DNA of 51,919 bases, counting the filler, from Sphacelaria rigidula (taxonomy: Eukaryota), in assembly GCA_964200075.2 (NCBI GenBank). It is 3 parts of 3 records of this genome, joined end to end, with 100 filler letters (N's around TTAATTAATTAA, not from the genome) between each part and the next. Parts side by side here need not be neighbours in the genome. Positions count along the whole stretch, not along the records: positions 1 to 17,242 come from CAXNAA020001132.1; 2 more parts are not named here. One strand, 5' to 3'. The first letter of the stretch is position 1. Each line of letters opens with the position of its first letter. The notes beneath the pieces were generated by a model that saw only the letters and a list, made by a program, of their open reading frames with translations, searched no databases and was not told the origin of the DNA. A program made the translations under genes and the position numbers. Below are positions 1 through 51,919 of this stretch, one piece after another.

Positions 1-1
1 T

Positions 2-334
2 TTAGTTACTTTATTTTTACCAGCAGGAACATCTTTAGCTTTAAGCTTTTTATTAATTCCTGTAGAAATTTTATCGTATTTTTTTAAACCAGTGAGTTTG
101 GGTGTACGTTTATTTGCTAATCTTATGGCAGGTCATACGCTATTGAAAGTTATTATTGGTTTTAGTTGGGCTTTATTAGGGGCCGGGGGTATTCTCTTTA
201 TTTTTTATTTATTACCTTTAGCTGCTATTGTAATTTTGTTTGTTTTAGAAACAGCTGTTTCTGTTATACAGTCTTATGTTTTTACAATACTAATTACTAT
301 ATATTTAAATGACGTTATTAGTTTAAGTCATTAA
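2..334 (+). CDS. atp6: ATP synthase F0 subunit a, 3' part (5' end outside the window)
   Basis: Frame is open from position 2: LFLPAGTSLALSFLLIPVEILSYFFKPVSLGVRLFANLMAGHTLLK...LETAVSVIQSYVFTIL. Contains the canonical RLFAN.MAGH motif. Confidence 0.97.
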   Translation, partial: LVTLFLPAGTSLALSFLLIPVEILSYFFKPVSLGVRLFANLMAGHTLLKVIIGFSWALLGAGGILFIFYLLPLAAIVILFVLETAVSVIQSYVFTILITIYLNDVISLSH

Positions 335-435
335 TTATAAGTTTAGTTATTTAACTTCCATATTAGGTGATGGTCTCATTTTTTTGTAAATACGTAAAAA
401 CCTTTTTATTTTAAAATTAATTTTATATATTGAAC

Positions 436-507
436 GCAATATAGCAATAATACACGTATAGTGTGTTAATTTAAGGGCTTCTGTAGGTTCAATACCTACG
501 TATTGCA
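436..507 (+). ncRNA. tRNA-like element (pseudo-tRNA or t-element) immediately upstream of nad2
   Basis: 7-bp acceptor stem GCAATAT/GTATTGC plus discriminator A, perfect T-arm GTAGG-TTCAATA-CCTAC, 72 nt total. The D and anticodon arms are replaced by a single hairpin (TAATACAC-GTATA-GTGTGTTA); no assignable anticodon. Confidence 0.6.
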
Positions 508-508
508 T

Positions 509-2101
509 ATGAATAAGGTTAATTTTTTATTATCTCAAAATGATGTGGTAGGTTTATTACCCGAATTATTTTTGGCAATAGCTTTTTTAATTGTTTTAAT
601 TCATGGAAGTTCTCAATTAATTTTAGCTACTCGCTTATATACATATATTATACCAAGTATTTCTCGTTTAACATTAGTTATTTTAGCTTTAAGTGTTATT
701 CTAATCTGCAATAATCCAGTTATAAATCAAACTTTATGGGGTGGTACCTTTATTTTAGATTGTTTAGGCCTATCTTTAAAAGCTTTTGTTGTTATCATTA
801 TGTTCTTATGTGTATTAGTTAGTGAAGATTACCTTTATTTAGCTCGCATACGTGCTTATGAAATTTTTGTGTTCTTTATAGGTATTAGTTTAAGTTTATG
901 CTTATTAATTTCATCTTATGATACACTTTCTATTTATTTAAGTATAGAATTTTTATCTTTAATTTTTTATACTTTAGCTGCTTGGAAAAAAGATTCAGGT
1001 TTTTCTGCTGAAGCTAGTTTAAAATATTTTATTCTTGGTTCTTTGGCTTCTACTTTTTATTTGTTTGGGGCGTCTTTAATTTATTTTTCTACTGGAACTA
1101 CAAATTTAGGGTCATTATGTTTATTGCTTGATAGTATGTCCACGGGTTTTAACGTTACAGATTATCAAGATCCTTGGTTTTTTGTTTTTAATTCTTTTAA
1201 AAGTTCACCTTGGGTTAATTGGTATGGTTTTGAATGGTTTGATATAGCTCCTTCTACTATTCTTTATATCGGTTTTTTGTTTTTGGGCTCAGCTTTACTT
1301 TTTAAATTAGGTGTGGCTCCTTATCATTTTTGGGTTGCAGACGTTTACGAAGGTGTTCCTAGTTTAGTTAGCTTAATTTTTGCATCTGTTCCAAAACTTG
1401 CTATTTTTATTGTGTTATCACGTATAGTTTTTATTAGCTCATGGTCTTTTTTTATTGTTTTATGGAAAATGCTTTTTAGCGTATGTTGTCTTTTAAGTTT
1501 CTTTTTTGGTTGTATCGGAGGTTTAGGTGAAATTAAATTAAAAAGAATTTTTGCTTTTAGTGGTATTGGTCATATAGGATTTGTTTGTGCTGGCATTTCA
1601 TGCGGTAGTATTGAAGGTGTACAATCTATGTTTTTCTATTTGTTAATTTATACAGTAACTGCAGTTTTCTTATGGACTTTTGTTTTGTGCCTTAGTCCTT
1701 TAAAGAAAAAATGGTTGTCATTAGTTGACTGCGTAGGTATTGTACAGTCAAACCCTATTCTTGGGTTAACCACCTGTTTGATGATATTTTCTCTAGCAGG
1801 TATACCCCCGTTTGGTGGTTTTTTTGCTAAAGTTTTTGTGTTTGTTGCTTTAATTTCTAACTCTTCTTTTTATATTGCCTTTTTTGCTGTTTTAACTAGT
1901 GTTATTTCTGCTTTCTACTATTTACGTTTAATAAAAATTCTTTTTTTTGAGAAAAGCCACCAATGGTTTTTTTTAAATCCTTTGTCTAAATCTTATGCAT
2001 TAGTACTTGGAATTACTTCGTTCAGTGTTTTATTCTTTGTAATTAATCCAACGTTTTTGTATCTATTTACTTATAAGTTAAGTTTAAATTTATTTATTTA
2101 A
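509..2101 (+). CDS. nad2: NADH dehydrogenase subunit 2
   Basis: Motifs LLPELFL, EASLKYFILGS, FKLGVAPYHFWVADVYEG, FSLAGIPPFGGFFAK and AFYYLRLIK. ATG at 509 is preferred over the TTG at 503, which lies inside the tRNA-like stem. Confidence 0.97.
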   Translation: MNKVNFLLSQNDVVGLLPELFLAIAFLIVLIHGSSQLILATRLYTYIIPSISRLTLVILALSVILICNNPVINQTLWGGTFILDCLGLSLKAFVVIIMFLCVLVSEDYLYLARIRAYEIFVFFIGISLSLCLLISSYDTLSIYLSIEFLSLIFYTLAAWKKDSGFSAEASLKYFILGSLASTFYLFGASLIYFSTGTTNLGSLCLLLDSMSTGFNVTDYQDPWFFVFNSFKSSPWVNWYGFEWFDIAPSTILYIGFLFLGSALLFKLGVAPYHFWVADVYEGVPSLVSLIFASVPKLAIFIVLSRIVFISSWSFFIVLWKMLFSVCCLLSFFFGCIGGLGEIKLKRIFAFSGIGHIGFVCAGISCGSIEGVQSMFFYLLIYTVTAVFLWTFVLCLSPLKKKWLSLVDCVGIVQSNPILGLTTCLMIFSLAGIPPFGGFFAKVFVFVALISNSSFYIAFFAVLTSVISAFYYLRLIKILFFEKSHQWFFLNPLSKSYALVLGITSFSVLFFVINPTFLYLFTYKLSLNLFI

Positions 2102-2151
2102 AAATATTTTTTTATTGTTCATTAATATTAAAGCATTAAAATATTAATTAA

Positions 2152-2223
2152 GGGCTTGTAACTCAGTGGTAGAGTGTGTGCCTGATAAGCGTAAAGTCAG
2201 TCGTTCAACTCGACTCTGGCCCA
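2152..2223 (+). tRNA. trnI: tRNA-Ile(GAT)
   Basis: Cloverleaf: acceptor GGGCTTG/CTGGCCC (one T-T mismatch), D-stem ACTC/GAGT, anticodon arm TGTGC-CTGATAA-GCGTA, T-arm AGTCG-TTCAACT-CGACT. Confidence 0.95.
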
Positions 2224-2237
2224 TATAAATTTATTTT

Positions 2238-2310
2238 GCATTCTTAGCTTATTGGATAGAGCACTAGTCTTCTAAACTGGGGGTGATAGGTTCGAATCCT
2301 ATAGAATGCG
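2238..2310 (+). tRNA. trnR: tRNA-Arg(TCT)
   Basis: Acceptor GCATTCT/AGAATGC, D-stem GCTT/GAGC, anticodon arm CTAGT-CTTCTAA-ACTGG, T-arm ATAGG-TTCGAAT-CCTAT. Confidence 0.96.
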
Positions 2311-2370
2311 TATACATAAAAGTATATTTTTTAAAGTAACTTTAAAAAATCAAATTATTTTAATTAATAT

Positions 2371-2511
2371 ATGCCTCAATTCGATATTTTATGTTTCTTT
2401 AGCCAAACTTTTTGGGTCTTTATCTTTTTTAATAGCGCTTATTGTATTCTTATTAGTACAAATTTGTGCAATTTAACAAGCATTTTTAAAGTACGAAATA
2501 TACTTTTATAA
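2371..2511 (+). CDS. atp8: ATP synthase subunit 8 (46 aa; absent from the supplied ORF track)
   Basis: Hand translation MPQFDILCFFSQTFWVFIFFNSAYCILISTNLCNLTSIFKVRNILL*. Shows the diagnostic MPQ(F/L)D start, a Q.FW motif, one hydrophobic stretch and a basic KVR tail. Confidence 0.92.
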   Translation: MPQFDILCFFSQTFWVFIFFNSAYCILISTNLCNLTSIFKVRNILL

Positions 2512-2715
2512 TATATGTATATATTTATTTAAGGTTCGTCTTAATATCAAATAGTTAAAAATTTCTTACTGCAAATTACGTATATTAGAGCATAATTTAT
2601 AAGTTTTTATTTCCCATATAATGTTTTATTTATTTAAGTTTTAGGGAATAATAGTAAACTATAAAGAGTTATTTTAATTATTATTTTTGAGGTAAAATAA
2701 AGGGCTTAAATAATT

Positions 2716-3591
2716 ATGTCTGTTTTAATGTATATTCTTATATTTTTTATTTTATTTACATGTAATATTTCTTTAGCAAAAACAGTAGCTCAAAGTAACT
2801 GGCAAACGGGTTTTCAAGATCCGGCAACTCCTATTATGGAAGGTATTATTTACTTTAATAACCAGTTAATGTTTTTAATGATATTTATAGCTTGCTTTGT
2901 AGGGTGGTTACTGTTTAAAACTATTGTATATTATAGTGATATTAATTTTTTTAATAATACTAATTCGTCTGTAGTACGTGGGCAATCAACGCATTCTACA
3001 TTGCTTGAGATTGTATGGACTATTAGTCCAGCTGCATTATTAATGCTTATTGGTTTACCTTCCTTTTCTTTACTTTACTCTATGGATGAGACAGTAGATC
3101 CTTCTCTTACTTTGAAGGTTATCGGTCACCAATGGTATTGGTCTTATGAATACTCAGATTATGTTAATCAAATTGCAGAATCCAATGAGGAAAATATTAC
3201 TAAAGTAAAAGGTATTAAATTTGATTCTTATCTAGTTCCAGAAGAAGAGTTAATGATACCTAAACCTTATAAGTCAGTTAAAGGTGCTAATGTTTTAAGA
3301 TTATTAGAGGTGGATAATCGAGTTGTTCTTCCTATTTATACGCATATTCGAGCTCTTGTTACTGGTGCAGATGTACTTCACTCTTGGGCTATTCCAAGTT
3401 TAGGTGTAAAAGTAGATTCTTGTCCTGGTAGGTTAAATCAAATTTTTTTATTTTTAAAACGAGATGGAGTTTTTTATGGTCAATGTAGTGAAATTTGTGG
3501 TGTTAATCATGGATTTATGCCTATTGTAGTTAAAGGTGTGCCTTTAGAAAAGTATATTGTTTGGATTAGCCAAAGACTAAAAGATTCTTAA
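2716..3591 (+). CDS. cox2: Cytochrome c oxidase subunit 2
   Basis: Motifs GFQDPATPIMEG, GHQWYWSYEY, LLEVDNR and DVLHSW, plus the CuA motif CSEICGVNHGFM. Confidence 0.98.
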   Translation: MSVLMYILIFFILFTCNISLAKTVAQSNWQTGFQDPATPIMEGIIYFNNQLMFLMIFIACFVGWLLFKTIVYYSDINFFNNTNSSVVRGQSTHSTLLEIVWTISPAALLMLIGLPSFSLLYSMDETVDPSLTLKVIGHQWYWSYEYSDYVNQIAESNEENITKVKGIKFDSYLVPEEELMIPKPYKSVKGANVLRLLEVDNRVVLPIYTHIRALVTGADVLHSWAIPSLGVKVDSCPGRLNQIFLFLKRDGVFYGQCSEICGVNHGFMPIVVKGVPLEKYIVWISQRLKDS

Positions 3592-3597
3592 TTATAT

Positions 3598-4120
3598 ATG
3601 ATTATGACTAATACAAATCTTCAGCGTCATTCATTTCATTTAGTTGATCCAAGTCCTTGGCCTTTAGTTACGGCAATGGGGGTTTTAAGTATGGTTTTTG
3701 GTGGTGTAATGGTGTTAAATTATTTTGATGGAGGTAAAAATCTTTTGATTTTAGGTTTAATAACTACTATATTGTCTGCGGGCATTTGGTGGCGTGATAT
3801 TGTGCGTGAAGCTTTATTTGAAGGATATCATACTTCGATAGTTCAAAATGGGTTGCGTTTAGGTATGATTTTATTTATTGGTTCTGAAATAATGTTTTTT
3901 TTTGCTTTTTTTTGGGCTTTCTTTACTTCTTCTCTTTCCCCCGTTTTTAATATAGGAGGTGTTTGGCCTCCTGTTGGGGTTAAGGTTATTAGTCCTTGGG
4001 ATTTGCCCCTATTAAACACTATTCTTTTGCTTTCTTCAGGAGCTTCTATTACTTGGGCCCATCATTCTATTGTAGGTGGTTTTAAGGTAGAGGCGGAAAA
4101 TGGTTTATTATTGACTTTAT
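3598..4120 (+). CDS. cox3: Cytochrome c oxidase subunit 3, 5' part (cut by the N gap at 4121-4128)
   Basis: Motifs HSFHLVDPSPWP, WWRDIVRE, GMILFIGSEIMFFFAFFWAFF and PLLNTILLLSSGASITWAHH. Sequence after the gap is not Cox3-like. Confidence 0.97.
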
Positions 4121-4223
4121 NNNNNNNNATCCGGAAAATAGAAAATTTTAAATATACTTGAATCGTATTATGTTATTGTTATAGTATTTATTTATTTTCT
4201 AGGATACACAGATATTATAATAA

Positions 4224-4630
4224 ATGTTGAATACTTATTTGGATAATTCATCTTTTGATTATAAGTATCGACAACTTATAATTAAATATGATAAAAATAA
4301 TCCTAAATTTGTATATACAAATTTAGGATTATTTAGAAGGTTTTCTTTAATAACTAATAATTTTGTTAGGTGTCATAGATTAGAAAACTTAAGACAAAAA
4401 AATGCTGCTAATATGGCGAAAGTAAACAATGATCTTATATATGTTATTTCTGATATAGAGGTTTTAACGCTTTCTTATGAATTAATAAAATATAAACCTA
4501 GCAAAATGATGAATAGTCTAAAAAGTAAAACTTTTAGTAATATTGAATTATATTGGTTAAAATCATTAAGTGATCATATATTAGCAGGTAAAACTAATAA
4601 TTGTGGTTTGTCAAGATCTTTTGAAATTGG
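4224..4630 (+). pseudogene. Group II intron-encoded protein, segment 1 (RT-0 to start of RT-2), degenerate
   Basis: LIYVISDIEVLTLSYELIKYKPSKM...IELYWLKSLSDHILAGK resembles RT subdomain 0 of mitochondrial-lineage IEPs. It ends RSFEIG directly before a GTGCG. Confidence 0.75.
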
Positions 4631-5357
4631 GTGCGAGCTGTTGTTGTAAAATAAGAATTTGATATCTTATGTTAAATCAAGTGTGTTTAAAAATAGCCAC
4701 TTAACTAATGATGCAGGCAGGTAATCATTCCTGTATACCTAATTCTTTTAAAAAGGTATTGATCGCACATCCTTATTTATCAAGGGAGCGTTCTCACGTT
4801 TTTATATTTCGCGATAAATTATAATGTAAAATCGGAAGCGAGGGTGAAAGTAATTAACTTTTTAAAATACTTAAAATTTAATTATGAGAATGTTTTAGAT
4901 AAGTTTACAGAAATGAAACCGATGTTTTAAAACACCTTATACAAAAAAATCTGGGTTAATAGTATGTAAGGCTCGTCCTATCCAGTTTGATATTTAATCG
5001 AAATCATCCGTTATACAGAAAAGACTTGTGCAGTATAAGCTTTTTAAGAATCTTTAAAAAAGGATGAGGTGTAAAGTTGGGAACATATCTTTTATTATGC
5101 ATTATTGGAACAGAATAAGTGAATTTAAGCTCTACTTTTCTATTCATGCTATAGTAAGTAGTAGGATTCGCGCTATATGCTTCTATTCATTGCGATTTTG
5201 CAAAAAGCAAATGGGTACGCGTAATACGTATCATATGCCTACGTGTGAAGCCAAAATAACAACTGAATTATTATTTTGGTAGGAGCCGTATGAGTAGAGA
5301 TACTCATGTACGGTTTTGTAATGGCAGGATATATGGTAACATATGCTTGACCATAAG
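4631..5357 (+). mobile_element. Inner ORF-less group II intron (IIB-like geometry) inserted in the IEP ORF
   Basis: 5' GTGCGA. Domain V at 5283-5316 (GAGCCGTATGAGTA-GAGA-TACTCA-TG-TACGGTTT). Domain VI ATGGCAGG/CTTG-A-CCAT with bulged A5350. Excision restores the frame as RSFEIG|NTKEKIIQKAL. A 3' end at 5351 or 5354 would also be in frame. Confidence 0.85.
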
Positions 5358-5722
5358 TAATACAAAAGAAAAAATTATTCAAAAAGCTTTGTGTTTAGTA
5401 TTAGAAGCTATTTGGTATTCTAATATTTCTAACAATTCAAATATTTTTTTGAATAAATTTAAATCTAACTTTAAAAATGTTCCTTGGGTTATTCGTATTG
5501 ATTTATCTAATTTTTTTGATTCTCAAATGTTAATCTATTTGATAAGTAAACGGATAAATTGTAAAAAAACTATTGATCTTTTATCTCGATTTTTAGAAAA
5601 AGATTATTTTTGTTCAGGTAAAAAAGGTTTTGATAAAAATAATATATCATTCCCTAGTTACAGTACATTAAATTTTATTTTTTGTAATATTATTTTTTAT
5701 TAATTTGAACTTTATTTAAAGC
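5358..5722 (+). pseudogene. Group II IEP segment 2 (RT-2 to RT-4), degenerate, with in-frame TAA at 5701-5703
   Basis: KEKIIQKALCLVLEAI (RT-2), WVIRIDLSNFFDS (RT-3), KRINCKKTIDLLSRFLEKDY, and FPSYSTLNFIFCNIIFY*FELYL (degenerate RT-4). N gap at 5723-5730. Confidence 0.78.
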
Positions 5723-5732
5723 NNNNNNNNTA

Positions 5733-6302
5733 AATTCTTCTTCTTACTTGTTACATAATAAAACTAAATATTTTTTGCAAATGCGTCTATATGCTTCTTT
5801 GTATCCTCTTTTTTTAAACTTAAAAAAAAAGGGTTTTTTTAGATTAGTAAATGGATTTTTTAAGCCGACAAGTGTTCGAAGGTTCGTTAATTTTGAGCAT
5901 ATGGATATATTTATACTTTATAACAATATTATTCGTGGTATTTATTACTATTATTATTCTCATGCAAATAATCTAAAAAATATTAGACGTTTATTATATG
6001 GTCTTAAAGCATCTTGTGCTTTGACTTTAGCTTTTAAATTTAAAGTTTATTATCGTTCAAAAGCGTATAAGCAATTAGGGTCTAATCTTAATAGTAACGA
6101 TAATGTTAAACAATTTTTGTTTTTAGATTATAATATAAATAAAGTTGTAAATTATAAGTTAAAAACAGATTTCTTATTTTATCATAAATCTTTATGCTCA
6201 AAATTTTTTTACGCTTGTAAGTTTTATAGGCTTATTACAGTTTATAAATTTGGGTTTATTTCTTTTTGGTCGATGCAGTCATTGATGTTTAATCGTAAAT
6301 AA
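5733..6302 (+). pseudogene. Group II IEP segment 3, maturase domain X (no endonuclease domain seen)
   Basis: YNNIIRGIYYYYYSHANNLKNIRRLLYGLKASCALTLAFKFK...KAYKQLG matches the domain-X pattern (iRGi.nYY...N...l.y.lk.ScalTLa.K). Confidence 0.85.
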
Positions 6303-7101
6303 AAAATATTTTTATAGTATTCTAAGAGAAAATTTTATAAGTTTATATTATTAAAAATTTGGTAATAGCATATTTTTAGTTCTTGTTTAATTTTTATTCT
6401 AGCTAGCCATATGATAAGAGATTATCACGTATGGTTTTGTGGGCAAATATACTGGTTAAAAGCTTTGTGAAGTTAAAACCCTCGCCATGTAAGGGTTCGT
6501 ATAAGGGTTAAAGATCCGCCCAAGAAGCAGCATAACTCAAAGAATGCGTACGTCGTATATTCGGGGTGATGAGTGTGAACCCAGCCATGCGCCGAAATAA
6601 AAAAACAAAAATATACCGGAATGCCCTCCCTATATTTGTGATTTGCCCGCACTTGGCCCGCATATAAAATCATTGCAATTTTGAACGGAAACTTTGCTCG
6701 TGCATTTCTCGACCGTGGGTAAAGGCACCCCCATGAAACTTGGCGCAATAGTTGGATACTACACAGGCAATACTCTATATGCCCCGGAAGACAGCTCCTT
6801 TCGGCCAACGAGCAAATTAAACTACGCAAAAACCGATGTACCGTCGGTAGACCCTCGAGACGGCTATCTCGCAGCCCAGTTTCTGTGCACTGTGAGTGAA
6901 TGCATATCTGGAAATGGTGGTGCACTCACTTTCACATCATGATCACCTGGGAGGGTACTGTGCTAGCAAACAAGCATAGATCAGTACTGGCACACCCTCT
7001 GGATAATGACAATATATAGAGAAGTCACTCCGGTATCGTCTGTAGAGATACTCAGCGCGCGCTGTTGTCGCTGCAAGGCGCTTAAACTTCGGTCATACGT
7101 A

Positions 7102-7129
7102 GTTGATTGATTGATTGATTGATTGATTG
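7102..7129. repeat. (GATT)n microsatellite
   Basis: TTGATTGATTGATTGATTGATTGATTG read directly from the sequence. Confidence 0.95.
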
Positions 7130-8295
7130 TCGCACTTTATGTAAACCACAATCAACACGCCCATGCATCTGGATTTGAGGTTGGGCGTTGCAACAGTGCG
7201 TGAGGGGATGAAAAGTGCTAGGATTCTGTTCCGAAACAGCTGTTTTTAAAATTTACTTCGGAGGAAGACCGGAACCAGAGTGTACAGTATTGCAGTACAA
7301 CAATATCATACGTCGTCCAGGCGCCGAACTTTGCCAATAGCGATCTGTGTGTACACTGATCGAAACTGTATCGTTTCGACGACGGTAGCCGACATCGCCC
7401 TGAGAGAAATAAATATATTATGTTCTTTTGCTCGCGCGTATCTAGCAGCGGATTTTCAATAGGCAAGAAGCTAGGTAGGATGCAGCAGGTGGCACCCAAC
7501 ACGGTACCGCCGTTACGAGTACTACGCTGTACTCGTACTTGTACGTCACATAATAACCCCAGAACGGTCAGTCACACCAGCTGTGGTAACAACAGAGCTC
7601 CTCGATAGCTGCCTGAACTGCTGGGCAAAGAGAGCTAACCTTTATTCTCCATTATCAAATTAGATGAGTGATGTGTGACACTGACCTTCTAGCTTTCGCT
7701 GCTTGCTGATTCCCTCAGTAAGGAGTAGCCAAGTGCTGTTGCCGGCTGGTGAGCCCGTTTTTGCGGTGGGTCTCACCTATACGCTACGCGTAAACTCAGT
7801 CATAATCTACATTTTCGTTCACTAGTGAACGCATTAGCAGACGGTACGTGAGACTGCAAAGACGATGATGAATTCATCAGCGGAGGATGAGCGCCGCTTA
7901 TCCAGAGGAGGAAACGATACGTCGAATCGTGGCATGGTCAAAATCCACCAGGATCGTTCAATGCTCCAGACAGAGATCAAGAAATCCACAACTCATTATC
8001 CTTACAAGGCAAGCCAAGCAGGTGGTGGTTCTTTTCTACACTACGTTACAACATAGTTCGAATTACATCATAGACAACAGTGCAACACCCCTGGTATCCT
8101 CGGTAGCGTAGGAATGCACTGATCACCTCGATCTTTTTGTACGTCGTTTGACAGAGACTATGGCGAGAGAATCCGTTACGCCATGGGTACATTTGTCCCC
8201 ACTTCTCGCGCAGATCGTTACTTCATCCCCCCCCCCTCTCTTGGTTTCTGCTCGGTCATGTGGCAATCATCCTTTTGATGGATAACTCGTAACAG

Positions 8296-8398
8296 GAACC
8301 GAGGATAGACCAAAAGATGTACCAAGCAGAAATCCCAAGTCTGAAGACCCACACCTCCAACAGGGCAGCCACCAGAGGTTCATCCTCCCCGCGTGTAG
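8296..8398 (+). CDS. Exon of a nuclear ELM2-domain protein
   Basis: Bounded cag|...|gtgag. EPRIDQKMYQAEIPSL matches the ELM2 start (prvg..YQAEIP). Ends in phase 1, compatible with the exon at 8770. Confidence 0.75.
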
Positions 8399-8769
8399 GT
8401 GAGCTAAATGTTATTTCGGCCGCTGCACACGCTGCACGCGCTTTACGATACGTACTCTACATCACCTCTGCCGCGTGTGTTTGAACTCCGAACTATACGA
8501 ATGGCGTACTGTACTCTCAAGCTTTCTCCATGCCTTGAATTTAGTAGTACCCTGCAGTTTTGAAGAGTGCTCAGTCCGTGCTGGAGTGACATCCTGGCTG
8601 TTACCAGGGCAGTGAGTAAGACTAACGGAGAGCATACGACAGCAGCGTTGTAGACGGATAAACAGTAAGTAATTTGTTAGGGTGACGTTGTCTAAATCGC
8701 TCATCTTCCCTGATCCTTCCTTGCATTTGTTCACTTGATTTGTTGTCCGTTCCCCTCTCTATTCTTCAG

Positions 8770-8847
8770 TACCCGACCTCCGTCCGGGCCAGCTTTCGCC
8801 GACGGAGAACTGCGTCTGGTCCCCTGCTTTCGCGGACGACCGAAAAG
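8770..8847 (+). CDS. Exon of a nuclear ELM2-domain protein
   Basis: Pyrimidine tract and ttcag acceptor, gtaaga donor. Encodes VPDLRPGQLSPTENCVWSPAFADDRK with the ELM2 WSP motif; phases 1/1. Confidence 0.78.
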
Positions 8848-9381
8848 GTAAGAGCTGGCGCTAATGCACACACCTTCGACATACCGTCGGCATATTTATG
8901 AGATGGGTTATATTGAGTTTACGAGGGGGGTACCTCGTCGTTTTTTTCGTCGAATGGGTCCCTACGCGGAAAATTTTATATGCCACCAACCCTCGAGATA
9001 CCAGCAGGATGTCCCCGCGATATATCGGGGCGGTGAGATTCCATAATTTGACAAATATGGTGCTTGCGCAGATCAAATCCGGGTCTGGTCTTCAAGTCCA
9101 GAGCAGGACGGGACTGTCACCCGATTCGGTTTTCAACAACTAGCTGTTCAAGACCTCACCCACTATGGCGAGGTCATTGGTCTTATGACTATGGCATGCA
9201 TGATCATGAGTACACCCCTACCCACTATTGTGATATGAAGACAAAATTTGGGTGTTGGGCAGGGGGCAGCGTGGAGAAAAGTTCGGACACGTAGGCCCTC
9301 CCCCCCACGCATTTTTTCGAAAATTGTCATGATTTTTTTTTACTTATCAGCTCTGTCGCAAGAAATTGATCGATAGAGATA

Positions 9382-10090
9382 CAGTACGGGTCCTGGTTAA
9401 GCGGTTCAAGGTTAGGCTGGCACCGTTTAAGCCCGGTTTAGCGGTTGTATGGCCGCTAAAGCGGACAGTTGCCGGTTTAACGGTTATTTAGGGCGGTTTC
9501 AGCCAGAATAGCGGTTGTGTGCCGCACAGTGCAGCAGCAGTTGCGGAGCCCCTGCTGCTGTAAACACGTGACACACACAGCTGCTGCTGTAAACACACGA
9601 CCCACACAGTTGCGGTAAACAAACGGCACACACAGCTAGCAATACACAGCACTGCGAGCGGCAGCTACCCGTTGAAAAATTGCCGTGCGCGGCATAAGAG
9701 TTCTGCGAATTTCAACTCATGACACCAACTGCGCCCAACGGGCATCCGTGTCGCGGTGGGTGTGGAGGCCGCCTCCACGGCTGTTTCGGCGAGGTGGAGG
9801 ATCCTGAGGGAAACGAGATGAATGGCATCTGCCAGTCTTGCTCTGGAGGGTTTGGCCTAGGGTTAACCCTAAGCTAGATTCCGAGGACGCTGCGGGAGAA
9901 AAGTTGTCGATGACGTCACCGCCGTACTCGGATATCTCATCGCTTTTTGAGCAGCTGGAGCAGTACGCAGAGTCGTGTGGCATCGGAGAGGCAGAGTTCC
10001 ATCTTACCAAGGCAAAGATATCCTTTCTCACAGCGTAAGCCTCTAGACCAGCAGGCAGATAGACATCATGGCCATGTTTTCCACGTTGTA
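9382..10090 (+). mobile_element. Possible internally deleted pogo/Tigger-like DNA transposon (intronic)
   Basis: TA-CAGT start followed by repeated TTAAGCGG-like subterminal motifs, a Cys-rich start MTPTAPNGHPCRGGCGGRLHG at 9718, and a C-terminal-like ...FHLTKAKISFLTA*ASRPARQIDIMAMF. No right TIR found. Confidence 0.35.
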
Positions 10091-10619
10091 GTCGATACTT
10101 CTCTTCACCCGATACACAAGATTTGATGAAAATCTTTTTGCAAAATCCGAACACATTGCAGCAGTGAAAGCTACAGCGCATGAGAGAGAGTGTAATAGTG
10201 TTTGTGCTGCAGTAAGGCTACTTCTCATGTATAGAAAACGAATGACCAAAGACCCACTTATTATGTGATCAGAAAACGTGTTTTCTGGGAAGAAATTTTT
10301 CTGATAATATTTTCCGATAGCCCAAAGTCATCAGAAAATCAGGATTTTCCGATAACCTCGGGCTATCGGAAAATGTTATCGAAAAAGCGTTTGAACACAC
10401 CTCACAGCCACCGACAGCACCTGTGATGGCTTGGCTACCATCACTACTCCTGCTGTCGCTGGTGCTCGCGGGCATTCAGCGTGTTGCATCATTGTCCTTC
10501 GCTCGCCAGAAGCGTGGTGACCCTCTACCCCATGAGATCTGCAGAGGGCAAGGTTGATGACGACTGCTGTACAGACAGGACATGCTATGCGGTATGTCGT
10601 CCGTACAATATTGTAGACT

Positions 10620-10985
10620 GTGCACGCAGCGTGTTGCGAACAGCCGTTGCAATGCTTTACAGACTGCCCACGCACCCAAGCCTTGTGGAGACAGGGCGTT
10701 GACAGTACACACAAGGCTATAAGATAAGTAGTGCTACTGCTTTGGTAGATCCAACGCATACAAGACAACATTAGTGTCTGTACTGTTTGTGCTGCCAGTA
10801 CAACCGAGTACTACAACCGTGCAGCGAACTTGCAGCTCAGTTGAGATCTGTGCATGCAGCTTGTTGCGAACAGACGTCGCTTTGCAGCACAGACTCCCTA
10901 CGCACCCAAGCCTTGTAGATACAGGACCGTACTGACAGTACACACACGACTATGAACAGTGCTACTGTTGGTAGCACTACAGCCG
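10620..10985. repeat. Diverged tandem duplication (units near 10620-10750 and 10848-10975)
   Basis: Both units share TGTTGCGAACAG...ACGCACCCAAGCCTTGT...TGACAGTACACAC...AGTGCTACTG. Confidence 0.8.
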
Positions 10986-13713
10986 ATGCATGCAATACAA
11001 TACTGTTGTGTGTTCTGTTGTCCGTCCTGTCCTTTCGGTCAAGTTCTACCGTGCAGTAAAAAAGCACAACCGTCACTTCTGCAGGCAGTTGGTACAGCAA
11101 GGCGGTGTTTTTTTTATCGTCTTGTATCACGCAGCCCACCATGTATTACCCACGCAATGCATCACAGTAGTACAGTCAGTACGCACCGTACACCACGACA
11201 GGACAGCAGAGTGCTGCGTCTCTCTCGCGCGCCCCAAAATTTGGAATCATGCCTGCACACCTCATAGAAAACGATGAACACTGCGTTTACAATGTTGATA
11301 GTGCGTCGATCACGTAAGGCCTACTTTGAAAAATGTGCTATTGAAAACCGCTTTTCTGATAACGTGTTTTTTTATTCATAAAAAAGTAGCGTAACAGTAA
11401 AACATGACATGCTCCATATTTTCGTTCTTCGCCTGATTCTTAACGGATCCTCAATTTTGTCCGGACGTTCGAAGTCGGCACCCGATTTTTCGAACGTGCG
11501 GCAAAACTTGAGGACCCGCTCAAGTTTTTTGGAGTCGTTTTTATTCAAAGTTGTACCTGACTCTGTTCCGTAAGGCCGCTTCTCATAATAGACGAAGATA
11601 AAAATCTGGAAAGGTGCCTTTTTGGAGCTTCAAAAAAACACGTTTCTAGATTTTTATTATTGTCTATTATAAGGAGTGGCCTAAGGTCGTTTCTCACCGT
11701 TGTAAAATTTTCAGTTTTGGAACATTTGACCCATTTTTTGGCCCCCAAACAGGGGATATTGCCATTATCTGTCTCGGACACTTCACATGCGCTTGGCTCC
11801 GAGAAATCGAGAATCGTCTCTTGATGAAATTCCAACTAGACCTGAAAAAACACCATGTAGTGATCTTTCAATATTTCCATATCGTGCTCACATTTCTTCA
11901 CGTACAGTTGGATTTTTGCTCAGAGGGCATTCTTGATACCTCAAAACCAAGCAAATCGGAAAAACGGACTAGACTCGTTCTGGTGGGGTGATGCAAAGTG
12001 TCGAAGACATGTAGTTGGTCTTGTGCAACATGATGATGAATGTTTTCGGTATGGGAGAACTTCATAACCACAATCAGTAATACCCCGAACGTCACTTCCA
12101 TAATGAGTACAACCCTGGGTCACAGTCATGCTGGTCGGGCTGACAATCGTCAGAACACAGCATACAGCAACCGTCGCCGAGCTGACAAATTCGAATTCTA
12201 AATTTTATTAGAGATGAATGACGATACAGATCGTCCGGCAGATGGGCAGAAGAAAAACGTCGGCACAACAAAAACGAACCGTCGTGTTACGTAAACGCAC
12301 TAGTGATGGGAAAAATAAACAGGGTACCTTCGACAAATACTCTGCTTCGAAAGGGGACGGAGCAGGTTTCAATTATTTCTCCTACTAGGTTTATTGCAGG
12401 GCTTTGGGGGCTGAGCATCAATTTTGGGACAAGTGCTAAACTACCGGGACCGATGCATTTTCAAGTGACTGTCAACTCTCGCCAATCAACGAGACAGTAT
12501 CGCTCACGACGACATCACATTCCCCTGGCGTGGCCGTGGCTATCTACTAGTGTGCTGTATGGTGATTGTATTATAAATAATGTTACATAGACAAAATACA
12601 TATAAATACATGCACACAGACACCGCCGGGGCAATGAAATACTCCCTCGGCGTCAAGCCATATGGGGGTTTGTATCGGGCATTCCGCGGCAAGTCCCCCC
12701 CCCCTGCCCCCCCTCGAAGGCTGTCGAGAATACGGGAAAACCGCGGCGGAGACAGTATCCCTCCATCAGTATACGCAATTGAACGACGTTATCACCAGCT
12801 AGGCATCGCCTGTGCGTGAGCAGCTCAAAACCGAGGAATTTGAAGTTCAAGTTTTTTGTGCGGCCGGGCAGTTTGATTGCTGGATTGTGGCTTGGTCCCG
12901 CGGTGGATTGGGATATATTTCGCATGTTGCAACCGTCCGCCTTGCTTCACCAGCACACGCCCGTACACAGCAGGAGTATACCAATCAGTGCCTGAAGGTA
13001 GTCATCATTACCGCTACTACTCCCACTATGTTGACGTAGGACGGTGTGATTATTGAGCTAGATGGAAAATTTACACCCAGAGAAAACTACACGACTCGCC
13101 GCAGACGAGAGTGCTCATCAATCACACTTAACTCCGATCCGCGGAGAAAGGAGGAATCTGTGTAATGCCACCGTCGGTCGCAAATTTCCACTGGATGAAG
13201 CTGGAAAACAAAACAACGAACGCCGTATTGTAGCTAGAAAAAGAGAACATATGAGAAACACGTCGAGAATCACGGGAATGTGTCCAACAACAAACACTTG
13301 TTAGAAAGGCGGCTGTGTGGGATTCGAACATTTTAGCTCACCTAGGGGTCGCACGTGTTCCCTTGAGTCATTGGCATCATTGTGTTTTTGCGTGTCATTT
13401 TTGTCTCGGTGCGGTGCGGTACCGGTTTTTCGCGGTACTTGCACTCCACGGCTTCGATGATTCACGGTGAAGTACCGTAACATATGGCACGATCCGGCAT
13501 GGTTCGGTACAAGGGCTTCACGTCACGCTCTGCACGTTAAATGGGAAGTACGACCGTACGCAGTACCACGGTTGATGGGTGCCGGCTTTTGCAAATTTGT
13601 GTTGTTTCGCAGATAGTATTCACATGACACAACAAACCATTGTTGAAAACACGCGGTAAAAGGACCAAGGGCAGCCCTGAATTGCACCTTCCGATGTTGC
13701 CCTCGACTGGCAG

Positions 13714-13932
13714 TGGACCGGTTCCTTCTGTTCGGGAGAAACTTGCTGCAGCGATCGTCTGGGGACAGTGTGGGGGGTTATGAGTCCGAGACGTTCAGCT
13801 GGCGGACAGGAGTGCACAACGGTCTAGTACCAAACGAGTCGGACGAAACAGCGTTGGAATTTCTCCACAAGCATGCTGGCGATGTCCGCCGAGCGGCATT
13901 CCACGTGGCTGTACAAGTTGGCTCTGGTACAG
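13714..13932 (+). CDS. Exon of a nuclear ELM2-domain protein
   Basis: Bounded gcag|...|gtgaga. Continues in frame as VDRFLLFGRNLL...DETALEFLHKHAGDVRRA, matching the (vd.yl...eqAL..Lhkh..Dv..A) pattern at the end of ELM2. Confidence 0.8.
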
Positions 13933-14344
13933 GTGAGATCGGGTCCACCCTGTCAGCCATGCATGCTTCGTGGAAGGCGGGGCGGTATGTGTTGTACTTT
14001 GGCATGTTTTCATTTCAACAATCTGAATAATTTCTTATTGCAGCCTGACTAGCACTGTTGAAAAGTATGGGCAGTGACCTTTCTCCTATATTCTTTCTCG
14101 GCAAACATAGTACCGTTAACCATATTTCGGACCTAGCCTCATCCTTGAGGTGACACGCCCGTGCGCCAGTAGATCCCTTTTTTCTTTTCGTTCTCCGCCG
14201 GGGGTTCGGAATAGTTGCTTCTGGTGGAAAACTGCGCCCAAGGACATCCATCGAAAAGTCGTCCCTACGCATCGTGTCCTGCGCGTCATGAATATTCGTG
14301 TATAGGCCGTGGCCAGCGGCAGCGCTGTCCCAACATTGAAGAAA

Positions 14345-14698
14345 TGTGTGAAGTATGTTGTCATCCTATCTATTTTGAATGCCAGTCTACATCTTCTCGA
14401 TATATGTAGGCGCATCAGCCGGGGTCACACAGGAGGGACGCCAACGCAGGAGTTTTATTTTATTTTATCTTGTTTCAGTACTCCACCCTCCTGCGGTGCT
14501 TGCCTTATTGTTTATTGCGAGAGGGGTCCTTTTCCTCGCCGAGAGCGAAGTCGAAATTTATGTATCCACGACATGGTCACTCTCTGCTGTTGGGCATGGT
14601 GTTAGAAAATGTATTAGATTGTGTGGCTTCACCGAGATTCGAACCCACAACCCTACCATAAGAAGGTTTCGAGGTTACCAAGTGAGCACAGTAGCGAC
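14345..14698 (-). mobile_element. tRNA-headed SINE, family 1
   Basis: Reverse complement of the element at 14875-15245: A/B-box head, GGCAAGCACCGCAG core, CA-rich tail. Confidence 0.75.
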
Positions 14699-14874
14699 CA
14701 GCAGACGTATTTATTGAAAAGTACAGCACAGTACATGCTTATAGGCATCACACACAGCTATCGCTGAACAGCTGAACAGCCTGGCGTATTTGATCGAGGT
14801 TTACATACATGCTTTAGGCGGCGCGTGGAGGCGTTGGGTGGTCTTGTGATTTTGCGCCCGAGTTTTGCGGAATT

Positions 14875-15245
14875 TCGCCCCGGTGGCTCAGTTTGTGACC
14901 TCGAAACCCTCTGACGGTTGGGTCGCGGGTTCAATTCTCGGAGCGATCTGGAAATTTTTCTCACACCATGCCCAACAGTGGAGAGCGACTATGTCGTGTA
15001 TACACATAATTCGACTCAACGGTCGACGAGGGAAAGGGACTGCTGAACCCCTCCCGCAATATAGAAATAAAGGCAAGCACCGCAGAAGGAAGGTGGGGTA
15101 ACAAAAAAAAATGAAAAAAATGAGAAAAAAAAAAATCTCCTGTGTTGACGTTTCTCCTTTGTAACCCCGGCTGGTGCGTGCCCACATATACCGAACGGTG
15201 TAGGCCGGCGTCCAGAATAGATGGGACGACAACAGACACACACAT
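14875..15245 (+). mobile_element. tRNA-headed SINE, family 1
   Basis: A-box GGTGGCTCAGTTTG and B-box GGGTTCAATTC. The ~300-nt body is shared with 25242-25604 and ends CCAGAATAGATGGGACGACAACA(CA)n. Confidence 0.8.
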
Positions 15246-16905
15246 CTCCCACAGTCACCTGGGCGAAACGAGCACAAGTTGACACACGCGCACATTTTCA
15301 ATGCGCATGGAATGACGGCAGTGATCATGTCTTAATCACACACCCTTGTCGCCCAGGTGGAGCTCGTGGCATCGAGAGTAGGGTTGTCTTTCGCGTTTCA
15401 AAGACAGGCAGGGAAAACTTAGTTCAACCGTTCCATCATGTCAGGCTGCTGCAATCCTTTCGATCATAATCGAATTTTTCATGCTTAATTTTGGCGCCCA
15501 CCTGGACTACTGACGCCCACCCATGCATTCACTCTTTTCATCCTCCAAAGACTGGAGGGACTGTCAGAGTTCTGCTTTTCGCAACAGAAGGCCACCGGCG
15601 CCGAAAGGGTTCACAGGGACAAATACCGAAAGAAAATAATGCATGTTCCAAATACAGAACTGTTTTGCCACATTCACCCGAAACAGGTACGCAAAACCGT
15701 CTCATGGGTCAAGGATCTTGTTCGAACTATTTTCTCCAGATTGGCATTTTGTGAGGAAATGGGGATCCCTCAGTATTACAGCGAAAGTACAGGCCGTAAA
15801 TTATGTTGAACGTACACAATCGCGCAGGTACCGTGAAATCCTGTCCCCGAGTTCCTGTTTTTTTTTTCCGATTCAAGCATGAGTCGATAAAATGATGGAG
15901 CTGTTGGAAGCTTGACGCACACGCACATCTTGAACGACTGCGTGCGTTGTACGGGAGATTCGCCTCGGTGCGCTGGTTTTGCAAGCCGCCACGCGTGCTT
16001 TCAATGTCAAACCCCTCCGCGACCTAGACCAATCACATGGCACCATCACTCATGTCACAGGAACCGGCGTGGGTTTTGGTGGGGTGCCCTCTACTGTCGT
16101 ATAGCCGGAAACACGCTCTGCAATGATGATACAGTTTGTGATGAAACAAAGTTAGACCTCAAAGGAGATCAATACGTGCGGGAAACATCGTAGAGCACTA
16201 CATCATACACAAAAATGAGCCGTATTAACGTTTCACACGTCTGACGACATAGGAGTCGCATCATACGACTAAATATGGGCAATTTATCAGAGTCGTCTTT
16301 TACGACTGAATTCTTGAAATGATACAAAGTCGTAGTCTTGACACCTGGACGTGTGAAACCCTCCAAGAGAAGAACAAACACAAACACAAACACACACCTG
16401 CTTCCGCACACTCTGTACTTGGAGGCTTGAAAGTGAAGTTCAACACGTCGAACGAGTTATGACTCGTGGTGACTCGAGTCTCACAAGTCATTTAAGAAAA
16501 TGTGGGCGAGTCATGGCTCCAGTTGTGCGAATAAATGCATGGAAATGATAACCGGTCTGACTCGAGTCATACAAGTTGTCGTAAAGATAAGGAAAAGTCC
16601 GAATGAAGTCATACGAGTCATTGTGAATAGTGAGGATGAGTATGACTTGTGAGTCATACCAGTCATTTCCGACGTATGAGGACGAGTCTGACCTGAGTCG
16701 TGCGAGTAATTTCTGGGAAATAAGGTGTCTGATACGCATTCGGCCATACAGTGCGTCCGTGCCTATACTACGCAAACGTACAAATTGCAAACCCTCACTC
16801 TTTCTGGCGGTGTCAAGTTGAGCTATTGCAGCAGTACGGTTCAGTATTGCGGGGCATCAAAGTACTGACAGTATCAAAGTACACATGTATATTTTTAAAG
16901 TATAC

Positions 16906-17122
16906 GCCGCGCCCCGGTAGTGTAATGGTCCGACTGCCGCCATTAGGGTGGAGAGAACGAGGGTTCGATTCCCGATGCCTTGCGTTTTTTCTTCGTAGTA
17001 TCTGATATCCACTGTAGAAAGCGTGAGAACGGGAGTAAACAAAGTATTTGACTGAGTTTGTTGGACGTGAGTTGACCCTGTGCGGGAGTGCTGATCCACT
17101 CCGCGAGATTGAAATGCAAGGC
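16906..17122 (+). mobile_element. tRNA-headed SINE, family 2
   Basis: Head GCCGCGCCCCGGTAGTGTAATGG...CCATTAGGG...GGGTTCGATTCCC is shared with 32942 and 35364. Body contains ATCCA.TCCGCGAGA...AAATGCAAGGC. Confidence 0.65.
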
Positions 17123-17242
17123 TTGTAAAAGCCGGGACGGAGCACGCCGGGTTCTGCCGGACCAGGCTCGCACTCAACCACTGAGCGCGAAGCGCCGTGG
17201 TGTGTTCGGCGAGTCGCATGACGGGTGAGCTGCATCCTGCTG
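17123..17242 (-). repeat. Dispersed repeat family B (LINE-3'-like), partial
   Basis: Reverse complement of GATGCAGCTCACCC...CGACTCGCCGAACAC...CGGCGCTTCGCGCTCAGT...GAGCCTGGTCCGGC...CCCGGCGTGCTCCGTCCCGGCTTT, also seen at 23638, 36270 and 36485. Confidence 0.85.
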
Positions 17243-17342
17243 NNNNNNNNNNNNNNNNNNNNNNNNNNNNNNNNNNNNNNNNNNNNTTAATTAATTAANN
17301 NNNNNNNNNNNNNNNNNNNNNNNNNNNNNNNNNNNNNNNNNN
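17243..17342. other. Artificial contig-joining linker
   Basis: N44-TTAATTAATTAA-N44, with stops in all six frames; an identical copy is at 34583-34682. Confidence 0.98.
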
Positions 17343-18605
17343 GGGATGCGTGGTCAATGGTCAAATGACTAAGGCAAGCAACAAATGAGTACGCCCCCGA
17401 TATGGTTCGTGGTGGTTGTTATTTCAGATTCCGTGCTATGTCATCTGTGTTAACTTACTTCATCGTTGTGATTCCTCGAGCCTTTGATCTCCAGGATGGA
17501 TCACTTAGGCATCTCGACGTCAGGGTTACTCAAGGTTACTGAAGTAATGATATGACACAAAACACTACGTGTCAAATGTCAACCATGAAGCGTGGGCACG
17601 GTTTGGGTTAAACGTGACTCGTTAGCGTGTGCGGGGTGGGACGAGTAATTGACGAAGCCATCGGCAGCACATCCAACTCAAAGTACAAGGCGAGAAGAAA
17701 GGACTTACGAGCTGGGCCAGCCTAAAAACGGAGTTAAGCTCTCAAAGCGATATCTTCACGACACAAACGAGTTGGGCCGTGATCCGCGTATCGTATTAAT
17801 CGTCCAACCATGGGGAAGGTGTCCATCTGCTCAAAAATCTGGGCCGATTTTTTTCTCATGGATTAAACCTCATGTCTAGTAATTCCTATACCTAGCGGAG
17901 ATAGCGTCGGCACTAAAATATCTATGAAACCCCGAACGATTGATTGAGCAGATGATGACGATTATTGAGGTGGACCTTTTCCTCGAGCACGGGGAGACGA
18001 TAGATACTCTCACCTTCACCAAATCCGTAATCTATCTCGAGATATGGCGCACATACATTTCCATACTCAAATCAGTATATTACGAGCGGAGGCACTAGAT
18101 GACCTAAATCTGGATATCGCATCTCAGTTTTTGAGAGTTGTGTTATGAAATTTGGTATGGAGAACCGCTAGTGCATAATAAAATACCGTTTTTTTTTCAT
18201 ATTTTTTCGTGTTTTTAGGGGAGTTTTGAGAAGAAATGGACATTGCTCTTGGGCCCTATCTCAATTTTTCAGCTCAATTTTTAGAATTATAATTTGAAAC
18301 TTGGCATGGAGAACGACAGGGAGGTATGCTGAGTAACAGAAAAATGGGCCTTCATTTTTTTTATGTTTAGTTTGTGGGGTTCGGGCGTTCTCGTGAAGAA
18401 ATGGTCGTTACCATACTAAAACGCCCTCAATCAGTGAAAAACAAGAGTAAAAACCAACCTCACCCATTCTTCTTGGTTCAACATGACCTAGCGAGGTCCT
18501 GCACAAAGTTTGAACCCACAAACACCAAACGTGGGCCGATAAGTGGCTTGCAAAATACTGTTCCGAATTTTCACCGGCCCGGTTTTTCAAAGATAAATTC
18601 GCGAC

Positions 18606-18846
18606 TTGTTTCTTGGAGTTGGACATTGAAATTTGGTATGGACAATCAACAGGAGATGAAAAAAGCTTTATATGAGGTCCCGAAGATTTTCCTTTTTTTT
18701 TCATGAGTTAAGGGCTATGATCAGTTTCGAGGTTTCAGTAAAATGCCCCTAACTCATGAAAAAAAAAACTTTGGGACCGAACAGACAGCTTTTTTCCATG
18801 CCCTGTTGATTGTCCATATCAAATTTCACTGTCCAACTCCAAGAAA
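18606..18846. repeat. Imperfect inverted repeat (~105-bp arms) in a region of GAAATTTGGTATGGA motifs
   Basis: TTCTTGGAGTTGGACA-TGAAATTTG-TATGGACAATCAACAGG...TTCATGAGTTA (18606-18716) is mirrored at 18745-18846. Confidence 0.8.
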
Positions 18847-19734
18847 AATATTGCAAATTTGCTTGGAAAGTACAAATCCGCTTGTAGGCTGGCCCAGCCT
18901 GCATTGGGCGGGTATTACCCCTAACCTATCAGAGCGTTCTTGGGTAAACATGCACGGAATAGCGCACCAAATGCCGCTGCGCCCCGGTGGTCTGTCTAAT
19001 GGTCTGATGGTGGAATTGAAACCATGTGGACGGAAGATCTCGTGTTCGATTTGGTTTGCGTCGTTGAAAGCATAAAGACGCACGTGAATAGCAAAGAGGG
19101 GTCGTGCGACTTACTTGAGTCTTCGACGAGAGTTGACGCAGTGCGGGAGCGTTTGGTCATACTCCAATCGGCGCTACTCACATGTGTGGCGTGTACAGGG
19201 AAAGAGCTGGGTCCTTCCCTTGAGACAACAGAGTCATCTCGTGGAAGGGGAGAGCTTGAAAGTGTGTGAAAAACGCCAATTGCAAAAGTGAATCACAGGA
19301 AACAACAACGTCAATTTATTTCCAAGTACCCTGCAAATTGGTCGTGTCCTGTCGCTTGCAGTACACACGCCGTGTAGTCGGTATGCTGTTAGTCTTGAGC
19401 CGATGCCATATGAAATTATGTACAGCGCCTTACTTGAAGTTGTTGACTGTCTCTCTGTAAGTTAGCCTTTTTACTTCGGCGCTTCGTGGAATCTTTACCG
19501 CTCGAGGTATTCCTACCGTGGAAATCAAGCAAAACGTAACGTTCCCATTGGCATCAAGGGCATTGATTGAAAAAAAATACTGAAGTATGACCGTCACTTT
19601 GGGTTTCATTATAATTTGATGACTTGGCGTACATCAAGAAATCTTCTAGGGACCCAGCCGTGGTTATTATCCACAATATGGAAGCACTCAAGGTAAACAA
19701 AACGGAAACGCTCACTCAAGGAAAAGCGGTGGAC

Positions 19735-20010
19735 GTGCTCATGTGTTGCTTGCCTTCGTCGTTCACCCGTTGATCGCACATCCCTTTCGAGACGGAGCAC
19801 CGTTCCCACTCTTAATGGAGACACCTCTAACATTTAGGTGCTCAATACGTTTCTTCCGTACATGACACAAAAACCTTTTTCCTATCTTATCGCTGTCTGT
19901 TACGCCGTCTGTGGCCACCATCTATATCCGAGTATAGCCGTCATTTTCTCGCCACTGTCTAATGCATCAAACGATTCCACGCCACCTTCGTACACGTCCA
20001 GCATTTCTCC
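19735..20010 (-). mobile_element. 3' fragment of a non-LTR (LINE-like) retroelement, family A
   Basis: Minus strand reads GEMLDVYEGGVESFDALDSGEKMTAILGYRWWPQTA... and is homologous to 28158-28470. The ILG...FL..VW pattern suggests an ORF2 C-terminus (inference). Confidence 0.55.
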
Positions 20011-20019
20011 TATTCTCAG

Positions 20020-22760
20020 TTTGTAGCAGCGTCTGTAGCTAGTAGATCACTCAATTCTCAAACTCCTTGCTTTGATCAGAGTGCAACTTTTCCGGAGCGC
20101 CGAATGTTGCTAAAACTCTGCCAACGAGCATCTGTCCCACCGTAATGGCTGCCTTTTTTGGAATCAAGATAAAATATGCATAGCGTGTCTGATAATCCAT
20201 CACGGAAATGGCGCATTTACAAAGCACTCCAGCGGAGGATTCCGTTTCAAATACACACTTATCGATGACTTCTTGTACCCTTGGGCTGGCCCTGTAGGGC
20301 GGTCTGTCTACTGGTTGTGTAACTGGTTGGAGTGGATAAGTAGGTTCATTTATCGTTCAGCATCCTAACTCCTGCGGTGAAAACGAAAAGATTGTCCTGT
20401 ATCTAGTGCACATATCGAGGACTTGGTCTCTCGGTTCCTGAGATTTGATTTGAGCAACTGCACCGCCTGTGTTTGTTGTTTTCACTGTTCGGACCTCTGA
20501 TGCAGGAGTAATGTATATTAACAGAGTGTTTCGCTCAATGTAGACGTGCCTGCTGGATCGATTGGTTACCTGAACCACAGCCGTCTTATTCATCGTTGAC
20601 CATGTACACATTGCGTCCCACGATCAGACGTTTTGAAAACTGGTGGTGTGTTCAACGACTGAACGCCCTGTTTCGGGAAAAGAAGCAGCTAGAAAAAGCA
20701 CTCCAGGTGCACAGATGTGTGCTGTACCATGCTGTACCGTACTGTCTGCAGACTGCGGTGTATACGCTACCGGACTTTTCTCGAAAACTCCCGCGAGCAT
20801 GCAAGGACGACTCGTGCTGGTGCTAACAGCCGATCATCGAAATGGAGGATGGAGCTTGTCCGGTTTGACATGAAGGCCATCTCAGTTTGCGGAGGAACAA
20901 CACGTTTTTCCCCCCAGAAACATTGGGACAAGTTGCGCCACAGCTTCTACTCTAACAACGGAACATGTGTTATGTTCCCTGCGTGTAAAATTACCTTGCT
21001 CGTTCCATCTCTTGTGGGTGGCTTTGATACCAACATTGGAATTTCGGAACGATAATGTCTCGGCTGCCTCGTCTACAATGCCTCCAGAATGTTCCCATCT
21101 GTAAATTATCGATCAGCATGTAGTCCGAACCCGACTCTCGTAAAACAAATGCTTTAACGGGCAGGGTTTTTTTCCTCCGACGTGAGGTCGAAACGAATGA
21201 TACTGACTTCTGTTGATGGGTGAATTGTCCGTGCTTTGAATATCCAAAGGTCTGCTTGCGATTGGTCTGATGTCCGCCGTGCTTATAGTACGGTGCGAAC
21301 GGATGAACTTTAGGCTGACGATAAGCAGGTCTAAAGTGGATCTTTGGTCAGTGCCTGCCCATCACTATCGTTTATTCTAGCGTGTACCTGGACTCTTCCT
21401 GAACCCGGATGTATCGTTACAGGTCCCTTCGGGTACCGCGCTAATGATGACATGCGGAAAGTGGAATGCTTCGAAGTGTTACAGTTTTGGAGTCCGAGAT
21501 TTTGATCTGTGTTCTGCATTGATATTACATGACGGTTGAGCTATGAAGGCTGCTTGCGGAACACTCTCCAAGTACGAAGGCTGGTTAAAGTGCACCATGT
21601 TTACGACTTGTGTTGCTCACTTCGGTCTCCTGCTTGATTTTATCATGTACTTTCGCTATCTCTTTGTGAGATTTCGCACACGATCCCACCGAAGGGGCTT
21701 TTTTTGTGGCAAACGAATCACCTTCCTCGGTGTTGAACGGTAATTGTCTCAGTTAGAGATGCAGATCTGGTGCTACATCTAAGTATAACTTGACCGGATA
21801 ATCTTTGAGAGGGAGTATGTGTAGTCCCGATCAGCAATCAACAGCCACTGATGACGAAATTGTTGTTTATTCTGGTGGCAGGTTGAGCATGTGTCAACAT
21901 GGGATATAACGTTACCGATGCCTTGGGGCACCGCGCAAAATGCAACATGGTATGAGCCTCAACAAGATGAGCTCCATTTCGACGATTTTGGACTCGTGTA
22001 CGGTGTATCGCTATTCGACGGCTGTTATAAAGGCTGCTTAGAAACTAGCTCTAAGTACGGAGGCTGGTTATTATACACCGCAATCCTTTTTTCGACCTGT
22101 TGCTCTTGTTCAGCTTCTTCTTCATCCTAGTATGTACTTTCATGGCACAACTGGGGGCTGTTTTGGTGCCTCACCGGAGGAGTTACTGTACTGACTAGAA
22201 GACCCGCTTCTCTCCGATATTTTCACCAAAAAGGTTGGCACTTTTCTCGATTTCGTGCGCCTTGAGATGTGAAACAATGAACTATCTACCGTTTGCAACT
22301 CGTCTCAACTTGTGAGCTGAGATTCGGCACGACCGTCCAATAATTACACCCTCATATTTTGCTTGCTAAATTGTAGCCATGACAAGGTAATGCATTCACA
22401 GGTTGAGTAGAATTGTTTTAGTGCCATTTCGAGTCATCGCGTTTCCAGAGGTCGGTCTTCTTGATTGACTGCCGTGCCTCCTGCACTAAGGTGGTGAGAG
22501 GTGGGTTGACAAATGCGGTTTCGCTGTTTGACCAGCCCTGCTGGTGACATGTAATGCACGCTGGACGCTAGTTTCGCGTTTCGCTGGCTCCTACGACCCT
22601 CTCAACTCGAATAGCTGTGCACACATGACCCATACGTTTCGCCTACTGTAACGCTCCTTGGTTTCTTTTTTCGGATGATGCCGCCACCGTTAAGCCAGTG
22701 TGCTCCGCATGCGTAAGTCAATGTGCCCTGCACGCGTAGGTTCATCTCTCTTCGTTAATT
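20020..22760 (-). mobile_element. Degenerate Ty3/gypsy LTR-retrotransposon gag-pol remnant
   Basis: Minus strand 20400->20040 reads FSFSPQELGC*...PVDRPPYRASPRVQEVIDKCV (pre-RT linker) joined to VMDYQTRYAYFILIPKKAAITVGQMLVGRVLATFGAPEKLHSDQSKEFEN (integrase core). A degenerate zinc knuckle QNCNTSKHST lies near 21460-21490. Many stops; the upstream boundary is uncertain. Confidence 0.8.
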
Positions 22761-23443
22761 CCACCCTGAAGTAGGCTTCGCTAGGGGTGAGGCAGTAGAG
22801 TTACGGGTTCCGAAGAAGAAGGTTGTCTTGCCTTGCTGCCGAAGGACCTCCAAAGCGAGGCGTGATTTTCCCTCTTGTCGTTTAGGCAAGGATTCGGCCG
22901 TGACCGATGGTAGGCAAGAAGAGCAACTGAACGGACCGATACGGTAGTACCAGCAACGCTCAACCAGGGTCCATGCGGTGGCTCTATTATTCTGAGCTCT
23001 CTCTACCGGAGACCCCGTTGCCTAGGTTGTCAAAGATCCAGTTTTTCACAGGTTTGGACGTTTCGAGTCCGCTCATGTATGTCACTAGCGGACCCCGTTC
23101 CTGAGACTGTGTCCCGGCTTACATGTGTATTCTGGTGTTCATCATGCTCATACATCTGTGGTCTCCACACTCCGTATTTTTTTCAGTTCTTTTTTTTCTT
23201 GTTCTTTTCGATGTCCTCGCTTTTTTTTCCTTGGCTTGTTGTCCTTATTTTGGTTTTCTTTTTTCATTTCTTCCCTCAATTTCTTCATTTCCCCCCCTCT
23301 TTTTTTCTTATTTTCCTTATTCGTTCCCTCATTCTTCTTCTTCCCGTTTTTCTCTGGATTTGTTTCCCGTTTCTCTTCTCTTCTTTTTTTATTCTCATTT
23401 CCTTTCCCCTTCCGACTATTCCTACTGTTTTTTTTATCGGCAG

Positions 23444-23542
23444 ACGACGGCAATGTACGAAGTGGAGGTGATGTGCCGGGCTGGAGCGTGGGTGAAGGCG
23501 AACCTTGTGCCGCAAGTCTCGAACACGCCTGAGACGACGACG
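23444..23542 (+). CDS. Exon of a TMEM104-like amino-acid transporter (AAAP/SLC38-like)
   Basis: Long pyrimidine tract, then gcag|...|gtgagg. Encodes TTAMYEVEVMCRAGAWVKANLVPQVSNTPETTT; phases 0/0. Confidence 0.7.
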
Positions 23543-23637
23543 GTGAGGATGCGTGATCGATTGATCTACTCATGCCGTTCATGTTATTGACTTGACCGGG
23601 CTTCTGTGAACGTTCGGCCCCATTGAAGCAATCCCAG

Positions 23638-23820
23638 TAGGATGCAGCTCACCCTCCATACGACTCGCCGAACTCATCACGGCGCTTCGCGCTCAGTAAT
23701 TGATTGCGAGTCTTGTCCGGCGAAGAGCACGCGTGCTCCATCCCGACTTTATAGGGATGCAAGGTCAATGGTCATAAGACCACGTCGTGCAAGATCATGA
23801 GTGCACCCCTCCCCTCCACA
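23638..23820 (+). repeat. Dispersed repeat family B with C-rich tail
   Basis: Ends GGGATGCAAGGTCAATGGTCATAAGACCACGTCGTGCAAGATCATGAGTGCACCCCTCCCCTCC. Further copies near 9170-9222, 25885-26000, 27320-27378, 28120-28152, 36270-36450, 36485-36665 and 51738-51790. Confidence 0.85.
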
Positions 23821-24115
23821 GGGTAATAAACAAGGTTCAAGGCACAATGTCGTACGGGAGGGAGTTGGCTGTTTGATGCAAGTAGATAGGTATTGATCCT
23901 GTCGAAGTTTATGCGAGAAGGAGTTAATAAGTGTACGATACTGTAATATGTGTCAAAACATTGCCTCGAACTGCAAAAGTTGGTACACAATTTTCCTTTT
24001 TCATTTCTCTGTTCAATGATAAACTGACTTCCATCGCTAACTTCAGCAACAGCAGTAGAGAAAAACAGACCTCTGAAGCAAGAAAACTTCCCCCGCCCCC
24101 CTCTCTCCCCGGAAA

Positions 24116-24450
24116 GGTGCTCCGTCTCGAAAGGGATGCGTGGTCAATGGTCAGACGACTAAGGTAAGGAACTGATGAGTACAACCCCCCCATCTCCTTT
24201 CCGATGAGCGCCTCAATGTTGGAGGTGTACATCGGTAGTAGGAACACTGCTCTGTTTCGCAAGGGATGCCTGGCTAATGGTCAAACGAGTACGGCAAGCA
24301 ACCAATGGGTACGCGCCCCTCTCCCCTTGATAAGCGCCTCAATGTTGGAGGGGTCTATAAGTAGTAGGAACACTGCTCCGTCTCGAAAGAGATGAGTGGT
24401 CGATGGTCGAGCGACTAAGGCAAGCAACGAACGAGTACCCCCCCCCCCCC
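24116..24450 (+). repeat. ~127-bp tandem repeat (about 2.5 units) of the family A 3' end
   Basis: TGCTCCGTCTCGAAAGGGATGCGTGGTCAATGGTC...GAGTAC(C)n...AGCGCCTCAATGTTGGAGG...AGTAGGAACAC is repeated and terminates in a C run. Confidence 0.85.
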
Positions 24451-25241
24451 AAACCCATTTAAGGTTAAATCACGGATTGATTTGATTGATTGCCGTTCAT
24501 AAACTCATGCCTGAGGGACCCAGCTGTGGTCACACGATAGACGCACCTTGTAAACAAAACGAAAACGCTCGCTAAGGCCACTCCTCGTGTGTCGAAAAAC
24601 AAAAACTTGTTGATGACTGCATTTTTGACCCTTGCCCGCCGCTCTGACCCCGGAAAGAGAGCTAGAAGGACGTTGACACCTTGGAATGATTTGCTGCATT
24701 CGTTTAGGCCGTTCCAGGGCACCTTCACGCGTCCCGGCGGCCGCGCTTTTGTTTTTGGCCAAAGTTGCATTTTCAATGAAAAAATGACCAAGCTATCAAA
24801 ACACAGGGGGGAAAGTGTCATTTTTGTATAACTTGACCGTTTTATATTGAAAATGCAAGAGTGGCTTTGAAAAACAGTGTGGTTAATGGAAAACGCAAAG
24901 GTGCCCTTGAACGGTCTCAATGAGCAGAACAAATCATTGAAGGTGTCAACGTCCGCACAGCCCTTTTTTCGGGCGTGAAACGACGCAGATGGGCTAGAAC
25001 GGCAATTGTCAGCAAGATTTAGTTTTTTGACCTCTAAGAAGTGGCTCGAGGAAAAAGAAATATGGAAGAATACTAGCTGTAGATGAAAAATAATAGAGGT
25101 GCAGGCGCGGGTAATGACTCCAACTCGTAGTTTCCGGTTTGGGCACAGTATGATCTCTCCGGCACAGGCTGCTGTTGACGTCACGCTGAAGTAGTGTCAA
25201 GGCTGCGGTACTAGAATGGCTTCATGTTTTCATTTTTCCTT

Positions 25242-25604
25242 GGTCGCGCCGGTGGCTCAGTTGGTAACCACGGAACCTTCTGACGGTTGGGTCGTGGGTT
25301 CAAAACTCGGAGCGATCTGGGATTTTTTCCAACACCATGTTCAACAGTGGAGAACGACTATGTCGTGGGTACAAAAAATTCGACTTGACGGTCGACGAGG
25401 GATTGAAAGTGCCGAATCTCTCTCGCGATAAAAAAGAAGGCAAGCACCGCATAAGGAAGATGGGGTACTAAAAACAAATAAAAAAGAACAAGCTCCTGTG
25501 TTGACCTTCCTTCTGTGTGACCCCAACTTGTGCTCCCACATACACCGAAAAAGTGTAGACCGGCGTCCAGAATAGATGGGACGACAACACACACGCGACA
25601 CACA
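25242..25604 (+). mobile_element. tRNA-headed SINE, family 1
   Basis: GGTGGCTCAGTTGG...GGGTTCAAAACTC head. Body is colinear with 14875-15245 and has a CA-rich tail. Confidence 0.8.
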
Positions 25605-26048
25605 TGTTATAGATGAAATGAGAGCTCTATCTCTTGTGAGGAATAGCAGGGTAGGCATGGGAACGACGAACTCACATCTGTGACCACGGGTCCGACGGAT
25701 CGGGCTGATGTGCGGAAATAATAATAGTATTAACGCCTTTTTGCTCTCTTTCAATTACTCAGACCTAAGAAATGGTAGACTTGGTGATTCGAACCAGCGA
25801 TGGTCCGTCCACCCCATGCAAGGTCCGCGTGCATCGAAATGGCACATGATATTTACTCCCACAAAAGTACCCCCCCCCAACCCCCCCGAGCCTGGTCCAG
25901 CGAAAACCCGGCGTGCTCTGTCCTGGCTTTGTAGGGATGCGATGTCGGTCGTCATATAACCACGACATGCAAAATCATGAGTACGTCTCCACCCCCCTTC
26001 TGACCCCCAACTGTCGACGTTCGAATACGACAACCTCAAAACAATCAG

Positions 26049-26336
26049 CGCACGTTGGAGCAAAAGATGCACCTCAGCGAACACGCCTTCCAAGTGACGG
26101 ACATGTGCGAGCTGTTCGGCGGCCGCAAGCTGCAGCTGGCCTGCACCGCCGCCATGGTATCCTACAATTTCTTCGTTCTCTGGGGAGACGGCGTGGTGTT
26201 TGGGGACGCAATGGCAACGTACGCCCCGGTACCGTTCTTGGGAGAGGTGGGCGCGTACAGGATGTACGTGTTGCTGTTCTCCCTCGTGGTGGTGCCCTTG
26301 TCCACATTGGAGATCAAGGAGCAGGCCGCTTTTCAG
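26049..26336 (+). CDS. Exon of the TMEM104-like transporter
   Basis: Bounded cag|...|gtacgt, GC-rich and coding-like. Encodes FQVTDMCELFGG...YNFFVLWG...AYRMYVLLFSLVVVPLSTLEIKEQAAFQ; phases 0/0. Confidence 0.85.
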
Positions 26337-26564
26337 GTACGTGGTGAATACAGGGTGATTGGGGGTGATAGACGACGGGGCTACTAAAGTTGGAGTTCAA
26401 GTTGTTTTCGAAGTCGTACTTTTGAGCCTCCCACCCCTCGTTCCATCTCTTCGAGATTTGCAAGTAAAAAAGACGATCGAAGCAATTGAGTGTTTTTGAA
26501 TATATGTAAATAAATGTACTATGGTGTGTGTGTGTTTTTCCACTTCCGTGTTTTTCGTGTAAGC

Positions 26565-26950
26565 TGTGTGTGTGTGTTGCCATCCCATCAATTCTGGACG
26601 TCAGTCTCCTGTACACCTTTTGATGTATGTTTACGCATCAGCCAGGGCCACACGGGATGTAGGTCGCCACAACAGTTTATCTTTTATTTTTTGTTTTGTT
26701 TGTAGTACTCCACCTTCCTTCTGCGGTGCTCGCCTAGCTTTTTATCGCGAGAAGTGTTCCACGTTCCCGTCCCCTCGTCGACCACCAGGTAGAACTTTAT
26801 TGTGTACGCACGGCATGGATAGCCGCCCTCCACTATTGCGCGTGAATTGAGTAAAATTTCCAGACCGTGTGACTTCACAGAGATTCGAATCCACGTCCCA
26901 ACCATCAGAAAAGTTCGAGCTTATAAAACTGAATCACCCAAGAGACGGGC
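26565..26950 (-). mobile_element. tRNA-headed SINE, family 1
   Basis: Reverse complement of 25242-25604: (GT)n tail, CCTTCCTTCTGCGGTGCT core, GATTCGAATCC B-box. Confidence 0.75.
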
Positions 26951-28157
26951 ATGAAGTCGCTGCTGTATAATACTGACTGGGGGGAAGTTGATCCCTTGAG
27001 ATCACTGGAGACCACGGACACGTCCCGAGGGAGGGAAATAGTCAAAAGTAAGAGATAAAAAAACAAGAAAAAAGGTCGCAAAATCTCAAAGGTTGTTGAG
27101 ACGTGTTTTCTTTTCATGTATATTCTGAGGGAGATATGGGTCGTTGGGACGAAGGGGAGGCATTGAGAGTGTCTGTTAGCATCACTGTTGGCTACATTCG
27201 AGAAGTCTATAATCGACACATGTTTGAGAATGAATGCAGTTGGTGGTTACAGTATAGGGTTGTTTTTTGTCGTCGTACATTTTTGATAGCACCCTTTCCC
27301 CTCATCATCCCAGCTTGGTTGGGATGTACGGTCAGTGGTCACATGGCTGCGGCATGCAAGATCATGAGTACGCCTCCTCGTTCCTTGGGACACGTCCGTA
27401 GACGCCGGGGATAAAACCTCGTGTCCGTCTCTCCGGGGTGGGTGCATTCCGTTTACTTTTGTTTCGGGAATCTGAAACAGCAGTCGTCGCGGCGCCGTCG
27501 ACTTTCCATCACACACTGGAGTATGACGAAATAATGCTGAAGGTGTGTATCTTTCTTGTCGCTATGTTGGCCGCGAAAACATCGGGCCTCATGACGGTTC
27601 TTCAGCGAGTCTTTCAGTTTTGTTTCGTCTCGGGTACGTACGTGTATCCTGTGAAAACGGCTGGATCCCTGGGGGTTCACTTAAGGTGCGACAATCCACC
27701 ATCATCAACCAAATCTAGTGTATTTGTCCAGCTCTCATTAGTCACACGTTTGTCGAATGATGGCTGAAACCGGTGTTGCTGTATAAATGCTACCGGCCTG
27801 ACTATGCGGGCGAGGCTTCTGTGTTATGCCGAATTCAAATTCCGACGTGAACTTGTGCGTCACTGTGACTGTATGTACAGCCGAGAATCTTGTCGGGCTC
27901 CGAGAAATATCAACTGAGATTGTCACTCCCCTCCCCTTTAGACTCATTCCCAGCTTGGAATTTTCCGCGAGAAACTTCTAAACATACCTGGTTGAAGTTT
28001 CGAGCTTCCCGACTTTTCTGCGAACAAGCACTCACCCCCTTGTCAACCCCCTCCCCCCCTACTCCCACTTCACCTCCCCTACCTGCCTGCCCCCTTGCGA
28101 ATGAATGATTTCACGCCTACGGCATGCAAGATCATGAGTATCCCCCCACCCCAGAGG

Positions 28158-28470
28158 GGGAAATGCGAGACGTAAACGAAGGTGGCATGAAATCGTTTGA
28201 TGCGTCAGGCAGTACCGAGAAAATGACGGCTATACTAGGAGATAGATGGTGGCCATAGACGGCGAAACAGGACGGGAATAAGATAGGAAAAAGGTTTTGT
28301 GTAGTGTATGGAAGGAATGTAATAAGCATCGAAATGTTGGAGGTGTATCTATTAGGAGTAGGAAGGGTGTTCCGTCTCGAAAGGGATGCGTGTTCAGTTA
28401 TCAAACGCCTGTTGAAAGATAAGTAACAAATGAGTACGCCGTTCCCCCCCACCCCCCCTCCCCGCCCCCT
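28158..28470 (+). mobile_element. 3' fragment of LINE-like family A with C-rich tail
   Basis: Reads EMRDVNEGGMKSFDASGSTEKMTAILGDRWWP*TAKQDGNKIGKRF, then the CCGTCTCGAAAGGGATGCG 3' block and GAGTACGCCGTTCCCCCCACCCCCC. Confidence 0.6.
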
Positions 28471-29994
28471 AGAAAAATGTTTTTCCCTTTTGAAAGCTCG
28501 TCGTCCTCTGCATCGCTGGAAGTTGATGCTAGGTAGTACCAAGCGTTCTCGAAGGCCCCCTCATCGCACGCGACCTCCCTCTGTAAAGTTCTCGCCCTCT
28601 GAGGTCTTTTGTCCGGTGTGCTGGACGCTGAAGTCATTGTCATCCAACTCTGAAAATAAATACCAATCATTTTCCGAAATTGGTCATTCTTGACTCGAAT
28701 TCCGAACCAAAAATATGCGCCGCATTTGTTCTTCATCGGCTTCCCCTACTCGCACGTTTTCATATTTCCAATGATTACACCTCTAGTGTCTTTAACACAC
28801 GCCTTTGGGGTGAGTGCTCGTTGTAAACTCAAAATACGCTAACTTGTGAGACAGAGGAACCATATATACAGTATAATTACAAAGTATGTCTTATGTTCTC
28901 ATTTCCGCACGTCGGGCAACTCATGAGCTACCTAGAGAGTACTTGTTATTCGTGCACTGATCCGGATCATGAGCTAGCTCCTTTTTATTTTCTTCCATGT
29001 TTTCTCCCTACAGCGCTGGACGCCGTGCACGCGGATTTACGCCACGGTTGCTCTTTAGCTTCTCTGACCCCGCGGTAACGTAATTTTTTAGTTCTTGAAC
29101 AAGAGGTCTGCGAGTCGTCTTCAACTAGTTATTCTAGGTAGCGCATGAGCTGTCCGATTACTACTATCATTATTCTCTTCCTGTTTGTCGCACTATGAAC
29201 CTCTCCCCTTCCTCGGGATGAGTCCGTGGTCTCGAGGGATTAACCCATCTCTCCCCCGGTACACGCCTAGCATTTTGGTCTCGCGGATTGGGTTATGACT
29301 ATCAGAACTCCCGCACCGCGTCAACTCACGTCTGACAAACTCAGTCGATGTGCGTTCATTTCTGACTCCTCATTCCCTCCCCGCGACGAGTCAGTGATCT
29401 GTTTGTATCAAAGGTCCAATTAAGCCATCTCCTCTGCTGGTATAGTACGCGCCTTCCATTTTGGTATCGTGGATTGGATCATGACCATCAGCACGCCCGC
29501 ACCGCGTCGACTGTCGACTAACGCACCCAGCCCAAACAGACTCTCTTTGTTTACTCACACCTGCTCCCGCTTTCAACGCCCGGAATCAGATACTTGGCGG
29601 AGAAAAAAAAGCCGGTCCAAAGAAAACGCATGTTGTGTGGAACACATACAGCCTGCTCGTCCCGAAAAGCGTGAAGAACCCGACAGCTACAGGCTGGGCC
29701 GCCTAAGAAGCTCACTTTCCTTAAGCGCGTTTCAACTGACGATGTATCGCGAGATGGGCCTACTATGATACATCGTGGTAATCGGCAAATCAGGGCGCGT
29801 CTTGAAATCCATGTAGCACTGCGACCCGACAAGGTCTCATCAAACGAAATACCAAACTGTAGCTAAGTGCGAAAGTGCAGAGAGTTGAGCGTACTATATG
29901 TGGCGGAACTAGCCAAAAGAAAACGGCTGAGATTGGATTTTCGGTCACCGTCAGTTTTGTGCCGCGTGGTGCCGCACAAGCTGTAGCACGATTC

Positions 29995-30265
29995 TCGAGC
30001 TTAATATTCAGTCTTTTTCGATGAAAAATTGACATGATGTACAGGACGTATGTGCAAACGCTCCTTCGTCCCTCCCGTGTGCTTTTTTGTCTTTCTTCGT
30101 GACTAATTGGCGACGGAACAATTTTGAACAGTTTTTTCAGAATGAAGTTGTCAATAATTCATGAAAAAAAAAAATATATATATATATAAGAGGAAATATC
30201 CGGTATTCGCACATACGTCCTCTACATCGTGTCAAAATTTAATCGAAAACAGCTTGAAGTTGAAC
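29995..30265. mobile_element. MITE-like foldback element, copy 1
   Basis: TTTTCGATGAAAATTGACATGATGTACAGGACGTATGTGC is mirrored by GCACATACGTCCTCTACATCGTGTCAAAATTTAATCGAAAA. Interior is shared with copy 2. Confidence 0.75.
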
Positions 30266-30340
30266 AGCATAATTGCGTTTGAATTACTCGTAACTGGTTC
30301 ACCTGCATATACTGTGGTAACCGGTTGTCGACGGAATGAC

Positions 30341-30625
30341 GCATTTTCTTCGCTCAATTTTGGATCGTTTTCGATGAAATTTAGACATGATGTACAAGAC
30401 GTGTGCGAATACCCAGCCTCTTCCCCTATATATATATTTTTTCTTACGTGCGTTATTGGGTGACGGAACATTTCATGACAGTTTTTTTCGGACCAAAGTT
30501 GTCAATAAAATCACGAAGAAAAGAAAACAAGAACATTGGGGGAAGATTGGGTATCCGCACACACGTTCTGTACTTACGTGTCAAAATTTCATCGAAAACG
30601 ATCCAGAATTGAGCGACGAAAATGC
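30341..30625. mobile_element. MITE-like foldback element, copy 2 (~85-bp TIRs)
   Basis: GCATTTTCTTCGCTCAATTTTGGATCGTTTTCGATGAAATT at the left end pairs with AATTTCATCGAAAACGATCCAGAATTGAGCGACGAAAATGC at the right end. Confidence 0.8.
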
Positions 30626-31047
30626 CCTTCAAAATTCCAGGTGGCTTCTTGGGCGGCCCAGCTCGTGTTGATATTATAAACAGGAGGTTGTTGGTAGTAG
30701 GGCATACCTTTCTATATATGCTTTCTAGGGGACCGGGATTACGGGATCAGTCTAGGAAAATCGAGAACGTTCTCTCCACATCAACAATAGTCCCCCTCGT
30801 CCTATGGCCGAGAGGGTGGGTTCCCTGTCGAATCGGCACCGATTTATTTACCTGGGAATATGCGTCCCAAGTTTCACATGACCCATCTTGGTGATCAGAG
30901 GGTTATAAAAGACGGAGGAAGTCTCTGTTACAGATCTTGTTCTTGGTGTGCACATGCTTGTGCGCTGTAAAGATCTCCGAGCCGGAGTTTTCCCGCCCAA
31001 AGTGTCGAAAAATCATGAATGTAAAAATGAGAGGAAAATGTAATATC

Positions 31048-31132
31048 TGCTCTTGCTCTTGCTCTTGCCTTTTGCTATTGCTTCTTTTGCTATTGCTTCT
31101 TTTGCTTTTGCTGTTTTTGCTTTTGCTGCTGC

Positions 31133-31163
<31 letters not shown>

Positions 31164-31216
31164 TCTGCTGCCCCTGCTGCTGCGCTTGCTCCTGCTTTTG
31201 CTTTTGTTTTGCTTCT
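31048..31216. repeat. Compound (CTTTTG)n/(CTG)n microsatellite next to a splice acceptor
   Basis: Seen directly; it explains the poly-Leu, poly-Ala and poly-Gln ORFs in the track. Confidence 0.92.
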
Positions 31217-31237
31217 GGCGTTTTTGCCGAAAAACAG

Positions 31238-31333
31238 ATATTTCTATTGGTGTTGCGATTTCTCGCCGTGGTGTTGATGGTGGGTTCTATCGTTGCCTCC
31301 TTGAATTCCGATGGCGAGCATTTCGGACCGGGG
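31238..31333 (+). CDS. Exon of the TMEM104-like transporter
   Basis: Bounded acag|...|gtgagt. Encodes IFLLVLRFLAVVLMVGSIVASLNSDGEHFGPG, continuing the EQ...Q....RF....M pattern; phases 0/0. Confidence 0.8.
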
Positions 31334-32941
31334 GTGAGTTCCACATATTACTTCAGTAAACAAGTGAATCCTTCGATGCCGCAGGCCCGATTTTTGCTGT
31401 CATTTCCATCGGGGTACCTTCAGAGAGCGGTCAAAATCATTTTTGTTACAACGGACCCAAGGGCAAGGCAATATATAGCATCTCAGTATGTAGGAAAGAA
31501 GTGACGCGGGTTTTTCGAAGTGCCGGCCCGTGGCGAGGGGCTAGGGGTGTGCGAAGCAGAGGACCTGAAGATGTATACTTCGGATGTCGTGCAGGTTAGA
31601 TCTCCAAAATTTAACTGCGTCGCAATTCGTTTCAGGACCATATTCTCGTTGATGCGCCGCACGTTCGTGGTTGGTTCACTTTGGTTGTGCACTGCGGACG
31701 GTCGTGCGCGTTCAGCACAGAGGCGCGGTCAAAGGCAGGGTGCGGCCCGTAGCCCCCACAAAGGTTTGAGCAATCGTCTTGGCGCGAGATGAGGGACGTT
31801 TAGCCACATACAACATCGCTTATAGCGGGAGGAATCCGATTTTTTCTCGCCGCAACCTAATAACATGCCCTGCAATTTCGGAACATTCTCCCGTTCGCTC
31901 TATTCTCTGGAGGCTAGTTGATCAGCGTTGGGCTACAAATGTCCATGGTTGACACAACTTTACTAGTATCGCTACCCCTAACCCTAACCCCAACCCCAAC
32001 GCATATCGAGAACCCTCTGGCAAGGGCGGTACATACATTTCTCAGGCGAAGTGTGGTGTTGGTAGACCCCAAATCGACACCTGTGACGCCTATTCAACGA
32101 ATGCGCGTTCTGTGCACGCGAGGAGCACACGAGACTGTCAGCTCTACTAAAAACAGCCGATCATCTATGTTGAGGATGGTGCTTTTCATTGAGAATGAGA
32201 ACCNNNNNNNNNNGGTCCTACGGGAAAATCCAATTTCAGGGTATTTCGGCGATCCGAAGACATATTTTTTCACTCATGTTGGTAAATATAGCCCGAGGTC
32301 GCCAGTTTTTGTGCTCAATCTAGTGTCGCTCGGTTTCACCGGTTTCTGAAGGTGTATATCCCACATTATTAATACGATTGCATGTTTTCTTCCTTCCTTG
32401 GGGAATTTTGAGAAAATAGGGAGAATGTTTTTTCCAGTGTCTCTTTTTCTTTTTTTCCTCAGGGCTCATCTCTTGGCCCTCAGGAAGAGTCCGTGGTTTC
32501 GCGTGACAACCACCTCTCGCCCAATGCACTTGTGTCCCTGCACTGACTAAAGCCCAAGGTCGCAGGTGTCTAAGCATTTTATTCCTTCCTTCGGTTTCAC
32601 TCCTTTTCTGGGGCACCAGACCTTTCGTAGGCATGCCGCACATATTTGGAAGATTTTTGGGTTTGCTCCACTTCTTGATTCTTCCGCCGTTTTCAGGAGC
32701 TGGGAGTTGGGGGATATCCTATACATACACGTATATCTGTAGGCGAGCCCGGGGTCATTGGTATGTGATCGTTTGCGGCATTAATTCGATCATGCGATTT
32801 TTCCCGGCGATAAGGCCGCCGGGACTTCCCCCCTGGACACCACACTATCGGAACAATTTCATGTTTGCTCTATTTCTCACGTGTTTCTGGAGGCAAACCC
32901 GAGGTGAAACAGAGCGAAGAAGATCAATGGGTGCGAACAAT

Positions 32942-33148
32942 GCCGCACCCCAGCGGTCTAGCGGTTCGGCTGTCACCATTAGGGTACAGATAATGCGGGT
33001 TCGAATCCCGATGCGCCGGATCTTTTCGAGAGTTGAGAGCGGTACGGGATTGATAGTCATGATCCAATCCGCGAGACCAAAATGCAAGGCGTGTAGCGTT
33101 GATGCCTTGAGACCACGGACTCGTCCCAAGGAAGGGAAGGGGTTCAAA
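32942..33148 (+). mobile_element. tRNA-headed SINE, family 2
   Basis: Head with TAGCGG...GGGTTCGAATCCC; body TGATAGTCATGATCCAATCCGCGAGACCAAAATGC...TTGAGACCACGGACTCGTCCC. Inverted partial copies near 29195-29345 and 38070-38190. Confidence 0.7.
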
Positions 33149-33667
33149 TTCCACAAAAAGAAATGGCGACGTCGGGCTTGCCTCCGGGAAACGTGTGTGA
33201 AACTTCGTGTCTCAACTCTTGAAAACGGCGTAAGAATCCTAGCAACTGCAAAACTGTTCCGATAGTTCTCCGTCGTACTTGTCTACCCTGAATAAAGGTC
33301 TTGCTCCGATGATGAATCCGGTACTTTCTTAATTCCTTGCGTGCTTCAGTTCTGCCTCCAGAACCCCATCGTGCACATTACGTCATCATGTTCGCCATAT
33401 TCGTCTCGACGGCTATCATACCCACCCACCCCCCAGAGATCCTCTCACTCTTCACAGCCGGATCCACTACGTTTCCCTGACGAAGAAATAGAGCCCCGTT
33501 TATTGGAACATTTTTACTTAATTTTAATTCTTCAATCCGACACCCATCCTATTTTTCCACCTTTTTTTCAATCATGTCGGTACGTTAATTAGTCTTCAAT
33601 TAATATCTTCCTTTATCTTCTCTTCTGTGTTTTGTTTCCTTCATTTTTTCTCTATTTTTATTCGCAG

Positions 33668-33807
33668 ACAGAAGAATATGTGGGAACGGTACCGGCGGTA
33701 AAATGGTGGGGATTATTTCGGATAATTCCTACTGTGATGTTCGCTTTGAACATGGCCTCTGTGTCGCCAACCATCGTGGCGTCTCTGGAGCACAGGCACG
33801 ACGTTGG
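33668..33807 (+). CDS. Exon of the TMEM104-like transporter
   Basis: Pyrimidine tract, then gcag|...|gtgaga. Encodes TEEYVGTVPAVKWWGLFRIIPTVMFALNMASVSPTIVASLEHRHDV. Confidence 0.75.
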
Positions 33808-34582
33808 GTGAGAGCTGACGCGCGATTTTTTCATTTCTTCCTTTCGAGTGAGGAGCACTCTTGTGATGGGCTCGTTCAAGTAAGTAAGCATCCGTTTGAT
33901 ATGCTTATTTCAATTGAGCGAGTACACGAATGATACGCCTCGTTAGATTTAGTCTCTGCACGTTAGATATATATGCTTTGTTGGGGAAGTACACTTGTGA
34001 TACATTAGTGAATAATCAATACTTCGGAGACGTTCAGTGGGGGATCTGGTTCACCGGGTAATCCTCCAGATTTGTTCTCCATTTTTCCCAACAAATTATA
34101 TTTTTTCTCCCGACTTCTCCCAAAAAGAGGTTTTTGAAGGAAAGCCCGAGAATAAAATAGATTTTCGGAGGAATCTGTGGTCAGTCTTCAACTGATCCAT
34201 GATCTGACCTGATTTGAACATCTGCCCTCGCATATGTCGGGAAAAAGCAAAAATCCTGAAACCTTCGGTGATTTCGGAAAAAAAACATAGACCCGTTAAT
34301 AATACCCCTTGATGTATACAGTACACGAATGATACGCCTAGTTTGTTAAGTAAAGTACATGACGTGACATGAGTGCAGAGAGAGGTTGTTCGGACATTTG
34401 CGCAGTGGTTCTGGACGTGCGGGTGATTCCCCGATTTTTATTTTTGCACGGTACAATTATGAGGGGGAAACATGGAAGTACGTCGACGAGCGCCTGGCGC
34501 GTGCTGATCCGATGCTCGGCAATAAACTGGTGGGGATATATATATATACTTCCTCTGTCCCATAAGTAAAGTCCGTTATGGG

Positions 34583-34682
34583 NNNNNNNNNNNNNNNNNN
34601 NNNNNNNNNNNNNNNNNNNNNNNNNNTTAATTAATTAANNNNNNNNNNNNNNNNNNNNNNNNNNNNNNNNNNNNNNNNNNNN
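34583..34682. other. Artificial contig-joining linker
   Basis: N44-TTAATTAATTAA-N44. Confidence 0.98.
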
Positions 34683-35363
34683 GGTTCCGTGGTAGGTGGA
34701 GAGTTCGCGCTATTATCCATTTTTTGTTTGCTTGGCATTCAAACTGTGTTTTTTTTCTTCACTCTTTCCCCCCCTCCCCCTTTTTTTTTTCTGTGCTGTC
34801 CTGCTACTCGATTTTTGTTTTCTGCTATGCCTTGAATGACACCTTTCCCGAGACCTCGGGCGGATTTATGTCGGAAGAGTTAATGAGATGTACTGAATTG
34901 ACCAATCAAACGATGAAGGCATTGCACCCTTCGGCATCATCTTCACTTGAGGAATGCCTTGAAGACCAAGACGACCCACCTCCGGCGGTCAAAAGCTTGA
35001 CATGATTTCGAACGTCAGCAAACGTCTGCATACAACTAAGCAATGGCACCACTCAGTGGGAATGTATTATTGTAGAGGCATTGGTTGGAACCGTGTGGAA
35101 AACTGTGCGTATTTCTCAAGGGCAAGTCGTGTGCAGTCAGCGTCATATTCCAGGATAACACCTGGTCATACTCGAGGATAATATCCCCCGCTAGGGGAGT
35201 GACGTTTCCATGAGTGTTTGCCCAGGAACCTTCCATCTTTCGATCCCGGATCTGAGAAGGACCGACGCGATCGTGAACATTGAGTGCTATACTTGGTCAT
35301 ACTGCAAAAACACCCGGGCGATGATGACACCCAACCGCGGCTGTAGAATAGAGGAATGCTGCC

Positions 35364-35697
35364 GCCGCGGCCCAGTGGTGTAATGGCACAACTGCCACCA
35401 TTAGGTCGGAAAAAACGCGGGTTCAATTCCCCCCACAGATGCGTCTACTTTAACAGTTATTTCTCAGAAGCATCTGGTTTCCATTGTTGAAAGCGTGTGG
35501 GCGTGTGTGAGTGGCAAGAAACAACTACTTACTTTTACATTGACTTTGTTTGACGACAGTCGACGAGGCACGGGAGTGCTGATGGTCATGATCCAATCCA
35601 CGATATCAAAATTTCAGCCGTCTCTGAGTACTGTGGGAGAGGCGGTTCGGTCCCTTGAGACTAGTAGACCACGAACCCGAGGAAGGGGAGGGTTGCA
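35364..35697 (+). mobile_element. tRNA-headed SINE, family 2
   Basis: GCCGCGGCCCAGTGGTGTAATGG...CCATTAGG...GGGTTCAATTCCC head. Body and 3' end match 32942-33148. Confidence 0.7.
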
Positions 35698-35916
35698 CAA
35701 TGTGACGAGAAAAGAATCCTACCGCGGGCCGGTGGTGCAAGTCGTACATTTGTAGTCGATTATAGTACTGACGGGATGGATGAGCCTGTTCGTATCTGGG
35801 GTCTCATCTATCATCTTTTGGTCCAACAAGTATAACTTTTTTCGAGGTGGTGGCCAACTGTCGCATTCGTGTGGAGTATCATTTCAGTCGAATAGGTGGT
35901 CTCCATGGTCTCCCCC

Positions 35917-36029
35917 TCCCGTTCACTTTGACTGGGGAGGGTGTACTCATGATCATGCATGCCATAGTCATCCATTGACTATGGCGTGCATGATCATGAG
36001 TACACCCTCCCCAGTCAAAGTGAACGGGA
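35917..36029. repeat. Near-perfect inverted repeat: 54-bp arms, 5-nt loop
   Basis: 35917-35970 pairs with 35976-36029 with a single G-U position; loop TCCAT. Confidence 0.95.
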
Positions 36030-36046
36030 AGCGAGAGCGCATATCA

Positions 36047-36213
36047 ATGTGTGTGTGTTGCCATGCTGTCTATTCTGGACGGCAGTCTACACCCTTTGGT
36101 ATAGGTGGACGTATAAGCCAGGATCACACAGGAAGGTTAATACAGGAGTTTTTATTTTGTTTTAGCACTCCACGTTCCTTCTGCGGTGCTTGCCTTTATT
36201 TTTTATCGCGAGA
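36047..36213 (-). mobile_element. SINE family 1, 3' part
   Basis: (TG)n-TTGCCAT...CTATTCTGGACG...TTCCTTCTGCGGTGCTTGCCTTT, as in the other copies. Confidence 0.7.
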
Positions 36214-36713
36214 AACTGTCATCCATATGCAAGATGATCAGTATGCTTCAGACCGAACAATTTCAGCAGAATGTAGCTCACCCTTCATGCGACTCGCCGA
36301 GCACATCACGGCGCTTCGCACGTGGCAAGTGATTGCTAGCCTGGTTCGGCGAAAACCCGGCGTGCTCCATCCCGGCTTTGCAGGAATGCGAGGTCAATGA
36401 TCTTATGACTGTGGCATGCATGATCATGAGGACCCCCCCCCTCCCCTCACCCCTCTCTCTCCGAAGATACCGAACAATGTCATCAGGATGCAGCTCATCC
36501 CTCATGAGACGCGCCGAACACATTACGGCGCTTCACGCTTGGTGATTGTGAGCCTGTTCCAGCGAGAACCCGGCGTGCTCCGTCCCGCCTTCGTAGGGAT
36601 TCAAGGTCAGTTGTCTCATGACTACGGCATGCAATCATAATAATGAGTACACCCCCCTCCCTCCTGTCTCCGTTTCTCTGCCATGACTGCTGTCGTCGCG
36701 CTGTCAATGTTAG

Positions 36714-36880
36714 ACGTGTTGCGATTGCTCCGATGGTTGCCGAGATCCGAACGTGTGCAAGTGTTTACGTCTCCAAGCCGATGAGAACGGTCGGGCCAGT
36801 GCAACAGGCTTCGGCCGCAACTACAGCGATGAGGGCTTGTTGCTCCGGGAGTCCGCGGCGATATACGAGTGCCATGCAGG
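36714..36880 (+). CDS. Pre-SET exon of a SETDB1-like histone H3K9 methyltransferase (frame not in the ORF track)
   Basis: Bounded tag|...|gtgaga. Encodes TCCDCSDGCRDPNVCKCLRLQ...LLLRESAAIYECHAG, like the SETDB1 pre-SET CDCxDGCRD...C.C...YEC; ends in phase 2. Confidence 0.9.
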
Positions 36881-37709
36881 GTGAGACAATCATCGCAATA
36901 TATGAGTTTACTTGGGTTATACCTGGTGAGGTTTGCGACTCAACGAAGTATACGTTTCGACCGCGCCCCGTTGGGTGCTCTAAGCAGTTAAATATATATT
37001 TTATTGATTTAGCGTGTTTTTTCTCTCGATTTTTGTTGTCGGAAGCGTAAGCGTGAGAACTCGAGTAGTAGAAGGTAATTGACGAGAGTTGATGGGGTGT
37101 GGAGCTGCTAATGGTCATCATCCGATGCTCCATTTCAGAAACGCAAGACAGTTACTATATGGCCAGAAATGGGTTAATGTTAAGACCACGGATTCGTCGC
37201 GGTGAGGGCAAGGGTCTCGCTCCGAGTACTCTCGTACTTGACCGTTATCCTAAAGAGGGTTCGAAAGCATGACGGGGGGAAATGTATGGTGATTGCTACA
37301 GGGTGAAAACTTGCCGTGTTAAAGTTCTCTGTGTGTATATACGTATATTTTTTCACATCCTGGATAAATATAACGAACGACTCTGTCAAAAACTTACTGC
37401 GTACACTATCGACTATTGCATCTTGCAATAGACGTCGATACTGTACGCAGTAAGTTTTTTGACCATGTAATCTTTTGTCCAGAGTGTGATCTACACACCT
37501 CGTTTCTGTTCGCGTTACATTACGTTCCCTTCGCTTTCCATCGTACATTCGCTGGCTGGTTCCTTGCTCCGCCTTCCTCTGATTTGCTTTGCTCTGCTGC
37601 ACGTATGGTGCTTTTGCCTCGACAACAAAATTGTGCTGTTGGGGACCGTCATCGCTTTGGTTTTCCTTCTCTCCCCGCCCCCATCATCCCTGTGACGATC
37701 ATGGAGCAG

Positions 37710-37776
37710 GTGTGCGTGTAACCCGCAGCAGTGCAAGAACAGGGTTGTATCGAAGGGAGTTCAGGCCAAAGTCCAG
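37710..37776 (+). CDS. Pre-SET/SET junction exon of the SETDB1-like gene
   Basis: Bounded cag|...|gtgggt. Encodes CACNPQQCKNRVVSKGVQAKVQ; phases 2/0 fit both neighbouring exons. Confidence 0.88.
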
Positions 37777-39611
37777 GTGGGTGGGGTAACGTGGCTCTGA
37801 ATATTGCTGGGTTCGGGGTGTATCAATCATCCTGCTCGATTTCTTATTTCCGTTTTTTTAGACACTTTCACCCCCTCCCCCTCCGGATTGAGTCCGTAAG
37901 CCTCGAGGGATTCACCCATGTCTCCCTCGGGTGCTTACTTTCCTCTCTCAATTTCGTTGTTATGGAGGACTGGTAAGCACTATGTACTTTGGGCAGCGAA
38001 GTATATGAAAAAACCCGTCGTTTTTTTTTGTCTTGATCTATGTTTTTTGCTCGTGATACTTTTATCCTCCGTTGTTCCTCGGGACGAGCCTGTGGTCTCG
38101 AGGAATGGAGCCATCATTCGCCCAGTATGGTACCCGTCTGGCACTTTGCTGTGGAGGATTGGATGATGACTATAAGCACCTCGTGTCGTAAGTACGAGGG
38201 ATACCACCTTGTGCTTTCTGTGTTTTATATTTCTTCTATTCATCATACTTCCAATACCACCCCCTCCTTGGCACTAGTCCGTCTTCTGAAGAAATCAATC
38301 AATACATTCCCCGGTATGGGACCTACCCGAAATTTTGGTATCGATGATTGGATGATGGCAGACTCTCAGTACTTTCGTACCCCCGTCAACTCCCGGCGCG
38401 ATTGGCGAAAAAATATGCACAAGTAGTTTAAAGGGCGGTGGAAGTCGACGGGCTATCTGAGTGCTGATATGCTGATACCATTCCGAAGAGTTGGTCGTTG
38501 GAGATATGATCCGGAAATAAACAAACGCCGACGTATGATCCTTTGAAATTGGCGACGGGTTACTACCCTACACTTTTCGGAATAACATTTTTGGAACGCA
38601 TGACACCCTGTGCAACGTGTAATCATGACCTGCTCAAAGTACAGAGACATACTGATGAGACGAATGTTTCGATGATTCACATTCTCGTTCCCGTTCTCTG
38701 GTCGTTGTTTCAACATGAACGCCTCGTTTCCTCTTACTACTCGTGCAGCTAACGGTCCTTGACCTACACATGCTCCGCAACGTCAGTTGAATTAACTCCT
38801 TGACCGCTAGGGTAGGTGATCTGTTGAATCGGCATCACTACACCTGACATTCAGAAATGTCAGTGTTTCATGCATCAATAGGAACACATGAGAAAAAAGT
38901 GCTCCTATTCAAAGCCCACTCTCAATCGAAAGCTACACGCTCAATATGGCGAATATGTTACTAATTGTGAAAAACATGATTTTTTCTTGGGTTAGCGCGT
39001 GGCGTGAAGGCCTAAAGCCCGTGTACTGTATGCCGATATACTTGGACCAACGTAGCGAAAGCATTTCGAGCAAAACCTCAGTTCTCCTTTGCTTGCACAG
39101 TATATGTATAAATATGTGTGTATGCATGTGGCTAGATCCCGGGGGGGTCGGTTGAAGTGCGACAATCAATCAATCATGCATGTATGTACGTATCACTAGG
39201 GTAAGAAGCATAAAACAAAAAAGTTGACAATACCCGGTGCACTTCACGTTACACGTCACACCATCGTTACACGTCACAATGGTGTGACGTGACGTGTATT
39301 ACACGTTAAGCGGTTCGGACGAATCATCGCTGGTTCTAATCACCAAATCCGCGATTTCTTAGGCGTGATAGCTCAAAAGATATGAAAAAAGTCGACCGCT
39401 GATCGAAAAGATCCCTAGGCAATTTTTCCGCCATTTGATGTTTCCTTTTTTTTGTCATCCCCATGCAAAAGTTCATTCCCATTTTCCCGAGTCTCGTGTT
39501 GAATGACAAAAGCAAAAATGAAAAGGGAAAGTAAAGGTGAAAATGTTGCACCGCTCTGCGGTATCTGAGCGTGGACCCCCTTGCATGCCGTCGTGTTATT
39601 GAAAATTGCAG

Positions 39612-39826
39612 GTATTCCGCTGCGAAAGGCCGAACAAGGGCTGGGGTCTACGCTGCACGCAAAATATCCCGGCCGGCACATTCATAGCCTGTTACCTCGG
39701 AGAACTTCTGAGGGAGTCGGACGCTGATGGACGAGGAAAGGAAAAAGGCGATGGCTACCTCTTCAGCCTCGACAAGTTTTCGAGACGCAACAGCTCAGAC
39801 TACGATGGTTTGGAGAATGACCAGTG
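39612..39826 (+). CDS. SET-domain N-half exon of the SETDB1-like gene
   Basis: Bounded gcag|...|gtacgt. Encodes VFRCERPNKGWGLRCTQNIPAGTFIACYLGELLRESDADGRGKEKGDGYLFSLD. Confidence 0.93.
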
Positions 39827-40982
39827 GTACGTACAGTCGGTGATCTATTTCAATTTCTCCACTGGCGAGGATGTAATTCATGCTATTTATTTTTTCACGA
39901 GTGTGGTCTGTCGTCGGTGGATCTGATGTTTGTACTTGCAAAGGTTGGGCTTTTGGCTCTTCACCCTTGTGGGACTGGGCCTCCAGAACGACCAATGAAG
40001 CTGGTTAGGAATGACGTGTGCTGCATATGCATGAAACAGTGGCTGCATGTTACTAAAAATCACAATCCACGTATGTATGTAACCGCAGGGTTAGAGGAAG
40101 ACCAAAAGTTTCATCCAATCTATTTTTAGGTGCAGGCACAAACTGTCGATACTATATTTCGGGTGTTGTTCGCATCAGGGGATGTACAGATGTATCAAGT
40201 AGGATGAGTTGCCGTGGAGAGCTTTCAACAGGATGTGGCAATCGCCGCCCGCCACTTTTTGCCTTGGATATTGTCCTCATCACCTTGCCACAGAGCCCTT
40301 TGTGGTCGGAGAGGGCCTAGATATCGATCTTTGTTGCAAGTGGCGAATTATTTTCCAACGGTGTGGGCGTTGCGCCGCAGATACAGTACAACACACCTCT
40401 TCCAATGCAGCAGCAGCTCCCTCTGTATACTCCCTCACATGTTCTGAGCAGTTCTCCGCGACGGAGATCGGCCGTCCATACACGGCTTGTTCGTTTCCAT
40501 CGATTACACGACCTCACCACCCCTTGTACCGCTTTGACAGGGATACGCAGAACTCAGGCCTCTAGCTCCGTCTCTCGTCCCACAGCGCTGCTAGATTCAG
40601 TCGCCTTGTGAACATGACCACACATATAGCAGGATAAATTCATTCCCGAATTTTCCCCGAGCACTAAGTGTTGGTGTAATTACCTGGGTTTTACTATAGG
40701 ATGATGACTCCAAAAAATCGGGGGAGTGCAGGTCGGACCTATATAAAATGCAAGTAAATTATGAAAAAAATCGGGAAACCGAGCCCCCACCACTTGGGCT
40801 TTCTTTTGCTTCGAAGACTTTTTTGTGGGCCAGGGACAGGGTACACACACCAACTTGACAGTGACATCACTCCCGGCGACAGCCCCCCCACCCCCCCCCC
40901 CCACACACCCACCCCCCCACCACCCAAGCCCCACACNNNNNNNNNNGGGGGGCGCGCCAAACCCACACCCCCGACGCGGCGC

Positions 40983-41020
<38 letters not shown>

Positions 41021-44000
41021 ACTGGTCGTTCGGATGTGGTCGATAAATTTCGCCGCCTCGCCCTGACTGGGCAGGTCGCTCCCAGATTTGTGTATCATTA
41101 TTTCCCTAATATATGATGAACCCGTTGTTACTGAGCTTCAGTCCCAAAAGGGTTGAGCGTCGTTCAAAAGGGGGGTCATTTTAAAACGGAAATCCCGCCG
41201 AGGCGTTACAATTACTTGAGTTTAGTCTGCAAGACCGAAAAACAAGAAGACATAATTATGCGAAAGCATGAAAAGCAAAAGCCCATCACAGCAAAGGTAT
41301 ATTTTTTTTTTACATGAAGTCGATGTGTGTGAGTGAAATCAAGAGCAGGCACTTTGTGGCACGACCTTTTTTTTTCTTTCAAACGTGTGGTCGTGTGGAT
41401 TATTTTGCAGGCAAGATGTATCGGAGAAGTTTCGTAGTGAAGAGGTTAGCTTGAATGAAAGAGTCGATATACTGCAGTCTTTTTCTTGTCTTTTTCGCTT
41501 GGTGCCGTTCTTTTCGTTTCACTTTTTTTTTTTCAGCCGTTCTCAGTTTGCTGTGTTTTTATGTTCTTTCCTTCGCCCCCCACCTTCCTCTTTCTCCGAG
41601 TTTTCTTTGCCTATTTGAGTATGCCTATCTTGTGACCATGGGTGCACTTGTCGCTGATCAGATCATACGCGACACAACGGTTGGAGAACTTCCTCCGATT
41701 TTTATTTTGAGATAATGTTCAGCGTAACCCCAACCCCTATGAGGTACACCGAGAACCCTCGGGCAATAGGTGTGCAAAAGAGTGGCAAAGTGTGCGCTGG
41801 CAGATATCAAATCGGCGTTTTTTGCGCAAGCTAGGAGAACGTGGGACTATCGGCCCCATCAAAGATCGGACTAATGACTATTGGTGCACACACACACGAA
41901 ACTAGAGATGGCGTTCCGGGAAGTTGTTTTACAACGAGTGCATAATCTCTACTGAAAATGACACCCGCGAGTTTTGGAACCGAGATGCTCGGTAGGAAGG
42001 TATTTAGAAACTAAAAACTAACCTGTACGTACTGTAAACTAAGCAAAGCTAGTAGCGGCTCCGAAGGGGACGGGGGTGGAAGGAAACCCGACAGGTCCCC
42101 CACCTGCCAAATCACATGCGATGATGGAAGCTTTTCAGGAAATCTGCACGTGGTTGATCTGATGAAAGTACACTCGTCCTCTCTTTCTTTTCGTGTCTGG
42201 GTTTACTGCCATTGCAGGGTTGATGGTACCGGATCGGGCGGCGACCCGAGCGCTTCTTCGAGCCCACGGCGCATGCGACACACTCGGGATAGACTGGGGG
42301 GGGGAAGCGGCAGCGTTAGTGGTGGAGAAGGCGTCTCGTATTTCACGTGGACGCTTGATAGTGCTACGCTCTTGGTGAACGATGATCACAATGGTAAGTG
42401 ATACGAGACTATTCGACGTGTTTTGATGTTGTGCGCTTCTTTGTTGTTTCAAGCCTTTTGTCGCCCCCCCCCCCCTACCGACCCACTCCCCCTCCAATTT
42501 GGGCTTGTGTGAAATCTAATTTTGGTAGGCTGGTTGATTTTTGCATATTCACTTATCCTCTTTGGCTCACATGCACATCGGGGAATTTTGTGGAGAGCAG
42601 GTTCCTGTGGTTCCACAAATTGAATCCCCTGAGCACCTTCCACAAAAGGGTTTTCCCCCCATTTACCCATGGGGCAACTTGCTCCAACTGACCCGGTGCC
42701 AAGTAGAGATGCATCCCAACCCTAAGCAACCTGTGTGTGCTCCGCACTACTACAAGACATCCATCAACCTAGACTCTACAACTAGAGCACAAGCACAGCC
42801 CTCACGGTAACCACTCTTCCCTGGTATGTTGGGTGGGGTATGACATTTCTGCATTTCTTACAAAAGCTACCGAACTGTTGAGGTCTGTAGTACTGTACCG
42901 ATATGTAAGTCTCACACAATTTACAGAACCTGCCGGTTACGGTATAGAGGTGATACAGAAACCCTTTTCCCGCAACCGGGTATATCTACAGGGGTGTACC
43001 CGGACCCCGCGTAAAGGTAAATTTGGTTCGTACAAATCTCAAGGAACTATCGGGTACGGGTGATGCCCGGGTATCTACCCCGGGTATACCAAAAGCCTTA
43101 CCTTATAGAACACGACCTTGGAATATTGCGCGTGACTTTTGTTGGAGTTACAAGAGTCTCATAGATGGATCGGTTGACTGCAATATCGTCACACATTGGC
43201 TGATTCGGTACGAATGCAGCCGGGAATAGACCTTGAACCCAGGGTCGAAAAACGGAAACCATGATATATCTCTTTTTCTTTTTAAATTGGCTCCATTTCT
43301 GTTTAACATCACGTGTCAAGTGGAAACATTGGGGTCTGCCTCCAGTATTCCGAATGGTCGCCTGCGGCCCCGGAACACCTGGGGTTAGCAGTAACTTTAT
43401 TTTATTTATCCCTGGTGTGTTCACTTTTCTGGGTCCTTTTTTATTTCATTTATTCCTTTACCTTGTTTTGGGTGGTGAGCCTGTGAAAACCCAAGGCGCC
43501 CGCATTAGATGCCCAGTACGAAGTACTGCGCAGATATCGGAACGGCGTTTTGATGTGGAGGCGACGACAGCAACAGCTCGCTGCCTTCCGTCATACAAGA
43601 GTGTTGGCTGCTTCCTGTCCTCGGGGCGAGTCGGTAGTGCCGGAGGACCAACCCATCCCCCCCCGGGATCGGGATAAATGTTGTACATGCTTGAAATTTG
43701 CGCTTTGTGTACACGGCACATGAATCCTGTATGTTGGTACGTTGGGCACGCGAGCTGAGTAGCATTTCATTTCACATCTCTTGCAAGATGACTAGAGCAG
43801 CAAATCCGTTCAAATACTGACTCATCATCAACGTGTGTTGCAGAATTGCAAACCTAAAAGATGAAAGTTATTTATAATTTGCACATCTTCGTACTCCACC
43901 ATCACATTAGTCCCTTTACTCTTTTTTCAGATGCACGCTCGAAAGATTAATCATTCGGGAGCAACCACGCATAATAAAGAAACGTACGTCGCTACAGTGG

Positions 44001-44630
44001 TGCTTCAACTGATAGTCTCCCACGCTAAAAACACACCATTACATATTATGGGGAACAAACTCTCATGAGACGGGAAAGCGGGTAAGGGCGTATCAGCAAA
44101 GCAACAAGGAATCACCAGCGGAGAGTAATGGTAATAAATATACTGTGTATCGACAGGCGCATATACATAACTGACGACTCCGAGACAACTCCAAAGGTGA
44201 TGTTGGACGTACGTGGCAATTATTCTTGTGTTCTGAAAATGGAGCATGGAATACTCCACGTAAATATGCGAGTACAGGCACGGGTGACGATCGCGGCGCA
44301 GCTTCGAATGAGCACGAGGCAGTGGTGCAGTCCATGCTGTCCAGCCTCGGCAATCTGCCGGAGCAATACACCGGGCATGAGCTGGAGAGGGCCGTTCAGA
44401 ACATCATGTCCCAACGCGGTGATCGACAGCCGGCAGGGAGCCATCCCGGCGTTGACGGTCGGGGGCGGGTGAGAATTTTTGCCATCGTGTGTGTCGTGTT
44501 TTGTGCCGATGTATTTTCCTGTTTCCAGATGTTTGTGTTCCGCTTGTTTTCCGTTTTTTTACGTCTTTTCGTTTGCTCCTTTTTGGTGGGCACACAGATC
44601 GTTTCGTCGCTATCGTCTCGAATATATATA

Positions 44631-45098
44631 CTTATTCTGTCTCATAAGTCTTGGAACCTATCTTAGTACGAGCTCTTAACGGTGTCCGATTTGATTTTTA
44701 ATTTTTTTATTGCATTCGTTGGCGTTTCTTGAGCTACAAATCGCGAAAAAACGTGAACAAAACGTGAAAATCGCAAAAGAAAATTGATTTTGGATATCTC
44801 CGTGACGTTAACCTACGCACGCCCCAACAATCATATTTTCAACATGTAATCGCGAGTGTTTGACGTAAAAACGTGCAAAATTGGTCAATATTGGGGTATA
44901 AGTGGACAAAAAATGNNNNNNNNNNATATTTTGACTTCATTTTAGTATGGATCACTAACTTTTTTTTCATTTTTTTTTTGCATCAGCTTCGTCGGCGCTT
45001 CAACTTTCCAACGAACCCAACTATAGGATGATCGGGAGGGTTTGAACGCGCAAACGATTAAACGTCCATAAGTGCCCAGACTTATGAGACAGAGGAAG
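44631..45098. mobile_element. Stowaway-like (Tc1/mariner) MITE, with an internal N gap
   Basis: TIRs CTTATTCTGTCTCATAAGTC and GACTTATGAGACAGAGGAAG, each flanked by TA within (TA)n. A third TIR, CTTCCTCTGTCCCATAAGT, follows (TA)n at 34549. Confidence 0.75.
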
Positions 45099-46425
45099 TA
45101 TATATATATATATATATATATACCCATAGGGTCAGTCGGGAAGTTTGGTTCGCTCATTTTTCGTTGTCTTTCACATCACGCGGACCCTTCATGTATAGAT
45201 AGATGCACATTCAACCCGAACAGGTAGTCCTGGCCCACATACTCCGTTGTAATGCTTTCATCGCAAAGCTCGCGTCCAGATGAGGGTAATGTTCCACCTC
45301 GTCCAACATCTGTAGATCTGTGGGAAAACAGGTGAGGACATCTTGACATGGACGAGCAAAGGGCGTGTTTTACTTGCTGTTCCTCGTGCAGCTGGTGGTA
45401 CCAAACGCCTACCAAGAGATATTTTATTTGTGAAGTTTGACGATATTAGCGCGATACACGGCGAGATATATCGCGGTGATATTGGTGATTGAGCGTGTAG
45501 GTCACCACCACCACCGGTAACGGGCAGAGATCACGCAAGTTTGGTACCCAATGCCGAAAGTTCTAACATACTTTTAGTGTAGATAATCATGTTCGGATCT
45601 TTGAAGAGATCACAGTCCGTGTTCGACAGTATCATATTGACGCCACCGATAGCTAGCTGGTGGTACGACTTCTCCAAGGCGATCTGTCTTCAGCGTACCT
45701 CAAAATTGTGTGATGGTTTCCGTCATCAATCATCCGGTGTAAGTGAGGCGTTGGTGTAGGCAGTTACACTCCGGTCATGAAATTTGTTCGACGTTGTGTT
45801 GAATTTTGAACTTGCGCGGGAGACCACCACATGGTTGACGAGGGGCAGGGCGGGGCGGGGGATTCTCACCCGCACTTACACCTACATCCTGAAACATTAT
45901 TCGTTTGAGCCCTCTCTTGTCGGTCACGGCACTTACTTGGCCTATAAAAGTCGTCTCAAAGCTACTTACTGCTGGACACCCGGGATGAACCTTGGCCTAG
46001 TTGGGTAGGCTACCATGTCGGAAGTGATGTAGGTGGCGTTCGCGAGCTTATGCGCGCACGCCAGACCTATCGAACTTTTGAGCTGTTGATACTGTTCTAA
46101 AATCATCTTGTTGAAACCCTTCAGAGTACACTCGGAAACTAACTGCAGAATATGCCGCAGCTACATGTATATCCACTAACGGTGTACAAAAGATACGAAG
46201 CACCGCGGTAACTCTCGGTTGGTCGTACTCGCATGTGGGGGATACTACAGTGTAAGCGTAGTCAGCGATCATCTTTCGCCACTAGTGTACCGTGTAGAGC
46301 ATTTTATTCGGACACCACTACTTGCTCTATAGCGTACTTGACTTCTACGGTACTCCAACTTCCACCCTGTCCCCTTTTAGCACGTCCCAGTAAAGATGTC
46401 AGAGCAAAAGACAAAAGTGGGCACA

Positions 46426-47612
46426 TCACCTGTTTCAGCCCAAACATATGTTCAGGTAACCGCGCAAGTTTGAGCTGTCCGTGCTAGGTGCAAGCCATTC
46501 AAAAACCAATCCCGACGCGAAGACGCGGTACCCGCAGTCCATGCAGAGCACGTGTACCAAGTTTGGCGAAAAAAAAGCACGATTTAGGTTCGAACAAAGA
46601 GTACCCTACCTTGTCTGCTAATGGCGTAGGTACACCCACCAAAGACTACTACATTTATCTTGTACCTCATCGTGTCTTAGAGTGTCTCATATCATGTTTG
46701 AAGTGTACCTCTATTTGACTACTATCGACGTTCCGCAACAGCCGTCCAACCCACCGCACGGCACAACCCTTCCTTTCTCTCTCCCTACGGCCTGGAAACT
46801 CAAGTCCCCACGCTTCTATTAATCTCTTTCTACGACCGGAGACTTGGGATCCCTGCGGAGCGACTGAGACACTGTCCGATCGTTGTCAAACGGCATAACA
46901 AGCTGGAAAATACGGAACACAACGGAAGCGGCACAACAAGTCGAAAAATCATGGAATACAACGGCTGAACCCCTTCGTCGCTCAGTCAGCGCTTTGGCGC
47001 ACAGCGCAACGATGTCGACACAAATTGCCCGTTTTATTCTGTGATTTTTCAAGTTGTCATGCCGTTTGTGCTGTGTATCGTATTTCCCAGCTTGCTGTGC
47101 CGTTTGCCAGCAGTCGGACGGTGTCTCAATCACTCAGCAGGGGTCTCGAGTCTATAGCCCGTAGGTCGAGGTGAAAAGAAGCGTGGGGTCTTGAGTATCC
47201 AGGCCGTAAGAAGAGGGAAAGGAAAGGTTGGGCATGTCCTTCGGCCATTCGATTTTGTGCCGTGCGGTGGGTTGGATGGCTGCTGCGGAAGGTCGATAGT
47301 GGTCAAATAGAGGTACACTTCGGACATGATATGAGACAGCCTAAGGCACGATGAGGTACGAGATAAACGTAGTAGTTTTCGGTGGGTATACCTACGTTAT
47401 TGGTAGACAAGATGAGGTGCTCTGCGAGGCCCTTGTGTCATCCCGCGGTGTCCGGCCCTAATTCGTGCTATTTTTTCGCCAAAGTTGGCATACGTGCTTT
47501 GTATGGACCTTGGGCACCGTGCTTTTGCGTCGGGATTGGTTTTTGAGTGGCTTGAACCTAGCACGGATTACTTGCGCGGTTATCTGTACCCACGTTTGGG
47601 CTGAAATAGGTG
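46426..47612. repeat. Large imperfect inverted repeat (arms ~46426-46817 and ~47177-47612)
   Basis: For example AAAAACCAATCCCGACGC pairs with GCGTCGGGATTGGTTTTT, AAGTGTACCTCTATTTGAC with GTCAAATAGAGGTACACTT, and CCAACCCACCGCACGGCACAA with TTGTGCCGTGCGGTGGGTTGG. Confidence 0.9.
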
Positions 47613-47660
47613 GTAAGGTACCCATTTTCGTCTTTCTCCACCAATCAATCATGTAATATT

Positions 47661-48744
47661 GCGTCCATCAGAACCCCCGCATGCTGTTATTTTGTCTCAA
47701 CGTACATGACCCGGGCTTTTCCGTGCTCTATGATGTCGCGGGCCGCTGCTCTAAATTAGGTTGAACATGTATTGCTGCCCTCTGTGGCTCACCGCAAAGG
47801 CGACGCACCCTCTCCACCATATCACAGAAGTCATCACACTGGTCGTCGGCCCAGGCAGTAGCTTCAGCACAGGCAGCAAGCGACGGACTAAAGGCAAGGG
47901 CAGGAGCGCAGAAGGCATTGGCTGCGATGTTCGCGTCGTTGTGCCTGGCGTTAATCGAGGCAGACTACCATGATGCATAAAGCAGTCCGGCGTTGGCAGC
48001 CCACTCGGAAACGTGTGCCGTACTGACCCTGCTGAGTCATTTGACAGTCCGGGAGATCTGCCATCCCATGCAGCTGCAGCTGGACGAGCTCATCGGCCTC
48101 GTTCTGGCCAATGTCACCCAACGCTCCGTTTGACGTGAGGAGCCGACTGACGTCACCTTGCGTGGTCGGAAATGATCTTGTCTGGACTTTCCTCGTCGCG
48201 TTGGCATGCTTTCCTGATTGACGAGGACAATCCTCGTCACTGTAGGACGAGGACTGCTCTCGTCAATCAGGAAAGCATGCCAACGCGATGAGGACAGTCC
48301 CGACGAGGTCACTCCCGACCTAGGCAAGGGGACGTCTGTCGGCTCCTCGCGTCAGGCGGAGCGTTGGGTGACATGGACCAGAACGAGGCCGACGAGTTCA
48401 AGGTCGCATACGTTTTCATGTGGGCTGCCAGCACCGGGTTGCTCTATGCATCACTGCAGCCTGCCTCGCGTAGCGCCAGGTACAACGACGCGAAGGAGCA
48501 GCCAATGCCTTCTGCGCCGCTGCCCTTGCCCCCGCGTCCGTCGCCTGCCGCCTGTGCTGAAGCTGCTGCCTGGGCCGACGATCACAGTGATGATTTCTGT
48601 GACGTGGTGGAGTGGGTGCGTCGCGTTTGTGATAAGTCACAGAGGGCATCACTACATGTTGAACCTACTATAGAGCAGCGGAAGGCCCGTGACATGTACG
48701 TTGATACACGAGAACAGCATGCAGGGAGGGACTCTGATGGATGC
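47661..48744. repeat. Large imperfect palindrome centred on a 7-nt loop at 48239-48245
   Basis: TCGCGTTGGCATGCTTTCCTGATTGACGAG...TCCTCGTC-ACTGTAG-GACGAGGA...CTCGTCAATCAGGAAAGCATGCCAACGCGA. Homology extends about 500 bp on each side. Confidence 0.92.
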
Positions 48745-49154
48745 CGAATTGCGTCATAAATTCAGGGGTGGGCATTGTTCTTTAGAGTCAAGCATGACGT
48801 AGTACAAGGGGATGAGGTGGAACCTGGAGTGCTACATGCACATCTATCTCACGTCGCCACACAAGATATTAAGTACCACGGTTGCTCTCGGTAGGTCCTG
48901 TTACGTACTTCCATATGATGAGTACCCCCAGTGCAAGCTCAGTCAGCGGCTATCTTTCGCAGTTAGTGTGCCGTGTAGAGCGTCTCACTCGGACAGTCCG
49001 AAGCCCCCGCCGAGTGTGAGCGCAGCCTGCGCAGGACGCCTTTTGGCTCGAATCGGCATATGGGCAATGAAAACGCACACTTTGCGTGGGGCTCTTCCCT
49101 CGCACCCCTTGTCCAACGGGAATTTCAGCCTGCCTTGGGTTGGGGCTATCGTAA

Positions 49155-49297
49155 GCGTTAGCGTTAGCCTCAGCGTTAGTGCTGGCGTCAGCGTTAGTAT
49201 TAGCGTCAGTGTTACCCTTGGCGTTGGCGTTAGCCTTAGCGTCAGCCTTAGCCTTAGCCTTAGCCTTAGCGTCAGCGTCAGCGTCAGCGTTAGCGTT
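49155..49297. repeat. Degenerate hexamer microsatellite (GCGTTA/GCGTCA/GCCTTA)n
   Basis: Seen directly; it produces the SV, LA and AN repeat ORFs in the track. Confidence 0.92.
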
Positions 49298-49919
49298 CGC
49301 TTCTGATGACAACGAAGTGTGTATCAATCATGGGGTTTTCGTCCCGACCTGGAGTAAACCCGCCTCATTCTGTGGCTCTCCAGCTCCAAGGCCCTGAGTT
49401 CTGTACGCGTATAGTATTTGAAACCAACGCAGTTGTAATACTTTTTCTTCAGCGGTTCACCTAGGGCTCATCTGCGACGTTTGGCGCTGGAGCCAAGGGG
49501 ATAACCCCTTTATCCCACGTGCGTTGGACGTAGTATCACAGGTGGAGGGCAAATTGCTCCTGCTGCTGCTCCTGCTGCTGCTTTTATGTGTCGTATCACA
49601 GCGAGTGCTATGATGCTGTATTTTTTTTTTCTTTACTTGTTTTCGGAGTTTGAGAAGAAACCGCTCAACGAGGGTTTCCATTTCATGAAAGGAACAGTAG
49701 TGACTGTATTGGAAAGGCGAGCTCACGCCTGTGACCACGGGAAAAAGAATTACATTCATTATTATGATCATGATCATAATCACGATCATACTAGCAATAA
49801 TTTCACTTGTTTTACTTATTACTGATATATTGCTATCTTTTTTTTCATAACAAAAATAATGATAATTCTCGGCGGTAACCGATGTACGGCATGTGACTCA
49901 CGCCATTCGTGTTGAACAG

Positions 49920-50059
49920 GTGAAGCGGTGTATGCGGTGTGCCCCGTGTCTGGCGCCCAAATGCGGAGTGTGCAGGTCATGCTCCACAGCCGGCCAGTCG
50001 TCGGATGCGACAGTCGTTCATTGCGAGGCCCTCAGATGTGACTGGGTGGAATATGACAG
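49920..50059 (+). CDS. Exon encoding a CXXC-type zinc finger
   Basis: Bounded acag|...|gtacca. Encodes VKRCMRCAPCLAPKCGVCRSCSTAGQSSDATVVHCEALRCDW, i.e. CxxCxxC-x4-CGxCxxC-x13-C-x4-C. Confidence 0.75.
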
Positions 50060-51919
50060 GTACCATCTCGTTTTTTGATCGTTGCGGTAGGCCTTGATTT
50101 AGACCTGCGTTGAAAGATGAAAAGTTCCCGAGCCAGCAGTCGTTGAAAGTTTCAAGTCTTTGTTGGTTGCCTCCTTTTTGCAATATCTTGATACTGACAC
50201 ACGCGATTTATCCTTTACTGCCAGCAGTAAACACAGTCGTTATTTTATTTTTTATGTTTGCCCCTTGTCTGTCTCGATACATATTCGATAGACGATTGAT
50301 TGATGACTGTTGCACATCAACCACCTGATTCGCTATGATCGACACGGCATGGATTATGACCCCAACGGTAAGAGGGTGCAAAACACTTCAATTATTCACT
50401 GATTCATTGGTTGATGGTGTTTACACAAAATTCGGTATCCTCTGTGGTTTTAGGAACAACGAAGGGTAGCGCGTTTTTTTATTCGGGGCGCAGCGCTGCA
50501 CGCGGGGTAAGCACCTCTCACCACATTCCAGCGCCTCGGCCCCCCGTCCAATGTGCTTAAGCAGCATGCCTAACTTTTTGTTTTTTTTGGCACAAAGTAA
50601 CAAGCTTCACTAGGGCGCGGAAGAGGTGTACTTGTTGGAGCACCCTTATTCTTCAACAAACCAGCAGGGCACATCCCAGTCTCAGCTTAAACTTATTTAG
50701 TACCCTAATTTGTTCATGTGCATACCCTTTTATGTTTATGCGCATTTTTGTTGTTGTTGCTGAATGGTGACCCTACCGCGGGCTCCGCAGAGGACACACG
50801 GACTAGTCCCAAACATACCCTATAATTGTCAATCCACACCTTGCCGAGAAGGCCAAAAAGCCCTAGGACCAAGAAATAATCGCCTCCTGCTAGTTGCTCC
50901 GCAGACCCAAAAGATCCGACGATGTGCGCAGTGTGCAAAAGCTCATGTGCGGGAGATCACAAAGATTCAAAGATGTGTGGAAAGTCTTGCCGTCACACGC
51001 ACGCACGTCATCATGCGGAGGATCAGGGCGTAGCGGGATCTGAGTTTTGTGGATTGGGACGAATCGTTCTCATCTGCAGCTGTCAGCTACCGGATTGCAA
51101 TAAAGTACGAATCGAATTACGCACAATCGGATCCACTGCTGAGGAAATGTAATACGAATCTTTCATGTGTTCGAGAGGAGCAAAGCACTGTGTGCCAACA
51201 GTTACGGGGAAAAGTTGTACATGCTGCCTAGGCACATTGTGCGTGGCGTTGAGGCGCTGGAACGTGTATTAGAGGTGGTGAGGTCGCGTGGAGTGCTGCC
51301 CCGATCCGAAAAGTGCGCTACCCTTTTTTGTCGCCACAACCATAGGGTATACCCCCATTTGATCTATTCTCCTCGATTGGTCATAGCACATGACGTGATC
51401 CCTGAGAGACCCAGCCGTGGTCAAAAGATGGGCAGACGTATCCAAGGTCAACAAACGGAAATCTTCGCTGAGGAAAAAAAATGAAAAATCAAGAAGATCG
51501 AATAAACGGAGTCAAACTAAAACACAGAAACAACAGCAAGGGCAAGCGAAAAAAGGGAAGGAGAGGAAGATGCTGAAAAGGGCACTCGAGAAAAGAGAGG
51601 GAGACGAAAAAAAATAGAGCCAGAAGGAGAACACACCGGCAGAGTTACCTTGAAAACCTTTGGAGATAATCATTCATATTACTCTTCCTTCTTCTTTTTT
51701 TCCCGTCGCACCTCCAACCTCTTCCCTCCCCCGGGACGAGTCAATGATCTTATGACAATGGCGTGCATGATCATGAGTACACCCCCGGGATAAGTCCATG
51801 GTCTCAAGAGATCAATCAATCCTTTCCCGCGCCTCTTCCCCCCCCCCCCCCCCCCCCCCCCCCCCCACCCCGAACCCACGGGCCCCGCGCGGCAGGAAAG
51901 CAAGCAGAAAGGAGGTGAC

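What the first reader, a model, noticed from the sequence alone, without database searches (positions are those of the whole stretch)
4129..6452. Mitochondrial group II twintron: an ORF-less intron nested inside the maturase ORF of another group II intron
Seen: two domain V hairpins (5283-5316 and 6404-6437) but only one set of IEP fragments. A GTGCG at 4631 interrupts the ORF in RT subdomain 2. Removing 4631-5357 joins two different reading frames into RSFEIG-NTKEKIIQKAL, the exact spacing of the RPLGIxxxxD/EKIVQ motif. A candidate EBS1, TTAATT (4878-4883), can pair with the exon end AATTGG. Established: twintrons are known mainly from euglenid and cryptophyte plastids and some fungal, plant and prokaryotic cases. 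I do not recall one from brown-algal-lineage mitochondria, but could not search. Inference: the inner intron must splice before the maturase can be made, which could gate splicing of the outer intron and its host gene (possibly cox3) in an ordered cascade or feedback loop.
Basis: partly seen in the sequence, partly recalled or inferred. Interest (0 to 1): 0.85.

Follow-up and report, generated by a model that had tools for sequence, protein, structure and literature searches.

The report
Intron nested in a brown-algal maturase gene
A small self-splicing-type intron sits inside the helper-protein gene of a second, incomplete intron in brown-algal mitochondrial DNA; this layout is already known from plant and red-algal mitochondria, and the neighbouring cox3 gene is not the host.

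Summary

**Inner intron.** Window 4631-5357 has the ends of a complete ORF-less group II intron:
- GUGCG at its 5' end.
- An Rfam domain V/VI match of 52 bits, above the cut-off of 40.
- A bulged A at 5350, 7 nt before the 3' end.

Removing it joins two reading frames into one maturase-like protein. That protein aligns without a break to a relative's uninterrupted ORF and to a profile of 60 intron-encoded proteins. Two diverged relatives carry read-through of the same intron end, so the nesting is conserved.

**What is wrong in the finding.**
- Public contigs close both N gaps. The first holds only the rest of an uninterrupted cox3 plus 19 nt.
- cox3 is therefore not the host, and no outer-intron 5' half lies upstream.
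- The outer element is a 3' half: ORF, domain V and domain VI.
- In the contigs it runs on into sequence that reads like cox1. The window instead switches at 6480/6481 to GC-rich, nuclear-like DNA.
- The host ORF also carries an in-frame TAA at 5701, so gating of a full-length maturase is doubtful in this genome.

No RNA data were available. A maturase-interrupting mitochondrial twintron is already described in Lycopodiaceae, so this is a new member of a known kind.

The parts
3598..4120 (+). cox3, first 174 codons plus one base. Context only, not the host gene.
   Evidence: Pfam COX3 E 7.5e-62, profile positions 1-163 of 258. The 174 residues are identical to the first 174 of a 270-aa protein labelled Sphacelaria rigidula.
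4121..4131 (.). 8-N assembly gap plus 3 unmatched bases. It hides 309 real letters: the rest of cox3 including its stop (290 nt) and a 19-nt spacer.
   Evidence: Contigs of runs X3 and X5 bridge 4120 to 4132 with 309 letters between. Loose ends read cox3 onward and end in its stop 19 letters before 4132. The C-terminus matches P0397.
4132..4223 (+). Spacer between cox3 and the ORF. It may be the remaining 5' side of outer domain IV. It is far too short to hold domains I-III.
   Evidence: Sequence and arithmetic. No GUGYG lies between the cox3 stop and 4224.
4224..4630 (+). Intron-encoded-protein ORF, piece A (N-terminal and RT0/RT1-like part).
   Evidence: ORF 4224-4649. It aligns to P0001 residues 1-~135 and to positions 94-204 of a 60-protein IEP profile, 66 bits.
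4295..4334 (.). Perfect 40-nt palindrome inside piece A. Public contigs break here.
   Evidence: Contig ends fall at 4305 and 4324 in all four runs.
4631..5357 (+). Inner ORF-less group II intron, 727 nt.
   Evidence: 5' GUGCG. Domains V and VI at its 3' end. The minimum-free-energy fold recovers both hairpins, z -2.78, 0 of 20 shuffles as stable. Removing it restores the frame and colinearity. An unrelated contig's intron matches 5278-5357 (11 of 80 letters differ) and diverges just after 5357.
5283..5316 (+). Inner domain V, a 34-nt hairpin with a GAGA loop.
   Evidence: Rfam RF00029 alignment. RF04356 scores 47.9 bits, below its cut-off of 61.
5321..5354 (+). Inner domain VI. The bulged A at 5350 is the predicted branch point, 7 nt before the 3' end.
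   Evidence: Rfam RF00029 structure line.
5358..5700 (+). IEP ORF, piece B (RT2-RT4-like). It is followed by an in-frame TAA at 5701-5703.
   Evidence: ORF. 75.7 bits on profile positions 231-353. P0396 and P0001 have Glu where the TAA stands. No difference from the window is listed there in any of the 4 runs.
5723..5732 (.). 8-N assembly gap plus 2 unmatched bases. It hides 260 real letters, which keep pieces B and C in one frame.
   Evidence: Record coordinates of single contigs in X1, X3 and X5. Relatives have 79-89 residues here, including a degenerate RT5.
5733..6302 (+). IEP ORF, piece C (maturase / domain X and a conserved C-terminal tail). Stop at 6300-6302.
   Evidence: Pfam PF01348 E 3e-18. 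Identity 74% to P0247, 59% to P0001 and 46% to P0246.
6404..6437 (+). Outer domain V. 26 of 34 bases are identical to the inner domain V.
   Evidence: Rfam RF00029 36.8 bits, RF04357 31.2 bits. Identity.
6441..6480 (+). 5' part of outer domain VI. It is cut off in the window.
   Evidence: Contigs of 4 of 4 runs continue after 6480 with other letters. Read by eye, these complete a helix with a bulged A 7 nt before a ...TAC end.
6481..6481 (.). Switch to GC-rich, nuclear-like DNA. It is not part of the element and is either a chimeric join or the edge of a nuclear copy.
   Evidence: GC rises from about 0.25 to 0.47-0.53. No laid contig follows the window across 6480/6481.

Best explanation
Window 1-6480 is mitochondrial DNA of a brown alga of the Sphacelariales. 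About 111 nt after a complete cox3 lies the 3' half of a group II intron. That half consists of a maturase-type intron-encoded ORF, then domain V and domain VI.

The ORF is itself interrupted, at the RT1/RT2 boundary, by a complete-looking 727-nt ORF-less group II intron (4631-5357). Excision of this inner intron, with branching at A5350, would join 4630 to 5358 and restore one reading frame. This is a twintron-type nesting.

**Shown:** the anatomy, the colinear join, contiguity in independent contigs, and conservation of the nesting in other species.

**Inferred:**
- The inner intron is actually spliced.
- The outer half-intron belongs to cox1, inserted after the codons for HPEVYI.
- The outer half-intron works with a 5' half encoded elsewhere.

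In this genome an in-frame TAA at 5701 means that a full-length protein cannot be made by ordinary translation. Here the nesting is therefore more likely a tolerated, half-fossil state, with only the domain X part still under constraint, than a working switch.
For: **Inner intron ends**
- GUGCG at 4631, one of 2 on the + strand in 6.5 kb.
- Domains V and VI score 52 bits against a cut-off of 40.
- The bulged A at 5350 lies 7 nt from the end.

**The join**
- The joined protein gives one BLASTP alignment to P0001 residues 1-234, 50% identity, E 1e-65.
- It gives one colinear domain of 136.7 bits on a profile of 60 IEPs from outside the clade. Piece A alone scores 66 bits and piece B alone 75.7 bits, on adjacent profile parts. 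The RT1/RT2 motif aligns without a gap.

**Conservation**
- The first 23 residues of P0246 match the read-through of window 5290-5358 at 18 of 23 positions. P0246 then continues as the protein.
- P0396 starts at the last codons of domain VI.
- P0001 and P0395 lack the insert.
- The four proteins form a clade with 100% SH-aLRT support in a tree of 65 rows.

**Contiguity**
- Single contigs of X1, X3 and X5 (3 of the 4 runs laid) cover 4305-5722, then 260 letters, then 5733-6480. X7 covers the same stretch in two separate contigs.

**Outer half**
- A PF01348 domain and a second domain V.
- cox3 is complete, with 309 letters in the gap.
- The 13 letters after the inferred outer 3' end read xTT ATT TTA CCT GG, i.e. 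LILPG.
- In 2 of 149 related IEPs (P0256, P0270) a fused cox1 exon ends at HPEVYI, the same site and phase.
Against: **Inner intron**
- Domains I-IV are not validated. No Rfam family other than the domain V/VI families matched at E<=10.
- EBS1 and IBS1 cannot be assigned above chance: 3 candidates against 5.1 +/- 2.3 in shuffles.
- Profile scores barely separate in-frame 3' ends: 137.4 bits for 5351, 136.7 for 5357, 132.2 for 5354.

**Host ORF**
- It has a TAA at 5701-5703.
- RVT_1 falls below its cut-off.
- The RT5 motif is degenerate in relatives.
- Splicing may therefore have no consequence for a protein here.

**Outer intron**
- It is not a complete intron in cis.
- Its cox1 assignment rests on 13 letters from a loose-end consensus.
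- The tree does not place the clade next to the cox1-site IEPs.

**Relative without the insert**
- P0001's uninterrupted ORF could come from genomic loss of the intron or from a spliced RNA contig. Its DNA could not be fetched.
Confidence: 0.7

Rival explanations
1. 'Zombie' nesting. The 727-nt insert is a fossil group II intron that is no longer excised. Piece A is dead. Whatever maturase activity remains comes from the downstream part, either B-C started from an internal start codon or domain X alone. The outer element does not depend on the inner one.
For: - TAA at 5701 in this genome.
- The only ORF on record for P0247 is 172 aa of domain X.
- In P0246 and in the window an ATG inside domain V opens a frame that reads through into the protein.
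- The RT motifs are degenerate.
- The concept is documented in plant mitochondria (PMC7049729, abstract).
Against: - Domains V and VI of the inner intron remain canonical, and their read-through is 18 of 23 identical in a relative whose protein is only 46% identical.
- Piece A plus piece B stays open for 250 codons in DNA of about 26% GC, and is 50% identical to P0001. That is not expected of long-dead sequence.
Confidence: 0.3
2. Assembly artefact. The apparent nesting comes from wrongly scaffolded pieces of different introns, or from the chimeric scaffold.
For: - The window has N gaps at 4121 and 5723 that hide 309 and 260 nt.
- It has an unsupported join to nuclear-like DNA at 6480/6481.
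Against: - Public contigs from 4 of 4 runs carry 4305-5722 in one piece, including both intron boundaries. Single contigs of 3 of them (X1, X3, X5) go on to 5733-6480 across the 260 letters.
- The best-holding runs may include the window's own source, so this is not fully independent.
- Proteins from other species, P0246 and P0396, show the same 3' boundary.
Confidence: 0.03
3. The window copy is a nuclear insertion of mitochondrial DNA (a NUMT), so what is seen here is a dead copy that says nothing about the organelle.
For: The mitochondrial stretch is joined without an N gap to about 45 kb of 47-53% GC DNA.
Against: - The same sequence, with 0-1 differences over 2.2 kb, is assembled at organelle-like depth in 4 runs. 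There, cox3 and the intron have equal depth.
- atp6, nad2, cox2 and cox3 are open in the window.
- Whether or not this copy is nuclear, it mirrors the organelle genome.
Confidence: 0.25

Closest known systems
atp9i87g2 twintron of Lycopodiaceae mitochondria (Zumkeller, Gerke & Knoop 2020, PMC7049729; abstract read)
   Same: [quoted passage not shown] In that case the internal intron splices first.
   Different: - Different kingdom and host gene.
- There the outer intron is complete in cis and splicing was shown.
- Here the outer 5' half is absent upstream, the host ORF has a stop codon, and there are no RNA data.
'Zombie' twintrons of lycophyte and hornwort mitochondria (same paper, abstract)
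   Same: A nested intron whose removal may no longer matter for the outer intron. This fits the degenerate ORF here.
   Different: It is not known here whether the inner intron is fossilised. Its domains V and VI look intact.
Porphyridium mitochondrial group II twintrons (PMC8742464; passages read)
   Same: Group II introns nested inside group II introns in an algal mitochondrial genome. One lies inside an intronic ORF (orf1166).
   Different: - Red alga, with recent copies of resident introns.
- Here the inner and outer domain V share 26 of 34 bases, so common origin is possible but not shown.
- Here the nesting is old, being shared by proteins only 46% identical.
Group II introns of brown-algal mitochondria (Pylaiella, Laminariales; cox1, cob and cox2 of Protohalopteris; PMC8290108, passages read)
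   Same: The same organelle lineage. The introns sit in cox1 or cob with degraded ORFs.
   Different: That paper has 0 occurrences of 'twintron'. No nested or split intron is described in the passages seen. Its supplements were not seen.
Group II intron-mediated trans-splicing of cox1 in Diphylleia rotans and Isochrysis galbana (PMC4779616, PMC9551565; search listing only)
   Same: cox1 pieces encoded apart and joined through a split group II intron. This is what the 3'-half layout here suggests.
   Different: Here only the 3' half is seen. The 5' half and the mature mRNA are unknown.

Membership tests
Group II intron (inner element, 4631-5357) | 5' end GUGYG | tested here: met
   GUGCG at 4631-4635. 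It occurs only twice on the + strand of 1-6480.
Group II intron (inner element, 4631-5357) | Domain V hairpin with the AGC triad, a two-base bulge and a GNRA loop | tested here: met
   Rfam RF00029, 52.0 bits against a cut-off of 40, full model 1-77.
Group II intron (inner element, 4631-5357) | Domain VI with a bulged A 7-8 nt before the 3' splice site | tested here: met
   A5350 is bulged in the Rfam alignment, 7 nt before 5357.
Group II intron (inner element, 4631-5357) | Domains I-IV with EBS1/IBS1 and EBS2/IBS2 pairings | tested here: inconclusive
   - The fold is more stable than shuffles (z -2.78), but no canonical domain I could be assigned.
- EBS1-like six-mers: 3 found, 5.1 +/- 2.3 expected.
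- No D1-D4 Rfam family matched.
Group II intron (inner element, 4631-5357) | Excision as a lariat with the exons joined in RNA | not testable with these tools
   No run on record as RNA was listed.
Twintron (intron within an intron) | The inner intron lies inside sequence that belongs to another intron | tested here: met
   It splits an ORF of the group II maturase family that is followed by its own domains V and VI.
Twintron (intron within an intron) | The outer intron is complete, with both splice sites between two exons of one gene | tested here: not met
   - The cox3 stop lies about 111 nt before the ORF, with no domains I-III and no 5' exon upstream.
- No cox1 is found anywhere in the window.
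- The 3' end lies beyond the window's mitochondrial part.
Twintron (intron within an intron) | Ordered splicing, inner before outer | not testable with these tools
   No RNA data.
Group II intron-encoded protein (RT/maturase) | Maturase (X) domain | tested here: met
   PF01348, E 3e-18, 66.6 bits against a cut-off of 20.8.
Group II intron-encoded protein (RT/maturase) | Reverse-transcriptase domain with a YADD active site | tested here: not met
   - RVT_1 scores 13.5 bits against a cut-off of 29.6.
- The window's own RT5 lies in the 260 hidden letters.
- At that place the closest relative P0396 has ...NYLFIGV, P0001 has YSND and P0246 has LADD.
Group II intron-encoded protein (RT/maturase) | One uninterrupted ORF | tested here: not met
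   It is split by the inner intron and also cut by the TAA at 5701-5703.
Trans-spliced (split) group II intron | A 3' half (part of domain IV, then V and VI) directly followed by a 3' exon | tested here: inconclusive
   Domains V and VI are present. Only 13 exon letters are seen in a loose-end consensus. They read LILPG in the phase of the cox1 site used by P0256 and P0270.
Trans-spliced (split) group II intron | A 5' exon with domains I-III encoded elsewhere, and a joined mature mRNA | not tested
   The rest of the organelle genome is not held, and the tool that fetches encoding contigs is closed.

The most novel reading that the evidence does not exclude
In Sphacelaria-like brown algae, cox1 is expressed through a split group II intron, spliced either in trans or over a very long distance in cis. 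The 3' half of that intron lies directly behind cox3. It carries a maturase gene that is itself interrupted by a second, evolutionarily conserved group II intron. This would be a split twintron, in which three RNA-processing events are needed for one respiratory gene.
Probability: 0.3. Interest if true: 0.75.

Novelty: new member of a known kind. Interest (0 to 1): 0.5.

Why it matters
**If the nesting is spliced.** It would be the first twintron I could find for brown-algal or stramenopile mitochondria. Three literature searches list none by title or abstract start, and most of those papers were seen only as listings. The nesting is shared by species whose proteins are only about 46% identical, and one related lineage lacks the insert. 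Together they offer a natural comparison of working, decaying and lost states.

**If the outer half-intron really serves cox1.** The locus would add a split cox1 intron to a lineage where none is reported.

**Practical points.**
- The scaffold is misleading. Its 8-N gaps hide 309 and 260 nt.
- Its mitochondrial part is fused to nuclear-like DNA.
- Annotation pipelines would wrongly infer an intron in cox3.

Tried and rejected
- **RNA evidence.** The look-up of sequencing runs listed 18 runs, and 0 are on record as RNA: 'no RNA holder listed'. In the four runs laid, all of them Logan contigs, no 4630|5358 joint was seen. cox3 and the intron have equal depth in X1, so these runs are probably DNA. 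This says nothing about splicing.
- **Own genome.** None is held.
- **Earlier findings.** Closed.
- **DNA of relatives.** The metagenome scan gave 5 loci, all distant (30-34% identity) and unused. The viral-contig scan gave none of 194 candidate stretches.
- **Rfam.** No D1-D4 or other group II family matched within 1-8000 at E<=10.
- **EBS1/EBS2.** The scan gave many chance-level candidates.
- **Host gene from phylogeny.** The clade's position among 65 rows is unresolved.
- **cox3 as host.** Rejected.
- **cox1 or the cox3 3' part elsewhere in the window.** No tblastn hit better than E 0.33.
- **Outer domain VI.** Folding it with its true 3' end was not done, because that needs letters not stored as a locus. 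It was read by eye only.
- **Supplements.** Those of the cited papers were not seen, and they may list introns not mentioned in the main texts.
Full report
**What the window is**

Bases 1-6480 are AT-rich (GC 0.25-0.36) and the rest is 0.40-0.57 GC. The AT-rich part encodes, in order:
- the end of atp6;
- nad2;
- tRNA-Ile and tRNA-Arg;
- cox2;
- the first 174 codons of cox3.

The best named matches of cox2 and cox3 are brown algae: Dictyopteris 74%, Protohalopteris 77% and Microzonia 75%. The 174 cox3 residues are identical to a 270-aa protein labelled Sphacelaria rigidula. The stretch is therefore mitochondrial DNA of a member of the Sphacelariales. N runs lie at 4121-4128 and 5723-5730.

**Checking the observation**

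- Rfam finds Intron_gpII at 5281-5356 (52.0 bits, cut-off 40). It is one of only 3 matches at gathering score in the whole window.
- A second Intron_gpII match lies at 6402-6485 (36.8 bits, below the cut-off).
- GTGCG at 4631 is one of two on the + strand of the mitochondrial part.
- ORF piece A (4224-4649) and piece B (5260-5703) lie in different frames. Piece C (5709-6302) carries Intron_maturas2 at E 3e-18. Piece B matches RVT_1 only weakly, at E 0.058.
- In the Rfam alignment, domain VI has a bulged A at 5350, 7 nt before 5357.

**The join**

Joining 4630 to 5358 in a script gives 250 open codons.
- They align in one piece to residues 1-234 of P0001 (50% identity, E 1e-65). P0001 is a 508-aa uninterrupted relative. 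Piece C aligns to its residues 328-507.
- On a profile built from 60 full-length intron-encoded proteins from outside this clade, piece A alone covers positions 94-204 (66 bits) and piece B alone covers 231-353 (75.7 bits).
- The join gives one colinear domain of 136.7 bits, with the RT1/RT2 motif aligned without a gap.
- Other in-frame 3' ends score 137.4 (5351), 132.2 (5354), 129.7 (5360) and 127.7 (5363) bits. The profile alone therefore does not fix the exact end.
- Two things favour 5357. One is the branch-point distance. The other is a contig from another replicon in runs X3 and X5, whose intron matches 5278-5357 (11 of 80 letters differ) and diverges directly after 5357.

**Conservation**

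A search of 1.84 billion representatives with P0001 gave 873 proteins at E<=0.001 and 13 at E<=1e-30.
- P0246 (466 aa) begins with 23 residues that are 18 of 23 identical to the translation of window 5290-5358, which is domains V and VI read through. It then continues as an intact protein.
- P0396 (403 aa) begins at the last codons of domain VI and is open to the end.
- P0001 and P0395 have no insert.
- In a tree of 65 rows the four proteins form a clade with 100% support, ordered (P0246,(P0001,(window,P0247))).
- The nesting is thus older than the split of these lineages. It was either lost in the P0001 lineage, or P0001 was called on spliced RNA. I could not fetch its contig.

**Closing the gaps**

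I laid Logan contigs of four runs on 3400-7400. These are probably DNA runs, because cox3 and the intron have equal depth.

*Gap at 4121.* Contigs of X3 and X5 put 309 letters between 4120 and 4132.
- The loose ends continue cox3 and end in its stop codon 19 letters before 4132.
- 290 nt for the rest of a 270-codon cox3 plus 19 nt makes exactly 309.
- cox3 is therefore complete and uninterrupted, as it is in P0126 and P0397.
- About 111 nt separate its stop from the ATG at 4224. That leaves no room for domains I-III, and cox3 is not the host.

*Gap at 5723.* Single contigs of X1, X3 and X5 put 260 letters between 5722 and 5733. This keeps pieces B and C in one frame (19 + 260 = 279 nt).

*After 6480.* All four runs continue with TGTTTTTTGACCCCTACTTATTTTACCTGG instead of the window's GC-rich sequence. 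One contig goes on for 4.5 kb. The window's join at 6480/6481 is therefore an assembly chimera or the edge of a nuclear copy.

**The outer intron**

This paragraph is my own reading by eye, not a computation.
- The first 17 of those 30 letters complete domain VI: GGG/CCC, a bulged A, then a further helix. They end in ...TAC, 7 nt after the A.
- The next 13 letters read xTT ATT TTA CCT GG, which is LILPG.
- Two of 149 related proteins (P0256, P0270) are fused to a cox1 exon that ends in HPEVYI, the same site and phase.
- No cox1 is present in the window.
- The outer element is therefore best read as the 3' half of a cox1 intron whose 5' half is elsewhere. It could be split and still used, or a relic.
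- A cox3 of the same 90% cluster sits on a contig of the same length (7614 nt) as P0001's longest contig. This hints that the cox3-ORF adjacency is shared.

**State of the host ORF**

- A TAA stands at 5701-5703 where P0396 and P0001 have Glu. No run differs from the window there.
- RT5 is degenerate in relatives.
- Domain X is well kept, at 74% identity to P0247.
- In this genome, inner-intron splicing cannot by itself yield a full-length maturase.

**Comparison with what is known**

- An internal group II intron that interrupts an intron-borne maturase and splices first is described for atp9 in Lycopodiaceae mitochondria. The same paper describes 'zombie' twintrons (PMC7049729, abstract).
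- Porphyridium mitochondria have five group II twintrons (PMC8742464, passages).
- Plastid twintrons in red algae, euglenids and cryptophytes are reviewed in PMC4476101 (passages).
- Brown-algal mitochondrial group II introns are known in cox1, cob, cox2 and rnl. The word 'twintron' does not occur in that survey (PMC8290108).
- Searches list no brown-algal or stramenopile mitochondrial twintron.

**Verdict**

A real, conserved nested intron. It is a new member of a known kind, with an open and more interesting question about a split cox1 intron.

Noticed in passing
window 6480/6481, and 6481-51919: The mitochondrial stretch is fused without an N gap to about 45 kb of 0.40-0.57 GC, nuclear-like DNA. 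None of the contigs laid follows the window across this point. It is either a scaffold chimera or a large, recent nuclear copy of mitochondrial DNA.
   Followed up: partly
window 4121-4128 and 5723-5730: The 8-N gaps are not sized. They hide 309 and 260 real letters, and the 2-3 bases next to each gap do not match the public contigs.
   Followed up: yes
window 4295-4334: A perfect 40-nt palindrome lies inside the maturase-like ORF. Public contigs of all four runs break there. Its function, if any, is unknown.
   Followed up: partly
window 5290-5358: The ATG inside inner domain V opens a frame that reads through domain VI and the 3' splice site into the protein. The same is seen in relative P0246. 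It could allow an N-terminally shortened protein from unspliced RNA, or it could be chance.
   Followed up: no
window 5278-5357, compared with a 2497-nt contig in runs X3 and X5: A related group II intron (domains V and VI, 69 of 80 letters identical) sits in a different, more GC-rich replicon at a different depth (34.6 and 9.4). It is followed by unrelated sequence. Its source organism is unknown.
   Followed up: no
window 7093-7136; 17243-17342 and 34583-34682: A (GATT)n microsatellite lies just inside the nuclear-like part. There are also two pairs of 44-N runs, each pair separated by 12 bases. These look like scaffolding marks.
   Followed up: no
window 1-4120: The gene order atp6-nad2-trnI-trnR-cox2-cox3 was not compared with any published map. 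A survey reports a rearranged order in another member of the Sphacelariales (PMC8290108).
   Followed up: no
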